64,000 nucleotides of DNA from an uncultured delta proteobacterium (GTDB taxonomy: Bacteria > Myxococcota_A > Polyangia > Polyangiales > Polyangiaceae), in contig CAVQUB010000003.1 in the NCBI GenBank assembly GCA_963716725.1, positions 96,001 to 160,000 on the forward strand, read 5' to 3'. The position numbers and the translations under genes were made by a program. A model generated the notes under the pieces. That model ran no database searches. It had not been told where the DNA came from and saw only the letters and a program-made list of their open reading frames with translations. Shown one piece after another: positions 1-64,000 of the stretch (positions are counted from its first letter, which is position 1; each line of letters starts with the position of its first letter).

Positions 1-938
1 ACTTTCGCTGCCGCTACTGCATGCCGAAGGAACACTTCGGCCCCGGATTTCGCTTCTTGCCGCGCGCCGATCTCTTGCGCTTCGAGGAGATGACCCGCGT
101 GGCTCGGGTGTTCGCCTCGCTGGGCGTGAAGAAGCTGCGCCTGACCGGCGGCGAGCCGCTCCTGCGATCCGATCTTCCCGATCTCGTCGCTCAGCTCGCG
201 GCCATCGACGGCGCCGAGCTCGCGCTCACCACCAACGGTTCACTGCTCGAAGCGCGCGCCGATGAGCTGGTGCGCGCCGGCCTCAGCCGCGTCACCGTCA
301 GCCTCGACTCGCTCGACGAAGCAATATTCCGCGAGATGACCGACGCGGCTCTTCCGCCAAGCAAGGTGATCGCCGGCATCGAAGCCGCTGCGCGTGCCGG
401 CCTGCGCCCGGTCAAGATCAACTGCGTGGTGCGCCGCGGCGTGAACGACGCTGGCATCGTCGATCTCGCGCGTCGCTTCAAGGGCACGGGCCACATCGTG
501 CGATTCATCGAGCTGATGGACGTCGGCGCCACCAACGGTTGGCGCATGGATCAGGTGATGAGCGGCGCCGAGATCGTCGACACCATCTCGCGGGCGCTGC
601 CCCTGGAGCCGGCGTCACCGACCTACCGCGGTGAGGTCGCCAAGCGCTGGCGCTACACCGATGGCAGCGGAGAGATCGGCGTCATCACCAGCGTCACGAA
701 CCCCTTCTGCGGCGACTGCTCCCGGGCGCGCCTGAGCGCCGAGGGCAGCGTCTATACCTGCCTGTTCGCGACCTCGGGCACGGATCTCCGGGGGCCGGTC
801 CGCGCGGGCGCGACGGACGAGGAGCTCGCCGAGATCATCCGCGGGATCTGGTCTCGGCGCGACGATCGCTACTCCGAGCTGCGCTCCGACAATACGCGCA
901 GCCTGCGTCGCATCGAGATGAGCTACATCGGCGGGTGA
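1..938 (+). CDS. moaA: GTP 3',8-cyclase MoaA (5'-truncated by window edge)
   Basis: Upstream of the ORF-track start the frame reads FRCRYCMP (end of the radical SAM CxxxCxxC). Also LTGGEPLLR, FCGDCSRARLSAEG..C and the C-terminal MSYIGG. Confidence 0.97.
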   Translation, partial: FRCRYCMPKEHFGPGFRFLPRADLLRFEEMTRVARVFASLGVKKLRLTGGEPLLRSDLPDLVAQLAAIDGAELALTTNGSLLEARADELVRAGLSRVTVSLDSLDEAIFREMTDAALPPSKVIAGIEAAARAGLRPVKINCVVRRGVNDAGIVDLARRFKGTGHIVRFIELMDVGATNGWRMDQVMSGAEIVDTISRALPLEPASPTYRGEVAKRWRYTDGSGEIGVITSVTNPFCGDCSRARLSAEGSVYTCLFATSGTDLRGPVRAGATDEELAEIIRGIWSRRDDRYSELRSDNTRSLRRIEMSYIGG

Positions 939-943
939 GCGCG
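861..943 (+). repeat. 83-bp direct repeat copy 1 (moaA 3' end), att-like
   Basis: Matches 6410-6492 with 2 mismatches and includes the moaA stop codon. Confidence 0.95.
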
Positions 944-1080
944 GCGGTTGGGTCGTGCGCCGCCACCTCCGCGACGGGTCCCAGGGCGTCGAGCTCGCAG
1001 TCAAAGAGGTTGGACATGGGCGGGTCAGACGGGCTCGAGGCGGTTCACTTTCCCACCCTTCGTGCGATATGGTGCGCGCC

Positions 1081-1716
1081 ATGGGCAGTCGCAGTTCGGC
1101 TCTTGTTTCTGCTTTCGTTCTGTCGGCGTGTGGTGGCGCTCCTGCGGTGTCGGCGTCACCCAGCGCACCGCGACCTGTCGCACCAAACCAACAACCTGCG
1201 GCTGCGGCTGCTGTAGAGGCTTCCGCAGCACCGGTGGCGCAGGCGCCGCCGGAAAAGACAGTCTCCGAAGAGAGCGTCGCGCAGGCTCGCAAGCAAGCAC
1301 AGATGTATCTCACGGCGATCGCCCGGAGCGTGGTGATGTCATTCGAGCGGGAGCCAATGCCGGGCAAGCCGCCGCACATGTGCAAGAGTGCGGCGTCGTC
1401 CGTACCAGCGTCGAAGGACAGCATTGCAGGCAAGCTGTACGAGCCCGGGCAAGACGACTTCATGGCGGGCGACGAAGACACCGGTTTTCGTTGTTTGAGA
1501 TTCTCGGTGGTGGAGAGCACGCCACTGATGTTCGACTACAAGGCAGCGGGAGATGGTGCGTCTGAGGGCAGCAGCTTCCGCGCGATCGCCCACGCGGATC
1601 TGGACGGGGACGGGAAGCTGAGCACGTTCTCCATCGAGGGCAGCATCGTGAAGGAGGGCGCAGGACTGACCGTGAAGTTCGACCCGCAAGTGAAGGAAGA
1701 AGACCCGCGCGAGTGA
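1081..1716 (+). CDS. Lipoprotein with type IV pilin-like globular domain
   Basis: Lipobox VLSA-C, Ala/Pro linker, then helix-C..VP..Y..GFRCLRF..F.A.AHADLDGDG.LSTF, resembling myxobacterial pilin C-terminal domains. Confidence 0.7.
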   Translation: MGSRSSALVSAFVLSACGGAPAVSASPSAPRPVAPNQQPAAAAAVEASAAPVAQAPPEKTVSEESVAQARKQAQMYLTAIARSVVMSFEREPMPGKPPHMCKSAASSVPASKDSIAGKLYEPGQDDFMAGDEDTGFRCLRFSVVESTPLMFDYKAAGDGASEGSSFRAIAHADLDGDGKLSTFSIEGSIVKEGAGLTVKFDPQVKEEDPRE

Positions 1717-1915
1717 AAGCGCTGCGGCGCGCGCCTGTGGCGGAAAGCGGTCGTCGCCCATCGCGTACAACTGTCCCGTCCGCAGCAAGACTCGGTCGCC
1801 GAAGGTGGTGTCGCCAAGCTTGCTCGCCGCGAGGATCTTGACCGCGGGTGGAGCGCTGGGAAAGGTCTGCTCGACGGGACCGAGGACCGCGAAGATGCGT
1901 ATGCTCAGCCTGCCA

Positions 1916-2332
1916 TCAGGGGTGCGTACAGGTCTTGCTGGAACCTATGACGTCGCAGATGAACCCCGGCCTGCAGTCCTTGTACTCCTTGCAGCCGAGC
2001 TTACAGCCCAGACCGAGGATGCAGTAATGGCCGCCGCAGCTGAAGGTCGCGCCAACTTCCTCCTCGGTGTTGTCGTTGGGGCAGCGCTTGCCGCAACCAT
2101 GGCCGGGGACGCAAAAGAGACCGCCGCAGTTGGTCCCGTCCGAGAGCGTCCAGTCGTCGCGAAGCCACGCGGCGTCCGCCGGCATCGCACGAAAGCGCCG
2201 TTCCATGGCCGCCGCATCTGCCCGCCGCAGACGCGGCGCTTTCGGCGCTGCGCGGCGCTTGGCTTCGGGCACGGGCAGGGGCACAGGAGCACGGTCGCGG
2301 TGGAGAGCGACCTCGGACACGGTCACCCGCAC
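1916..2332 (-). pseudogene. Chimeric/orphan cassette: copy of part of 2703-3389 fused to a copy of the Cys-rich lipoprotein with a variant C-terminus
   Basis: 2158-2272 = 2966-3080 (identical). 2034-2159 = 2435-2560 (1 mismatch). 1916-2033 is a diverged paralogous tail. No signal peptide. Confidence 0.7.
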
Positions 2333-2691
2333 TTCTTGGTGGAAACAACCAGTTCACATACAAATCCCGGGCGGCAGTCCTTGTCGGACTCGCAGGTCAG
2401 GCGACAGCCTGTCCCGAGAATGCAGTAATTGGGACCGCAGCTGAAGGTCGCGCCAACTTCCTCCTCGGTGTTGTCGTTGGGGCAGCGCTTGCCGCAACCA
2501 TAGCCGGGGACGCAAAAGAGACCGCCGCAGTTGGTCCCGTCCGAGAGCGTCCAGTCGTCGAGGCAGCTCGGTCCCGCGTCACCCGCGCCGCCCGTTCCGC
2601 CGCCCCCGCTTGCGGGGCCAGGGTTGTCGTCGTCGCCGCAGGCCTGCAGCAGGGAAGCCCCAATCGCGATCAGAAGAAGGTAGCGCTTCAT
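2323..2691 (-). CDS. Small Cys-rich lipoprotein
   Basis: MKRYLLLIAIGASLLQA-CGDDD lipobox, Gly linker, Cys-rich domain; purine-rich RBS before the ATG at 2691. Confidence 0.8.
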   Translation of the reverse strand: MKRYLLLIAIGASLLQACGDDDNPGPASGGGGTGGAGDAGPSCLDDWTLSDGTNCGGLFCVPGYGCGKRCPNDNTEEEVGATFSCGPNYCILGTGCRLTCESDKDCRPGFVCELVVSTKKCG

Positions 2692-2702
2692 TTCGTCCTC
2701 TC

Positions 2703-3385
2703 TCACCCCAAGGTCAACGGGCCGCTTCGGCCCAAGAACACGACAGTGCGCACCGCGCCGGAGGGCTCGAAGGTCGTATGAACGACGCTCTTTTCGGTGG
2801 CGAGTGTTCGCGACTTCCCACCAAGGCGCGTGCGACGCGTCTCGGCGCGAGCGCCTGTGAGCAGCAGCTCGAAGCGACAGGCATCACGCCGGCATTCGGC
2901 GCGCTCGAGTTGGATGCCGCTGAGTCCGAGGCGCGCGCGCTCGGTCGCAACGGCTCCCTTGCCAGCGCGAAGCCACGCGGCGTCCGCCGGCATCGCACGA
3001 AAGCGCCGTTCCATGGCCGCCGCATCTGCCCGCCGCAGACGCGGCGCTTTCGGCGCTGCGCGGCGCTTGGCTTCGGGCACCGGCGAGGCCTCGGCGGTTG
3101 AGGGCCACTTCAGCTCCAGCGCGGCCTTCAAGGTCTCCGCCTCGGTGAGTCCCGCGAACAGGACGCCCGTTGCACGACGGTTCGCAGCGGAAGCCGATCG
3201 CGCCGCGGCCGGCACCTCGGCGGCTGTTCCCTGCGGTGTAGCCACCGGGCGGCGTGGCTCGGCCGGCGCGGGGGTCACCGGGTTCGTGCGACCGGGCTGC
3301 GGCGGTTCATGCCGTGGCCAGAGCGCAAAGCCCGCAATGCACAGAAGGCCGGCAACGACCCACGCCTTCCGCATGACCGCGCCCT

Positions 3386-3389
<4 letters not shown>
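2703..3389 (-). CDS. Hypothetical N-terminally anchored/secreted protein
   Basis: Hydrophobic N-terminus, Pro/Ala linker, ECRRDACR motif; start overlaps the stop of the upstream EEP gene. Confidence 0.7.
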
Positions 3390-6146
<2,757 letters not shown>

Positions 6147-6409
6147 GCCACCCACTCAAACCTCCCCGAGGACGTTGCGTTCGGTCCGTAGTATTCCCGA
6201 TTGGACGCGCAGAGTCAGCAATAAGCGCATCGAGGCAGCTGCTTTCGTAGGCGCATGGACGGCGATGTGGGCGGGGCCAATGACGACCGTCAAGTTGTCC
6301 GCGCGCCGAGAACCGCGCGAACTGCACCGCGGCCCTCGACACGCCCGTGCGCGTCACTGCACCGCAAGCCATCGATCACAATTCGAAGCGACCGCAGCAG
6401 ATGGGGCCG

Positions 6410-6492
6410 GACGATTGCTACTCCGAGCTGCGCTCCGACAATACACGCAGCCTGCGTCGCATCGAGATGAGCTACATCGGCGGGTGAGCGCG
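6410..6492 (+). repeat. 83-bp direct repeat copy 2 (displaced moaA 3' end)
   Basis: Encodes DDCYSELRSDNTRSLRRIEMSYIGG-stop; 2 mismatches to 861-943. Confidence 0.95.
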
Positions 6493-6705
6493 CGCTCGCG
6501 CCTACCGCGAACGAGCTGCGCGCGCGGCGGTGTCCACGCCGTGCTCGCCGGAGGAGGAACGCGAGAACCCGCGGCGTACTTGGCAGCATCGTGCCCCCAT
6601 TTTTCGCGCGTGGCTCGTTCGTGGTCGCCGCAGTCGCCGGTGGATCGCGCAGGCAGCATTCCAGCTCCAAGTGGTTGGTGATAGCCTCGTGGTCGAGGTG
6701 AGGGC

Positions 6706-8052
6706 ATGCGGTTGATCAGCGTTGCGGCGATGGCATCGGTGGCACTGGTGGCGGCAGTCGCCTGCGGCAGCGACGACAGCGGAGGCGGCACCAACACCGG
6801 CGGGGGCGGCGGCACGGGCGCGACCGGGGGTGCTGGTGGCAGCGGCGGCAGCGGGAACATCGGCGGCGGCGGCGGTGCGAGCGGCAGCGGCGGTGCGAGC
6901 GGCAGCGGCGGCAGCAGTGGCGGTGCGAGCGGCGGCGGCGGTGCGGGCGCTACAGGCGGCGGCGGCAGCGGCGGTGCGGGCGCTACAGGCGGCGGCGGTA
7001 GCGGCGGTAGCGGCGGCAGCGGCGGCGGTGGCACCTCGCCCGATTGCAAGAAGCACGCGAGCGCGACCTTTGCGACGGCGTGCAACAGCTACGCGACCAC
7101 CTACTGCAAGTTGATGTGGAAGTGCGCGCCGGCGTTCATGTCGATCTTTGCTTTGGACTCCGAGGCGCAGTGCAGCGACCGCTTCGAGAAGATGTGCCTG
7201 CTGACGCAAGGTGCGCCGGGCAACAACTCGAAGGCTGCGCTGTACGCCGCGTACGCTGAGCTCATCGGGACCGTCACTTGCAACGATTTCTACTCCGGTG
7301 CTTTCAACGACCTCGGCGGCGGCACCCTCCAGCCCGAGTGCGGAGGGCCCGGAACGCTCGCCGACGGCAAGGGCTGCTACTCCGGAGCCCAGTGCAAGAG
7401 CGGAGACTGTGACAATCAGATGGGTGAAGCCTGCGGAAAGTGCGAAGCGGAACTTGCGGTCGGCGCGAGCTGCAAGTTCGACTCGGACTGCGGCAAAGGC
7501 CTCTTCTGCGACACGAACGACAAGTGCGCCGTGGACAAGAAGATCGGCCAGAGCTGCACCTTCAGCTCCGACTGCGAGGACGGCGCCTTCTGCGGCTCCA
7601 GTTCGAAGGTCTGCGTGGCAAAGGGCGGAGTGGGCGCCACCTGCAGCGTCGGCGAGTGCAAAGACAACCTGGTCTGCGGCAACGCCAAGACCTGCAAGAC
7701 GCCAAACTTCGGAGCCTTGGGTGCGACCTGCGACTCGTCGGAGCAGTACAGCTGCAACTCGTACGTGGGGCTAGAGTGCGACAAAACCACCCTCAAGTGC
7801 ATCCAGAGCCCGAGCAGCACGCCCGGCAGCAAGTGCGGCATGATCGCCACCGATGGCGGCTTCACCTATGCGCCCTTCTGCTCCGGCGCGACGTGCGTGA
7901 CGCCAAACGGCCAGAGCGAGGGCACCTGCATGAAGCCGGTGGCGGACGGCGCGACCTGCGACCTGAACCTCGGTCCGCCCTGTCTCTTCCCGGCCGGCTG
8001 CGTGAGCGGCAAGTGCACGCTGCCGAGCCCGACCGTGTGCCCGCCCGGCTGA
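6706..8052 (+). CDS. Gly-linker, Cys-rich repeat lipoprotein
   Basis: Lipobox AAVA-C, long Gly/Ser linker, many G.SC....DC..GL.C repeats. Confidence 0.85.
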   Translation: MRLISVAAMASVALVAAVACGSDDSGGGTNTGGGGGTGATGGAGGSGGSGNIGGGGGASGSGGASGSGGSSGGASGGGGAGATGGGGSGGAGATGGGGSGGSGGSGGGGTSPDCKKHASATFATACNSYATTYCKLMWKCAPAFMSIFALDSEAQCSDRFEKMCLLTQGAPGNNSKAALYAAYAELIGTVTCNDFYSGAFNDLGGGTLQPECGGPGTLADGKGCYSGAQCKSGDCDNQMGEACGKCEAELAVGASCKFDSDCGKGLFCDTNDKCAVDKKIGQSCTFSSDCEDGAFCGSSSKVCVAKGGVGATCSVGECKDNLVCGNAKTCKTPNFGALGATCDSSEQYSCNSYVGLECDKTTLKCIQSPSSTPGSKCGMIATDGGFTYAPFCSGATCVTPNGQSEGTCMKPVADGATCDLNLGPPCLFPAGCVSGKCTLPSPTVCPPG

Positions 8053-8113
8053 CCGCGGGCGCCGGTGGTGCGGGCGCGGCCTCCACCGGCTCCGGCGCCC
8101 TGGTGCGCACAGG

Positions 8114-8719
8114 TCACCCGTCGAGCGACGCCACCAGCTCGCGCAGCACACGGTGGCCATCCCGGAAGATCGGCCAGCCGTCGGCGACCAGCACGGCCTG
8201 CACCTTGGTGAAGTCGAGCAGCTGCCGAACCGAGTCGATGGCTGCCGCGCGATCCGCGAGCTTGCCGTCTGGGAGGATGGTGAGCGAGCCCGCGCGGTGC
8301 GCGCGCACAAGATCTCCCATGATCAAGCTGTGGTCGCCGACCAAGAGGGCCAGCTCACCTGGGGTCTTCGAGCCCTTCATCTCGATCACGGACACGCCTG
8401 GCAGAACCTCGTCGCCGGCCGCCAGCCAACGCTGGCAGGTGATCGGAAACCCGTCTTGCTCCGCGGCGGGCCCGGCGATCTCGGCGCCGGTCCAGCCGGC
8501 GATCTTCTGGCTGTCGCGCACGTGATCGGAGTTCGTCACGATGATCAGCGACGCGCCGCCAAGCTCGCGCAGATGCGCCTCGTCGTGGGGCGTGAGCGGT
8601 TGCGGGTCGATGAGCACGTTGCCCTCGGGGCGCACCCACAGCCAGCTGTGAAAGTCGATGTTGCGAGCCTCGTCGAAGACCGACCAGCAAAAGAACTCGG
8701 GGCGGTGCAGCTGCTTCAT
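8114..8719 (-). CDS. MBL-fold metallo-hydrolase-like protein
   Basis: ATG at 8719; NVLIDP, IIVTNSDHVRD, GSKTPGE, LIMGD, VLVADGW. Confidence 0.8.
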   Translation of the reverse strand: MKQLHRPEFFCWSVFDEARNIDFHSWLWVRPEGNVLIDPQPLTPHDEAHLRELGGASLIIVTNSDHVRDSQKIAGWTGAEIAGPAAEQDGFPITCQRWLAAGDEVLPGVSVIEMKGSKTPGELALLVGDHSLIMGDLVRAHRAGSLTILPDGKLADRAAAIDSVRQLLDFTKVQAVLVADGWPIFRDGHRVLRELVASLDG

Positions 8720-8725
8720 CGTGTA

Positions 8726-9538
8726 GTGTCGGGTATCGCGACGCTTCGCAGAGGTCAACGCAGGAGCGCGACGCTGCTCGTGGTCGCGACGATGTCGTGC
8801 GCGGCTCCCCGGGTGGTCGAGCCGAAGCCGGTCCCGGCGCCGTTGACCCAAAAGCCCTTCGCAACCCCGGCGCCAGACCCCGAGATCGAGACGCTCAGCC
8901 TGCCCGTTGACGGCTTCTTGCCCGCGGTGCTGGTCCTGCCAGCGACGACCACGCCGCGTCCGCTGCTGGTGGTGGCCCACGGCGCCGGGGACAAGCCCGA
9001 GTGGCAGTGCGAGTGGTGGTCGGCGGCCCTGGGCTCCCGCGCGGTGGTGCTGTGCCTGCGAGGCTCGGCCATGTACCCCCGCAAGGCGGACACCGGGTTC
9101 TACTTTCGAGATCACCACGCCCTGGGTCAGGAGCTCGTGGCGGCCCTTCGTGCCCTCGAGCGCCACCGGGATCGCATCGCGGACGGGCCGCCGGTCTTCG
9201 CGGGCTACTCCCAGGGTGCGATCATGGGCGCGATCGTCGCGCAGGAGCAGGCGCCGCTCTTCTCGCGGCTGATCCTGATCGAAGGCGGCTACGACGAATG
9301 GAACGTTGCGAACGCCAAGCGCTTGGCCAGGGCTGACGCGCCGCGAGTCCTCTTCGCCTGCGGGCAGGTGTACTGCGCTGACCGGGCGCGCAAGTCGATG
9401 CAGTGGCTGGCGCGTGCCGGTGTGAAGGTCCGGCTCGAGCACGCGCCGCGCGGCGGACACACCTACGCCGGTGCGGTCGGCCAGCGGGTGCAGAGCGCGT
9501 TTGCTTGGGTCATTGAGGGGGACGCGCGCTGGCGCTAG
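8726..9538 (+). CDS. Alpha/beta hydrolase (esterase-like), probably exported; start uncertain
   Basis: VVAHGAG, GYSQG nucleophile elbow, C-terminal GGHTY. Confidence 0.8.
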   Translation: MSGIATLRRGQRRSATLLVVATMSCAAPRVVEPKPVPAPLTQKPFATPAPDPEIETLSLPVDGFLPAVLVLPATTTPRPLLVVAHGAGDKPEWQCEWWSAALGSRAVVLCLRGSAMYPRKADTGFYFRDHHALGQELVAALRALERHRDRIADGPPVFAGYSQGAIMGAIVAQEQAPLFSRLILIEGGYDEWNVANAKRLARADAPRVLFACGQVYCADRARKSMQWLARAGVKVRLEHAPRGGHTYAGAVGQRVQSAFAWVIEGDARWR

Positions 9539-9542
9539 CCCC

Positions 9543-10829
9543 TCACTTCTTCGCGACGGTCTTGGCGCGGCCGGTCTTGGCGGCCTTGGCGGGCTCGGAC
9601 TGGCCGCTCGCGGTCTTGTAGAGCTCGTCGAGGGCCAGGCTTGCTCCCAAGAAGAAGCGAGCGTCGGGGCTGTACAGGATGTTGCGGCGTTCGCTGCTGG
9701 GTCCGAGCTGACCGGTGAGGTTCTCGTAGGCCAGGGCGACGCCGAACTCCTTGGTGACGTCGACGCTGACTTCGGTGGAGAAGTAGGTGTTCACGCCGAA
9801 GTTCTTGGGCTCGTCGACCCGCTCAGGCGTCACGCAACCCGTGGAGACGTTGCAGATCTCAGCGTCGTCCTGGAACTTGTACTTCCAGAACATCGTCCAG
9901 CCCATGCCGGTGGTCAACGTCACCTTCTCGTGGATTTGCAGGCCCGCCTCTAGGCGCATCGGCACCGAGTGCTCGGCGAAAGCGCCAGCGCTCAGCTGAT
10001 CGGTCGAGACCGCGCGCCCGTCCGGATCCATGCGGACGCGGTCGAGATCCGAATTGGTGGGCGTGGTCGCACGGCTGAACCAGTGCGTGTACCCGACGGT
10101 GAACGACCCAGTGGCCGTGGAGAGCCACTCTTGATCGCCGCCGGTGAGCGGGATCTGCTGGCCGATGCCGACGCTGGCGCCAAGGGCGAAGTAGCGACCG
10201 TTGTTGGCGCTGACCTTCGAGGTGGGCAGGTCGAGGTTGGGTACGCGCAGGCGAAGATCGGTCTTGTAGTCGCCGTCCTTGGCAAGGTCGCGACCGTAGG
10301 CGCCTTGAATGCGGAAGTCGCTGAAAGACCACTCGCCACGGCGGGACGTCGAGTCGCTGTTGGTGAACTCGCGGTACACACCGAAGTCGCCGCGGATGCT
10401 GATGTTCTGGTCCTCGTCGTCGTAGACGTACCAGCGCGGGAGCAGGTTGAACGCCATCTCGTAGCTCGGGTTGCTGGACTGGTAGTCCTGTCCGATGCCG
10501 ACGGTCTCGGTGGAGACGCTGTTGCCCCAGACGAAGCCCGTGCCACGCCACTTGAGCTTCTCGGGCTTCTTGGCGGCAGCGCCGGGCTGACCGGGCTTCT
10601 TGCCCGTATCGGCCTGCGGCGCGGTGCTCGCACCGAACGAGAGGCCAGGTGCCGGTGCGGGTGCAGCCTCGGGAGGTGGCGTGGCCGGGGGCGGCTCCGC
10701 AGGCGGCGGCTCGGCAGGCGGCGGCTCCGCTGGAGGCGGCGCGGGCTCTTCGTCCTGAGCGAAGCTGGTGTTTGCAAAGAGGAGGGAGGTCGCGGCAAAT
10801 GCGACCCAGCCCAAGCTGCTGCGCTTCAT
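9543..10829 (-). CDS. Secreted, probable outer-membrane beta-barrel protein with Pro-rich N-terminus
   Basis: Signal peptide ending SFA-Q, AEPPP repeats, amphipathic beta-strands with aromatic residues. Confidence 0.7.
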   Translation of the reverse strand: MKRSSLGWVAFAATSLLFANTSFAQDEEPAPPPAEPPPAEPPPAEPPPATPPPEAAPAPAPGLSFGASTAPQADTGKKPGQPGAAAKKPEKLKWRGTGFVWGNSVSTETVGIGQDYQSSNPSYEMAFNLLPRWYVYDDEDQNISIRGDFGVYREFTNSDSTSRRGEWSFSDFRIQGAYGRDLAKDGDYKTDLRLRVPNLDLPTSKVSANNGRYFALGASVGIGQQIPLTGGDQEWLSTATGSFTVGYTHWFSRATTPTNSDLDRVRMDPDGRAVSTDQLSAGAFAEHSVPMRLEAGLQIHEKVTLTTGMGWTMFWKYKFQDDAEICNVSTGCVTPERVDEPKNFGVNTYFSTEVSVDVTKEFGVALAYENLTGQLGPSSERRNILYSPDARFFLGASLALDELYKTASGQSEPAKAAKTGRAKTVAKK

Positions 10830-11087
10830 GGTTCTCCTGAGCCTCGCTGTGCAGAACGGCCATGAGGCCGGTCCGACCCCGGGAGCGGGGTGCTCCCATA
10901 GCCATGCACCGGTGTCAACGAGACACCGGTCGGTCCACACAAGCAGGATTCGGGCCGACAGCGCGGCAAGCTGGAACGGCCGCAGATCGACCGCCTTTTC
11001 CCCGTACGGCGCCGGGGCGTCACCCCTCGAACGGCTCGGAGCGTTAGCAAGCAGACGGCCCTTTGGAGCTAGGATGCGCCAGGCTCA

Positions 11088-11432
11088 ATGGACCCCACTC
11101 TTCCCGCCACCGAGATCACGGCGCTGCTCGGCCGAGGCACTCACTTCGAGGGCAAGCTGGCCTTCGAAGGGCGCGTTCGCATCGACGGCAGCTTCAAAGG
11201 CGAGATCAAGAGCGCGGACGTGCTCATCGTCGGAGAGGGCGCGGAGATCGAGGCCGAGATCGAAGCGGGCACGGTGATCATCAAGGGCGGCAGCGTCACC
11301 GGCAACGTGCGCGCGCGCCAGAGCATCGAGCTCTACGTGCCCGCCAACGTCACCGGCAACCTGCACGCGCCGGAGATCTTCATGGACAAGGGCGTGCAGT
11401 TCTCTGGAAACTGCACGATGGCGCCGCTTTGA
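11088..11432 (+). CDS. Bactofilin (polymer-forming cytoskeletal protein)
   Basis: LLGRGTHFEGKL.FEG.VRIDG.FKGEI...GVQFSGNCTM beta-helix pattern. Confidence 0.92.
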   Translation: MDPTLPATEITALLGRGTHFEGKLAFEGRVRIDGSFKGEIKSADVLIVGEGAEIEAEIEAGTVIIKGGSVTGNVRARQSIELYVPANVTGNLHAPEIFMDKGVQFSGNCTMAPL

Positions 11433-11436
11433 CCGC

Positions 11437-13149
11437 TCAGCGTTTCGGGCGTTCGTAGACCCAGACCACGGGGACGCCGTCGTACGCGCCCACATGCGCC
11501 GGCGCGATGGTGCCGTAGTCGACCCACAGCTGATACTCGACGCGCAGCATGTGTGGCTCGTGGTGGTAGAGCGCGAAGCTCGATCCGGCGGGGGACCACG
11601 CCGCGCGCAGATCGGCCCGCAGGCGGCCGTCTCGGACCATCTGATCCCAGCTCTGCATCGCGGTGTCGTGCACGTACACCGACGCGTTGGGCGGCGCGCG
11701 CTCGTTCAAGAAGCCCTGCACGGAGCCGGTGGTGTAGCCCCAGAACGATCGATTCAGTCCCAGGCTTGCGGCTCCCGGCGCACCGCCGACCAGGGGCGTG
11801 TAGGCGCCGAGCCCCCAGGGGTGCGAGCCGATGGCGATGGCGATGGGGGCGGCGACGGCGCTGGCGGCGAGTCCCAGCTGGGCCGCGGCGCGGGCCAACC
11901 GGCGGCGCTCGGCGAGAAAGCTCGAGAGCGCCCGGCTCACCAGCACGAAGCCCCGCGCCGCAAATAGCGCCATGAAGGGGTAGGCAGTGATCCAGTGCTT
12001 GGTGCCGCCAAAGATCGGCGTGCTCTTGGAGATCCACGGCGCGTAGCTGGTCAGGATGCAGCCAAGCCAGAGCAGCTCCGTCGAGAACAGCTCGCGGTCA
12101 GCCGGCGACGATGCGCTGGGCTCCGGGCGACCAAGGCGCTTGGCGACGGCGCGCTGCCACGCACCCAGGCGCACGACCAGGCCGCGCTTGGTGGCGTCGC
12201 CAAGGCCGATCACGAACAAGAGCAGCGTGATGGCGGGCACCGTGGCCACCGTCATGACCCAGGCGTAGCCGAGCGGCATCGGCGGCTTCCAGTAGGTCCG
12301 CCCGAGGAACTCCATGTTGTAATATTCGTGGCCCGTGTGAAACGCGACGTAGGCGGCCAGACGTTTCCCGGTGTCGTGCCAGATCCAAGGCCACAGCGCG
12401 TAGAACACCGCGGGACCGATCACCGCCATGGCGATCAGGGCGAGCGGCGCCCGCACGCGTCCCGTGCGCAGCTCCCGCCAGAACCCCCCGCCGCGAGCGA
12501 CGACGAAATGCACGATCAGCGCCGGAGGCAAGAGCCACGAGTTGTGCTTGGTGTCGAGCAAGAGTCCGTAGAGCACACCGGTTGCGATGGCCCAGAGCCA
12601 CCCGCCCCCAGAGATTGATCGCCAGTAGGCATAGGTGGTGAGCAGCCACATGGCCGCCACTGGCATGTCGAAGCAATCGAGGTGCGAGTGGTAGAAGACG
12701 CGTGGCATCATCGCGAGGGAGAGCGCCGCGACGAGTCCGGCCAAGCGCCCGCTGACGCGCCGGCCCCAGAGGTAGGTCACCGCCACGGTGACGCCCGACA
12801 GCACCATGCCGGGGAAACGGAAGCTGGTGCCTTCTTCCGCGATCAGCTTCCACTTGGTGTGCAGGAAGTGGTGCGACAGCGCGAAGAGCGACTTGACCAG
12901 CGCCGGGTGCTCGTTGTTCGCGACCCAGTAGCGATCGATGGTCGCGCGCTCGAAGGCCGCCTTCGGCGAGTCGAACAGGATCTGGAACCAGCCTTGGTAG
13001 CTGCGCGCCGCCTGGAAATAGAAGCCCTCGTCGCGGGCGTAGCCGAGATCGTGGCTCGTGCGGAGCAAGAGCCAGACGTAGCCGACGGCCAGCCCCAGCC
13101 CGATCAGGGGGTCGACGCACGCCAGAACGAAGCGGCGGGCGCGGCTCAT
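11437..13149 (-). CDS. GT-C glycosyltransferase (family 39/ArnT/PMT-like)
   Basis: ATG at 13149; RDEGFY, EHPALVK, FRFP, many TM helices. Confidence 0.85.
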   Translation of the reverse strand: MSRARRFVLACVDPLIGLGLAVGYVWLLLRTSHDLGYARDEGFYFQAARSYQGWFQILFDSPKAAFERATIDRYWVANNEHPALVKSLFALSHHFLHTKWKLIAEEGTSFRFPGMVLSGVTVAVTYLWGRRVSGRLAGLVAALSLAMMPRVFYHSHLDCFDMPVAAMWLLTTYAYWRSISGGGWLWAIATGVLYGLLLDTKHNSWLLPPALIVHFVVARGGGFWRELRTGRVRAPLALIAMAVIGPAVFYALWPWIWHDTGKRLAAYVAFHTGHEYYNMEFLGRTYWKPPMPLGYAWVMTVATVPAITLLLFVIGLGDATKRGLVVRLGAWQRAVAKRLGRPEPSASSPADRELFSTELLWLGCILTSYAPWISKSTPIFGGTKHWITAYPFMALFAARGFVLVSRALSSFLAERRRLARAAAQLGLAASAVAAPIAIAIGSHPWGLGAYTPLVGGAPGAASLGLNRSFWGYTTGSVQGFLNERAPPNASVYVHDTAMQSWDQMVRDGRLRADLRAAWSPAGSSFALYHHEPHMLRVEYQLWVDYGTIAPAHVGAYDGVPVVWVYERPKR

Positions 13150-14057
13150 CGGGTGTCCGCCTGAAAGCAAAAGTGGCGATCTTTGACCACCGAGCTCCGA
13201 ACCTCGATCTCGACCTCGTGGGTCTCGCCAGCGCGACCGGTGTCGAAGCTGAAAGGCGCGAAGCCCTGCTCGTCGCGGTGCGAGTAGGTGCCGATGCTGG
13301 TCCCAGCGACGCGCACCTCGATCTCGACGGGAGGAGCGCCCACGCTGTCCCGAAACAGGAGCCAAGGAAGGCCGCCGTAGCCGCGGATCTTCTTGCCGAG
13401 GGGGACTCGCTCGAACCTCAAGCGAAGCGGCGCGCCCGGAGGTGGATGGGCCCAGATGCAGCGGCGGGGCCGGTACTCGCGGTGGTCGTCGATCACGGTC
13501 ACACCGGCGAAGAACCACTCGCCGGCCGGGCACATGAAACGCTGCGCCGGAAATGTCGGGTTGCCGCCGAGGCCGCCGGACGAGATCGCTGCGTTGGCGT
13601 TCCAAGCGCACGGCTTGGCGCCTTCGAAGACCTTTGCGTGCTCGGGCTTCAGATGGTCGACGAAGTCGAAGCTCACCGGCTCGGGCGCGGGGTTCTGCAG
13701 CGTACGCAGCCTGAAGCGGCCGTGCCTTTCCTCGCTCACGGGTCGCCAGCCCGCGAGCTCGGGCGCGCGCTCGCCCATCGCCGAGATCTCGATGGCCCGG
13801 GCGTAGCGAGTCTCGTCAGGGCGTGCGACGTCGGCGAGAGGCATCAGCGAGTCGCCGAGCGCTTGACGCGCCAGCGGATCGGCCCAACGCGGTGCGACCA
13901 CGACCAGCTCGTCGGTCTTGCGCAACGCAGCGACGGGCTCGCGCAGGCTCGCCCATTCATCGACGCCGGGCGCGCGGCGGGAGAAGTAGTAGTACGCGCC
14001 GAGCTCCGCGATGCCCGCGAGCGGCACGGCCAGCCAGAGCATGCGCCTGCGGGACAT
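13146..14057 (-). CDS. Hypothetical membrane-anchored protein coupled to the GT-C gene
   Basis: N-terminal TM segment, RRCIWAHP motif, 4-bp overlap with the GT gene. Confidence 0.7.
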   Translation of the reverse strand: MSRRRMLWLAVPLAGIAELGAYYYFSRRAPGVDEWASLREPVAALRKTDELVVVAPRWADPLARQALGDSLMPLADVARPDETRYARAIEISAMGERAPELAGWRPVSEERHGRFRLRTLQNPAPEPVSFDFVDHLKPEHAKVFEGAKPCAWNANAAISSGGLGGNPTFPAQRFMCPAGEWFFAGVTVIDDHREYRPRRCIWAHPPPGAPLRLRFERVPLGKKIRGYGGLPWLLFRDSVGAPPVEIEVRVAGTSIGTYSHRDEQGFAPFSFDTGRAGETHEVEIEVRSSVVKDRHFCFQADTR

Positions 14058-14230
14058 GGGGGCGCGAGCTTAGGTCAAAGCGGAGCGATTCTCGGCGGTG
14101 GAGTGCGGCCTGACCGCGAACTCCCACCTAGCGTGGTCAACTTTTCGACAACGCAGTGCGGCGTTTTCAGAATTGAAAGCCTGCCTTGGTACATGCCCCA
14201 CTAACTATCTGAAATCGGGTTCTTTTGGCC

Positions 14231-14246
14231 TGGCACGTCGCGTGCA
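14231..14246 (+). promoter_or_regulatory. Putative sigma54 (-24/-12) promoter
   Basis: TGGCACGTCGCGTGCA versus consensus TGGCACG-N4-TTGC; GG/GC spacing correct; predicted +1 near A14257. Confidence 0.65.
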
Positions 14247-14256
14247 AACTACTTCA

Positions 14257-14418
14257 ATCGGCGGCAGCGAATGGACTGCCAGACAGTTCTCTCTTCCGCC
14301 GAACACTACGCACGGTGACGCTGACGATCCCCCCCCTCCGTTAGTGGCACCGTGCTTTTCTCACCCACGGCAGTGTTGGAACGTCCCCCCCCGGTCCGAC
14401 CTGCCGTGGTTTTTTTTT
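14257..14418 (+). ncRNA. Candidate sRNA, three stem-loops with two C8 loops
   Basis: Stems 14258-64/14296-302, 14310-17/14348-55 and 14365-73/14401-09, then T9; lies directly after the sigma54 motif. Confidence 0.6.
14365..14418 (+). terminator. Rho-independent terminator
   Basis: CCACGGCAG...CTGCCGTGG hairpin followed by 9 T. Confidence 0.8.
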
Positions 14419-14443
14419 GTGCGCCGTGTAGAAGTCGCGGCGC

Positions 14444-15040
14444 ATGTCTCACGCCACTGAGTTCCGCGACGAAGCCATCCAGATCCTGAACCAGCTGGAC
14501 ACCGAGGCCGTCGAGCGGCTCGCCGCGCTGGTGGTGGCGCTGCGCGCACGCGGCGGTCGGCTGTTCGTGCTCGGGGTGGGCGGGAGCGCGGCGAATGCGT
14601 CGCATGCCGTGAACGACTTTCGGAAGCTCTGCGGCATCGAGACCTACGCTCCCACGGACAACGTCTCCGAGCTCACCGCGCGCGTGAACGACGACGGATG
14701 GGAGACGACCTTCGAGCGCTGGCTGGAGGTCAGTCGACTGGGTGACAAGGACATGGTGCTGGTGTTCTCGGTGGGTGGCGGCAGCCTCGAGAAGAACGTG
14801 AGCCCCAACCTGGTGCGGGCGCTCAGCCTCGCAAAGCGCGTCGGTGCGAGCATCGGCGGCGTCGTTGGGCGTGACGGCGGGTACACGGCTCAGGTGGCGG
14901 ACGCCTGCGTGATCGTGCCGACGGTCAACCCCAAGGCGATCACGCCCCACACCGAGGCCTTTCAAGCCGTGGTGTGGCACCTGTTGGTCTCCCACCCATC
15001 CTTGCAGCTGTCGGCGACCAAATGGGAGAGCACGCGATGA
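14444..15040 (+). CDS. gmhA: Phosphoheptose isomerase (SIS domain)
   Basis: GVGGSAANASHAVNDF, LTARVNDDG, SPNLVRAL, PHTEAFQ. Confidence 0.85.
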   Translation: MSHATEFRDEAIQILNQLDTEAVERLAALVVALRARGGRLFVLGVGGSAANASHAVNDFRKLCGIETYAPTDNVSELTARVNDDGWETTFERWLEVSRLGDKDMVLVFSVGGGSLEKNVSPNLVRALSLAKRVGASIGGVVGRDGGYTAQVADACVIVPTVNPKAITPHTEAFQAVVWHLLVSHPSLQLSATKWESTR

Positions 15041-15984
15041 AGTCATTGGTCATCGGCGGCGCGGGGTTCATCGGCAGCCACTTGGTCGATCGGCTGGTGA
15101 GCCGCGGGCCCGTCACCATTTTCGACAACATGAGCGTGGGCAAGCGCGAGTTCGTGGCGGATCACCTGGCCTCGGGCGCGGCCAAGCTGGTGGTCGGCGA
15201 GCTGCTCGAGCTCGATCCGCTCTGCGACGCGGTGAAGGGCCACGACGTGGTCTTTCACCTGGCGGCAAACCCCGAGGCGCGCTGGGGTCTCGACAACCCG
15301 CGCCTCGATCTCGAGCAGGGCACCATCGCCACCTGGAACGTGCTCGAGGCCATGCGCCGAGGCGGGGTGAAGTCCCTGGTGTTCTCCTCCTCGGGCACCG
15401 TCTACGGCGACACCGCCGCCGTCTGCGCCGAGGGCGATCTCGGTGCCTTGCCCATCTCACTGTACGGCGCGGCCAAGCTCGCGGGCGAGGCGCTGATCAG
15501 CGCCTTCGTCGAGTGTTTCGGATTGCGCGGGTTGATCTACCGCTTTGGCAACGTGGTGGGTCCCCGGGGCACCCACGGCGCGGCCCTCGACTTCTTCAAG
15601 AAGCTCGAGAAGACGCCGAACGAGCTCGAGGTGCTCGGCGACGGCTCCCAAGCCAAACCCTACGTCTATGTGACCGACTGCGTGGACGGCATCTTGTTCG
15701 GCCTCGATCGCGCGGCCGGCCCCCTGGACATCTTCAACATTGCGCCGCCCGACACCACCAGCGTCAAGCGCATCGCCGAGCTCTGCGTGGCGGCCTCTCC
15801 CTTCCCGACGGCGAGCATCCGCTACACCGGCGGCGCCCGCGGCTGGCCCGGGGACGTGCCGAAGTCGCGCCTCGCCACCGACAAACTCGGCGAGCTGGGC
15901 TGGCGGGTCCCGAAGACCAGCGACGAGGCTCTACGCCTGGCGGTGACCGCGCTGTCGGCCGAGGTGTTCGGATCGCGATCGTGA
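15037..15984 (+). CDS. NAD-dependent nucleotide-sugar epimerase/dehydratase
   Basis: GGAGFIGSH, FSSSGTVYG, YGAAK, RFGNVVG, GWPGDVP. Confidence 0.92.
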   Translation: MKSLVIGGAGFIGSHLVDRLVSRGPVTIFDNMSVGKREFVADHLASGAAKLVVGELLELDPLCDAVKGHDVVFHLAANPEARWGLDNPRLDLEQGTIATWNVLEAMRRGGVKSLVFSSSGTVYGDTAAVCAEGDLGALPISLYGAAKLAGEALISAFVECFGLRGLIYRFGNVVGPRGTHGAALDFFKKLEKTPNELEVLGDGSQAKPYVYVTDCVDGILFGLDRAAGPLDIFNIAPPDTTSVKRIAELCVAASPFPTASIRYTGGARGWPGDVPKSRLATDKLGELGWRVPKTSDEALRLAVTALSAEVFGSRS

Positions 15985-15985
15985 G

Positions 15986-17266
15986 TCAGCGCTCTTCAGC
16001 GAGCTCGTAGGCTGCGCGGGCGAGACTGGTCACCGCGTCCGCATTCAGGGCCTTGTACGCCAGGCGGTCGGCCACGAGCGCGATGCCTGCGTAGTCGATC
16101 CAAGCGCTGTAGCCCATGGCGCGCACGCGCTGGGCGGCGGCAGACTGGGCGACCTTTGCGGGGTCGCGCTGTCGCGGACAGGCCAAGACGACGGCGGCAA
16201 CCTTTGCGGAAAGATCCGTCCACGAGGAGAGCACGCTGACCAAGACCGGGCGACCGTGGAAGGCCGCCGCTATGGACCAGCGGCTGGCGAAGGTCCCGAG
16301 CTTCTCGAGGGTGGGCGGGGTGTCGCCGATCCAGTGGCGATCGAGCCACTCGAAGGGCGGATCGAGGCCTGCGCCAAACTCTCCGCGCAGCTCCTTCGCC
16401 AGGGAGAGCATGGCCTCCTCGAGGCTCGGGGTCAGGGCGCGAATGGCGTAGCCGATGCTCAGCAGGGGAATGGCGACGAGCGCCATCGACCCCGCCATCA
16501 GCCACGCCCTGATGGCTACCGAGCGTCGCTCGGTCGCGACCCGTGCGCGCAGGAGCGCTCGGTCGGACTTGGCGCGACCCCGGCGCGCGATCTGCAGTTC
16601 GGAGAGCGCCAAGGAGATCACGGCCGCGGCGTGCTCGTCGGGCGCGATCACCACGGCGTGACAGTGTCCGCAGTCCACCGCGTGCTCACCCGGGTGGAAG
16701 GTCAGCGGCGCGCCGCACTCGCCGCAACACACCAAGGTCTGCTGCGCCGCGCCGCTGCCGTGCCACTCCGCGTGTTCCGCCAAGCGACTCCAACGCCGGT
16801 GTCGCGTAGCGCGACGAAACAGGAAAAAACACGCACCCACGAAGCCGAGCAGGAGGCCGAGCCCCACGGCGCCCGACACCGCGCCCACGGTCACTGCGGC
16901 CCAGGTCTCCAGCGCTTCGAACGCCACCAGGAAGCCGGCCAAGACGTAGATGCCCACGGTGAAGAGGAACGGCAGGATCACCACCAGCGCAACGGCCACG
17001 ACGACCGCGGAGAGCGCCTTGCTCTTGACGTTCTCCATCGACGCGGCAGAGCTCCGTTGGCGCTCGAGCGTTCGCTCGTTGCCCAGCGCCACCTGCGCGC
17101 TCGCAAGCGCGTTCCAGCGCTGCCACGCCCGCTGACGGATCTCGTCGGGAACGGGTCGCCAGAGGTGGCAGGTGCGACACCACGACCACGCGGCCGAGAC
17201 GTCCACCGCCAGCGGCGCGCCGCAGCCCTCGCAAGGGACGGCGTCGGCTTCGTGAACCCGAGTCAT
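15986..17266 (-). CDS. Membrane protein with two Zn-ribbon (CxxCGAPL) modules
   Basis: CEGCGAPL..CRTC and CGECGAPL..CGHC, three hydrophobic segments; ATG at 17266. Confidence 0.7.
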   Translation of the reverse strand: MTRVHEADAVPCEGCGAPLAVDVSAAWSWCRTCHLWRPVPDEIRQRAWQRWNALASAQVALGNERTLERQRSSAASMENVKSKALSAVVVAVALVVILPFLFTVGIYVLAGFLVAFEALETWAAVTVGAVSGAVGLGLLLGFVGACFFLFRRATRHRRWSRLAEHAEWHGSGAAQQTLVCCGECGAPLTFHPGEHAVDCGHCHAVVIAPDEHAAAVISLALSELQIARRGRAKSDRALLRARVATERRSVAIRAWLMAGSMALVAIPLLSIGYAIRALTPSLEEAMLSLAKELRGEFGAGLDPPFEWLDRHWIGDTPPTLEKLGTFASRWSIAAAFHGRPVLVSVLSSWTDLSAKVAAVVLACPRQRDPAKVAQSAAAQRVRAMGYSAWIDYAGIALVADRLAYKALNADAVTSLARAAYELAEER

Positions 17267-17273
17267 CGCCGAG

Positions 17274-17516
17274 TCAGTTGCACCACGGCTCCGCGCAACC
17301 TGTCCAGCTCGCCGGCTTCTGTAGGGACTTGCCCTGGGCGACGAGCACGACCTCGGCCTTGATCTCGATCGGCATGTGCGCGGCAGCGCCGCCCGCGACG
17401 GGCCAGCAGGCGCTGCCGCCGGTCGCACCGCCGCTGCCCGCCGGGCCCGCGTCGTCTTCGTTCCCGCAAGCAAGCAGGCACCATGCCGCGAGCGTCACGA
17501 GTATCCAGGGCTTCAT
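17274..17516 (-). CDS. Small lipoprotein
   Basis: MKPWILVTLAAWCLLA-C lipobox and Gly linker. Confidence 0.6.
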   Translation of the reverse strand: MKPWILVTLAAWCLLACGNEDDAGPAGSGGATGGSACWPVAGGAAAHMPIEIKAEVVLVAQGKSLQKPASWTGCAEPWCN

Positions 17517-17571
17517 GCGCTCATTCCTGGCCAGATTGTTAGCACGAAACGCGGCGAGCTATGCTTTCGCA

Positions 17572-18273
17572 GTGACGGCGGTCGACGGAGAGGACGCTTT
17601 CGAGGTGGGCGCGCGCTACCGGACGCGAGCCGCGATCGACGCGCTGCGGGATCGCTTCGCGGCGGGCGAAGTCCTGGTCTATTGGCGCTACGGCTACAGC
17701 CGCTACGACGACGCGCGCGGCTGGTTCTTTCGTCAACCGGGCAGCGCCGCCGTTCGCTCCTACGATCTGCTCGGCGACGCGCCGCTGCTGCGCGACGAGC
17801 TGTTCGAACGCGTGTCGGGTCCGGCAGCGGTCGTGCTCGCGGCGCTGACCGATGATGCAGTGGAGATCGAGCGCCTGCTCGCCGACGGCACTGCCTCGGG
17901 CGATCCAGACGAGGCACTGGACCGTGAGATCGCTGCCGAGCGAGCCCTCGTCCTCGATCGTCCGGGTGCTTCCTCGACGCTGATCACCCGCGGGGCGCTG
18001 GCCGAGAGCGCGCGGATCGCTCTGCTTCAAGTCGCCGCGCAGCACGGTCGGGCTCGGGCTGTCGTCGAGATCGTGGCCAGCGGGATCGCCGCCGACGCCG
18101 CCGCGCCCCACGCTCAGACCGCGCTGGTCTCGGCGGTCTCCGGCGGACACGTCGAGGCAGTGCGCGCGTTGATCGCCGCGGGGGCGGATCCCGATCGGCC
18201 CCAGGCGAGCGGCCCCCCGGCACGTTCGTTTGCACGCGGTCCCGAGATCGCGGCGGCGCTCGACGGGCGCTGA
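17572..18273 (+). CDS. Ankyrin-repeat protein (start uncertain)
   Basis: LLQVAAQHGR..VVEIV..G and TALVSAVSGGHVEAVRALIAAGADPD. Confidence 0.7.
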   Translation: MTAVDGEDAFEVGARYRTRAAIDALRDRFAAGEVLVYWRYGYSRYDDARGWFFRQPGSAAVRSYDLLGDAPLLRDELFERVSGPAAVVLAALTDDAVEIERLLADGTASGDPDEALDREIAAERALVLDRPGASSTLITRGALAESARIALLQVAAQHGRARAVVEIVASGIAADAAAPHAQTALVSAVSGGHVEAVRALIAAGADPDRPQASGPPARSFARGPEIAAALDGR

Positions 18274-18281
18274 CGCTGAAC

Positions 18282-18734
18282 TCAGGCTTGCTCCACCACG
18301 TAGAGCGAGCAGCCCGCGTGGGGCCCCCAGGGGTGCTTTTCGCCGCCCGGCGGATGGTAGTGCTGCTCGATGCGTCCGACGAAGTGCTTGCCGTCGATCT
18401 CGAACTCTACCTCGAAGCCAAAGGGCTTCTTGTAGTGCTCGTCGATGATGGCGCGGGCACGCTTTACGATCGCCACGCTCATCTCGCTGCCCTTGATGCG
18501 GCGCAGAACGCGCGGCTTGGCGGTCTCGTCAGCCACCACCGCGGGCGCCGGCGCCTGCTCGGCGGGCTCGACCTGCGGGCTCGACGGAGCGACGGCGGGC
18601 GACGCGACCTCGGTGGCGACTGCCCGCTGGGCGACCGCCGGGGACACCGCGGGGCTCGGCGCGCAGCTCAGCGAGGCCGAGAGCGTGGCCACGAAGATCC
18701 AGAACGCCGTGACTGCCTTGCATCGATTGCTCAA
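18282..18734 (-). CDS. Hypothetical exported protein/lipoprotein (start uncertain)
   Basis: Hydrophobic segment ending SLS-C, Ala/Pro linker, C-terminal EQHYHPPGG..PWGPH.GCS domain. Confidence 0.55.
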   Translation of the reverse strand: MSNRCKAVTAFWIFVATLSASLSCAPSPAVSPAVAQRAVATEVASPAVAPSSPQVEPAEQAPAPAVVADETAKPRVLRRIKGSEMSVAIVKRARAIIDEHYKKPFGFEVEFEIDGKHFVGRIEQHYHPPGGEKHPWGPHAGCSLYVVEQA

Positions 18735-18862
18735 TTTCCCGTCTCCTGAGCGGGCAGACCCGGGCGTCGGGAAATCGATCACAAAAAGAACGCGTGCCGT
18801 TGTCGACAGGGATTTCCCCCTGTATTTTCTCAATGGCGTGGAGAACACCCACCTCGACCCAC

Positions 18863-20374
18863 ATGCCAACCGATGACCTCGCCGAAGCGGTGACCGCACC
18901 CGCCGACGAGCAAGACGTCGAGCTCGCTCGGGTGCGCGCGCGCGTCCGACAGGGGCTCTTCGGCGGACCGCCGGAGCCGGTGCGGCTCGAGCAGTTCGAG
19001 GTCATCGCCCGACTGGGCGCGGGGGCCATGGGGGTCGTGTACGAGGCCCATGACACCGAGCTCGATCGAGTGGTGGCGCTCAAGTTGCTGCACCCGGATC
19101 TGCGCGAGCAGGCGGCGGGCAGAGGCACCCGAGCGTTGCTCGACGAAGCGCGCAACATGGCGCGGGTGCGGCACCCGGCCGTGCTCACGGTTCATCAAGT
19201 CGGGACCCACGGGGGCCAGGTCTACGTCGCGATGGAGCGCGCGAAGTCGACCCTGAGCGACTGGTTGACGCGGGACCGGCCGACCCCCGAACGCGTTCTC
19301 GAGGTCCTGATCGCTACCGGGCGAGGTCTGGCCGCGGTGCACCGGCAAGGCATCGTGCACCGCGACTTCAAGCCGGACAATGTCCTGATGGACGATAACG
19401 GGCAGCCGCGCGTGAGCGACTTTGGCCTGGCACTCCGGACCGAGGCGCTGGCGCCGGGGTCTCGGGCAGGGACCCCCGCGTACATGGCGCCGGAGCAGAT
19501 CCGCGGCGACGAACTCGACGCGCGCAGCGACCAGTTCAGCTTTGCCGTGACGGCCATCGAGGCGTTCACTGGGCGGCGGCCCTTTGCGGCCGAGAGCATG
19601 GACGCGCAGCTGGAGGCCATTCTCCGCAGGGTGAGCGCTTCGGATCTCGGACCCGGCATTCCAGCCGGAGTCGCCGAGATCCTGCTGCGCGCGCTGGAAC
19701 CGGAGCCCGCGGCGCGCTTCTCGTCCATGGACGTGCTGGTCGAACGGCTCGAGTCGTCGAAGCCGCGCCCGGCGCGGGGCCGGGTGGCGATGACGCTCGG
19801 GATCGCGGCGCTGGTGGTCGGCGGATTCGCGGCCCTGGCGGTGGCAGCGCGCTCCACGAAACCCACCCTCGCGCTGGCTCCCTCGGCGCCCCACCCCTCC
19901 GCGACGTCGAGCGCCACGCCGCCCCCGCAAGACGTCACGCGGCTCTGCGTCACGGGGCTTCGCGCTTCATCCGAGCTGGAGGCTCACCCCGCGCGCCACG
20001 CCTTCGACGGGGTGCCCACCACGGCCTGGTCCGAGGGAACCCCGGGCGATGGCGCCGGAGAGTGGATCGAAGCGGAGCTTCGCGACGGCACCTGGGTCTC
20101 GGAGATCGAAGTCAGCGGCGGTTGGTCCACAACCACGGCGGCGGGGATCGATCTCTGGCTGCACAACTCCACCATTCGCAGCATGCGCGTGTCCTGGGAC
20201 GGCGGAGAGCGCCTGGTGTCCTTCGATCGCCAGACGGATCGCGACAAGCGCAAGCGCGTCCCGATCGGCGCGAACACCCGCCGCGTCCGCATCACCGCCC
20301 TGGAGGTGGACCGCGGTCGGTTCCGTGACTTGTGCTTGGATGAGGTGCAGATCATCGGGCGCTGCAGCCCGTAG
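18863..20374 (+). CDS. Membrane Ser/Thr protein kinase with extracytoplasmic discoidin-like glycan-binding domain
   Basis: LGAGAMGVVY, VALK, HRDFKPDN, DFG, GTPAYMAPE; TM segment; ASS...AFDG..TTAW.EG..G.GEWI. Confidence 0.92.
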   Translation: MPTDDLAEAVTAPADEQDVELARVRARVRQGLFGGPPEPVRLEQFEVIARLGAGAMGVVYEAHDTELDRVVALKLLHPDLREQAAGRGTRALLDEARNMARVRHPAVLTVHQVGTHGGQVYVAMERAKSTLSDWLTRDRPTPERVLEVLIATGRGLAAVHRQGIVHRDFKPDNVLMDDNGQPRVSDFGLALRTEALAPGSRAGTPAYMAPEQIRGDELDARSDQFSFAVTAIEAFTGRRPFAAESMDAQLEAILRRVSASDLGPGIPAGVAEILLRALEPEPAARFSSMDVLVERLESSKPRPARGRVAMTLGIAALVVGGFAALAVAARSTKPTLALAPSAPHPSATSSATPPPQDVTRLCVTGLRASSELEAHPARHAFDGVPTTAWSEGTPGDGAGEWIEAELRDGTWVSEIEVSGGWSTTTAAGIDLWLHNSTIRSMRVSWDGGERLVSFDRQTDRDKRKRVPIGANTRRVRITALEVDRGRFRDLCLDEVQIIGRCSP

Positions 20375-20383
20375 CGCCGGGCT

Positions 20384-21025
20384 TCATCCGTCAGTTTCGT
20401 TCGCGAGGGCGCCGTCGGGGTCTGCCTGCTCGCGGACGGCGTCGGCCCACTTCTCGAGATTGCAGAGCGTCGCCTCGAGCTCTCGGGGCGAGCGGGACAG
20501 GGCCGCGAGCTTCGCTTCGAGCGCCTCCTTGGCGCGCCGCAGGCGGCTGCGCACGGTGCCCTCGGCGATGCCGAGCACCCGGGCGATCTCGGATCCGGAC
20601 ATCTGCTCCCAGAAGTGCAGCTCGAGGGCGATCTGAAGCTCCAGGGGGATCGCCCGCAGCGCTTCGAGCAGCAGGCGATCGCCCACGCGCTTGTCGACGA
20701 GCAGGCTCGGTGTTGGACCGAGGTCGGCCAGCGAGGTCACGCCAAAGTCGGCTCCGGGTTTGCGGTCGCGGTAGCTGTTGTAGAGTTTGTTGCGAGCGAT
20801 CGAGAACAAGTAGGTGCGAAAGCTCGACTCGCCGCGGAACGAGTCGCGGCTCTCCGCGCAGGCGAGAAACACCGACTGCACGAGATCCACCGGATCGTTC
20901 GGGACCTTGTTGCGCAAGAACCGGAACAGGCCCTCGAAGTGCCGCTCGAAGAGCTGGTTGCCCGCCTTCGCGTCCCCCGCCCGCCAGGCGTCGAGCAGAT
21001 CGTAGTCGCTGCGAACCTCGGACAC
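20384..21025 (-). CDS. ECF sigma-70 factor
   Basis: LLDAWRAGD, DLVQSVF, FRTYLFSIARN, EIARVLGIAEGTVRSRLRRAK. Confidence 0.92.
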   Translation of the reverse strand: MSEVRSDYDLLDAWRAGDAKAGNQLFERHFEGLFRFLRNKVPNDPVDLVQSVFLACAESRDSFRGESSFRTYLFSIARNKLYNSYRDRKPGADFGVTSLADLGPTPSLLVDKRVGDRLLLEALRAIPLELQIALELHFWEQMSGSEIARVLGIAEGTVRSRLRRAKEALEAKLAALSRSPRELEATLCNLEKWADAVREQADPDGALANETDG

Positions 21026-21098
21026 GGCTCCAAGCCTTTCACGCCCCGCGCTCCACGGCCACTCTCCTCCGCCTCGGCCCCGTGATAGAGCCAGCGGC

Positions 21099-21795
21099 GT
21101 GCAAGCAGTGATCCTGGCTGGCGGGCTGGCCACGCGCATGCAGCCGCGCACGCTCACCCTGCCCAAGGCCATGCTCGAGGTCGCGGGCCGGCCCTTCGTC
21201 GCGTGGCAACTCGAGGCCCTCGCGCGTGACGGGTACGAGCGGGTGCTCGTCTGCGTTGGGCACCTGGCCGAACAGCTCCGCGATCACGTCGGCGACGGCT
21301 CGGATTTCGGGCTCGCGGTCGAGTACTCCGAGGACGGGCCGAAGCTGTTGGGGACCGCGGGCGCTCTGCGTCGTGCGCTGCCGCTGCTCGAGTCGACCTT
21401 CTTGGTGACCTATGGCGACAGCTATCTGCCCTTCGACTACTCGGCGCCGCTGCGGGACCTCGAGGCACACCCGGAAGCGCTGGGCAGCATGAGCGTGTTC
21501 GAGAACCGCGGGCCGTTGGGACGCGAGCAATACCCGCGTCGAAGGCCAACTCGTGGCGAGCTACGAGAAGGGCGCGACGTCTCCCGACGTCACCTTCATC
21601 GACTACGGCGCCATCGCGCTGCGCCGCGAGGTCATCGCCGCCCTGCCCGAGGGCGAGCCCCTGGGCCTCGACGGAGTACAGGCCGATCTGGCCCGAAGCG
21701 GCCGCTTGCGCGCGCTCGTGGCTCATGAAAGGTTCTTCGAAATCGGCTCCGAAGCCGGCCTGGCGGAACTCTCCAAGAAACTCGAGACCCCGTGA
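21099..21795 (+). CDS. Sugar-phosphate nucleotidyltransferase (HddC-like) with +1 frameshift at GGG 21510-21512
   Basis: AVILAGGLATR, PKAMLEVAGRPF, LGTAGAL, YGDSY. Removing one G gives NRGRWDASNTRVEG..YEK..IDYG..RFFEIGS. Confidence 0.88.
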
Positions 21796-22787
21796 TCATC
21801 TCCCGCGCACCCGTACGTTTCTCCCTCGGTGGGGGCGGCAGCGATCTGCCGAGCTACTACCAGAGCTTCGGCGGGTACGTGGTGTCCGCGGCCATCGACT
21901 CCTACGTCTACATCACGGCCAACAAGCGCTTCTACGACGACATTCGGCTGGCGTACTCGCAGACCGAGATCGTGCCAAACGTCGAGTCGATCCAGCATCG
22001 GATCTTCCGCGAGGCGCTGCGCATGACCGGCATCAGCCGCGGCATCGAGCTGACCAGCGTCGCCGACGTGCCGGCCAACAGCGGGCTCGGCTCCTCGTCG
22101 AGCTTCACCGTGGCGCTCTTGAACGCTTTGCACGCCTACAAGCGCGAGTTCGTCTCGTCGCGACAGCTCGCCGAAGAGGCCTGCGAGTTGGAGATGGTCC
22201 GGCTCGGCGAGCCCATCGGCAAGCAGGATCAGTACATCGCGGCCTTCGGCAACGTGACCGCGATGACCTTCGAGAAAGACGGCACGGTCCACGTCGAGCC
22301 CGTGCCAGTTCGCGACGAGGTGCTCGACGAGCTCACCAACAACCTGGTGATCATGTGGTCGGGTGTCGAACGCGCGGCCAGCTCGGTGCTCGCCGAGCAA
22401 GGCGCTCGCGTGCAAAAGCAAGACAGCGCGACCCTCGAGGGCATGCACCGGATCAAGGCGCTCGGCCACGAGGTCTACGACCTGCTCGTGACAGGCGACA
22501 CCGACCGCTACGGCGAGCTGCTGCACGAGCACTGGACCCACAAGCGCAAGCTGGCCAGCAAGATGACGGACGACCGCATCGACGAGCACTACGACGCGGC
22601 ACGCAAGGCCGGCGCCATCGGCGGAAAGTTGATGGGCGCGGGCGGAGGAGGCTTCTTCATGTTCTACGCCCGCCCTGCCGACAAACGCCGGGTCTACGAG
22701 ACCATGGTCCAACGCGGGCTCCGGCCCCTTCGCTTCAGGTTCGATCTCGATGGCGCTCGCATCGTGGCCAACATGCACCGCTCGTGA
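21792..22787 (+). CDS. hddA: GHMP-family sugar kinase (D-glycero-D-manno-heptose-7-phosphate kinase-like)
   Basis: RFSLGGGGSD, PANSGLGSSS, GKQDQY, GGKLMGAGGGGF. Confidence 0.88.
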   Translation: MIISRAPVRFSLGGGGSDLPSYYQSFGGYVVSAAIDSYVYITANKRFYDDIRLAYSQTEIVPNVESIQHRIFREALRMTGISRGIELTSVADVPANSGLGSSSSFTVALLNALHAYKREFVSSRQLAEEACELEMVRLGEPIGKQDQYIAAFGNVTAMTFEKDGTVHVEPVPVRDEVLDELTNNLVIMWSGVERAASSVLAEQGARVQKQDSATLEGMHRIKALGHEVYDLLVTGDTDRYGELLHEHWTHKRKLASKMTDDRIDEHYDAARKAGAIGGKLMGAGGGGFFMFYARPADKRRVYETMVQRGLRPLRFRFDLDGARIVANMHRS

Positions 22788-22791
22788 GGCG

Positions 22792-23406
22792 GTGGCGATC
22801 TGCCTCGTGGTCGCGACCACGAGCTGCAGCTCGAGCTATCAGCCGCAGATGGGGCCACGCCTCTCGATCGCCATGGACGAAGGCAGCCTGACCTACGTCA
22901 GGGACGGACAGCGCTTCAAGCACGGCTTCACCGGCGGCGGGCTGGTCGAGGCCGTCGAGGACGATCCCGAAGCCAAGCAGGCGGCCGACCGCTACCAGTC
23001 ACGCGTGAGCAGCGGCCTCGTGCTCTACCTGGTCGGGACCGGATGCTTGGTCACCGGGATGGTCGTGGGCTTCGACACACTTCGCGATCGCGAGTCGAGT
23101 GCGACCAAAGACGCTGTCCTGGCCGGAGCGCTGGTGTGCGGCGTCGCAGGTCTGATCGCCGGTGGCTCGCTCCTGGCGTCGGGCATGCCGTACCAATGGG
23201 ACGCCATCAACATCTACAACGACAACCTCGAACGTCGGCGCGCCATCGTGCTGCCGCCGGCTGGGCCGCCGGGCTACGTTCCGTATTCACCGGTGCCAGT
23301 GCCGCTTCCCACGCCGACCCTCACGCCGCCGCCGCCCCCGCCCCTCGGCGGAGGCGCGACGCCCGACCCAGGCTCCACCGACGCGGGCGCCGCGGACGGT
23401 CCCTGA
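22792..23406 (+). CDS. Hypothetical lipoprotein/membrane protein with Pro-rich tail
   Basis: TTS-C signal, two TM segments, DAINIYND motif. Confidence 0.65.
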   Translation: MAICLVVATTSCSSSYQPQMGPRLSIAMDEGSLTYVRDGQRFKHGFTGGGLVEAVEDDPEAKQAADRYQSRVSSGLVLYLVGTGCLVTGMVVGFDTLRDRESSATKDAVLAGALVCGVAGLIAGGSLLASGMPYQWDAINIYNDNLERRRAIVLPPAGPPGYVPYSPVPVPLPTPTLTPPPPPPLGGGATPDPGSTDAGAADGP

Positions 23407-23408
23407 AA

Positions 23409-24341
23409 ATGCGGCGGCTCGCCCAGCGGCTCGGGGAACCACTGCTGCTCACGCGCGCGCTGGCTCGGGCCCGGGCAATTCCGGCTGAGCACGCCGACCG
23501 CGCTCGTGCGTTGGGAGCCGCAGCCCGACGCCGTGCCGCTGCGTCTGCCGCCCTGAGAAACGACGAGCAGGCCGTCGCAGCGCTGCGCCTCGACCAAGAA
23601 GCGGCAGGTCTCGCCCTTGCGGCGGTGTTCGCGCAGCGCGGCGAGCTCGACGACCACGTCCCGACGGCCAGCGTGCTCTGGTCTCGCGCGGGCACGCTCT
23701 CCGATCCGCCGCCGAACTTCCAGGCCGCATGCGCGATCTTGTCCAACGACGATCCCGTCGCCGCCGACGCCCGCGGCAGCGTGGGCGCTTGGCGTGCGCG
23801 GCGCGAGATCGCCCCGACGCTGCGCTGGCTCTTGGCGCTGGCGGAGCCGCGCAGCGCAAGTGAGCTGGTTGTGACGCGGGTCTTTCGAGTCATCGCCCTC
23901 GCCCTGTGCACCGCCGCTGCCGCGTGGCTCGCGCTCTGGCTCTTCGTCTGGCCGTCCAACGAAGCCCTGCACAAGCCAGTGGTCATGAGCAGTCTGGTGC
24001 GCGGCGCCGCTCCCACCGCAACGCTGACCGACGGCGCGGAGAGCGGCGAAGCTTCGACCACCGTGCGCCAGGCCGAACCCTGGGCCCGGATCGATCTCAT
24101 GAACCACGTCGCCATCGAGAGCGTCCGGATCCACGTTCGTGCCGAGACCTCGCTGCCGCTGCTGCTCGAAGTGAGCGACGACGATCGCAGGTTCACCGAA
24201 GTCGCGCGTCGAATCGACGCCGTGGGCACGGGGCGCTGGCGGGTGGTTCTGGGCAAGAAGCGAGCGCGCTTCGTGCGCCTGCGTCACCCGGGCGAGGGCG
24301 TGCTCTCGGTGTCCGAAATCGAGGTCTGGGGCTGGCGCTGA
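23409..24341 (+). CDS. Membrane protein with C-terminal F5/8 (discoidin) domain
   Basis: TM segment then NEALHKPV.MSS, PWARIDL, ARFVRL, SEIEVWG. Confidence 0.75.
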   Translation: MRRLAQRLGEPLLLTRALARARAIPAEHADRARALGAAARRRAAASAALRNDEQAVAALRLDQEAAGLALAAVFAQRGELDDHVPTASVLWSRAGTLSDPPPNFQAACAILSNDDPVAADARGSVGAWRARREIAPTLRWLLALAEPRSASELVVTRVFRVIALALCTAAAAWLALWLFVWPSNEALHKPVVMSSLVRGAAPTATLTDGAESGEASTTVRQAEPWARIDLMNHVAIESVRIHVRAETSLPLLLEVSDDDRRFTEVARRIDAVGTGRWRVVLGKKRARFVRLRHPGEGVLSVSEIEVWGWR

Positions 24342-24353
24342 CGAAGTCGACGC

Positions 24354-26066
24354 TCAGTGCTTCGCGTCGGGTTCGAAGACCCGGGTAAACACGTCCCGCT
24401 GAGCTTTGGTGCCCATCAATACCAGCTGTGCGTCGGCATCGAGGGTGCTGTCCGGCTTCGCCAACGAGAGCGGCTCACCCGCGTGGCGGATCCCGATCAC
24501 GCTGAGGCCGGTCTTCGCGCCAATTTCGCTGTTGTCCAGCGACCGGCCTCGCAACGACCGCGGCACGCTCACCATGAAGGTGTCCACCTCTTCGCCGATG
24601 ATGGCGAGCTCGCGCTTCTCGATCACGCTGAGCACGCGCTTTGCGCCCAGGGAGCTCTGCGACAGGGCAAAGTTGGCTCCCGCCCGATGGATCGCCTCGA
24701 TGTTCCGTTCATGGGTCACGCGGCTGACGATGTGACAGTGCGGGTTGAGCCTGCGGCAATAGATGGCGAGATAGATGTTCACCGCGTCGTCGTGAGTCGT
24801 CAGCACGACCGAGGGCGCATTCTCGATGCCCGCGTCGCGCATGACCTGCAGGTTGGCCGCGTCGCCGATGATGACCTTCGAGGTCAGCGCCTCCAACTTC
24901 ACCCGCAGCTTCTCCTCGGCCTCGATGACCTGCGTGGACACCTGCTTCGCCGCCAGCGCCCGAAGCGCGGCCCGCCCCACCTTGCCGCCCCCAATCACCA
25001 ACACGGGCGCGTCGTTCGGTGCGTAGATCACGAACATGGCGTTCAGCCCCGACACCTGCTCTTCGGTGCCGACGACGACGGGAACGGAGTCCTCGGACAG
25101 AAGCGTGTCGGCTTGCGCGGGCAGCAAGCGCCCCCGCTCCCAGACGCCGACGACACTCAGACCAGTGGCCTCTCGCAGGTTCGATTCTCGGAGCGTTCGG
25201 CCGACCAACTGCGTGCCACGGACGGGGAACTCCGCGAGCACGAGGTCCTCGACGTGCCCGATGGGATGCGCGCAGACGTTGCCTGCGTAGACGCGATTGG
25301 CCAACTGCTCGCCCAGCTCGTTTTTCAGGGCAACGACGCTCTGGGCGCCGCTGAGCTCCAAGATGTCGACCGAGTCCAGGTTCTCGACGAGGGCCACCAC
25401 CGGTACGCTGGGCGCGTGCTCGCGCACGGTGAGCACGATGTTGGTGTTCGCCGCGTCATCCAAGTTTGCCACGACTACCGCGGCCGCCTCGGCCCGGGAG
25501 GCGCGCCAGGTTTCGACCGCGGCGGGCTCACCCACGATGACGCTGAGGCCGTCGGTGTGATGCACGATGGCCAGTGCCGGGTCCGGCTCCAAGAGCACGT
25601 AGGGGATGCGCAGGCTGCTCAGTCGAGCGATCAGCGCCTGGGCCAAGGCGTCGTGGCGACAGATGATCACGTGTCCCTGCAAGCCCGCCGCGACGCTGCG
25701 AGGCGCGCGCAGCTTGAGCTGGGCCTCCAGCCACGGTGCGTAGAAGAAACGGATGAAGGCGAAGGGCAGGACGATGAGCAAGAGCAGGATGCCCGTCAGC
25801 AGCACGACCAGGCTGAAGATGCGCCCGATGTCGCTGTGGAAGGTGATGTCCCCGAAGCCCAGGGTGCTCATCACCGTCAGCGTCCAGTACACGCCCGTGA
25901 GCCACGAGTGGTTCTGGCCCTCGTAGAGCATCAACATGTGGAAGACGACGCTGTAGACCGCGATCGCCGCCGCGAGCACGCCCAGCACTTTCAACAATGC
26001 GCCGATGTTGCGTCGCATCTCGCGCTGCTGGAACGCCGCCACGAGCTGCGAGGTCAGGAACTTCAT
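24354..26066 (-). CDS. Potassium channel family protein with TrkA-N/TrkA-C domains
   Basis: YWTLTVMSTLGFGDITF pore, two RCK-N/RCK-C pairs (GGGKVG). Confidence 0.93.
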   Translation of the reverse strand: MKFLTSQLVAAFQQREMRRNIGALLKVLGVLAAAIAVYSVVFHMLMLYEGQNHSWLTGVYWTLTVMSTLGFGDITFHSDIGRIFSLVVLLTGILLLLIVLPFAFIRFFYAPWLEAQLKLRAPRSVAAGLQGHVIICRHDALAQALIARLSSLRIPYVLLEPDPALAIVHHTDGLSVIVGEPAAVETWRASRAEAAAVVVANLDDAANTNIVLTVREHAPSVPVVALVENLDSVDILELSGAQSVVALKNELGEQLANRVYAGNVCAHPIGHVEDLVLAEFPVRGTQLVGRTLRESNLREATGLSVVGVWERGRLLPAQADTLLSEDSVPVVVGTEEQVSGLNAMFVIYAPNDAPVLVIGGGKVGRAALRALAAKQVSTQVIEAEEKLRVKLEALTSKVIIGDAANLQVMRDAGIENAPSVVLTTHDDAVNIYLAIYCRRLNPHCHIVSRVTHERNIEAIHRAGANFALSQSSLGAKRVLSVIEKRELAIIGEEVDTFMVSVPRSLRGRSLDNSEIGAKTGLSVIGIRHAGEPLSLAKPDSTLDADAQLVLMGTKAQRDVFTRVFEPDAKH

Positions 26067-26118
26067 GCTTCTCCCCAGAACCTAGCGCAATCCAGACCGG
26101 CACGAGCGGGACCGCGCC

Positions 26119-26565
26119 TCAAGGCGGCGTCCAGCCGCCCTTCGCGAGCGCGGCCAGCACCACCGCGCTCACGTAGCACGCGAGCCCCACCGCGATCAGC
26201 ACAGCGCCGCGTTGCAAGGAGCTCTGCAAGAGGTTGCGTCGCGCGATCACTCGCTTGCTCAGCTCGAGGTTGCCGTCGCCGAGATCCATGCTGACCCAGC
26301 GCACGTTCGAGAGACACCTGAGCGTGATGACGATGGCGACCATGATGAACGCGATGCCGACCACCATCGCCACCGCTGAGAGCGGGCCGGCGTTGACCAT
26401 GTTGTGCCCGGCAAATCCGGTCACGCTGATGCAGATGCCTGCGATGCCGAGGAAGGTCTGCGCCTGCGTCCGCAGGACCGCGAGTTGCCCGGACAGAAAG
26501 GACACCAGATCTGCCGTCCGCTCGAAGGCGGCGGTCACTTCCTCTGCTTCGCGAGCTTCCGCCAT
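26119..26565 (-). CDS. Small multi-TM hypothetical protein
   Basis: ATG at 26565, three hydrophobic helices. Confidence 0.6.
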   Translation of the reverse strand: MAEAREAEEVTAAFERTADLVSFLSGQLAVLRTQAQTFLGIAGICISVTGFAGHNMVNAGPLSAVAMVVGIAFIMVAIVITLRCLSNVRWVSMDLGDGNLELSKRVIARRNLLQSSLQRGAVLIAVGLACYVSAVVLAALAKGGWTPP

Positions 26566-26647
26566 GATCCCGGCGGGTAGCAGATGCCCCAGGAGACGGC
26601 CAAGTTGGCTTGCGGAAGTCCAGCCACCCTGCGACCCTGAACCGGCG

Positions 26648-28273
26648 ATGTACGTGTGTCCGAGCTGCGGCTTGCCCGGCGATGCGCCGGGGTTTTGCAC
26701 CGAAGACGGGGCCTCCCTGGTCTTCGCGGACGATCCCCTGCTCGGGCAGACCGTGGGCAGCTATCGCATCGCGCGCTTGATCGGCCAAGGCGGCATGGGA
26801 GCGGTCTACCTCGGGGTGCAGCCCAGCATCGGCAGCCGCGTCGCCATCAAGGTGTTGTCGCAATCCGCGAGCTCGACTTTGGGCATGGTGGAGCGCTTCT
26901 TCGCAGAGGCCCGCGCCGCCAACCGGATCCGCCACGAGAGCATCGTGAACGTCCTCGACCTGGCGCTCCTACCGGACCAACGTCCCTACATCGTGATGGA
27001 GTGCCTCGAGGGCGCCCCGCTCACCAGCCACTTTGCCGCGCACCGGCCCTTCCCCCTGGGCTCTCTGGTGCGGATCGCCCTCGAAACCCTCAGCGCCCTC
27101 GAAGCCGCGCACTCCCACGGCATCACGCATCGAGATCTCAAGCCGGACAACTTGTTCGTGACCACCCTTGGGCGAGTGAAGGTCCTCGACTTCGGCATCG
27201 CCAAGCTGCGCCCGGAGCTCGGTGGCCAAAGCGACGCCACTCGCACCGGCGCGCTCCTGGGCACGCCGCAGTACATGTCGCCGGAGCAGGCGCTGGGACA
27301 GACGGCGGACGCCCGCGCCGATCTCTATTCGCTCGGCGTCGTGCTGTACGAAGGCGCTGCCGGCCAACGCCCATTTCTAGCCGACTCGCTCTTCGAGTTG
27401 CTACGGCAACACATCGAAGCGAGCCCGGCGAGACCCTCGACGCTTCGTCACGACCTGCCGCCCGCCCTCGAGCACGTGATCTTGCGGGCGATGGAGAAGG
27501 ACCGGAACCACCGCTTTCAGTCCGCCACCGAGATGGCCGAAGCGCTCACGGCATTGCTGCCGTCGTTGCCGGACGCGGGAGTGACGGCGAAAGCCCTGCC
27601 GCGCGTCGGCCCACCCACACCCGTCCAGCTTGCGCCAACGGCCGCGCAGAGCGGGGTAGGTTCGCGCACGAGCGTCGGCGGCACCTCGCTCGCCCCGGCG
27701 AGGAAGCGTTCGTCACCGGTGGGCTTGATCGTGGGTATCATGGGCGCGCTGATCGCGCTCGCGGCCGTCGCGTCAGCCATCATCGTCTACTTGGTCGCCG
27801 ATCGAGACTCGGTCAACGTCAACTTCGACGGCACGGGCCCCACGGGCTCCGTCGGCGGGGCGCCCTTCCCAGACCTCGACGCGGCGCGGGTCGCCGCCCG
27901 CAAACACTTCCCAGACGCCGAGCTCGTGTCGATCTCGATGCTGGGAGTACAGGCCGACGGGAGCGTCTCGCTGACCAAGCCCACGCACGTCATCAGCTTC
28001 GTTTTTCGCTCGCCGTCCGCCTCGAAGGCCAGCAAGACCTGCGTCGTGTCCGTGAGCACCACCATGTACGGGACCTTCGCCGCGCCCTTCGAAGACGCCA
28101 CCTACAACTGCCAGCAGCCGACCATCCCGGCACCTCGTTGTTCGGTGGCTGCGATCATGAAGAAGGCCTCCCCCGGGGTGAAGCAGCTGGCCTTCGGACA
28201 CTTGCCGACTCCGTGGACCTGGTCGCTCATCGGTGGGCCCGACGGCGTGAAGTCCGTCCCCGACGACTGCTGA
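26648..28273 (+). CDS. Membrane Ser/Thr protein kinase with N-terminal Zn ribbon
   Basis: CPSC..FC.EDG, IGQGGMGAVY, HRDLKPDN, DFG, GTPQYMSPE, TM segment. Confidence 0.93.
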   Translation: MYVCPSCGLPGDAPGFCTEDGASLVFADDPLLGQTVGSYRIARLIGQGGMGAVYLGVQPSIGSRVAIKVLSQSASSTLGMVERFFAEARAANRIRHESIVNVLDLALLPDQRPYIVMECLEGAPLTSHFAAHRPFPLGSLVRIALETLSALEAAHSHGITHRDLKPDNLFVTTLGRVKVLDFGIAKLRPELGGQSDATRTGALLGTPQYMSPEQALGQTADARADLYSLGVVLYEGAAGQRPFLADSLFELLRQHIEASPARPSTLRHDLPPALEHVILRAMEKDRNHRFQSATEMAEALTALLPSLPDAGVTAKALPRVGPPTPVQLAPTAAQSGVGSRTSVGGTSLAPARKRSSPVGLIVGIMGALIALAAVASAIIVYLVADRDSVNVNFDGTGPTGSVGGAPFPDLDAARVAARKHFPDAELVSISMLGVQADGSVSLTKPTHVISFVFRSPSASKASKTCVVSVSTTMYGTFAAPFEDATYNCQQPTIPAPRCSVAAIMKKASPGVKQLAFGHLPTPWTWSLIGGPDGVKSVPDDC

Positions 28274-28283
28274 AATCCCGAGT

Positions 28284-28295
28284 TGACCGTCGTCA
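28284..28295. promoter_or_regulatory. TGAC-N4-GTCA palindrome upstream of precursor 1
   Basis: TGACCGTCGTCA; identical 12-mer at 33968-33979. Confidence 0.5.
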
Positions 28296-28339
28296 TGTCG
28301 ACCCGCGCCGGCGCGTGGGACCCTCCGGGTCGAGGCATC

Positions 28340-28762
28340 ATGGATTCCTTCAGCGTATGCGAGTCGTGCCATCGGCACATCAAGGCGACCGAAACAGCGT
28401 GTCCGTTCTGTCGCTCGTCCAAGAGCCGCATCGGCGTGACCGCCGCGCTCGTGGTGGGCGTCGGGCTCTCACTCGCCGCATGCGGTGGTGATGGCGACGG
28501 CGGAGGCAGTGGTGGCACCGGCGGCGCGGCGACGGGCGGCAGCGGTGGCACCGGTGGCACCGCGACCGGTGGCGCAGCTGGGAGCGGCGGCGCGGCAGGC
28601 AGCAACACCGGCGGCCAGGGCGGCATCGCACCGGCCTACGGACCTCCTCCGATGGGCGGCGCGGCCGGCACGGCGGGATCGGGCGGCTCGGCAGGCAGCA
28701 ACACCGGCGGCCAGGGCGGCGCAATGCCAGCGTATGGTCCACCGCCGTCCGACGCGGGCTGA
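28340..28762 (+). CDS. Putative RiPP/spliceotide precursor lipoprotein 1 (2x PAYGPPP)
   Basis: CESCHRHIK....CPFC leader, GVGLSLAA-CGG lipobox, Gly linker, duplicated GSNTGGQGG..PAYGPPP. Confidence 0.8.
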   Translation: MDSFSVCESCHRHIKATETACPFCRSSKSRIGVTAALVVGVGLSLAACGGDGDGGGSGGTGGAATGGSGGTGGTATGGAAGSGGAAGSNTGGQGGIAPAYGPPPMGGAAGTAGSGGSAGSNTGGQGGAMPAYGPPPSDAG

Positions 28763-28764
28763 AG

Positions 28765-29124
28765 GTGAACTCGTACGTCGTCTGTGAGTCGTGTCGGCGA
28801 CACGTGAAATCGGATTCGAGTGCGTGTCCGTTTTGTCACGCGGGCAAGCGCCATTCGGCGGCGGCAACCGCGGTGATCGTGGGCGTCGGACTGTCGCTCT
28901 CGGCCTGCGGGGGTCCGAACTCCGGCATGCCCGCGCCCGTTTACGGGCCACCGGCCCACACTGAGCAAGGCGGCGGGCCGGCGACGGTCTACGGCCCACC
29001 TCCCGTGGACGAGCACTCCGGCGATCATCACGGCGAAATCGCGGGCGAAGATGCCCTAGTGGACAGAGACGCGGGCCCGTTGGCGGTCCCCGCCTACGCG
29101 CCTCCACCGCCTCACCCGCACTGA
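28765..29124 (+). CDS. Putative RiPP/spliceotide precursor lipoprotein 2 (2x VYGPP, 1x AYAPPP)
   Basis: CESCRRHVK....CPFC, GVGLSLSA-CGG, APVYGPPA, ATVYGPPP, VPAYAPPP. Confidence 0.8.
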   Translation: MNSYVVCESCRRHVKSDSSACPFCHAGKRHSAAATAVIVGVGLSLSACGGPNSGMPAPVYGPPAHTEQGGGPATVYGPPPVDEHSGDHHGEIAGEDALVDRDAGPLAVPAYAPPPPHPH

Positions 29125-29144
29125 ACCGCGCTCCGCTGTCGCGT

Positions 29145-29156
29145 TGACATCCATCA
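29145..29156. promoter_or_regulatory. TGAC-N4-ATCA near-palindrome upstream of precursor 3
   Basis: TGACATCCATCA about 38 nt upstream of the ATG. Confidence 0.4.
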
Positions 29157-29193
29157 TCTCGCTGACTGCGCGGGCGTGGAAGACTTCCGACCC

Positions 29194-29643
29194 ATGGAGT
29201 CGTTCTTCGTCTGCGAATCGTGCCGTCGGCACGTGAAGGCCGCCGAGAGCAGCTGTCCATTCTGTCGCACCTCGCGCAGTCGCATGGGCGTCACCGCCGC
29301 TCTCGTGGTCGGCGTCGGTCTCTCGCTGGCCGCGTGCGGCGGCGACACGGATCGTGATGGCGGCGGCGGCACCGGCGGAGCTGCCAGCGGCGGCACGGGC
29401 GGCAGCGGTGGCGGAGTCGCCGGCAGCGGCGGCGCGTCGAGCGGTGGCACCGGCGGCGACGCTGGCAGTGGAGGCATGGTCTCGCTCTACGGCCCACCGC
29501 CGGTGGGCGGCGCGGCCGGCACTGGCGGCGCTGCGGGCTCCGCGGGGTCGGGCGGCGCGGCCGGCACTGGCGGCGCTGCGACGGGCGGCAGCGGCGGCGG
29601 TGCTCCGCTCTACGGTCCGCCTCCGCCTCCTCCTGACAAGTGA
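29194..29643 (+). CDS. Putative RiPP/spliceotide precursor lipoprotein 3 (2x LYGPPP)
   Basis: CESCRRHVK....CPFC, GVGLSLAA-CGG, VSLYGPPP, APLYGPPP. Confidence 0.8.
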   Translation: MESFFVCESCRRHVKAAESSCPFCRTSRSRMGVTAALVVGVGLSLAACGGDTDRDGGGGTGGAASGGTGGSGGGVAGSGGASSGGTGGDAGSGGMVSLYGPPPVGGAAGTGGAAGSAGSGGAAGTGGAATGGSGGGAPLYGPPPPPPDK

Positions 29644-29944
29644 TCCCGGCGACGCGCCGGCTTCCAGGGACGTGAACGCTCGCGCTCGCCGGCGCTGAAC
29701 GGCGGTTGCTGCGCCGGTCGCTCGCGTCCGCGTTCCGCGATACGTTCGGCGCGACGACGTGACGTTGATCGCCCGGGACCCGCGGGGTGAGATTTGGGCT
29801 CTGCGCATGCAGTTCGAACGCGGAGATGATCCCACGTTGGATGCGAATCCCATCGTGCGCGTGCGCCGAGCCAAGCGCGATTGAGTTCCGACAACGCCGA
29901 TTGGCGCCCTCGCCGCAGCCCACCTCAGGGAGTGCCGGCGCGCT

Positions 29945-30095
29945 CGGGCCACAGCGCAGAGAGAGTCAGCTCGATGGCGTCGAAGGGCTCGAGCCGGACC
30001 ACGTCCGCTTCCCCGTGCACGGCCGCGAGGCGGTAGCTGTCGGCGTCCAGGCGAAACACCTCCACGCTTTGTGGCGGGGTTCGCGGCCATGGCCC
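29945..30095 (-). pseudogene. Uma2/DUF820 endonuclease C-terminal remnant
   Basis: Minus strand reads NPATK, then (1-nt shift) VEVFRLDADSYRLAAVHGEADVVRLEPFDAIELTLSALW; no 5' part. Confidence 0.55.
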
Positions 30096-30132
30096 AGGGC
30101 GAATGTAGCATCAGATCGCCCACCTCACGCGA

Positions 30133-31527
30133 TCAGCGCGGCAGCTGGTTCCACTGCCGCGAACGCTCGCGCCACGGCATTGCCTCTTCGAGCTGCCGTG
30201 ACAGGCGCAGCACCACGTCGTCGCGGCCCTGGCGGCCGACGATCTGAACGCCGTAGGGCAGCCGGGAGTCGGAGACGCCCGCCGGGATGCTGGCCGCCGG
30301 TTGTCCGGTCACGTTGAAGGGCGCGGTGAAGCTGCCGAGCGCTGAGATCGCGATGAAGGCCGCCTCGGGTTCGAGCCCGGCAAACGCGCCGACCTTGGGC
30401 GCGTACTGACCCACGGTCGGCGTCAGCAGCACGTCCGCGTCGCCGTGAAACTCGAGCACGCGCTGCAACAACACCTGCTTCAAGCGCTGGGTCTCGGCGT
30501 GGTCGAGCCCGCGCCCCACCTGGCGCAACCAACGGGTCACGGGCTGCAGCACGCTCTCGCTGATGGACGGCACGTTGGCCAACATGCGTTGCCAGAGCGG
30601 AAGGAAGTCCTCGAGTCGGCCTTGCACCATCGGCACTTGCTCCACGCGATGTCCGAAGCCCTCGAGAATGTGCGCTGCGCTCTCGACGGCCGCCGCGATC
30701 TCCGGCTCCACGTGCCCTATCATGGCTTCGGTGCAGAAACGGATCTTCAGTGAGCGCAAGGTCGGCAAGGCCTGCTGGGTGAGGCAGCTGTCTTGCGCAT
30801 AGTGCCTGTGCGTCATGGGGTGACCGCGCATCACGTCCAGCATGGCCGCCGCGTCTGCCACGTCGTGCGTGAGGGGTCCCATGGTGGACAGCGCCAAGGT
30901 GTTCACGCGCCCGTGCAGATTGCCGAGCAGGCTGTGGGTGGGCTTGAAGCCGTAGAGGTGACAGAACGCTGCGGGGATGCGCACCGAGCCGCCGCCGTCG
31001 GAGCCGTGCGCCAGCGGAACGAGCTCCGCGGCCACCGCCGCACCGGAGCCGCCGCTGGAACCGCCAGGGGTGTGCTCGGGGTTCCACGGATTGCGCGTCG
31101 GAGCGTGGATCAAGGGCTCGGTGACGGGCAGCGCGCCAAACTCGGAGGTGGCCGTCTTGCCCAGGACCACGAAGCCGCCGCGCTTGAGCAACTTGGTCAC
31201 CGGTGCGTCGATGGGAGCGCGAAAGTAGCGGAACGCGCGCGAGCCCAGCTGAGTGCGCGTCCCGCGCATGAGCGCCAGGTCTTTGAGCCCGAGGGGAACG
31301 CCGTGGAAGATCGGTAGCTCGTCCGCCGGAGTCGAGCGGCTCTTCTGGTCCTTGCCGCGTGCGGCTCGCAGCGCGCTCGCCTCGAGCACACTCACGAACG
31401 CGCTGTACTTGCCGTCGAGCTGCTCGATGCGCGAGAGGTAGAAGCGGCAGGCTTCTTCGCTGGAGATCTCGCGCTGCCGAATCGCGGCGGCGAGCTCCAG
31501 GGCGGTCATCTTCAATAGCTCGTGCAT
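30133..31527 (-). CDS. Amidase signature family protein
   Basis: GVPLGLKD, GKTATSEFG, TPGGSSGGS, GSDGGGSVRIPA. Confidence 0.95.
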   Translation of the reverse strand: MHELLKMTALELAAAIRQREISSEEACRFYLSRIEQLDGKYSAFVSVLEASALRAARGKDQKSRSTPADELPIFHGVPLGLKDLALMRGTRTQLGSRAFRYFRAPIDAPVTKLLKRGGFVVLGKTATSEFGALPVTEPLIHAPTRNPWNPEHTPGGSSGGSGAAVAAELVPLAHGSDGGGSVRIPAAFCHLYGFKPTHSLLGNLHGRVNTLALSTMGPLTHDVADAAAMLDVMRGHPMTHRHYAQDSCLTQQALPTLRSLKIRFCTEAMIGHVEPEIAAAVESAAHILEGFGHRVEQVPMVQGRLEDFLPLWQRMLANVPSISESVLQPVTRWLRQVGRGLDHAETQRLKQVLLQRVLEFHGDADVLLTPTVGQYAPKVGAFAGLEPEAAFIAISALGSFTAPFNVTGQPAASIPAGVSDSRLPYGVQIVGRQGRDDVVLRLSRQLEEAMPWRERSRQWNQLPR

Positions 31528-31575
31528 TGCGCGTCGCTCTAGCTCGAAGTCGAGCGGGATGCGAGACTCGGCCCC

Positions 31576-32739
31576 ATGAAAGACGGCCTGGGTCCAGCAG
31601 CCGTGCGTCGCCTGGCGGGCGCGCTCCGGAGGTCCGACCCGAGCTTCGACGAGGCCGCCTTCGTGCGCGATGCCTGTCGCGGCCTTGCCCAGCTCGAGCT
31701 CAAAGCGCGCGTGCAGCACGTGATCGATTCTCTCGAGCGCCATCTGTCCGAGAATTTTCCGCGCGCGCTCGAGATCGTGGTGGGCGCGGGCGAGCACCGG
31801 GACAGCGGTGACGCCGACGACCCGCTGCGCGGCTTTGCTTGGTGGCCGCTGATCGACTGGGTCGCGCAAGCAGGCCTGCACGACTTCGATCGTTCCATGG
31901 CCGCGTTGCGCCGGCTGACCGGGTTGTTCTCGGCGGAGTTCGCCGTGCGCCCCTTCCTGGAGCGCTACCCAAAGCGGTCCCTCACGCTGTTGAAGCGCTG
32001 GACGCGAGACGACGACGCAAACGTGCGCCGCTTGGTCTCGGAAGGCACGCGACCGCGATTGCCCTGGGGCAAGCACTTGCAGGCGTTCCGCGAGGATCCG
32101 GGTCCGACGCTGGAGCTGCTCGAGCTCCTGAAGGACGACGAGTCGGAGTACGTGCGCCGCTCAGTCGGCAATCATTTGAACGACATTGGCAAAGACCACC
32201 CGGACCTGCTGCTCGACGTGTGCAGGCGCTGGAACCGTGGAGCCTCGCCGGAACGGCGCTGGATCATCGAGCGCGCAACGCGATCATTGGTCAAGGCGGG
32301 ACACCCTGGAGTGTTCGCGTTGCTGGGGCACACGACCGATCCGAAGGTGAGGCTCTCGGAACTGACCGTCGTGCCAAAGCGCGTGCGCCTGGGCGGCGCC
32401 ATCGAGATCTCGTTCGCGCTCGGGTCGAAGGCCGCGCGCGCCCAGAATCTGGTGGTTGACTACGCGATCTTCCACCAGAAGGCCGACGGCAGCACGAAGC
32501 CCAAGGTGTTCAAGCTGAAGAAGCTCACGCTCGCCGCCGGCGGCAGCGCGGAGATTGAGAAACGGCACGCCTTCCGCGCCATCTCCGCCCGCCGCTACCA
32601 CGCGGGCGAGCACGCCGTGGAGATCTTGGTGAACGGAAAGGCGCTGGGGCGAGCCGGCTTCGTGCTCACTCTGCCGAGCGCGGAGGCTCGATCTCGACCT
32701 GGTACTCGCGCCTCAACCCTGCGCGGGAAGCTCCGCTGA
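31576..32739 (+). CDS. DNA alkylation repair protein (HEAT-repeat glycosylase-like)
   Basis: FSAEFAVRPF, VRRLVSEGTRPRLPW, YVRRSVGNHLNDIGKDHP, KVFKLK. Confidence 0.9.
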   Translation: MKDGLGPAAVRRLAGALRRSDPSFDEAAFVRDACRGLAQLELKARVQHVIDSLERHLSENFPRALEIVVGAGEHRDSGDADDPLRGFAWWPLIDWVAQAGLHDFDRSMAALRRLTGLFSAEFAVRPFLERYPKRSLTLLKRWTRDDDANVRRLVSEGTRPRLPWGKHLQAFREDPGPTLELLELLKDDESEYVRRSVGNHLNDIGKDHPDLLLDVCRRWNRGASPERRWIIERATRSLVKAGHPGVFALLGHTTDPKVRLSELTVVPKRVRLGGAIEISFALGSKAARAQNLVVDYAIFHQKADGSTKPKVFKLKKLTLAAGGSAEIEKRHAFRAISARRYHAGEHAVEILVNGKALGRAGFVLTLPSAEARSRPGTRASTLRGKLR

Positions 32740-33921
32740 CCAGTCGGCCGGAGCGTCTTCGACGGTCAGCGCGAAAAGCGCGGTGTCGCGGATCGTCCCG
32801 GGAGCCTTGGAGACCAAAGTCAGGCGCTCACGCTGGTTCCCGCGCAGCATCTCGAGGGCGCGGTGGTGGCAATAGGGGTTGTTGCCGGTCTTGCCCAGCA
32901 GCGTCGAGCTGGTCCACACGCAGCCGCCCTTACAGGTCTCGGCGTAGTAGCAGGAGCGGCAGTAGCCCCAGAGATCGTCGATGGCGAACTTGCGCGTGAT
33001 GTGCAGCTCCGGAGCCGTGTCCCAGATCTCGCGGATGCTCTTGTCGCGCACGTTGCCGCCGACGTAACCCTGTGACGCCATGGCCGAGCAGCCCTTGATG
33101 TCACCGTTGGCCTCGACGCCCAAGGTCCGCACGCCACCTCCACAGCCGCTCGAGAAGCCGTGGCGCGTGCGATCGGCACGCAGCAGGTGCTCGTAGGGCC
33201 CAAAGTAGCCCACGTTGTTGCCGGGCCAGAGCTTGACGCCTCGCTCGTCGGCGCGCTGCCGCGCTGCCGCGATGCGCGGCATGACCTCCAGGATGTCGTA
33301 GGGCTGGAGCCAGAGATCGTCGGCCTCCGTCGCCCGCCCCATCGGCACCATCAGCTGCACCTGCCAGCCATAGGCGCCTCGATCCGCGATTAGATCCAGG
33401 ATGGCGTCGAGCTCGCGGTAGTTCTTGCGGTTGACCTGGGTGTTGCTGCCGACCGCGACGCCACGCTCGCCGAGCAACTCCATGGCCCGGAGCGCGGAGC
33501 GATGGCTGCCCTTCAGACCGCGCAGGTCATCGTGGGTGGCCTCGAGCCCGTCGCAAGACACGCTCACCGCGGTCACGTCGGCGTCCCGCAGCCCGTCCGC
33601 GAGTTCCGGCGTGATGCCGCGCCCGCCCGTCACCATCGTGCACTCCATGCCGCGCGCCCGGATCGCGCGCACCACGGTCAAGAAGTCGTCGCGCAGGTAG
33701 GCCTCGCCGCCGTGCACGGCGATCTCAGCGGTGCCCATGGCGTGCAGCTGCTCGATCACGTCGAGCGACTCTTCGGTCGTCAGCTCGTTGGGGTGCGCCT
33801 TGCCAGCGCGTGTGCCGCAGAAGCGGCAGTGTTGATCGCAACGCAGCGTGGTCTCCCAAACCACGAGCAGGGGGCGGTAGTCGTGGACGACTTGCAGTCG
33901 GCGAGGCTCGGCGGAAGACAC
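32713..33921 (-). CDS. Radical SAM/SPASM peptide maturase, PlpX (splicease)-like
   Basis: VWETTLRCDQHCRFCGTRAG, WQVQLMVPMGRA, PGNNVGYFGPYE, GC.GG..TLGVEANGDIKGC, LWGYCRSCYYAETCKGGC.WT, GNNPYCHHRAL. Confidence 0.88.
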   Translation of the reverse strand: MSSAEPRRLQVVHDYRPLLVVWETTLRCDQHCRFCGTRAGKAHPNELTTEESLDVIEQLHAMGTAEIAVHGGEAYLRDDFLTVVRAIRARGMECTMVTGGRGITPELADGLRDADVTAVSVSCDGLEATHDDLRGLKGSHRSALRAMELLGERGVAVGSNTQVNRKNYRELDAILDLIADRGAYGWQVQLMVPMGRATEADDLWLQPYDILEVMPRIAAARQRADERGVKLWPGNNVGYFGPYEHLLRADRTRHGFSSGCGGGVRTLGVEANGDIKGCSAMASQGYVGGNVRDKSIREIWDTAPELHITRKFAIDDLWGYCRSCYYAETCKGGCVWTSSTLLGKTGNNPYCHHRALEMLRGNQRERLTLVSKAPGTIRDTALFALTVEDAPADWSAELPAQG

Positions 33922-33967
33922 GCCGGAAGCATACTCGCGGGGCGGCGCTCAGCCCATCTCGACGGCA

Positions 33968-33979
33968 TGACCGTCGTCA
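33968..33979. promoter_or_regulatory. TGAC-N4-GTCA palindrome upstream of the rSAM gene
   Basis: TGACCGTCGTCA about 47 nt upstream of the GTG at 33921; overlaps the SDR stop codon. Confidence 0.5.
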
Positions 33980-34678
33980 GATGTACTGACCAGAATCCAC
34001 GCGGATCACCTCGCCGGTGATGCAGCGTGCGGCGTCGGACAGCAGAAAAGCCACGGCGTTGGCCACATCCCGCGGCGTGGGCAGCTGAGGCAAGACCGCC
34101 TCGGCTTGGGCCTTGTCGCGGAACTCGGCGGGCAACGCCAGGGTCATCTCGGTCAGCACCATGCCCGGCGCGACGGCGTTCACCGTGACGCCCTTGGCGC
34201 CGAGCTCGCGCGCCGCCGCCTTGGTCAAGCCGATCAGGCCGGCCTTCGCCGCCGAATAGTTGGTCTGGCCGAATTTGCCGCGCAGCCCATTGATGCTCGT
34301 CAGGTTCACGATGCGGCCGTGACCCGCGGCGCGCATCCGCGGCGCCAGCGCGCGCACCATGTTGAAAGCACCCGTCAGGTTCACGTCCAAGACAGACTGC
34401 CATTCGTCGTCACTCATCTTGCCGAGGCTCTTGTCGCGGGTGATGCCGGCGTTGTTCACCAGCAACGTGGTGGTGTCGGGCAAGCCCTCGATGGCCGCCG
34501 CGACGGACGCCGCCTGCGCCACGTTCACCTTGCGGAACTCGGCGCCCGCCAGCGCTTCGCCAGGCTCGAGGTCGAAGACAAACACGCGAGCGCCCTGCTC
34601 GAGCAGAAGTTCGGCGATGCTGCGACCAATCCCCCGCGCTGCGCCCGTGACCACCGCTGAACGGCCCGACATCGTCAT
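33977..34678 (-). CDS. SDR oxidoreductase (FabG/acetoacetyl-CoA reductase-like)
   Basis: TGAARGIG, NNAGITRD, GQTNYSAAK, NAVAPG. Confidence 0.93.
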   Translation of the reverse strand: MTMSGRSAVVTGAARGIGRSIAELLLEQGARVFVFDLEPGEALAGAEFRKVNVAQAASVAAAIEGLPDTTTLLVNNAGITRDKSLGKMSDDEWQSVLDVNLTGAFNMVRALAPRMRAAGHGRIVNLTSINGLRGKFGQTNYSAAKAGLIGLTKAAARELGAKGVTVNAVAPGMVLTEMTLALPAEFRDKAQAEAVLPQLPTPRDVANAVAFLLSDAARCITGEVIRVDSGQYI

Positions 34679-35019
34679 GCCCCGCACATGCCGCGGCGGA
34701 CGCGGGAAGTCCACCCTAGCGCGGCAGCGGACGCAGGTAGCTCGGCCGCGCCGGCTCCCAGCGACCGCGCACCCAAACGTAGCGCACACCATCCCAGTGC
34801 CAGTAGCCGCGCACCCAGACCCAGTTCGATCCGAGGGGGGCCTCGGGGGTGGGAATCGGGTCGCGCCTTGGGCGCGCCGCTGGTGAGCTGCCCAGCGTGA
34901 GGCTCGTCAGCGGGCGGCGGCGGCGTCTCCCGCGCCGCCTCGCTGTTCGTGGCGCGGCGCTCGACCCCGGTCACGCACCCGCTGAGGCCGACTGCCACGA
35001 CGAACGAAAACAGGCGCAC
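34675..35019 (-). CDS. Possible small lipoprotein
   Basis: VRLFSFVVAVGLSG-C lipobox; remainder low-information. Confidence 0.35.
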   Translation of the reverse strand: MRLFSFVVAVGLSGCVTGVERRATNSEAARETPPPPADEPHAGQLTSGAPKARPDSHPRGPPRIELGLGARLLALGWCALRLGARSLGAGAAELPASAAALGWTSRVRRGMCGA

Positions 35020-35074
35020 CCCTCCAGGGTAGTGCATCCTCGACGGCGGCCGAAGTCTGTTACGCTCCGCCGCC

Positions 35075-36208
35075 ATGACCGCGTCGCTCTCGGATGCGCT
35101 CGATCGCCTCCCGGCGGATATTCAGGAGCGCCTGCAACGATACGCCTTCGACCGCCCGCGCTTCTTGGGCCTGGCCCAGCGAGTCGCGGGCGGATCCGCG
35201 GACCAAAACCGCGTCCACGGGCAGGTGGATCCACCATCACCGGGCGACGTGCTCGATCTTCCGCCCGCGGGCTCGGCGGATCGAAAGCGCCTCGAGCAGA
35301 TCGGGCTCGAGGCCTTGGCGCAAGGGCAGTGCGCGCTGGTGGTGCTCGCTGGCGGCATGGCGACGCGCATGGGAGGCGTGGTCAAGGCCTTGGTAGAGGC
35401 GGTGCCGGGACACTCGTTCCTCGACCTCCGGCTCGCGGAGCTCGCGCACATCGAGCGGCTGACAGGACGCGCGCCGCCCTTCTGGTTGATGACCAGCGAC
35501 GGCACCGAAGCGCCAACTCGGGCCGCGCTCGGCGCCCGGCTCGACACGGGTCAGATCGCCACCTTCACTCAGCACCTGTCGCTGCGCCTGGAGCCCGACG
35601 GCAACTTGTTCCTTGATCCCGCCGGCAGGCCCAGCCTGCACTCATCCGGGCACGGTGACCTGCCCGACGCGCTACGCGCGAGCGGGCTGATCGGCCGCTT
35701 CGTCGAGAGCGGCGGCCGAGTCGTCACCATGGCGAACATCGACAACCTCGGCGGCACCCTCGATCCGGTGCTGATCGGCTGGCACCTGGATCACGGAAAG
35801 CCCGTGAGCTGCGAGGTCGTGGACAAAGAGCCGAGCGATCGCGGAGGCATCCCCGTGCGTTGGAACGGCCGAGCGGTGGTGCTCGAGGAGTTCCGCCTTC
35901 CCGAGGGCTTCGATCCGACCACGGTCCCGGTCTTCAACACCAACACCTTCCACTTTTCGGCCCGGGCGCTCCTCGAGCTGGCGATGGATTGGACCTTCTT
36001 CGTCGCGCACAAGAAGGTCGACGCTTCCCCCGTGATCCAGTTCGAGCGCCTGATCGGTGAGGTCACCAGTCACCTCGATACGCGCTTCGTGCGCCTCCCG
36101 CGCGACGGCGCGAACTCTCGTTTCTTGCCAGTCAAAGACAACGACGAGCTCGCTCGTCAACGCTCGGCCATCGAGTTGGTGGCCCGGGCGCGAGGAATGC
36201 TCCCATGA
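35075..36208 (+). CDS. UTP--glucose-1-phosphate uridylyltransferase (UDPGP family)
   Basis: LAGGMATRMGG.VK, LMTS, SGHGD, NIDNLG, FNTNTF, RFLPVK. Confidence 0.9.
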   Translation: MTASLSDALDRLPADIQERLQRYAFDRPRFLGLAQRVAGGSADQNRVHGQVDPPSPGDVLDLPPAGSADRKRLEQIGLEALAQGQCALVVLAGGMATRMGGVVKALVEAVPGHSFLDLRLAELAHIERLTGRAPPFWLMTSDGTEAPTRAALGARLDTGQIATFTQHLSLRLEPDGNLFLDPAGRPSLHSSGHGDLPDALRASGLIGRFVESGGRVVTMANIDNLGGTLDPVLIGWHLDHGKPVSCEVVDKEPSDRGGIPVRWNGRAVVLEEFRLPEGFDPTTVPVFNTNTFHFSARALLELAMDWTFFVAHKKVDASPVIQFERLIGEVTSHLDTRFVRLPRDGANSRFLPVKDNDELARQRSAIELVARARGMLP

Positions 36209-38712
36209 GGCTTCGTCCGTTTGGAATACTCAGCTGCCTTTCGCTGGTGTTGGCTGCCGCCGCCGCGCCCGCCCAGGACGTCGTTCAGCGCCCGACTCCC
36301 TTGCCGGCCCTCGGGCGCAGCGTGGCGGGTACCGACGACACGACAGCCTTGGTGCAAAACCCGGCGAACCTCGCGTTTCTGCCGGGCTCCGAGTTTCGGT
36401 GGAGCTCGATCTACCTGGACGAGTCCAACCAGGTGCCGTGGCAAGGCCACGCCTTCGCGCTGGGGTTCCCGCTTCCCTACGTGCCCGTCGCCACGGGCAT
36501 CCGGCTCGATCTCGTCGATCCGCCCTACTCGGCCATCTCGGGACCCTTTGGGCAGTTCAACTACCAGTGGCTGACCTGGGGCGTCGCCGCGGGCTCGGAC
36601 TTCTCGTCGCTCGGGCTCTCACTCCAACGAACCTACTCGGACGCCGCGGTCATGGACGGCCTCTCTTCGTTCACCATCGGCTACAGCGCGCGACCCTTCG
36701 ACCACCTGGCGATGTCGCTGGTCGCCCACGACATCAACAGCCCGACGAACTCCCTCGGTTTCGGCCTCGAGCGGTCCTACGACATCGCGCTCGCGATCCG
36801 CCCCACCGGCTCCCGCGCCCTCGAGGTCGGCCTCGAAGGCAAGTACGTCGATGTTCGCCAGGGGTACTGGACGCCGCGAGCGACACTCGGCATCGACGTG
36901 CCCTATTTGGGGCGCCTTCGTGGCGACTTCTCCATGAGTCGGCCCGAAGAATCTCACCGGCGCGCGTGGCTCGCGTCCGCGAACATGGCCTTCAACGTGA
37001 GCGGAGCTGGGGGCAGCGCCGAGTTTGCCGGTGGCAGCGTGACCGGCACAGGCCTCGGCGAGAAGGGCTCCTACGGCGCCCAGGTCGAGGTCGCGTTCCG
37101 TGGCTTCCGCGAGACCTCGGGCATGGAAGCCCCGCGCTACTCGGTGCGCCTTCGCCTGGAAGAGACGCCCGGGACCCGAGGCCACGTCGCGCTCTTGAAG
37201 CAACTCTGGAGCCTCGCCGAAGAAGACAAGGTCGATGCAGTGGTGCTCGAGCTCCGCAGCTCTCCCGCATCCTCCATGGCCCACGTGCAAGAGCTCCGAG
37301 ACGCCGTGCAGCTCCTGCGCGCGAACGGCAAACGCGTGCTGTGTCACCTCGAAGACGCGGGCGGCTCCGAGCTGTACCTGTGCGCGGCCGCCAACAAGAC
37401 CCTGATGAACCCGGCCGGCGGCTTGCGCTTCGCGGGCCTGAAGTCCCAGGCAATGTACTTTGCGTCGCTGCTCGGCAAGCTGGGCATCCGGGCCGATTTC
37501 GTGCGCATCGGGCAGCACAAGAGCGCCCCCGAGCGGCTCACCCGCGACTCGGCCACCGAGGTCTCGCGAGCAGACAAGATCGATCTCTTGCAGCAGCACG
37601 AACGGCAGCTCGTCGAGGGCGTCTCGCAGGGACGGCGCATCGCCGTGGCTGATCTGCGCAAGCGCATCGCCGGGGGTCCGTACATCGCATCCGAGGCCTA
37701 TACCCACGGCTTGATCGACGGTTATGCCTTCGACGACGAGGTCGGCAGCGCCGTGGACAAGCTCGTGGGGCGCCCGACTGTCCTGATCGACGACGAACGC
37801 GCACCGAGGGCGCCAGCTCGCTTCGGCGTGGGCCGGCGCGTCGCCCTCGTCTACGTCGACGGCGACATGGTCGACGGCAAGAGCAAGACCGTCCCGCTCG
37901 TCGGCATGAAGCTCGCCGGCTCGTACACCATCGCCAAGACCCTGAAAGAGTCACGCGAGAACCCGATGATCGGCGCGGTGGTGCTGCGCATCGAGTCGCC
38001 CGGCGGCTCGGCCATGGCCAGCGACGTGATTTGGCGCGAAGTTCAGCTCACCGCCAAGGTCAAACCGGTGGTCGTCAGCATGGGCGCTTCGGCCGCCAGC
38101 GGCGGCTACTACATCGCTTCGCCCGCGACGCGAATCTTCGCCAACCCGCTCAGCATCACGGGCAGCATCGGCATCTTCTACGGCAAGGCCGACGTGGCCG
38201 AGCTCTTGAAGAAGATCGGCGTCAGCGTCGAGACCTACAAGACGGCTCCGCGCGCCGACGTCGAGAGCATCTACCGCCCCTTCACCGACAGCGAGAAGGC
38301 CGAGCTCCAGAAGAAGGTCGGGCAGTTCTACGACGTGTTTCTGACCCGCGTCTCTCAAGGCCGAAAGCTCGCCAAGCAGGACGTCGACAAGGTGGGTCAA
38401 GGGCGCGTCTGGACCGGTGAGCAGGCGCTGAACCGAAAGCTGGTGGACGAGCTCGGCGGCCTGCGCCAAGCGCTGGCCCACGCGCGAAAGCTCGCCGGTC
38501 TGCCCGACCACGCGCAAATCCTCGAGCTTCCGCCGCCGGACCAGTCGCTGGTGGGCAAGCTGCTCGGGCTCGAGGGCGTGGGCGCCCGCGCCGGCGCCGA
38601 AGCCATCTTGCCAGGAGAGATCGTGGATCTCGCGCGGGCCCTTGCGCCCTTCACGGTGCACGCGCCGGACAAGCCCCTCGCACGCATGGAGTTCTTGCCG
38701 GTGAAGCCGTGA
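36205..38712 (+). CDS. sppA: Signal peptide peptidase SppA (S49) with N-terminal beta-barrel-like domain
   Basis: IGQHKSAPE, LRIESPGGS, SMGASAASGGYY, TGSIGI, GRVWTGEQA; N-terminal TALVQNPANL followed by beta-strands. Confidence 0.9.
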   Translation: MRLRPFGILSCLSLVLAAAAAPAQDVVQRPTPLPALGRSVAGTDDTTALVQNPANLAFLPGSEFRWSSIYLDESNQVPWQGHAFALGFPLPYVPVATGIRLDLVDPPYSAISGPFGQFNYQWLTWGVAAGSDFSSLGLSLQRTYSDAAVMDGLSSFTIGYSARPFDHLAMSLVAHDINSPTNSLGFGLERSYDIALAIRPTGSRALEVGLEGKYVDVRQGYWTPRATLGIDVPYLGRLRGDFSMSRPEESHRRAWLASANMAFNVSGAGGSAEFAGGSVTGTGLGEKGSYGAQVEVAFRGFRETSGMEAPRYSVRLRLEETPGTRGHVALLKQLWSLAEEDKVDAVVLELRSSPASSMAHVQELRDAVQLLRANGKRVLCHLEDAGGSELYLCAAANKTLMNPAGGLRFAGLKSQAMYFASLLGKLGIRADFVRIGQHKSAPERLTRDSATEVSRADKIDLLQQHERQLVEGVSQGRRIAVADLRKRIAGGPYIASEAYTHGLIDGYAFDDEVGSAVDKLVGRPTVLIDDERAPRAPARFGVGRRVALVYVDGDMVDGKSKTVPLVGMKLAGSYTIAKTLKESRENPMIGAVVLRIESPGGSAMASDVIWREVQLTAKVKPVVVSMGASAASGGYYIASPATRIFANPLSITGSIGIFYGKADVAELLKKIGVSVETYKTAPRADVESIYRPFTDSEKAELQKKVGQFYDVFLTRVSQGRKLAKQDVDKVGQGRVWTGEQALNRKLVDELGGLRQALAHARKLAGLPDHAQILELPPPDQSLVGKLLGLEGVGARAGAEAILPGEIVDLARALAPFTVHAPDKPLARMEFLPVKP

Positions 38713-39644
38713 CCGCGCTGCTCGAGATCGCCGCCGCGCGCATCGATCAAGATGGCGTTCCCTTGATCGAGGGCCTGTCGCTCACCGCGATGGGCTCGAC
38801 GCTGGGGCTGGTCGGAGATTTCCACGGGCTCTTCTCGCTCTTGGGCGGCACCGCGGATCTGGTCACCGGTCAGGTGTCGGTGTTGGGACACGAAGCGGAG
38901 CGCGCGGTCGCTGCGGGCGTCGTCGGGGTGGCCCGCGCCGAGTTCGCGCTGCCCGAGACGTGGAACCTCGACCGGTATTTGATCGAAGGCGCACGCCTCG
39001 GCGGCGTGAGTCGACGCGAGGCGTCCCAGGCGGTGGGCGCGCTGCTCGGGCGGCTCGCTCTGACTCACCTCGCGACGCGTCGCCTGAGCACGTTGACGCT
39101 CGGGGAGCAGCGCAGCGTGGGCATCGCGCTCGCGCTCCTCGACTCCCCCGCGGTCTTGGCGGTCGAAGATCCCACGCTGAGCCTCGACGATCGCGGCGTG
39201 GAGCTCATTTGCGGCGTCATCGGACGCGCGCGCGAAGGACGCCACCTGCTGGTTTCGTCCAGGGCTTTGCCACGATCGGGCCCCGAGCATGCGCTCTTCG
39301 AGGGCGCGGACGAGGTGATCGTGCTGACGGCCGGCGCCCTGGTGGGGCGAGGTCCGCTCTCTTTCTTCGAAGCGCCAGGCCATCGCTATCTGGTATCGGT
39401 GCTGCGCGGCGGTGGGCCGCTGGTAGAACGCCTGGAGAGCGCCGGACTCGAGGTGGCCATCGCGAACCCCAACGGCCAGTTCGTTCCCGTCACTGGCGGC
39501 GCCGGGAGCGACACCGCCGAAGCCGCGCGCCTCGTCGTCAGCGTGCCGGAGGCCGGCACCACGGACGCCATCGTCGAAGCAGCGCTGGAGGTCGGGGCGC
39601 CCATCGTCGAGCTCTTGCCCTTGCCCTCGCTGCGCTCTGCTTGA
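38709..39644 (+). CDS. ABC ATPase-like protein with degenerate Walker A
   Basis: LTLGEQRSVGIALAL..P.VLAVEDPTLSLD resembles the signature/Walker B region; no GxxGxGK. Confidence 0.65.
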   Translation: MTALLEIAAARIDQDGVPLIEGLSLTAMGSTLGLVGDFHGLFSLLGGTADLVTGQVSVLGHEAERAVAAGVVGVARAEFALPETWNLDRYLIEGARLGGVSRREASQAVGALLGRLALTHLATRRLSTLTLGEQRSVGIALALLDSPAVLAVEDPTLSLDDRGVELICGVIGRAREGRHLLVSSRALPRSGPEHALFEGADEVIVLTAGALVGRGPLSFFEAPGHRYLVSVLRGGGPLVERLESAGLEVAIANPNGQFVPVTGGAGSDTAEAARLVVSVPEAGTTDAIVEAALEVGAPIVELLPLPSLRSA

Positions 39645-39680
39645 CGCTGACGGCTCGTCCGCTTCATCGTACGCGCCTGC

Positions 39681-40770
39681 ATGACCAAGGAACGCGCCGC
39701 CCTCACCCGCGCTCGGCGCGTGGTCGTGAAGATCGGATCCCGGGCCCTGGCCGCCGACAAGGACGCGCCGCGGGCCCTCGCCGCCGAGATTGCCGACCTG
39801 CGCGCCACGGATCGCGCGGTGCTCTTGGTGTCGAGCGGCGCTATCGCCATCGGCTGCAAGCGCCTCGGCTATCGCACGCGTCCGCGCGAGATGGCCAAGC
39901 TGCAGGCGGCCGCCGCCGCCGGGCAGAGCGTGCTCATGCGCAGCTACGACGAGGCTTTTGGTGAGCGCGGGCTGACGGTGGCCCAGGTGCTGCTGACGCA
40001 CGCAGATCTGTCCGATCGCGTGCGCTTGAACAACGCTCGGGATGCCCTCGCCGCGCTCTTGGACGCCGGCGCCATCCCCATCATCAACGAGAACGATACG
40101 GTCGCGACCGACGAGATCCGCTTCGGCGACAACGACCAGCTCGCGTCGATGGTCGTGCCCTTGGTCGGCGCCGATCTGCTCGTGCTCCTGACCGACGTGG
40201 AAGGCGTGCTCGATCCCCGAGGCCGGCGCATCTCGACGCTGACGGCGGAGTCGTCCATCGGGAGCGTCTCGAGCTCAGGCGAACCGGTCGGCGCAGGCGG
40301 CATGGCCAGCAAGCTGGACGCCGCTGACAAGGCGCGCCGGTCCGGGGCCTCGGTGGTCATCGCCTCAGCCAAGCACCCGCGCGTGCTCGACGAGATCCTG
40401 CGCGGCAAAGACGTCGGCACCCTCTTCCCCTGCATCGGAGAGCCGCTCCGGGCGCGCAAGCACTGGATCTTCTACACACTCCGCCCCCGCGGGACGCTGA
40501 TCTTGGACGACGGCGCGGTGCGAGCCCTGGCCGGGGGCAGGAGCAGCCTGCTGCCGGTGGGCGTGTTGGGAGTGCGGGGTGATTTCCATCCCGGCGACGC
40601 GGTCCGCCTGGTGGACACGCAAGGTGCCGAGGTAGGTAGAGGTCTCACGCGGCTCGGGTCCCCAGGAAATGACGCGCGCCGCCGGCTTGAAGGGCAAGGA
40701 CCTGGAGCTGGCGGCGGGTGCGGGCGACCTGGTGGTCGTGCACAAGGACGACCTGGTGATCGCGCGCTGA
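39681..40770 (+). CDS. proB: Glutamate 5-kinase with PUA domain; +1 frameshift at CCCC 40660-40663
   Basis: VVKIGS, VSSGAIA.G, AAAGQ, INENDTV, FGDNDQL, GGMASK. Removing one C restores ..VVVHKDDLVIAR-stop at 40770. Confidence 0.93.
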
Positions 40771-40869
40771 AGAACGCTTTGGGCGACCCAAGACGTATGA
40801 GTCTCGATGGGTCAGAATGCGAGCGGGAACTTTCGGGAGAGCCCGTTGTCGGCAACGGATTCAGGGTCG

Positions 40870-41388
40870 ATGCATCACGTTCGTTGGACCGCTCTTGCTC
40901 TGGTCGGCCTTGGCGGGCTGTGGGCGGCGGTATCTTCACCGGTCCCGGCGGCCCCTGCCCTGGTCGGTCGACAGCTCGGCCCAGAGGTCGTAGCGCTCGA
41001 GGCCGAGGTGAGCGCTCGACCCGAGAACGCCTCCGCGCTCGCGGATCTCGTGGATCACTACCTGGATCGGGGAGCACCTGGAGCGGCGTTTGCGGCGCTG
41101 AGCCGCGCCCCCGCCTCGGTGAGGGACCTCCCGAGCATCGCCGATGGCCGCGCCCGTACCCTGTGGCAGCTCGGATCCGCGGAGGCCGCACTCGACGCGC
41201 AGCGACGGATGCTGGACACCTGCACCGTGGTGACCTGTTCGACGGTGCTGCTCGCGCGCGCCCAGCGACGCGAACGGTTGTTCTCCGAGCTGGTTCGTCA
41301 GGGCATCGACGATCCGAAAGACGACCCGGCCCGCACTCGGCACGCCTATCGAATATCGATGCGTGAGGTCACCTTGGACCTCCGATGA
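40870..41388 (+). CDS. Hypothetical exported helical (TPR-like) protein
   Basis: Signal/TM segment, helical body, RQGIDDP motif; overlaps the next gene. Confidence 0.6.
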   Translation: MHHVRWTALALVGLGGLWAAVSSPVPAAPALVGRQLGPEVVALEAEVSARPENASALADLVDHYLDRGAPGAAFAALSRAPASVRDLPSIADGRARTLWQLGSAEAALDAQRRMLDTCTVVTCSTVLLARAQRRERLFSELVRQGIDDPKDDPARTRHAYRISMREVTLDLR

Positions 41389-42227
41389 TCAAGAGCGTCG
41401 CCATCACCGCCGCCGTCCTCGCCTTCACCGCTGCGGGCTGCGCGAATATGCGCTCGTTCCGCGTGAAGCCGGATCAGACGCCCCGACCCGCCGCGGGCCC
41501 CGATGACGACGCTCGCCTCGAGCCCCCGGAGCTGCCCTTCGCGTTGGCGCGCGATGACGACTTCGTGGTCCGGGTGGTGGTCGCGAGCACCAGCTGTTCG
41601 GGGACGCTGATCGACGAAGACCAGGTCCTCACCGCCCACCACTGCGTGGCGCAGCGCGACAAGTACGGCGATTTCACCGACAAGAACGCGCGTCCGCGGG
41701 ACATCAGGGTGGAGCTCGGCGGCGACGATCTGCCCTGGGGCGAGGTCGGCGTGCGGGCCGTGGTGACTCCGCCTTGTGGCCACGCTGCGGGCGAGGGCGA
41801 CATCGCCGTCCTGATCCTGGAGCGAAAGCTGATCGGCGTTGCCACCGTGAAGCCTCGCCTCGACGCGAGCCCCGCGCTGGGTGAGCACGTGAAGCCCGTC
41901 GGGTTCGGGCGCTGCGCTTTGTCGACGGAGGCCATCTCGCGCCGACACCGTTCAGGCGGGCGAATCGACCGCCTACTCGATTCGCGCTTCCGGCTCGATG
42001 CCAGCATTTGTCCCGGCGACTCGGGGGGCCCGATCCTCGCGGAGGGCTCCGGAGAGGTCGTGGGGGTGATTTCCGCGGCGGTGATCGATGGCAGCGAGGC
42101 CACGCGGGGGCGAGCCGAGTTCACGCGACTCGACCGCTGGCGATCGGTCTTTGCTTCAGCAAAGGCCATCGCGGACGGGCAGAGCGCCTCGGAGCTGCCC
42201 CCCATCGGCGGTTGTCCCCCGGGCTGA
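41385..42227 (+). CDS. Trypsin-like (S1) serine protease lipoprotein
   Basis: TAAG-C lipobox, CSGTLI..VLTAHHC, DIAVL, GDSGGP. Confidence 0.92.
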   Translation: MIKSVAITAAVLAFTAAGCANMRSFRVKPDQTPRPAAGPDDDARLEPPELPFALARDDDFVVRVVVASTSCSGTLIDEDQVLTAHHCVAQRDKYGDFTDKNARPRDIRVELGGDDLPWGEVGVRAVVTPPCGHAAGEGDIAVLILERKLIGVATVKPRLDASPALGEHVKPVGFGRCALSTEAISRRHRSGGRIDRLLDSRFRLDASICPGDSGGPILAEGSGEVVGVISAAVIDGSEATRGRAEFTRLDRWRSVFASAKAIADGQSASELPPIGGCPPG

Positions 42228-42278
42228 GCGCGCACCAAATGTGCCATCGCCCGGTCCATCGGCTACGATTGGGTCGCA

Positions 42279-42923
42279 ATGCAGAAGCTCCTGAGGTTTC
42301 TGCTCTGGACCGCTCTCATCGTCGGCGTGTTGGTCGGAATCGCCCGAGCGACCGCCATACGCTGGTGGCGAATTCCCGAGGGTGACCCGTATCTCGAAGC
42401 GTCCATCGCTCCGACCTTGCGCGGGGGTGATCTGATCATCCTCTGGCGACTCACGCCGCCCAAGTTCGGCGACCTGGTGCTGTGCCCCGAACCCGGCACT
42501 CCAGAGCGCATGGTCGTCGGTCGGATCATCGGCGATCCGGGGGACAAGGTCCGGATCGAGGGCGCTCGCGTGGTCGTGAACGGCCGCGCTGCGGAGACCG
42601 AGCACGCCTGCAAGCCCCGCACCTTCAAGGTCTTTCACCCCAGCACGGGCGCGGAGATCGAGCAGAACTGCGACGTCGAGGCGGTCGCAGGCGTGTCGCA
42701 CATGCGCGGCGCGACGGGCGGGCACGGCGTGCAGGCCTCGCCTGTCGATCAGTCCGTCGAGGCCGGCAAATACTTCCTGGTCAGCGACAACCGGCTCTTG
42801 CCCTATGATTCCCGTGATTTTGGCCTGGTCGATCTGGCAACCTGCAAGGAAACGGTGGCATTCCGCCTGGTCAGCCGAGCAGGTTACCTGGACTCCGACG
42901 CGCGCTTCAGCGTGATCCGCTAG
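42279..42923 (+). CDS. Signal peptidase I (S26)-like protein, catalytic Lys apparently replaced
   Basis: SIAPTL.GGD, VVGRIIGDPGDKVRI, YFLVSDNR..YDSRDFG. Confidence 0.8.
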   Translation: MQKLLRFLLWTALIVGVLVGIARATAIRWWRIPEGDPYLEASIAPTLRGGDLIILWRLTPPKFGDLVLCPEPGTPERMVVGRIIGDPGDKVRIEGARVVVNGRAAETEHACKPRTFKVFHPSTGAEIEQNCDVEAVAGVSHMRGATGGHGVQASPVDQSVEAGKYFLVSDNRLLPYDSRDFGLVDLATCKETVAFRLVSRAGYLDSDARFSVIR

Positions 42924-42962
42924 CCTTTGGCCCCGGGTTTTTCTAGCGTGGGGGCAGTTGGA

Positions 42963-44045
42963 ATGGGTGAGCCCGCTCTCGAGCTCGGAATCGTCTGTGG
43001 GCACTGCGACGCATGCAGTCCCCTCGGGACGAATATCTGCGCGGGTTGCGGCCAAATTTTGCGGCTTTTTCTCGACGGAGCAGAGATCCCGATCCGGGTG
43101 CCCAGCATCGCGCCGCCTGGGGCGGTGTTCGACGACGACACGACCGTCTCCTTCGATACGCGAGAAGTCCGTTCCCAGACGGCAGAAATTGATCGAGTCT
43201 CGGTTGACGTTGGCCGCGCCCCAGTGGGGAGAGCGGAGGAGGAACGGATGGATCAAGCAAGGAACTACGTCTGTGAATCGTGCATGAGCCCGGTGCCAAG
43301 TGGGCACAAGTTTTGCGGGCGCTGTGGAACGCCGGTTCCGGACCACATCCTGAACATCCAAGCCAACTTCTTCAGCGACATGCAGGACCCCGAGAAGGCC
43401 CGCGTCGTCGTGATCCGCGGCCAAGACCGGCACGGTGGAGAACAAGAGGGTCTGTCCTATCACCTGAAGGCCGACCAACACCTGGCAGGGCACGGGCTCG
43501 ACCTGGATTTCTCCGACGACCCTTACGTCTCGCCCAAGCACGCCAACTTCTTCTACCGCAGCGGCGCCTTGGTGATTCGCGACGAGGGCTCGCTCAACGG
43601 CGTGTTCTTCCGGATCCGCGGCGGAGTCGAGGTCGCGCCGGGCGACACCTTCATGGTCGGCGAGCAGTTGTTCCGCCTGGACCCGACGCCCAAGGCCTCC
43701 GACGGCAACGACTCGGAGGGCACGTTCTTCTACTCGTCACCCAAGTATCCGAGCGCGTTTCGGCTCAACCAGCTGCTCGAAGGCGGCGCCGTCGGCATGA
43801 CGGTGTGCGCTCGGGGAAATACCCTGAATATCGGTCGCGAAGACGGCGACCTCAACTTCCCCGGCGACGTGTTCATGTCGGCCAAGCACTGCACCGTCGA
43901 GGAGAAGGACGGGAAGTTCATGCTGACGGATCACGGGAGCCGCAACGGCACGTACATCCGACTCAAGAGCGAGAAGCCGCTCGCCCACGGCGACTACCTC
44001 TTCTTGGGCAAGAAGCTGGTACGCGTCGAGATGAACAGCAACTGA
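42963..44045 (+). CDS. Zn-ribbon and double FHA-domain protein
   Basis: CGHC..CAGC, CESC..FCGRCG, VSPKHA..D.GSLNG, IGRE..MSAKHC..D.GSRNGTY. Confidence 0.88.
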   Translation: MGEPALELGIVCGHCDACSPLGTNICAGCGQILRLFLDGAEIPIRVPSIAPPGAVFDDDTTVSFDTREVRSQTAEIDRVSVDVGRAPVGRAEEERMDQARNYVCESCMSPVPSGHKFCGRCGTPVPDHILNIQANFFSDMQDPEKARVVVIRGQDRHGGEQEGLSYHLKADQHLAGHGLDLDFSDDPYVSPKHANFFYRSGALVIRDEGSLNGVFFRIRGGVEVAPGDTFMVGEQLFRLDPTPKASDGNDSEGTFFYSSPKYPSAFRLNQLLEGGAVGMTVCARGNTLNIGREDGDLNFPGDVFMSAKHCTVEEKDGKFMLTDHGSRNGTYIRLKSEKPLAHGDYLFLGKKLVRVEMNSN

Positions 44046-44049
44046 CCTG

Positions 44050-45492
44050 CTAGCGGCGGCGGCGACGGCGGCGACGCTTGGGGCCGAGCTCGGAGGAGTC
44101 CGCGGGTGGTGCGCCCGTGGGCTCTTGCCGCGCATGGCCGAGAGCGGTGCGATGGATCTGGTACACCTCTTCGGCCAGAGCGAAGAGCGGCGTCTTTGCG
44201 AAGCGACCCGTGCGACCGGACTCGAGACGCGGATAGATGGCCACGATCCGCCGCACCGCGTCCGCGATCCGACGCGGAACGTTGAGTCGATCGATGATCG
44301 GCTCGAGGAAGTCGGAGGCGGCCTCGACTCGGTCCTTCTCGCCGCGGGTGATCTCCTGCATCGGCTCGAGCAAGAGCAAGGTCCAGAGCACGACGTCGTC
44401 GAAGGCGCCGCCCCGCTCGCGGGTTTGGTGGTCGAGCTCGCGCAAGATGCGCCACACGATGCCGTCGTCCTCTTCACAATCCGAGAGGTAAGCCGACAGC
44501 TCGGGCAAGAGCACGTCGAGCACGCCCGTCTCCCACGCCAACCAGAACGATCGCTGGGAAGCGCCCTCGCGAAGCAGGCGCAGCAGCTCTTCGAAAAGCC
44601 GCGGGCGCGCGGCCATGGCCAAAGATCCGCGGCACTGCACGATGGCGTCGTACACGTCGGGAGTGATGCCCAGGTCGAGTCGCGCGCTGAACTTGATCGC
44701 CCGCAAGATGCGCACTGGATCTTCTTGGAAGCGCACCACCGGATCACCGATGGTGTGCACCACGCGGCCTTCGATGTGGGGCATGCCCCCGACCCAGTCG
44801 ATGACCTCGCGATTCTCGACGTCGTAAAACAGCGCGTTGATGGTGAAGTCACGCCGCGCGGCGTCTTCGTGGGCGTCACCGAAGACGTTGTCGTTGCGGA
44901 TCAGGAGGTCTTCGCCCTCACGCTCGTTGGCTTCGGGCGCGCGCCGGAAGGTCGCGGTCTCGATGACCTTGCCGCCGGCAAAGAGCACGTGGACCAGGCG
45001 GAAGCGTCGGCCGATGATCCGGGAGTTGCGGAACAACGTGCGCACGTCGTCGGGACGGGCGCTGGTCGCGATGTCGAAGTCCTTGGGGCTGCGATCGAGC
45101 AGCAGATCGCGGACTCCGCCGCCGACGACGTAGGCCTCGTAGCCGTGGCGAAGCAGGCGCCGCACGACCTTGACGGCGTCGGGGTCCAAGCGGCGATCGC
45201 CGAGGTCGACGGAGTGACGCGTCGGTGCGACGCCCGACGGCTCCACTTCGGGCGCCGGGGGGGCAGGAGGCACACGCGCTCCGTCGCGAGGCTTTGAAGC
45301 CGAACGACGGCTCACGTTGCCGGAGGCGGCTTCGGCGACGGAACGTTTGCTCTTCGCTTCATCGGCGTGCCGAAGAGGACGATCATCAGCGGCCAGTGAC
45401 AGGCTCCTCGATTCTGGGACGAAACGGCCCAGCGCGTTAGGCGTGTAGCAGGCTCCGCCCGGCAAAGCCAGCCCAGGGGGCGGTACGGTCAT
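44050..45492 (-). CDS. pcnB: Poly(A) polymerase PcnB (start uncertain)
   Basis: VGGGVRDLLL..PKDFDIAT, IIGRRFRLVHV, RRDFTINAL, EDPVRILRA, Arg-rich tail. Confidence 0.93.
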   Translation of the reverse strand: MTVPPPGLALPGGACYTPNALGRFVPESRSLSLAADDRPLRHADEAKSKRSVAEAASGNVSRRSASKPRDGARVPPAPPAPEVEPSGVAPTRHSVDLGDRRLDPDAVKVVRRLLRHGYEAYVVGGGVRDLLLDRSPKDFDIATSARPDDVRTLFRNSRIIGRRFRLVHVLFAGGKVIETATFRRAPEANEREGEDLLIRNDNVFGDAHEDAARRDFTINALFYDVENREVIDWVGGMPHIEGRVVHTIGDPVVRFQEDPVRILRAIKFSARLDLGITPDVYDAIVQCRGSLAMAARPRLFEELLRLLREGASQRSFWLAWETGVLDVLLPELSAYLSDCEEDDGIVWRILRELDHQTRERGGAFDDVVLWTLLLLEPMQEITRGEKDRVEAASDFLEPIIDRLNVPRRIADAVRRIVAIYPRLESGRTGRFAKTPLFALAEEVYQIHRTALGHARQEPTGAPPADSSELGPKRRRRRRRR

Positions 45493-47405
45493 TCTGGGCC
45501 GCTGCGGCGCGCCCCGCGGACCGCGCGGGTGGCGGCGGACCGACGCGGCAGGGAGGTGGCCCCCAGGCGGACGATGGCAGCTCGCAGCGCCGGGTCGTCG
45601 ACGACACCGACCACGCCTCGGTGGGGCGGCCAGCTCGGCCCGCCGATGGAGGCCGGCGCGCGGACGTCGGGCCCCTGCCACGGGCCGATGCTGCCGGCGA
45701 TGGCTCGCTCCCGCTCGACGACCCTCGGCAGGTCGAGGGCGAGCGTTGGAGTGAGCCCCACTCCTTGCAGCGCCGCTCCGTCCGGAAGCGCGAACAGCAT
45801 GGTCGTGAGTCGCAGCACACCCGCCCCCGCCGGGTCATCGAAGTACTCTTGCACGCAACCCTTGCCGAAGGTCCGCGAACCCAGCACGGGCCCGCGGCGA
45901 TAGGCCTGCACGGCGCCGGCAATCATCTCCGCTGCGCTCGCAGTGTAGCCATCCACGAGCGCGGCGACCGGACCGCTCCACACATGACCTTCGGCGGGCG
46001 GCGGCGCGTGCTGCAGTTCGATCACCCCGTCGCGGCGCTTCAAGGGAAAGACCGGCGCCCCGGGCAAGAAGACCCCGATGGCGCGCACGGCGCCGTCCAT
46101 CGACCCGCCGCCGTTGCCGCGCAGGTCGAGCACGACACCGACGGGCGGCCGCTCGCTTGCGGCCAACTCGGCGACCACGCGCTCGAGGTCTTCGCCGAGC
46201 TCGTCGGGAACGTCAGGCAGCGTGACGATCGCGACCTCGGAAGCGCCGTAGGCCGCTCGACGAAGGCCGAGTCCTGGATCCATGACGGCTTCGTCTTCGG
46301 GTTGGTCGAGCGGAACGTCAAAAGCCCTCGACGTCCGATCTCCGCGCCGTAGCACCACGACACTGCGGGTGGTCTCACCGCCAATCGACTCGAGGTGCGC
46401 GAGCTGCTCCGCTTGTTCGACGCTGAGCCCTGCGGTGGCGACGCCGCCGACCGCCAGCACGAGGTCACCCTCGACGAGGGGGGGCATCGGGTCGTCGACC
46501 ACTCGCACGCCGAGGGCGGTTCGGACCATTTTTCCCCAGAGTCGCGGCTCCCCGTCCAGGGCGGGATCGGTCGCGTAGAGCGCCCACTCTTCGTCGAGCG
46601 GCGCCCACTGTCCGTGGGGATCCACCGCGGGCACGTAGGCCCGGAGCGCAGCCGCGAGCACTGCGTGGGACCAAGCTTCGACGGATTGATCGGGGGCGAG
46701 GCGCGCCACCGCCGCTTCGACCGCGCCCGCGACGCCGCCAAACTCGGCTTCGAAGTCGCCGATGCGCGCCCCCAAGTCCCGAGCCAAGAGCTTGGCGGGG
46801 CGCGTCACGGGATCGTCTTGGAACACGGACTCCGCGGCGCGGAGAAACGCTCTCTCGCCCCGCGCTCGCGGAGCGCTGTGCCGCGCCCGATCGAGCTCAG
46901 CCCGAACCTCGAGCACCCAGTCGCGAGCCACGCGGCCAACCTCCTCCGACGCCCCACAGGGCGTCTCGGATCGCGAATCGGTCTCGAGCTCCACCACGAT
47001 GCGCGCTGCGCTGCGCCGGAGCGCGCGCTTGACGGGGCTGTCGGGCGCTGCTGACCAGAGCCCGTGAGGGTCGAGCCACTCGGTGACTCCCACCATGATC
47101 TGCTCGGGTGAGGGCGAGAGCGGCGGCGCGGCGAGCTTGGCGCGGATCTGCGCCACGATACGGCGAGCCTCTCGGCACCGGACCATCGTTGCGCCACCGG
47201 TGGGCAACTCGAGAGGGCGCGTGGAGCAGGACGCGGGATCGTCGCCTGGGTCCGCCTCGAGCACCACCGGCGGGACGACCTGCGGTGGCGTGGCGGGCGC
47301 CGTCACTGGTCCGAGCGCGGGCCCGCCGGACGACGCTCCGATCACCAGCGGCGTCGCGAAAGCGAGCGCAAGGGCCAGGGCGGCGCGGGGACGCATCGGG
47401 GTCAC
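45489..47405 (-). CDS. S41 carboxyl-terminal processing peptidase
   Basis: DPH motifs, VLDLRGNGGG, TASAAEM, RTFGKG.VQ, GVG..P. Confidence 0.88.
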   Translation of the reverse strand: MTPMRPRAALALALAFATPLVIGASSGGPALGPVTAPATPPQVVPPVVLEADPGDDPASCSTRPLELPTGGATMVRCREARRIVAQIRAKLAAPPLSPSPEQIMVGVTEWLDPHGLWSAAPDSPVKRALRRSAARIVVELETDSRSETPCGASEEVGRVARDWVLEVRAELDRARHSAPRARGERAFLRAAESVFQDDPVTRPAKLLARDLGARIGDFEAEFGGVAGAVEAAVARLAPDQSVEAWSHAVLAAALRAYVPAVDPHGQWAPLDEEWALYATDPALDGEPRLWGKMVRTALGVRVVDDPMPPLVEGDLVLAVGGVATAGLSVEQAEQLAHLESIGGETTRSVVVLRRGDRTSRAFDVPLDQPEDEAVMDPGLGLRRAAYGASEVAIVTLPDVPDELGEDLERVVAELAASERPPVGVVLDLRGNGGGSMDGAVRAIGVFLPGAPVFPLKRRDGVIELQHAPPPAEGHVWSGPVAALVDGYTASAAEMIAGAVQAYRRGPVLGSRTFGKGCVQEYFDDPAGAGVLRLTTMLFALPDGAALQGVGLTPTLALDLPRVVERERAIAGSIGPWQGPDVRAPASIGGPSWPPHRGVVGVVDDPALRAAIVRLGATSLPRRSAATRAVRGARRSGPE

Positions 47406-47496
47406 GAGATGCTAGCCTGCCCCTGGAGCCGGGACCATTCGCCGGATTTCGCCCGATCGGGCCGGCGGTTCCGGCTCCCGCCCCTCCTCGGCTAAG

Positions 47497-47994
47497 GTGC
47501 TTTCCGTGTTCGACGCGTTGGTGCTCCTCGGCTGTCGCATCGGCCCGAGGGGTGCGCTAACCGACACCGCTCGTCGCCGGGTGGATCGTGCCGCTCTCGC
47601 CTTCGCGGGCGGGCTCGCTCCACGCGTCATCGTCAGCGGCGGACGGCGTTGGGATCGTCGGGCCGAAGCCGAGGTGTTGGCGAAGGCCCTGGTCACGAGC
47701 GGCGTCCCGGAGCACGCACTGCTCTTGGAACTCTTGAGCTTCTCCACTTGCGAGAACGCCCGCTACAGCGTCGCCATCGCGCGGGACCTCGGCCTCGAAC
47801 GGATCGGCGTGGTCACCTGCGACTGGCACATGCGGCGCGCCCTCGCCGCGTTCGCGCGCGCGGGCATGAATGCCGAGGCGGTCGCGGCGGCCACCCCCGC
47901 TTCGCCGATCTCCGAGCGCGTGGTCCGGACGGGCCGTGAGCGGGTGAGCTTCTGGCTAGATACCTTCGCGACCTGGGGAGCGGCGACTCCGTGA
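47497..47994 (+). CDS. YdcF/ElyC (DUF218) family protein
   Basis: LVLLG, RVDRA, IVSGG, EAEV, STCENA, VVTCDWHMRRA. Confidence 0.9.
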   Translation: MLSVFDALVLLGCRIGPRGALTDTARRRVDRAALAFAGGLAPRVIVSGGRRWDRRAEAEVLAKALVTSGVPEHALLLELLSFSTCENARYSVAIARDLGLERIGVVTCDWHMRRALAAFARAGMNAEAVAAATPASPISERVVRTGRERVSFWLDTFATWGAATP

Positions 47995-50183
47995 ACTCGC
48001 GTTGGCGTCTCGTCCCGCTCGTCGCCCTCGTAGCAGCGACTGCCTGCAAGAAGACCCCAACTGCGCCCGGGACCGATGCCGCGGTAGCGCCGAGCCAGAG
48101 CGCGGCTTCGGGTCCCGGCAGCGCCGCCGATCTCGTGCGCATCACCTCCGCCGAACAGCGCCGCACGACCTCCGAGATCAAGCCCGAGGACCTCGCGAGT
48201 CGCGACTCGAAGCTGCGAAGGCGGGCAGCGCGTGCTCTGTCGCGCATCGCGGATCCCGCAGCCCTCGAGCTGCTGAAGAAGTCCCTGGCGGACGAAGACG
48301 CCGAGGTCGTGGCCTGGTCCGCCTACGGTCTGGGCTACGGCTGCAAGGGAAATGAAGCCGCGACGGTGCGCGCGCTGGTCGGGCGGGCCGCCACGCTCTC
48401 GATCACGAAGATCGACCGCAGCGGCCCCTTGGATTGGGGCGCATCCTTTGCCGACGCGCTCGGTCGCTGTGGCAACGCCGAAGCAGAGGCCACGTTGCGC
48501 GCGTGGCTCGACATCGATGACAAGAGCGAAGCCGCTGCGCTCGCGCTCGGACGCATGGCGTCTCGTCGCAAGCGCTTGGACGACGCATCCATCGTCGCGT
48601 TGCTCGACGCCGCAAGCCGGCCCGACAAACCGGTCGCCTCCGCTCTCCTCGCCTTCACCCGAATAGACGCGGGCAGCGACATGATCAAGGCCCGCTTGTT
48701 CAACGTGGCCAACGACGCGCTGTCGGACTCGGCCGGGGCTCGCCGCTCCTTCGCGGTGCGTGCACTCGGGCGGGTGGGAGACGCGGCCGTGCCCGCGCTC
48801 TCGAAGGTGCTTCGGGAGCCCTCCTTCACCGTCACCGAGCGCTCCGACGCCGCACGGGAGCTGGCGCGGATCGGAGAAGCGGGGCAAGTCGAGCTGCGCA
48901 AGAGCCTCGCCGCTTTCGTACCGAAGCCAGAGACGCGCGCGACCTTGAAGGGCGCCGAGCTCGCGCCGCTTCGGGTTATCCTCGACTCGCTGGCGCTGCC
49001 GATTCGCGACGCCAAGCCCGCTCTGGATGAAATCGCGAGCATCGAGCTTCCCAAAGCCGACCCGGCTTTCGCGAGGCGGCTCATCGGCTTGCGCTGTCGC
49101 GCCGCCTCGCTGCTGGCGGGGGAGGGCATCGCCCAGCCGAAACTCGTGGCTTGTGACCCGGATCCGGAGGGGGTCGCGGGGCGCCTCGCGCTCTTGGAGG
49201 TGCTAGCGCGCGGCAAGCTGACGGGCACACGGTTCACCCGCTTCAAAGAGCTGGTCGAGAGCAAGGCCCCGCTCGTCCGCCAGGCCGCGCTGGAGCAGCT
49301 GGGCTCGCATCCGGAAGTCGCGGAGCCGGAGTCCATCTTGGCAAAAGCGCTGCGGGCCCCGGATGCCGGGACCGTCGCCACTGCAGCCCAGGTCATCGCG
49401 AGCTACCCGGATCGCGCCGCCGAAAGACGCACCCGAACGACCGCGACCGAGGCGGTCGATGGCGCCGCTCCAGCGCCGGAACCCATCAAGCCGCACGCCT
49501 CAATCGTGGACGCGCTCACGACAGCCTTCACATTGCAGCGTGCGCCGGACTCTACCGAGGTCTGGACCGCGCTCACCGACGCCGCCGGCGCCCTGCAGAT
49601 CCTGAGCTTCAAACCCAAGCTCGACGCTTTCTGCAAGAGCCCGAACCCGGCGCTGCGCCAGCACGCGGAGAAAGCACTCCGGGTGATGGGCGAGCAGAAG
49701 CGCGAGTGCAAAGCCGAAGGCCCGGCTCCTCGTCCGTCGGAGCTCGATCACCTCGTCAGCGACAAGGTCACGCTCGTCTTCGAGACCGACTCGGGTGAAG
49801 TGAAGTTGAGCTTGGACCCGGCGCTCGCTCCGGTCGCGGTCACTCGCTTCGTCGATCTCGCTCGCTCCGGTTTTTTCGAGAAGGTCCGCATCCACCGCGT
49901 GGTGCCCGGCTTCGTGGTTCAGCTCGGCGATCCCGGTGGCGACGGCTACGGCGGCGCCGGCAAGGCGCCCCTGGCCTGCGAGACCAGCCCCATCAGCTTC
50001 GATCCGCTCAGCGTGGGCGTCGCTTTGGCGGGGCGCGACACGGGCTCCAGCCAGCTCTTCGTCACCCTGGCGGCCTTCCCGCATTTGGACGGGGACTACG
50101 CGCTGATCGGACGCGCAGAGCCGGGCTGGGAGCGCATCGCGCAGGGTGACGTCGTGCAGAGAGTGCGCGTTCTTCCGCCCTGA
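47991..50183 (+). CDS. HEAT-repeat lipoprotein with C-terminal cyclophilin-type PPIase
   Basis: AATA-C lipobox, HEAT repeats, HRVVPGFVVQ.GDP, GRDTGSSQLF, HLDGDY. Confidence 0.9.
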   Translation: MNSRWRLVPLVALVAATACKKTPTAPGTDAAVAPSQSAASGPGSAADLVRITSAEQRRTTSEIKPEDLASRDSKLRRRAARALSRIADPAALELLKKSLADEDAEVVAWSAYGLGYGCKGNEAATVRALVGRAATLSITKIDRSGPLDWGASFADALGRCGNAEAEATLRAWLDIDDKSEAAALALGRMASRRKRLDDASIVALLDAASRPDKPVASALLAFTRIDAGSDMIKARLFNVANDALSDSAGARRSFAVRALGRVGDAAVPALSKVLREPSFTVTERSDAARELARIGEAGQVELRKSLAAFVPKPETRATLKGAELAPLRVILDSLALPIRDAKPALDEIASIELPKADPAFARRLIGLRCRAASLLAGEGIAQPKLVACDPDPEGVAGRLALLEVLARGKLTGTRFTRFKELVESKAPLVRQAALEQLGSHPEVAEPESILAKALRAPDAGTVATAAQVIASYPDRAAERRTRTTATEAVDGAAPAPEPIKPHASIVDALTTAFTLQRAPDSTEVWTALTDAAGALQILSFKPKLDAFCKSPNPALRQHAEKALRVMGEQKRECKAEGPAPRPSELDHLVSDKVTLVFETDSGEVKLSLDPALAPVAVTRFVDLARSGFFEKVRIHRVVPGFVVQLGDPGGDGYGGAGKAPLACETSPISFDPLSVGVALAGRDTGSSQLFVTLAAFPHLDGDYALIGRAEPGWERIAQGDVVQRVRVLPP

Positions 50184-50998
50184 TGGTACGCTCCGCGACC
50201 GTGCTGCTCGCCGTCGACATCGGAAACACCAACATCGTCTTCGGTCTGTACTCGGGCCGCGAGCTGGTTCAGACCTTTCGCTTTGCGACGGTGCACACCC
50301 GGACCGCCGACGAGTACGGCGTGCTCTTGCACCAACTGCTCTCGCTGCGGACGGCGGACCCTCGCAAGGTCGACGCCTCGATCATGGCCAGTGTCGTGCC
50401 GCCGCTCACCGACGTGATGTCCGAAGCAATTCGTCACGCAGTGGGCCAGGTGCCCTTGGTGGTCGGGCCGGGGACCAAGACCGGGATCAGCATCGTCTAC
50501 GATCACCCGCGGGACGTCGGAGCGGACCGGATCGTGAACGCGGTGGCGGCCTTCGAGCGCTTCAAGAGCGGCGCTATCATCGTGGATTTCGGCACGGCCA
50601 CCACCTTCGACTGCGTATCGCCGAAGGCGGAATACCTCGGTGGCGTGATCGTGCCCGGGGTCCGGGTCAGCCTCGACGCGCTGCTGGGCAAGGCAGCCAA
50701 GCTGTCGCGCATCGAGATCGCCGAGCCTCCGCAGGTGGTCGGTCAGAACACCACGCACGCGTTGCAGTCGGGCATCGTGTACGGCTACGCCTCACTGGTC
50801 GATGGCCTGGTGCGCAAGCTGAAGGCCGAGCTCGGGTTTCCTTGCCATGTGCTGGCGACGGGCGGTCTGGCGCCGCTGATCGTGAAGCACTGCGAGATGG
50901 TCGAGGGCATCGACGATCACTTGACGCTGGAAGGGCTTCGTATCTTGCACGAGCGCAACGGCAAGGCCGAAGCTCAGCGTGGCCAGGCTGCGCAGTAG
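50183..50998 (+). CDS. coaX: Type III pantothenate kinase
   Basis: DIGNTN, SVVP, VGADR, VDFGTATT, GGVIVPG, ATGG. Confidence 0.95.
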   Translation: MVRSATVLLAVDIGNTNIVFGLYSGRELVQTFRFATVHTRTADEYGVLLHQLLSLRTADPRKVDASIMASVVPPLTDVMSEAIRHAVGQVPLVVGPGTKTGISIVYDHPRDVGADRIVNAVAAFERFKSGAIIVDFGTATTFDCVSPKAEYLGGVIVPGVRVSLDALLGKAAKLSRIEIAEPPQVVGQNTTHALQSGIVYGYASLVDGLVRKLKAELGFPCHVLATGGLAPLIVKHCEMVEGIDDHLTLEGLRILHERNGKAEAQRGQAAQ

Positions 50999-52016
50999 GC
51001 CTGGTCGCTGGGCGTCATGTCTCGAATCGCTCGCGTTCGGTCTGCTCTTCGCAGCGCTGGTGGTGACCGTGATTGCGGCGGTGCGCTTCGGCGTCGAGCC
51101 CATCGACCTCGGCAGAGCCTTGCGCGAGCCCGAGAGCCTCGACGCGACCATCTTGTGGTCCGCGCGGTTGCCACGCGTGCTCTTGGCGTGCCTGGCCGGA
51201 GGCGCGCTCTCGGTGACCGGGGTGGCGTTTCAGGCCCTGCTCCGCAACCCGCTCGCCGACCCCTACGTGCTCGGAGTCTCGGGCGGAGCTGCCGCCGGCG
51301 CGACGCTGGCCCTGGTCGCGGGAACGAGCGCGTTTTCCATCGTGGGTGCCGCGGTGGTCCCAGCGGCAGCGCTGGCGGGCGGGCTCATCGCCACCTTCTT
51401 GGTCTACGGCATTGCGCGCGCCGGAGGCGAAGTGAGCGGCACGACCATCGTGCTCGCAGGAGTAATCGTCAACGCGATCGCCGCCAGCGTGATCACCTTC
51501 GTGAAGACGTTGGTGTCCGCCGCCAAGGCGCAAGAGCTCTTGTTCTGGCTGATGGGTTTTCTGGACGTGCCCTCGACGCCGCAGCTCATTGCCTGCGCGG
51601 TCTGGGTGACCGTCGGACTCGTGCCCATCGTGCTCGACTCCGGAAGGCTCAACCTGCTCGCGTTGGGCCGTGAGCCTGCCTCACACCTGGGCGTGGACGT
51701 GCCGCGCCTCGAACGTCGGGTGTTCTTCGCCGCCTCGGCCATCGCAGGCGCGGTGGTGAGCCTGACCGGACTGATCGGCTTCGTCGGACTGGTGGTGCCG
51801 CACGCGGTCCGGCGCATGCTGGGCCCGGACCACCGAGTGCTCGTCCCGGCCTCGCTGCTGCTCGGCGCGACCACGCTGGCCGCCTGTGATCTGGTCACCC
51901 GCGCGCTGTTCCGCTGGCTCGAGACCGAACCCCCGGTCGGCGCGGTGACCGCGCTGATCGGCGGTCCGCTCTTCCTGGTGATCCTGTACCGAAGCCGGAG
52001 CCGCGCCTTCGACTGA
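50979..52016 (+). CDS. FecCD/BtuC-family ABC permease
   Basis: RLPR, LRNPLADPYVLGVSGGA, GLIGFVGLVVPH, PVGAVTALIGGP. Confidence 0.95.
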   Translation: MARLRSRPGRWASCLESLAFGLLFAALVVTVIAAVRFGVEPIDLGRALREPESLDATILWSARLPRVLLACLAGGALSVTGVAFQALLRNPLADPYVLGVSGGAAAGATLALVAGTSAFSIVGAAVVPAAALAGGLIATFLVYGIARAGGEVSGTTIVLAGVIVNAIAASVITFVKTLVSAAKAQELLFWLMGFLDVPSTPQLIACAVWVTVGLVPIVLDSGRLNLLALGREPASHLGVDVPRLERRVFFAASAIAGAVVSLTGLIGFVGLVVPHAVRRMLGPDHRVLVPASLLLGATTLAACDLVTRALFRWLETEPPVGAVTALIGGPLFLVILYRSRSRAFD

Positions 52017-52117
52017 GCAGGTAGTGCCCTTCGCAGTGCGAAGCGGCCAACCGCGCACTGGTTGAGCCAGTTCATCGAGCCACGCGCCTTTCGTAGCGAA
52101 TACCGGCGGCACGATCC

Positions 52118-52681
52118 GTGCACTGGTTCAACCACATGACTCATCTCGTGCGGCTCTCCGGCGCCCGGCACCTCCTGATCTGCCTTCCGGTGCCGGCGGT
52201 GCCCCTGGCCCGGCTCACGCCCGCCGAGCGCGCCGTGGTCGAAGGCGTCCTCGCCGGCAAGTCGAACGCGGAGCTGGCCCGAGAGCGCTCGACCTGCACG
52301 CGCACCGTCGCCAACCAGCTCTCGGCCGCGTACCACAAGCTCGGGGTGCGTACTCGCGCGGAACTCGCCCGGAAGCTCTCGGCACCCAGCGGACACCCGA
52401 ACGCCGCGGTGCTCGAGCTGCTCACCGGGGGCTGGATCCTGACAGAGCGGGTGGACGCCGGCGATCGAGGTTGGGCCATCGCGAGGCCGCGGTCCACGCC
52501 GCTGACGACCGCCGAGATCGACGCGCTGCGCGCGCGCGCACTGGGCGCGTCGCTGGCCAAGATCGCCGCGGCGCTGGGCGTGAGCGAGCCCACGGCGTGC
52601 CGACGGGTCAAGAGCGGCATGCAGAAGCTCGGCGTTGGTTCCGTCGCAGAGCTGGCGCGGGTGTTGGCGGAGTGTGCGTGA
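52118..52681 (+). CDS. Double LuxR-type HTH regulator
   Basis: LTPAERAV..GKSNAELA..TVANQL..YHKLGV..RAEL, plus a second similar HTH. Confidence 0.8.
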   Translation: MHWFNHMTHLVRLSGARHLLICLPVPAVPLARLTPAERAVVEGVLAGKSNAELARERSTCTRTVANQLSAAYHKLGVRTRAELARKLSAPSGHPNAAVLELLTGGWILTERVDAGDRGWAIARPRSTPLTTAEIDALRARALGASLAKIAAALGVSEPTACRRVKSGMQKLGVGSVAELARVLAECA

Positions 52682-52696
52682 ATCAGGTCGTCAGAC

Positions 52697-54181
52697 TCAG
52701 GGCTTCACTTCGTCGGCGCCGAGGTCGGGCGCGCCCTGATCGTGCGCTTGACCGTCCATGTCCACGCCGGCAGAAGGTCCGCTCACACCCTTGTCGATGG
52801 CGTTGGTCGCGCCAGCGGTCAGGTGGAAGTCCTTGCCCGCGCTGGCGAAGTAACCGAGGGGGGTGCTCTGCAGGTTGTGATCCACCGTGCCCTTGGCGCC
52901 GTCGCGCATCGTGATCTTGCTCACCAGGTTGTTCTGAATGACCGCGAAAGTCTCGGCGAAGCGATAGTCGATGGAGCTGAAGAACTTGGTAGCCCCGCTG
53001 CCATGCACCACCGTGTTGTGCACGACCAGCGGCTGCTTGGCGATGGCAAGCTCGATGCCCGTGTCGTAGAAGGCGTGGTTCGCCCAGATCACGTTGTTGC
53101 GGATGATGCCGTCGTAGTGCGCGAGCTTGACGCCGCCGTTCGGGTTGTCGGGGTACGCGCGCTCGCCTATCCCACCGCCGAGACCAAAGCCCACACCGCG
53201 CGCGCAGTCGACGATGGTGTTGTTCTCGACCAAGGTGTCTCGGCTGCCCTTCCAAAAGTGAATGGCGTGTTCGGCGAGGCCGCCAGCGTCGCAATAGATG
53301 CCTTCGAAGCGGTTGTTGCGCACGACCCACTTCCAGCCCGCGTGCACGTCGATGCCGCCGGTGTAGCAGCCGCCGCAACACTTCTCGACCTTCGGCCGAC
53401 CGGCAGCGGTCATCACGAACTCGGAGCACTCGACCCGGCCCTCGTCGATATAGCCGGGAGTGCTGCCGTTCGGGTTCACCTTGATGAACTGTTCGCCGTT
53501 GTCCACCAGCCGCGCGCCGTACACCACCAGGTTCTTCACGTCTTGGTTGGCGCCGGGCGGGTAGGCGTGAATCGCGTGGTCGACGGCCTGCGTCAGCGTC
53601 ACGTGCGCCACGGTCACGTTGCTCGCGCTCACCGCGATCAGCTCGTTCACGGCGTACTTGCCGTCGATGGTCACCTTGGTCGCGTCGTTCGACGCCGAGC
53701 GCAGCGCAACACCCGCCTTCGCGAGCTGCAAGGTCGAGGTGATGGGGTAGTTTCCGTCTGCGAGCAGGATGGTCGAGCCCGCCGCCGCGTTCTTCACGAT
53801 CGTGTGCAGATTGCCCGCGTCGGTGGGCTTGGCATTGACCACCGCGCCGGTCGCGGCCGGAAGCGCCGGGCAGGCGAGGCCCGCGCCTCCCGTGCCGCCG
53901 GTGCCCGTGCCGCCGGTGCCCGCGCCGCCGGTGCCCGCGCCGCCGGTGCCCGCGCCGCCGGTGCCCGCGCCGCCGGTGCCCGCGCCGCCGGTGCCCGCGC
54001 CGCCGGTGCCCGTGCCGCCGGTGCTCGCGCCGCCGGTGCCCGCGCCACCGGTGCCGCCACCCGCGGCGCCGCCGGTCGCGGTGCCGCCCGATCCGCCGGT
54101 GCCCGGCTTCGAGCCCGAGTCGTCATCGGAACCACAAGCCACGAACCCAAAGACCAACACGCCCAGAGCCACGAGCCGCAT
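52697..54181 (-). CDS. Lipoprotein with GTGGA linker and right-handed beta-helix domain
   Basis: FVA-C lipobox, (GTGGA)n, NN-rich parallel beta-helix, DFHL..AID.G..D.DG..PDLGADE. Confidence 0.85.
   Translation of the reverse strand: MRLVALGVLVFGFVACGSDDDSGSKPGTGGSGGTATGGAAGGGTGGAGTGGASTGGTGTGGAGTGGAGTGGAGTGGAGTGGAGTGGAGTGGTGTGGTGGAGLACPALPAATGAVVNAKPTDAGNLHTIVKNAAAGSTILLADGNYPITSTLQLAKAGVALRSASNDATKVTIDGKYAVNELIAVSASNVTVAHVTLTQAVDHAIHAYPPGANQDVKNLVVYGARLVDNGEQFIKVNPNGSTPGYIDEGRVECSEFVMTAAGRPKVEKCCGGCYTGGIDVHAGWKWVVRNNRFEGIYCDAGGLAEHAIHFWKGSRDTLVENNTIVDCARGVGFGLGGGIGERAYPDNPNGGVKLAHYDGIIRNNVIWANHAFYDTGIELAIAKQPLVVHNTVVHGSGATKFFSSIDYRFAETFAVIQNNLVSKITMRDGAKGTVDHNLQSTPLGYFASAGKDFHLTAGATNAIDKGVSGPSAGVDMDGQAHDQGAPDLGADEVKP
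53884..54058 (-). repeat. 15-bp coding tandem repeat (GTGGA)
   Basis: GCCGGTGCCCGCGCC units in tandem. Confidence 0.9.
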
Positions 54182-54479
54182 GGGACGAGGGTAAAGGAGT
54201 TCGTCGGCCCCGGCACCGTTATCCGTCGGCGCGCTCTTTTCATTGCCGTCGCGATCTCATCGGCGCCCAATCGACCCCGGCCCAAGCCCAGACACGAGCT
54301 GTCGCTCGGCCCCGCAGCGGCGGCTCACTATGCCGCGACGGACCGGCGGCGACGCGCTTTTCAAACCCCCGCTAGGCCAGCGTGAAGCTCGTCTCGCCGG
54401 ATCCGGCCAGGCGCTGGCGAAGAGCGACGGCGCAGCAGCACGCGCGCCGTCGCGACGAACCCTGGCGTTCCCGACCCAC

Positions 54480-54528
54480 AAAAAACCCGTCCCCCCCGTT
54501 CGCGCGCGAGCGCGAATTTGGGGGGGAC
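54480..54528 (-). terminator. Rho-independent terminator after the 54560-55231 gene
   Basis: GTCCCCCCC..GGGGGGGAC stem with inner TTCGCGC/GCGCGAA, followed by a T-tract on the minus strand. Confidence 0.7.
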
Positions 54529-54559
54529 CGACGCCGCTTCGCGGCGGCGAGGGGGGGCA

Positions 54560-55231
54560 TCACTTCTCGTAGAGTTGAGCGGCGGCGATGCCCGATCCGC
54601 CTGCGACTTCGAGCACCAGCTTGACCGGGACGGCCATGGGGAAGGCGTTCTTGTAGCAGTTCGGTTTCTTGCCGAGCACGGCCTGGGCGCCGGTGTCCTG
54701 ATCGTTCGCGAGGATCATCGCCGAACCCGGGAGGGGCGTCACGGCGACGAACTTCACGTTGACCTCGCTCACCGGCGCTAGACCCGAAGCGACGACCGTG
54801 TAGCACTTGCCAGGCTGAAGCTGGACCTGCGACTCGAGGAACTGGCCCTGCTGGAAGTTACCCGCGAGGGCCGATCCGACCGGCTTGCTGCCGGCGACCG
54901 CGTTCTGCGTCGCGAGCTGGTTCAAAACCTGCGTCGCCGCGCCTGCGAGCATCGGATCGACGGGCTGCGCCTGGCCGCCGCCTGCCGGCGGCGCTGTGGG
55001 CGCAGCGGTGGGCTGCGCCGTGGGTTGAGCGCCCGGCTGCTGCTGCGGGTAGGCGCCCGGCTGCTGCTGCGGGTAGGCGCCCGGCTGCTGCTGATAGCCG
55101 CCCGGCTGCTGCTGGCCGTACGGCTGCTGCTGGTAACCCGCCGTCTGGGCTTCGTCGTCCTTCTTCTTGCAACCCACCATGCCGCTGAGAACGACCACGC
55201 CAACAACACTAAGGATGAACCCGTTTCGCAT
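54560..55231 (-). CDS. Lipoprotein with QQQPG(A/G)Y repeats
   Basis: GMVG-CKKK lipobox, Gln/Pro/Tyr repeats, LQPGKCYTVVA..G.GIAAAQLY domain. Confidence 0.8.
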   Translation of the reverse strand: MRNGFILSVVGVVVLSGMVGCKKKDDEAQTAGYQQQPYGQQQPGGYQQQPGAYPQQQPGAYPQQQPGAQPTAQPTAAPTAPPAGGGQAQPVDPMLAGAATQVLNQLATQNAVAGSKPVGSALAGNFQQGQFLESQVQLQPGKCYTVVASGLAPVSEVNVKFVAVTPLPGSAMILANDQDTGAQAVLGKKPNCYKNAFPMAVPVKLVLEVAGGSGIAAAQLYEK

Positions 55232-55366
55232 GACAACTCCTCGCTCGCGCCTCTCGTACGGTTTCCGCACGCGCGGCGACCTAGGGCCGCGGAAGGCTAC
55301 AATTAGACGGGCCGCGGGGTAAAGCTCGTCACGCGGCGGGCTAATTTCTGGGAAAAGCCTGCAAAA

Positions 55367-57676
55367 TCAAGGAAGAACCACGGCGCCGGGGTTCCGATCG
55401 ACGCCCCCGCTGTGCTCCGTTTGCGGAGCGCCAGGCAGACTCGCTTGCGCGTGGAGGCTCCAGGTGGCTCCCGCGGCGGCGGCCGGTGCCCCCTTTGGCA
55501 GCGTGTAGGTTTGCGTGCCGCCGGCGTCCACGAAGATGCCGTAGGTCGGCATCTCGTCGCGAGTGGTGAAGGGCCCGGCGTGCCCGAGCGACGCGCAACC
55601 GTAGGTGTTGGCCCCGGCCGGCGTGTACGTGTCGTCGCCACCGATGTTGATCAGGCCGCCCGCGCCCTGTGAGTTGCCGCAGCCCAGCGAGAGCCCGGGC
55701 GCGGTGTAGTCGTCGTTGCCGCCGGCATCGACCTGCAGCGCACCGGAGAAGTCATGACCCACGCCGATGCTCGTCGCGCGGACGGGGAAGTCTTTGTTGT
55801 ACAGGTCGTCGCCGGCGTGATCGAAGTGAAAGCCCAGCGCAAAGTGCGCGCTCGCGCCTTGCACGTACCAGAGCCCCTTGTAGGTGTCGTTGCCGGATTT
55901 GTCGGAGAGCACACCGAAGCCCAGCCAGTAGCCCGATCCCTGCCCGAAGACGCTGACCGTGTACTCGTCTTTGCCGGCGCGGTCGTAGAGCACGCCGTGC
56001 CCGCCGCCCATGTAGAGCTTGCTCTTGTCGTCGCGCCGACCGAAGCCCGCGCCCTGACACATGCTGGTATTGCCTTGACCCGGCAGTTGCGCCGACGGGT
56101 AGAGCGGATCGCCGCCGATGGCCGGATCACCCGGATCCGCAAACCAGTGATCGTCGCCGCCGCCGTCGATGGCCACGCCGACCCCGCGCACGTAGCCGAA
56201 GCCCTGGGACGCGTAGAACGTGCGGTACTCGTCGCTGCCCGCCCGATCGATCAGCGCGCCGATGCCCCACATCGCCGAGCCTTGGCTGGTGCTCTCGGCC
56301 ACGTAGCGATCGTCGCCGCCGTCGTCGAAGAGCACGCCCACGCCCATCGCGCCGGCGCCTTGAGAGAGGGTCAGGGAGGCGTATTCGTCGTCCTGCCCGC
56401 CGAGATCCCAGAGCAGACCGACGCCGAGCACCCCGCTGCCCTGACGCCCGACCCGCGACAGCGTCTGACCCGTGGCGCCGGCGAGCCCGTAGCGACCCGC
56501 GGAGTCCGACGGCGGTCGCGTCGCCTTGTCCAGCGAATCGGCGGAGATCTCGTAACCGTAGCGATCCTTGCCGCCCAGATCGACGAAGACCCCGACCGGG
56601 ACTTCGCGCCGACCGACTCCGATCGGGACTTCGTAGGTGTCATCACCACCGAGCTCGAGCACGAACGCGCCGCGCTCGGCGAGGTGCCCCGCCGCGTAGG
56701 TGTCGGATCCGGGACCTCCGATCACGACGGCACCAATCGGCGTGTCGACGGCCAGTGCCGGCAGCGCGCGGTTCGCGAACTTGGACAGGCTCGCCGCCTC
56801 CACGGCCCGCGCCACCAGGGCGGCCGCAGCCGCGAGGCGCTTCTCGTCGACCTTCTTCAAATAGCCGACGCTGGTCGTGTCCACCAGGAACGGCGCCGTG
56901 GGCAGGATCACGAAGCCGTGCACGCGCTCGAGGAAGTCGAGCTCTTCGCTGACGTCGGTGCCGAACGACGCGCGCACCTCGCTCGCGGCATAGGCGATGG
57001 TCGCAAGCACTGGCACCAGCGCCTGTTGCAGATCGAGCGGCACGCCCTGGGTCACGGCCGCCAGATCCGAAGCGTTGCCCGCGCCCAGCTTCGACAGCGC
57101 TGCCGCCAGCGGCGCCGCATCGGCGCTCACCAGATCCCAACCGTCGAGCTTGGCGCAAACGTCGATGTCGTGGCCCTTGCGCACCGAGGCCGCGAGCACG
57201 ACGCTCGACACGGTCTGATCGCCGTCGAGCGCGGCATCGAAGAAGCTCTCGGTCTCTTGCACGAAGCTCGGCGCGCGCAGGATCGCGGAGTGCAGCGGGC
57301 GAAAGCTCGGGAGCTGATAGCCGTCGTCGGCAAAGATCGGCTTCCAGATCGCCATCGTCGCGTCCGAAAACCCGTAGCCGCAGCGGTCGATGCCGGCTTT
57401 GCCCAGCGCGTCGTCGAGGGCGTCGGGAGCCGATGGTTTCTTCACCGGGCAGCTCGCGTCGCCGGGCGGCGGCGCCGCGGCAGGTGACTTCACGCAAATC
57501 GGGCTGAGCGGTTGGGACACGTCGCCCGCCTCACCGGCGACTCCCCCGGTGCCGCCGCCGACGGAGCCCCCGGCGCCGCCGGAGCCCGCCGGCTCGCCGC
57601 CGTCGTCGCCCCCGCACGCGGCAAACACTCCGCCCGAGAGCAGCGCCAGAACACCCAACCCCGAGAGCAGACGCAT
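55367..57676 (-). CDS. Large lipoprotein with repeated DxxGDDxY / QG.G..G.G.L motifs
   Basis: FAA-C lipobox; many D..G.D.Y repeats suggesting a Ca-binding beta-solenoid. Confidence 0.8.
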   Translation of the reverse strand: MRLLSGLGVLALLSGGVFAACGGDDGGEPAGSGGAGGSVGGGTGGVAGEAGDVSQPLSPICVKSPAAAPPPGDASCPVKKPSAPDALDDALGKAGIDRCGYGFSDATMAIWKPIFADDGYQLPSFRPLHSAILRAPSFVQETESFFDAALDGDQTVSSVVLAASVRKGHDIDVCAKLDGWDLVSADAAPLAAALSKLGAGNASDLAAVTQGVPLDLQQALVPVLATIAYAASEVRASFGTDVSEELDFLERVHGFVILPTAPFLVDTTSVGYLKKVDEKRLAAAAALVARAVEAASLSKFANRALPALAVDTPIGAVVIGGPGSDTYAAGHLAERGAFVLELGGDDTYEVPIGVGRREVPVGVFVDLGGKDRYGYEISADSLDKATRPPSDSAGRYGLAGATGQTLSRVGRQGSGVLGVGLLWDLGGQDDEYASLTLSQGAGAMGVGVLFDDGGDDRYVAESTSQGSAMWGIGALIDRAGSDEYRTFYASQGFGYVRGVGVAIDGGGDDHWFADPGDPAIGGDPLYPSAQLPGQGNTSMCQGAGFGRRDDKSKLYMGGGHGVLYDRAGKDEYTVSVFGQGSGYWLGFGVLSDKSGNDTYKGLWYVQGASAHFALGFHFDHAGDDLYNKDFPVRATSIGVGHDFSGALQVDAGGNDDYTAPGLSLGCGNSQGAGGLINIGGDDTYTPAGANTYGCASLGHAGPFTTRDEMPTYGIFVDAGGTQTYTLPKGAPAAAAGATWSLHAQASLPGAPQTEHSGGVDRNPGAVVLP

Positions 57677-57729
57677 CAGGCGCCGAGCTTAGCGTGGAAC
57701 CCGACCGCATGCAGCGCTAGCGTTGGCGC

Positions 57730-58533
57730 GTGCGATTCGCGCTCATCACCGATCAACACTTTGGGCCCAAGGCGTTCTTCGGCGGCAAGCTCCGCAAACT
57801 GAGCCACGAGGCCGCGGATCTGACGCGCAGCTTCGTGGAGCGCATGAACCAGGTCGAGAGACCCGAGCTGGTCGTGAACCTGGGCGACGTGGTCGAGGAC
57901 GAGAGTCGGGACCACGACCTCGAGCGCTACGCGGAGTTCGTGGGCATCCTCTCGGAGCTGGACGCGCCAGTGCTGCACGTCGCGGGCAACCACGATCAGG
58001 TCAACCTGAGCGACGACGATCTCCGCTCGCTCTGGGGACACGCAGGGCCGCTGCACTACAGCCGCGATCTGGGCGGAGTGCATTTCGTCGTGTTGAACAC
58101 CCTCGAGACCAAGGACGTCTGCGTGCGACTGCCAGCCCAGCAGATCGAGTGGCTCGCCCGCGATCTCCAGGCCGCGACCGCGCCTGTCGTGGTGCTGATG
58201 CACCACCCGGCCAGCGAGCAGGACTTGAGCGGCAATCGCTGGTTCGAGAAGGCCCCGCACATCTGCCGTGTGGCCGAGCGCCGCGAGCTCCGGCGCGTGC
58301 TGGAAGAGAGCGGGAAGGTCGCGGCCGTGTTCAACGGCCACGCACACTGGAATCACGTCGACCTGATCCGCGGCATCCCCTACCTGACCCTGCAGAGCCT
58401 GATCGAAAACCTCGACGACGACGCGCCCGGGCGCCCGGCGTCCGCCTTCGCGGTGGTGGACCTCGACGACAAGCGGCTCTGCGTTCGCGTCGACGGCGCG
58501 GAGGCGGCGCGCTACCAATTCGAACGCGGCTGA
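57730..58533 (+). CDS. Calcineurin-like metallophosphoesterase
   Basis: TDQH, LGDVV, GNHD, MHHP, NGHAH. Confidence 0.92.
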   Translation: MRFALITDQHFGPKAFFGGKLRKLSHEAADLTRSFVERMNQVERPELVVNLGDVVEDESRDHDLERYAEFVGILSELDAPVLHVAGNHDQVNLSDDDLRSLWGHAGPLHYSRDLGGVHFVVLNTLETKDVCVRLPAQQIEWLARDLQAATAPVVVLMHHPASEQDLSGNRWFEKAPHICRVAERRELRRVLEESGKVAAVFNGHAHWNHVDLIRGIPYLTLQSLIENLDDDAPGRPASAFAVVDLDDKRLCVRVDGAEAARYQFERG

Positions 58534-59880
58534 TCAGCCGGCTCGCTTCGCCTTCTTCTTCTTCTTTTCGGGCGGCGGCGGCGCCGGTTCTTCGTCCGGC
58601 TCGAGCTCGTCCGAATCGTCGGCGTCGGGCTCGGCGCCCGGCCCCAAGCTCATCGCCGCCTCCGGGTGCTTCTTCGCGGCTTCGTCCAGCGTGTACCAGA
58701 CGACGCCGGCGGCCACGCCTGTACAGACGCCGATCCACTGCGAGGTGGAGAGCTGGGTCGACGATGCCTGCGCGAAGCTCTCGGGTCGTAGCGTGAAGTA
58801 GAGCGCCGCCGGGGGCACGATGGCCAGCGCGTCGGTGACGTAGCGCAGCTTCGGTGGCTTGATGCTCCTAGAAGGTCCGTACACCCAGGCCGCGGCGAAG
58901 ATCAGCAGCGCAGCGGGCAAGAACACATGCGTGCTGACGTGTGGCCCGAGCTCCCCGCGCTCGAGGTCGTCCCGCAGGATCTCGACCAGGAAGCGCAGGT
59001 AGCCGTAGCCGAGCGTGAAGGCGAGGAAGACCTGGCCGCGAAAGTGGCGGTGTTTGCGGACCCAGAACACCAAGCCGAAGAGCAGCGCACCGGCCAGCAT
59101 TTCGTAGAGCTGCGTGGGGTGTACCGGGAGCGACACGTCGGCGTCGGGCGACAAGCCGCGCTGGTTCACGTGCTGGATCCAGGCAGGAGATCCCGAGCCC
59201 TCGAGCAACGTGCCCTCGGTCCAGCGCGGGAAGCTGCCGAGCTTCTTCAGCCAGGCGGGAGCGCCGTCCGACAAGGGCGTGCCAAAGTCGCAACCAAACA
59301 GGTAGCAACCGATGCGCGTGATCACGAGACCGACCGCGAGGCTGGGAACCGCCACGTCGGCCCAGGGCAAGAGGCGAATCTTCTGGCTGCGCAGGTAGAC
59401 GAACGATCCGATGAACCCGCCCAGGAATCCGCCGTAGGCCACGAGCCCGCCCCGACGAAACGCAAACAGATCCTGAAAGCGATCGAACTCTTGAGGGTTC
59501 GTTACGAAGTAGAGCAGACGCGCGCCGATCAACGCGCTGGCCGCCGTGACGAAGTAGCAGTTCGCCATCTTGTCTTTGGGCAGGCCATCGCGCTCGGCCA
59601 GGCCCAGCGTCAGAAACCAGCCCACGACGATGGATACGCAGAGCATGGCGCCGTAGCTGTAGATGGGCAGCGGCGCCAGCGTCGTGACCTGACCCCGGTA
59701 GGTGAAGGCGCTGAGCCCAGCCGCGGCCGCGAGCACGATGCCGATCACCAGCAGATCGCCAGCGCGCTTCTTGTAGCCAAAGAGGCCGAGCATCGCGCCG
59801 AACGCGGCCAGCGCCAGGAGCGCCGGGAAGAGCGGGATAGTCCAGGCGGGCAACGGCAGCCGAAACAGGACGGGGTGCAT
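58534..59880 (-). CDS. lgt: Prolipoprotein diacylglyceryl transferase (extended)
   Basis: MHPVLF, YSYG, GARL, GGLVAYGG, RIGCYLFGCDFG, HPTQLYE, RFLVEILR. Confidence 0.93.
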   Translation of the reverse strand: MHPVLFRLPLPAWTIPLFPALLALAAFGAMLGLFGYKKRAGDLLVIGIVLAAAAGLSAFTYRGQVTTLAPLPIYSYGAMLCVSIVVGWFLTLGLAERDGLPKDKMANCYFVTAASALIGARLLYFVTNPQEFDRFQDLFAFRRGGLVAYGGFLGGFIGSFVYLRSQKIRLLPWADVAVPSLAVGLVITRIGCYLFGCDFGTPLSDGAPAWLKKLGSFPRWTEGTLLEGSGSPAWIQHVNQRGLSPDADVSLPVHPTQLYEMLAGALLFGLVFWVRKHRHFRGQVFLAFTLGYGYLRFLVEILRDDLERGELGPHVSTHVFLPAALLIFAAAWVYGPSRSIKPPKLRYVTDALAIVPPAALYFTLRPESFAQASSTQLSTSQWIGVCTGVAAGVVWYTLDEAAKKHPEAAMSLGPGAEPDADDSDELEPDEEPAPPPPEKKKKKAKRAG

Positions 59881-59952
59881 CGCGCCGCTCCCATACCGCG
59901 CAAAACGTCGCGCTACAAAGGCGCTGCGAATGGCCGCATGGAGCATGCTAAC

Positions 59953-61002
59953 ATGCGGGCCGTGACGCGCTTCGTTCCGCACTTCGCGCTGGCCGCGCTG
60001 GCCCTTGGCTGCGTGCCGACTGATGACCCACCTGCGCCCGCTCAGACCGGGGTCGCGGCGCTGCCCGCACCTCCGCCGCCCCCGCCCGCGAGCGCGGTAC
60101 CCAGAGGCCGGCTCGATCCAGGTCGACCTTTGGCGTCAGCGAACCCCTTCGTGCCCTCGGGCGATGCCGGCGCGGCGAAGCGCCTCCCGAGGAGGGGCGA
60201 CCAGCGGCGCTTGACCGCTCCTGGCCTCGAGGTCGAGCGGGCGCCAGCGGCCCTGGCGAAATCGCCAAACTTGCTGCCCGAGCTTGCACCCCCTCCGTCG
60301 CCCGCCCTGGCGCAGCCACCGGTCGAACCTGCGGCGCCGGCCGCCGCGGCCGAGCCAGCCGCCGTTCCGGCCGCCGCGGCGAAGGCGCCAGCGGGGCCGC
60401 CCGACAGCCCGATCGTCGGTGTGTACTACGACAGCTTCGATCGCGCCGAGCTCGGTCCGGAATGGAACGCGACCAGCTCCGAATGGCGCATCGTGGCCGG
60501 TCGCCTGTGCGGGCAGCGGGCTCGCAACCACCCGGCGTGGCTCCGACGAAAGCTGCCCGTCAACGCGCGCATCGAGTTCGATGCGACCTCGACCTCGCCG
60601 GACGGCGATCTGAAGGTCGAAATCTGGGGCGACGGCAAGAGCTTCGCCAAGGGCACGTCGTACACCGATGCCACCAGCTACCTGGCGATCTTCGGCGGCT
60701 GGAAGAACCAGTTTCACGTGCTCGCGCGCATCGACGAGCACGCGCCAGGGCGCCCCGAGGTCAAGGTGACCGCCGGCGGCGACCTCAAGGCGCGTCCCGT
60801 GGTCGCCAACACCGCCTACCACTTCAAGCTCGAACGCCTCGACGGCAAGACCGTGCGTTGGTTCGTCGACGACATCGAAGTCCTGTCCTTCGAAGATCCG
60901 AAGCCGATGAAGGGTGAAGGACACGAGCACCTGGGCTTCAACGACTGGGAAGTTCAGGTCTGCTTCGACAACCTCCAAATCACAGCGCTCACAGGAGCCT
61001 GA
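59953..61002 (+). CDS. Lipoprotein with Pro/Ala linker and ConA/LamG-like beta-sandwich domain
   Basis: LALG-C lipobox; DSFDR..LGPEW, NHPAWL, FGGWKN, FDNLQI. Confidence 0.75.
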   Translation: MRAVTRFVPHFALAALALGCVPTDDPPAPAQTGVAALPAPPPPPPASAVPRGRLDPGRPLASANPFVPSGDAGAAKRLPRRGDQRRLTAPGLEVERAPAALAKSPNLLPELAPPPSPALAQPPVEPAAPAAAAEPAAVPAAAAKAPAGPPDSPIVGVYYDSFDRAELGPEWNATSSEWRIVAGRLCGQRARNHPAWLRRKLPVNARIEFDATSTSPDGDLKVEIWGDGKSFAKGTSYTDATSYLAIFGGWKNQFHVLARIDEHAPGRPEVKVTAGGDLKARPVVANTAYHFKLERLDGKTVRWFVDDIEVLSFEDPKPMKGEGHEHLGFNDWEVQVCFDNLQITALTGA

Positions 61003-62256
61003 GTGGCGGAAGATCCCGAGCTCGATCTGGACGAAGAGCTCGCCGAGCTCGATATCCGGCTCGAGCGGCTGCGTGCGCTCTACGAACAGTACTTCATCGG
61101 CATCGAGAAGCTCGAGCCGTCGATCCCTCGCAAGGACGTCGAGCGTCGGATCTGGACGCTGCGGCGCGTGAAGTTTCGGAACACCGCCAAGCGCTTCAAG
61201 TTCAACGTCATCACCCAACGCTTCAACACCTTTCAGCAGTACTGGTCGCGCATCTGCCGCGAGATCGAGAACGGCACGTACAGGCGCCACCTGCTGAAGG
61301 CGGAGAAGGCGCTCGGGCAGCCGCTCACCATCGCCGCCAAGCGCCGCAAGGGTGACTTTGCGCGGAAGGAGGTCGTCGAAGAGCCGCCGGACGAGCCGAC
61401 GCCACCGCCCGTCGACAACATCGACCAGATGCTGGGGATCCGAACGGCTCAGGCCCCGGTGAAGCCGGCGCGCGCGCAAAACCCAGCAGCGGCCGAAGCG
61501 CGGCCCGCCCGCTTCGTGCGCGAGCGGCTCGACCTCGACATCGACGATTTGATCGGCGGCGGCGCAGCCCCGATCTCGAAGCGCTCCCAGGCGCCGGTCG
61601 GGCCCGGCCGGCCCGCTGGCGTCGCACCGCCACCGGCTTCCGGCCCGGTCTCCCGTCCCAGCGCCAGCCGGCTTCCCCCGCCCCCGTCGGTGGGACCAAT
61701 GGCGGGCGCCCGCCCGCGCCTGCCCAAGGACGTCGCGCTGCCCCCACAGTCCTCAGCCCCCGGCGTCGCCCGGCCCCCGGCGTCCAGCGCCCCGGCCGAT
61801 CGGCGCGGTCCCCCGCCGATGCCAAGCCGCGTGAAGCCACCGATCCCGGCGCGCGCGCCGGGCCAGGCCGTCGGCGGAGCGCGACCGCCACCGACCGCGG
61901 GCCCCGGGTCCACGCGTCGGCCGGCCCAAGCTCGACCTTCCGCGCCTCCACCCAAGCCAGCGCCGCCAGCCGCGCCCAATCGTCCACCGGCGGTCACCCC
62001 CGCACCGGTCGCCAGGCCCCCCGCTGCCGCAGCGCCGCCCGGGACCATCAGCGACACGCGACTGCGCGAGCTGCACGGTCGCCTCGTTGACGCAAAGCGT
62101 CAGACCAAGGAAGGCACCTCGGTCTCGGTGGATGGGCTCGGTCGGCAGCTGCGCGCAGCCGAAGACAAGCTGCGAAAGCAGCACGGGAACCGCAAGATCG
62201 ACTTCGACGTCGTCATCAAAGACGGCAAGGCCGTCGTGAAGCCGATCGTGAGGTGA
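61003..62256 (+). CDS. MXAN_5187 C-terminal-domain-like myxobacterial protein
   Basis: RLRALYEQYFIGIEK.EP, W.RI.REIE.G, Pro-rich linker, IDFDVVIKDGKAVVKP. Confidence 0.8.
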   Translation: MAEDPELDLDEELAELDIRLERLRALYEQYFIGIEKLEPSIPRKDVERRIWTLRRVKFRNTAKRFKFNVITQRFNTFQQYWSRICREIENGTYRRHLLKAEKALGQPLTIAAKRRKGDFARKEVVEEPPDEPTPPPVDNIDQMLGIRTAQAPVKPARAQNPAAAEARPARFVRERLDLDIDDLIGGGAAPISKRSQAPVGPGRPAGVAPPPASGPVSRPSASRLPPPPSVGPMAGARPRLPKDVALPPQSSAPGVARPPASSAPADRRGPPPMPSRVKPPIPARAPGQAVGGARPPPTAGPGSTRRPAQARPSAPPPKPAPPAAPNRPPAVTPAPVARPPAAAAPPGTISDTRLRELHGRLVDAKRQTKEGTSVSVDGLGRQLRAAEDKLRKQHGNRKIDFDVVIKDGKAVVKPIVR

Positions 62257-62263
62257 TCTCGGC

Positions 62264-62536
62264 TCAGCGGGCCAGACGCTGGCGGTCGGAGGGCGGGACC
62301 GACGGGCGTCGCGTCTCGACCAGCACGTCGTCCTCGCAAAATAGGATAGCGCAGGCGCTACGGCCGGCTTCCTGGAGGCGACCGCAGAGCTCCGCGAGCT
62401 CTTCGTCGGAGTCGACGACGTCGCCCTCGACGGGCTGAAGGGTCGCGTGGTCGTAGCGGCAGTTGTCGAGCGCTACCCAAAGGCCTTTGAGCTGCTCCGA
62501 GCGACAGAGCTCGGGCCAGGTCATTCTGATTTTCAT
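62264..62536 (-). CDS. Small hypothetical protein
   Basis: GLWVALD..VVDSDEELAELC..CAILFC; coding-like composition. Confidence 0.6.
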   Translation of the reverse strand: MKIRMTWPELCRSEQLKGLWVALDNCRYDHATLQPVEGDVVDSDEELAELCGRLQEAGRSACAILFCEDDVLVETRRPSVPPSDRQRLAR

Positions 62537-62691
62537 CGCACTGATTGCTTTGCTTGGTTCGGACAGAGCCCCCAGCTCGAGTCAGAAGCGATGAGCAAAT
62601 CTAGACCCGCTTCTTCGAGGTCGTCAAGCTGGCGGTGTCGCAAAACGTATACACCTGGGCCTGTGCTCGACGCATTTCGTAGCAGATTTAG

Positions 62692-64000
62692 CTATTTGCA
62701 GCTCGACCCGTTGAGGGAGTTGCCCAGCGCCGGGCTGTCGGCGCCCATCGCCCGGGCCGACGCGATGATCGCCTTGGCCTGCGGACACTTGCCGTTGAGC
62801 GCGGCTGACCGCGCCGCGGACGGGGCCTTGTTTCGCGCCGTCTGCGAGCATTGCGCCTTCTTTCCCGCGTCGGTGCACTTCGAGTACGCCGCCGACGCCC
62901 CGGGGATGTTCCCGCCCTGGGCCGCGCTGATGCAGCTGTCGCAGGCCTTGGCCGGGTCGATGCCGGGCTTCTGCGTGGAGGTCGGCTGGGACGTGGTGGT
63001 CGGTTTGGTCGTGGGATCCGGCGGGGTGTCGGCCGAGGCCGTCGTGGGCGCGGTCGGGTCGCCGCCGGCCACGGTCGTCCCGGTTGCGGGACCCACGGGT
63101 CCGACCGTCGCCGCCCCCGTTGAACTGCCGAAGGGATTGGTGAGCGGCTGGTCCGTGCCGTCGTCCTTGTTCATGCTCTTCACCGCGACCACGACGATCG
63201 CAAGCAGCAAGATCCCTCCAACGCCGACGAGCGCGAAGATGAGCCCCTTGCCGCCACCACCCCCGCCTCGGGCCTGGGCGGGCGCGGGCGGAACGTGCAC
63301 GGGCATGGCAGGCGCTGGCCTGGGTGCGGCCATCGGCGCCGGCGCCATCGGCTGAGGCGGAGACATGGGCGCCGGGGCGACCGCGCCGAAGTCGGGAACG
63401 GCCGCCATGGCAGCCGTGCCTTGAACCTGTAGCTGCTCGCGCGGCGGATCTTCGGACACGGTGATGCCGCCCCCGTGGGACAGCTCCGAGAAGAACTCCT
63501 TCGCGGTCTCTTGCCGTTCTTCGCGGTCCTTCGACAGCGCCCGCAAGATGGCCTTGCGCATGTGGTCCGAAATAGCGGTCGACGGCGCCGTGACCTCGAA
63601 GGGCAGCGGCTGCGCGGTCATGTGCTGGGTCGCCCACTGCCACGGGGTGTCCGCCTCGAAGGGCAGCTTCCCGGTGAGCATCTCGTAGGTCAGCACGCCC
63701 AGCGAGTAGATGTCGCTCCGCGCGTCCAGGGCCTTTCCGGTGAACTGCTCGGGGCTCATGTACGGCGGCGTGCCGAGCACCATGCCCTGCTGGGTCAGCT
63801 TCTGTTCCTTCTGGGAGTCCGCCGACTCGCTCCGGGCGGCGATGCCGAAGTCGAGCACCTTCACGAAATCCACCTCGCCAGCGCGATCGGTGAGGATCAG
63901 GTTCTCGGGCTTCAAGTCGCGGTGGATGATGCCCTGCTTGTGCGCCTCGTCGAGCGCGCCGCAGACCTGCTTCATGATCTTGAGCACGCGCTCGGGGATC
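62692..64000 (-). CDS. Membrane Ser/Thr protein kinase (5' part outside window)
   Basis: HRDLKPEN, KVLDFG, GTPPYMSPE, TM segment, Cys-containing C-terminal domain. Confidence 0.93.
   Translation of the reverse strand, partial: IPERVLKIMKQVCGALDEAHKQGIIHRDLKPENLILTDRAGEVDFVKVLDFGIAARSESADSQKEQKLTQQGMVLGTPPYMSPEQFTGKALDARSDIYSLGVLTYEMLTGKLPFEADTPWQWATQHMTAQPLPFEVTAPSTAISDHMRKAILRALSKDREERQETAKEFFSELSHGGGITVSEDPPREQLQVQGTAAMAAVPDFGAVAPAPMSPPQPMAPAPMAAPRPAPAMPVHVPPAPAQARGGGGGGKGLIFALVGVGGILLLAIVVVAVKSMNKDDGTDQPLTNPFGSSTGAATVGPVGPATGTTVAGGDPTAPTTASADTPPDPTTKPTTTSQPTSTQKPGIDPAKACDSCISAAQGGNIPGASAAYSKCTDAGKKAQCSQTARNKAPSAARSAALNGKCPQAKAIIASARAMGADSPALGNSLNGSSCK

Follow-up and report, generated by a model that had tools for sequence, protein, structure and literature searches.

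A splicease-like radical SAM/SPASM enzyme and zinc-ribbon precursors with lipoprotein-type signals are encoded together across the Myxococcota

Introduction

A stretch of 64,000 nucleotides from a soil/wastewater myxobacterium (hereafter the window) carries at one locus the genes for a radical SAM enzyme and three small putative lipoprotein precursors. This raises the question of whether the enzyme acts on the precursors and, if so, by which chemistry and with what kind of product. The initial annotation had interpreted the locus as a splicease with lipoprotein substrates, an interpretation that is supported by the present analysis.

Spliceases, XYG sites and lipoprotein RiPPs have each been published already. 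Morinaka 2018 is reportedly the source for spliceotide systems, and the main splicease survey is said to be that of Scott et al. 2022 (Chem 8:2659), with 939 predicted systems in 189 genera according to reviews of the field. That survey probably already lists the enzymes studied here, and its supplements may include the precursors of this clade.

Splicing at an XYG site lowers the mass of the substrate by 135.06 Da, and elastase, chymotrypsin and cathepsin B are among the proteases that spliced products inhibit (PMC11626197). The known systems (PMC11414181, PMC11626197) comprise type I, represented by PlpX/PlpY with PlpA and by PcpXYA (Pleurocapsa), and the binary type II, represented by RhaX/RasX and RcsX (Rheinheimera). 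In the binary systems, which have no Y protein, the leader element is bound on the enzyme, as stated in the accessible sections of PMC11414181.

Results and Discussion

Organization of the locus

The three precursor genes are arranged in tandem, and 3.07 kb separate the end of the third from the end of the gene encoding the radical SAM/SPASM enzyme (rSAM), which lies on the opposite strand (Table 1). Searches of Pfam and NCBIfam identified the neighbours as an amidase, a HEAT-like protein, an SDR and a kinase. The amidase and HEAT/DNA_alkylation-like genes were rejected as parts of the system, as neither occurs at the corresponding place in two related genomes (G138 and G093). They are an insertion, and the 3 kb separation is a local and derived state of the host genome. 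The SDR gene was likewise dropped, other genes being situated between it and the rSAM gene in G138, and so was a MacAB/Lol-like ABC set that adjoins the enzyme-precursor pair in G085 alone. Among the loci that were read, genes for a dedicated protease or exporter are not found repeatedly next to the pair, which fits the use of the general lipoprotein pathway. A promoter and terminator scan gave no signal exceeding that of shuffled sequences.

Contigs from an independent study (run X5), with a likeness of 95-99%, tile the entire stretch and differ by a single additional insert, about 770 nt long, behind precursor 3; that the gene order is an artefact of a single assembly can thus be dismissed. 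In metatranscriptome X20, three small contigs of 95-99% likeness fall on the HEAT-like gene and the rSAM gene (33297-33516) and almost none on the precursors, with the reservation that RNA libraries can contain DNA and contigs cannot show transcription.

Table 1. Features of the locus, with nucleotide positions in the window
Feature	Position (nt)	Strand	Remarks
Precursor 1	28340-28762	+	140 aa
Precursor 1, zinc ribbon	28358-28411	+	aa 7-24
Precursor 1, h-region and lipobox	28472-28483	+	LAAC, Cys48
Precursor 1, AYGPP sites	28634-28648; 28730-28744	+	aa 99; aa 131
Precursor 2	28765-29124	+	119 aa; GTG start 2 nt past precursor 1 stop
Precursor 2, ribbon	28783-28836	+	
Precursor 2, lipobox	28897-28908	+	LSAC, Cys48
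Precursor 2, VYGPP sites	28939-28953; 28987-29001	+	aa 59; aa 75
Precursor 2, AYAPP variant	29092-29106	+	aa 110
Precursor 3	29194-29643	+	149 aa
Precursor 3, ribbon	29212-29265	+	
Precursor 3, lipobox	29326-29337	+	LAAC, Cys48
Precursor 3, LYGPP sites	29485-29499; 29608-29622	+	aa 98; aa 139
Amidase gene	30133-31566		between precursor 3 and rSAM gene
HEAT/DNA_alkylation-like gene	31576-32739		between precursor 3 and rSAM gene
rSAM, splicease-like radical SAM/SPASM enzyme	32713-33921	-	402 aa
rSAM, SPASM cysteines	32920-33144	-	
rSAM, predicted ribbon-docking surface	33190-33225 (GYFGPYE)	-	also Y325/Y326 and H353; complex model
rSAM, radical SAM motif CX3CX2C	33817-33840	-	CDQHCRFC, aa 28-35 (C28/C32/C35)
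SDR gene	33977-34792		upstream of rSAM gene

A family of zinc-ribbon precursors

The three tandem paralogues with a Cys-rich N-terminus, a lipobox and a linker are all present, as the initial annotation had described them. Each begins with an invariant CxxCxRH..CPFC zinc ribbon, continues with a lipoprotein-type signal that has L-[AS]-A-C at its end, and finishes in a tail predicted to be disordered. Over the three tails there are six xYGPP sites and one AYAPP site, in agreement with the earlier count. The tail of precursor 1 is Gly-rich (43% Gly) and that of precursor 2 is not; precursor 3 is 70% identical to precursor 1, which matches the A1 profile with an E value of 2.7e-21.

Searched against Pfam and NCBIfam, the precursors exceeded the cut-off of no family, the ribbon giving sub-threshold RING-like matches only in Pfam. 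None of 16 precursors reached E 0.001 against NCBIfam, and their sole recurrent match there was TIGR03913 itself (3 of 16, at E 0.002), while the ESM Atlas returned unnamed Myxococcota clusters only. In the host genome the ribbon signature, searched as a regular expression, is confined to these three open reading frames, and a profile search added one more copy, adjoining the second rSAM paralogue. The precursor family is large and extends over the phylum; public data contain 4074 cluster representatives, and a protein has one to six sites.

The radical SAM/SPASM enzyme

Every motif of the PlpX-like series that had been noticed in a gene about 3 kb from the precursors was recovered. Besides the radical SAM motif, the rSAM contains WQVQLMVPMGRA, PGNNVGYFGPYE and GNNPYCHHRAL, and its SPASM pattern is complete with seven cysteines (C260-x12-G-x4-C278, C321xxC324x5C330xxxC334 and C351). 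Both the CX3CX2C motif and the seven SPASM cysteines are invariant in 24 aligned relatives. Pfam scores amount to 80.5 bits for Radical_SAM and 31.1 bits for SPASM, and the enzyme carries no signal peptide.

Scoring against TIGR04103 and TIGR03913, as the initial annotation had suggested, placed these two models at the top. TIGR04103, the PlpX family model, is the best match (421.2 bits, E 3.5e-126, profile positions 5-386 of 412), followed by TIGR03913, the 'GDL motif peptide-associated radical SAM/SPASM maturase' (rad_SAM_trio), with 396 bits. The third model, TIGR04133 of the peptide/cofactor SPASM group, scores 154 bits, which puts TIGR04103 about 270 bits, and the two top models about 250 bits, ahead of the other SPASM families. 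Because of this ranking, the rSAM does not group with non-peptide maturases, a grouping that would have spoken against the earlier reading. All these scores lie below the curated cut-offs (725 for TIGR04103, 592 for TIGR03913 and 425 for TIGR04133), so that the rSAM belongs to neither the TIGR04103 nor the TIGR03913 equivalog, and its chemistry is therefore extrapolated across family borders. Sister copies of the enzyme in relatives are likewise sub-cut-off, with 415-518 bits on TIGR04103, and the rSAM forms a clade of its own.

Predicted docking of the ribbon on the enzyme

The ribbon is the part of the precursor that is predicted to dock on the rSAM. A complex model of the precursor 2 chain with the enzyme gave ipSAE values of 0.92, 0.93 and 0.91 in three runs, as against 0.12 for the best of three controls. 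Of 80 solved complexes, 58 attained that mark, as did 2 of 110 mismatched pairs; the counts are rough, since the alignments were our own. At least 18% of the contacts are common to the runs, and the partner pLDDT is at least 62. On the ribbon side, the confident contacts comprise residues 1-2, 4, 6, 10-13 and 22-23, of which R12, H13, P22 and F23 are invariant, and on the enzyme side residues 240-246, 254, 256, 325-326, 328-329, 353, 356 and 402. The complex model gave no confident placement of a Tyr-Gly site in the active site.

Proposed mechanism

With two gene families, their linkage and co-occurrence, conserved motifs and a predicted docking established here, we propose a two-component system of the spliceotide kind in which the general lipoprotein pathway would substitute for a dedicated leader protease and exporter. 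We regard it as rather probable that in the cytoplasm the rSAM attaches to the ribbon and splices X-Tyr-Gly sites, after which export, lipidation and cleavage of the product would fall to the lipoprotein pathway. The precursor would be synthesised in the cytoplasm as a ribbon followed by a signal peptide and a disordered tail, and the rSAM would bind the folded N-terminal ribbon through a surface formed by GYFGPYE, CxxCYY and HH. It would next act on X-Tyr-Gly in the tail, likely by the reaction of PlpX, RcsX and RasX, removing a tyramine equivalent and leaving an alpha-keto-beta-amino amide derived from residue X. Subsequently, the signal peptide would carry the modified tail through Sec, and Lgt, Lsp and Lnt would lipidate the invariant Cys and cleave ahead of it. 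Because cleavage falls ahead of the lipobox Cys, the ribbon would be discarded with the signal peptide. The outcome would be a flexible chain, anchored by its lipid and bearing two or three keto-amide groups, whose likely task at the cell envelope or on vesicles is to inhibit serine or cysteine proteases. Tyramine excision, this order of events, lipidation and protease inhibition are all steps that we infer.

The Tyr-Gly site and the chemistry at it

Relatives of the precursors were gathered with a profile limited to the N-terminal 58 positions, and 142 of the 150 best passed the lipobox pattern. At least one YG is present in 128 of these 142. Beyond the lipobox, Gly is the next residue for 322 of their 347 Tyr, and a further family count gave 127 of 131; with a Gly frequency of 0.21, both lie far above compositional expectation. 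Residue X is Ala, Val or Leu at the host sites; across the family it is mostly Leu, Ala or Met and ranges over L, A, M, V, P, I, R and E. There are also members whose site starts at the lipobox Cys or two residues past it. Published PlpA splice tags contain P-L-Y-G-L-P, according to the accessible literature, and thus share with the host sites the frame P-x-Y-G-x-P.

The pairing of enzyme and precursors might be real and the chemistry at Tyr-Gly nevertheless a different one that SPASM enzymes are known to perform, such as a carbon-carbon or ether crosslink of Tyr, an epimerisation or a hydroxylation, in which case no keto-amides would arise. Room for this is left by the sub-cut-off scores and separate clade of the rSAM, by the models, none of which places YG in the active site, and by members with Y-A or Y-M replacing Y-G, among them precursor 2 with its AYAPP site. 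We nonetheless consider it unlikely, for the two top models of the rSAM are those of the splicease family and its sister, well ahead of other SPASM families, and the sole invariant feature of the site, the Tyr-Gly dipeptide, is also the published splice site. A crosslink would moreover call for a partner, but no second residue suited to that role is conserved and X itself varies.

The lipoprotein-type signal

The splicing mechanism proposed above further assumes that the precursors would be lipidated by the lipoprotein pathway, and all three host precursors satisfy the sequence rules for a signal peptidase II (SPII) signal. Among 147 family representatives, position -3 is L/V/I/A/M in 94%, position -2 is A/T/G/S in 93% and position -1, directly before the Cys, is G/A/S in 99%. 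Ahead of this Cys lies an uncharged run with a median length of 14 residues (IQR 14-15), and the segment preceding the run is net positive in 93%. An N-region of 25-45 residues that includes a folded domain is atypical for a lipoprotein signal and counts against our main reading.

This atypical arrangement speaks for a reading in which the precursors would be modified without being lipoproteins, the hydrophobic stretch acting as a permanent signal-anchor that keeps the ribbon cytoplasmic and tethers the tail by a transmembrane helix, with another role for the Cys. We judge this quite improbable. The uncharged stretch is as short as a signal peptide, not a membrane-spanning helix, and its end in the 147 representatives is a canonical lipobox whose Cys is invariant. 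The ribbon is conserved as strongly as expected of a functional domain, but a ribbon serving enzyme recognition alone would be conserved just as much. In addition, the accessible text of PMC13056109 demonstrates RiPP precursors of the lipoprotein pathway for another enzyme class.

Linkage and co-occurrence in relatives

Orthologues of the rSAM with 86, 83, 71, 63 and 60% identity (in G093, G138, G080, G085 and G064, respectively) are each adjoined by one or two convergently oriented family members, an adjacency shared by both genomes of the same genus and by three further families. Across the five genomes that were fully listed, all nine enzyme copies of at least 48% identity have a family member within 5 kb (eight of them within 300 bp), as opposed to none of the three copies at 35-37% identity. 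Likewise, in a sample of the phylum a family member adjoins 37 of 55 enzyme copies compared with 0 of 18, phylum-wide linkage being confined to the enzyme clade of the host rSAM. The other 18 of the 55 copies have no N-domain match nearby, and divergent ribbons occur at some of them. At named Polyangia loci, 69 of 80 have at least one N-domain open reading frame within 2.5 kb (104 in all, 96 of them with at least one YG); no N-domain match was found within that distance at the remaining 11, seven with cut flanks and four with full flanks. The co-occurrence across the Myxococcota that the initial annotation had called for is strong, with adjacency as the rule: in 151 genomes of the order, 89 have both families and 57 neither, three have the enzyme only and two the N-domain only, the latter as weak matches.

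It is therefore very improbable that the precursors are ordinary low-complexity envelope proteins and the host rSAM acts elsewhere: two unrelated genes and 3 kb intervene between opposite strands, YGPP alone is unremarkable in the host genome (nine other G/P-rich open reading frames have at least two Y[GA]PP) and four close enzyme relatives lack a family member within 2.5 kb, but the adjacency in the same orthologue group, its confinement to this enzyme clade, the near-perfectly shared presence and absence of the two families and the docking score relative to its controls all contradict it.

Comparison with known systems

The proposed splicing of lipoproteins resembles the known spliceotide systems in its radical SAM/SPASM enzyme with the PlpX family model as best match, in substrates whose X-Tyr-Gly sites, one to several in number, share the frame P-x-Y-G-x-P, and in the predominance of Leu, Ala or Met as X, comparable to the characterised MYG and LYG sites. 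As in the binary systems, there is no Y protein, and a leader element is predicted from the complex model to dock on the enzyme. In contrast to the known systems, the host enzyme scores under the family cut-off, no PCAT-type protease/exporter is present and the leader is a Cys4 zinc ribbon with a lipoprotein signal instead of a Nif11, NHLP or helical leader. Pfam and NCBIfam searches of the host precursors and neighbours detected neither a Nif11/NHLP-type leader nor a Y (PqqD-like) partner. Furthermore, the product would remain lipid-anchored and disordered, whereas that of the known systems is a released peptide.

A second comparison is offered by the DAG-RiPPs, hybrids between RiPPs and lipoproteins that are products of MNIO enzymes (DybA/DybH, NedA/NedBC), as far as they are described in the accessible text of the report (PNAS 2026, PMC13056109). 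In both cases an enzyme without signal peptide would modify its substrate in the cytoplasm, and the precursor has an SPII signal in which the lipobox Cys is invariant (here by sequence rules), so that leader removal, lipidation and export would fall to the general lipoprotein pathway. Judged by the same accessible text, the host system differs in that its modifying enzyme is a radical SAM/SPASM protein and not an MNIO, that the modified residue would be Tyr and not Cys, and that a folded zinc ribbon stands ahead of the signal peptide. The terms 'radical SAM', 'rSAM', 'splice' and 'zinc' have no occurrences in the available portion of PMC13056109.

As regards the model families themselves, we take TIGR04133, from its short name rSAM_w_lipo, to be the radical SAM enzyme of an rSAM-plus-lipoprotein pair. 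The host differs from both the TIGR03913 and the TIGR04133 systems, its rSAM scoring below the two cut-offs and its precursors matching no NCBIfam model. The limited collection of literature searched contained no description of zinc-ribbon or lipoprotein splicease substrates and no paper naming TIGR04103 or TIGR03913.

The pairing is conserved across the phylum, and its likely outcome is membrane-anchored proteins with protease-inhibitor-like keto-amide groups. We more tentatively suggest, as an idea somewhat short of an even chance, that a ribbon ahead of a lipoprotein signal is a new type of RiPP leader, which would dock on the SPASM side, license splicing of the tail and be removed by signal peptidase II. 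The Myxococcota would then possess a family of triacylated, disordered multi-keto-amide lipoproteins, acting on the envelope or vesicles as covalent-reversible protease traps of a predatory bacterium. If so, tyramine splicing would extend beyond small secreted peptides to a routine modification of envelope lipoproteins throughout the phylum, and would provide a natural precedent for multivalent, membrane-tethered keto-amide warheads. Radical SAM spliceases would join the MNIOs as a second enzyme class feeding the lipoprotein pathway, which would serve as leader protease and exporter. The ribbon, as a compact and portable recognition domain, could aid splicease engineering, and for myxobacterial biology the system points to a putative layer of self-protection or neutralisation of prey proteases.

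A last difference from the known spliceotide systems lies in the many paralogous substrates per genome, some of them distant from the enzyme. As a point against the main reading, seven of the 23 family members in the five fully listed genomes are far from any enzyme gene, and some genomes have up to 27 family members for two to six enzymes.

Organization of the precursor genes

The splicease-like radical SAM/SPASM gene (hereafter rSAM) and the three lipoprotein-type precursors with YGPP cores described in the initial annotation were confirmed in the sequence at the positions assigned to them, in a window that covers G000:C3:96001-160000 and has a G+C content of about 68%. The three precursors share a common plan: a Cys4 ribbon spanning residues 7-24 (CxxCxRH[VI]K..CPFC) is followed by a short basic part, an uncharged stretch closed by the lipobox L-[AS]-A-C at Cys48, and a low-complexity tail in which Tyr is confined to xYGPP or AYAPP sites. 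No named family was found for them in NCBIfam, Pfam or the ESM Atlas. The closest public proteins carry the source names 'Myxococcales/Polyangiaceae bacterium', and the related loci belong to Polyangia MAGs. Sites with Ala in place of Gly after the Tyr (AYAPP, LYAGPP) occur at 29092-29106 and in the family cluster representatives P0143, P0164, P0212 and P0248.

Features of the precursor-rSAM region
Feature	Position	Strand	Remarks
Ser/Thr protein kinase	26648-28273	+	Pkinase, 148 bits; directly upstream of precursor 1
Precursor 1	28340-28762	+	140 residues; AYGPP twice
Precursor 2	28765-29124	+	119 residues; VYGPP twice, plus AYAPP
Precursor 3	29194-29643	+	149 residues; LYGPP twice
Amidase	30133-31566	-	Amidase, 319 bits; between precursors and rSAM
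HEAT/DNA_alkylation-like gene	31576-32739	+	between precursors and rSAM
rSAM (radical SAM/SPASM)	32713-33921	-	HMM matches and motifs
SDR gene		-	upstream of rSAM, on its strand
Exported protein	36205-38712	+	835 aa; two Peptidase_S49 stretches

Classification of the enzyme

All enzyme motifs quoted in the initial annotation are present in the rSAM sequence. In NCBIfam, TIGR04103 (nif11-class peptide radical SAM maturase 3; 421 bits) and TIGR03913 (396 bits) are the best matches, well ahead of the next family (154 bits), but both scores lie under the curated cut-offs (725 and 592, respectively). Judged by these scores, the rSAM is assigned to the broad clade of TIGR04103/TIGR03913, yet outside both equivalogs. 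Likewise, TIGR04103 is the top model for seven relatives and paralogues (246-518 bits), all under the cut-off. We take TIGR04103 to be the model describing PlpX. According to a review, the PlpX subclass corresponds to IPR026482. All 24 aligned sequences retain the CX3CX2C motif and seven SPASM cysteines without variation. NCBI labels the enzyme only as 'radical SAM protein'. Separately, TIGR03913 (477 positions) weakly matches three of the 16 precursor proteins in alignment A2 (best E 0.002), which suggests that its C-terminal part, unaligned to the rSAM, may hold a ribbon-like or precursor-like piece.

Linkage of enzyme and precursors

As the 3 kb gap in the window left the enzyme-precursor link uncertain, relatives were compared. 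In two genomes of the same genus, G093 and G138 (86% and 83% enzyme identity), a single family member and the rSAM gene converge with their ends 2-8 nt apart, and the amidase and HEAT-like gene are missing at the equivalent place. Convergent adjacency is also found in G080 (71%, two members), G085 (63%) and G064 (60%). Judging from these arrangements, the gap is a local insertion (30133-32739) splitting an otherwise adjacent gene pair, and the three precursor copies are a local expansion.

In the wider clade, enzymes of about 50% identity are flanked by the precursor family too, for example with two enzymes enclosing two precursors (G016), two enzymes with three precursors (G129) or, in the complete genome G045, one enzyme followed by two precursors. 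Within five genomes listed in full, all nine enzyme copies of at least 48% identity, including a second copy from the source genome (contig C8), lie no more than 5 kb from a family member, eight of them within 300 bp; the sole exception at the shorter distance is the rSAM of the window. None of the three copies at 35-37% identity in these genomes has a family member within 5 kb. Matches to the N-terminal ribbon-lipobox domain (N-domain) lie by an enzyme gene in 16 of 23 cases and elsewhere in seven.

The co-occurrence of enzyme and precursor expected across Myxococcota was borne out in larger samples. Using an enzyme call at E 1e-60 or better, 151 genomes of the order yielded the enzyme in 92 and the N-domain in 91: both were present in 89 (among them the unpublished genome G123), one alone in five (enzyme only, 3; N-domain only, 2, at E about 4e-4) and neither in 57, counts given without a test statistic because related genomes are not independent. 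Across a phylum sample, again of 151 genomes, 37 of 55 enzyme copies of at least 40% identity had an N-domain match within 5 kb; for the more distant copies the figure was 0 of 18. Inspection of six enzyme copies lacking a nearby match revealed a divergent ribbon protein or YG protein adjoining three; by the filter used, the other three had none. Finally, 80 named Polyangia loci were surveyed, including records titled Polyangiaceae, Labilithrix, Sorangium, Byssovorax and Sandaracinaceae. In 69 of them, one or more N-domain ORFs lie within 2.5 kb, giving 104 ORFs, of which 99 share the strand of the enzyme and 96 contain at least one YG; the 11 loci with no N-domain match comprise seven with cut flanks and four with full flanks.

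Two further paralogues were noted in the source genome. A minimal family member of 88 aa, whose single YG starts two residues past the lipobox Cys, precedes the C8 copy (G000:C8:228638-230046; L069/L002), which is 50% identical to the rSAM. The third (G000:C21:154935-156284; L003), a 449-aa rSAM/SPASM protein of 35% identity, is encoded downstream of an SDR gene and lacks a ribbon partner; its C-terminus consists of a hydrophobic stretch up to a lipobox-like G-I-G-C, followed by a short tail rich in Pro.

Conservation of the site and signal

Relatives of the precursors were recruited by the N-domain alone, using a profile of 58 N-terminal positions (alignment A1) in which nine residues are invariant (C7, C10, R12, H13, C21, P22, F23, C24 and C48). 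Among 1.84 billion cluster representatives, the search returned 4074 at E 0.001 or better, 312 of them at 1e-10 or better. All of the best 150 of these 4074 carry the ribbon and 142 satisfy a strict lipobox pattern. In the tails of these 142, Tyr is followed by Gly in 322 of 347 instances (Gly frequency, 0.21) and at least one YG is present in 128; the remaining 14 are mostly fragments or Y-A and Y-M variants. Position X of X-Y-G is occupied by L (97), A (51), M (51), V (24), P (20) or I (19), and YG is most commonly followed by A-P, G-P, L-P or P-P. According to a published table, PlpA-derived splice tags contain P-L-Y-G-L-P, so that a P-x-Y-G-x-P frame is common to these tags and the precursor sites described here.

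In 147 representatives, signal positions -3, -2 and -1 are in most cases L/V/I/A/M, A/T/G/S and G/A/S, respectively, the uncharged run has a median length of 14 residues, and the segment ahead of it is net positive in 93%. By these features the family signal has the appearance of a classic SPII signal. In G073 and G276 (L078, L079), position X of X-Y-G is occupied by the lipobox Cys itself.

Predicted docking of the ribbon

A complex of the enzyme (alignment of 24 sequences) with precursor 2 (alignment of 16) was modeled. The ipSAE values for this pair were 0.92, 0.93 and 0.91, versus 0.12, 0.00 and 0.00 for three controls; among solved complexes 58 of 80 reach the mark applied, and among mismatched pairs 2 of 110, rates that are only rough here owing to the custom alignments. 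Contact agreement between runs was at least 18% and partner pLDDT at least 62. Since, according to PMC11414181, no solved splicease complex exists, this result is unlikely to stem from model memory.

On the precursor side, all confident contacts fall in the ribbon (residues 1-2, 4, 6, 10-13 and 22-23). Those of the enzyme involve 240-246 (within GYFGPYE), 254, 256, 325-326 (the YY of CxxCYY), 328-329, 353 and 356 (H353 and L356 in the CHHRAL segment) and 402. The contact motifs are invariant among aligned relatives in this clade, and the 35%-identical paralogue lacking a ribbon partner differs in several of them (F240Y, P242K, Y325E, Y326H and H352Y), a small detail consistent with the docking model. 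No YG site was placed in the active site of the modeled complex. Overall, the model supports a predicted binding of the ribbon by the enzyme.

Proposed mechanism

Taken together, these data show that the enzyme and precursors form a conserved enzyme-substrate pair and suggest that recognition is through the ribbon and that Tyr-Gly is the target. As far as sequence analysis reaches, linkage, co-occurrence, sites and docking model support the 'lipo-spliceotide' interpretation of the initial annotation. Given the nearest characterized family of the enzyme and the identity of the site, the reaction would be excision of tyramine at Tyr-Gly. Following lipobox rules and the precedent of MNIO-made DAG-RiPPs (PMC13056109), the product would be lipidated and the ribbon removed together with the signal peptide. 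The spliced product may act as a protease inhibitor, by analogy with spliced Rheinheimera peptides, whose inhibition of elastase, chymotrypsin and cathepsin B depends on splicing (PMC11626197). We regard the full mechanism, combining tyramine splicing, lipoprotein processing and a keto-amide product, as moderately probable.

Splicease substrates that are lipoproteins or are led by a zinc ribbon were not found described in the literature searched, which included a 2022 survey via citing papers only. Knowledge of spliceases and their XYG sites dates from 2018. As relayed in reviews and a later paper, the 2022 survey listed 27 confirmed and 939 predicted systems, with YG-rich neighbors of PlpX-like enzymes spread over 189 genera. 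RiPP-lipoprotein hybrids appeared in print in 2026, for MNIOs only (PMC13056109).

Neighboring genes

The kinase, which holds the equivalent place in G138, begins with a CxxC..C ribbon-like start and features an outer domain and, C-terminally, a membrane segment. The exported protein, located 2.3 kb from the rSAM, has about 300 N-terminal residues with no Pfam match ahead of its Peptidase_S49 (SppA-type signal peptide peptidase) stretches. Its gene is syntenic in G138, the association being seen in the same genus only; the proximity of a signal-peptide peptidase to genes with long, discardable signal peptides is suggestive. In a related strain from an independent wastewater study (run X5, record 18), the stretch separating precursor 3 from the amidase gene is longer by about 770 bases (at 29753), indicating that this spacer varies among strains.
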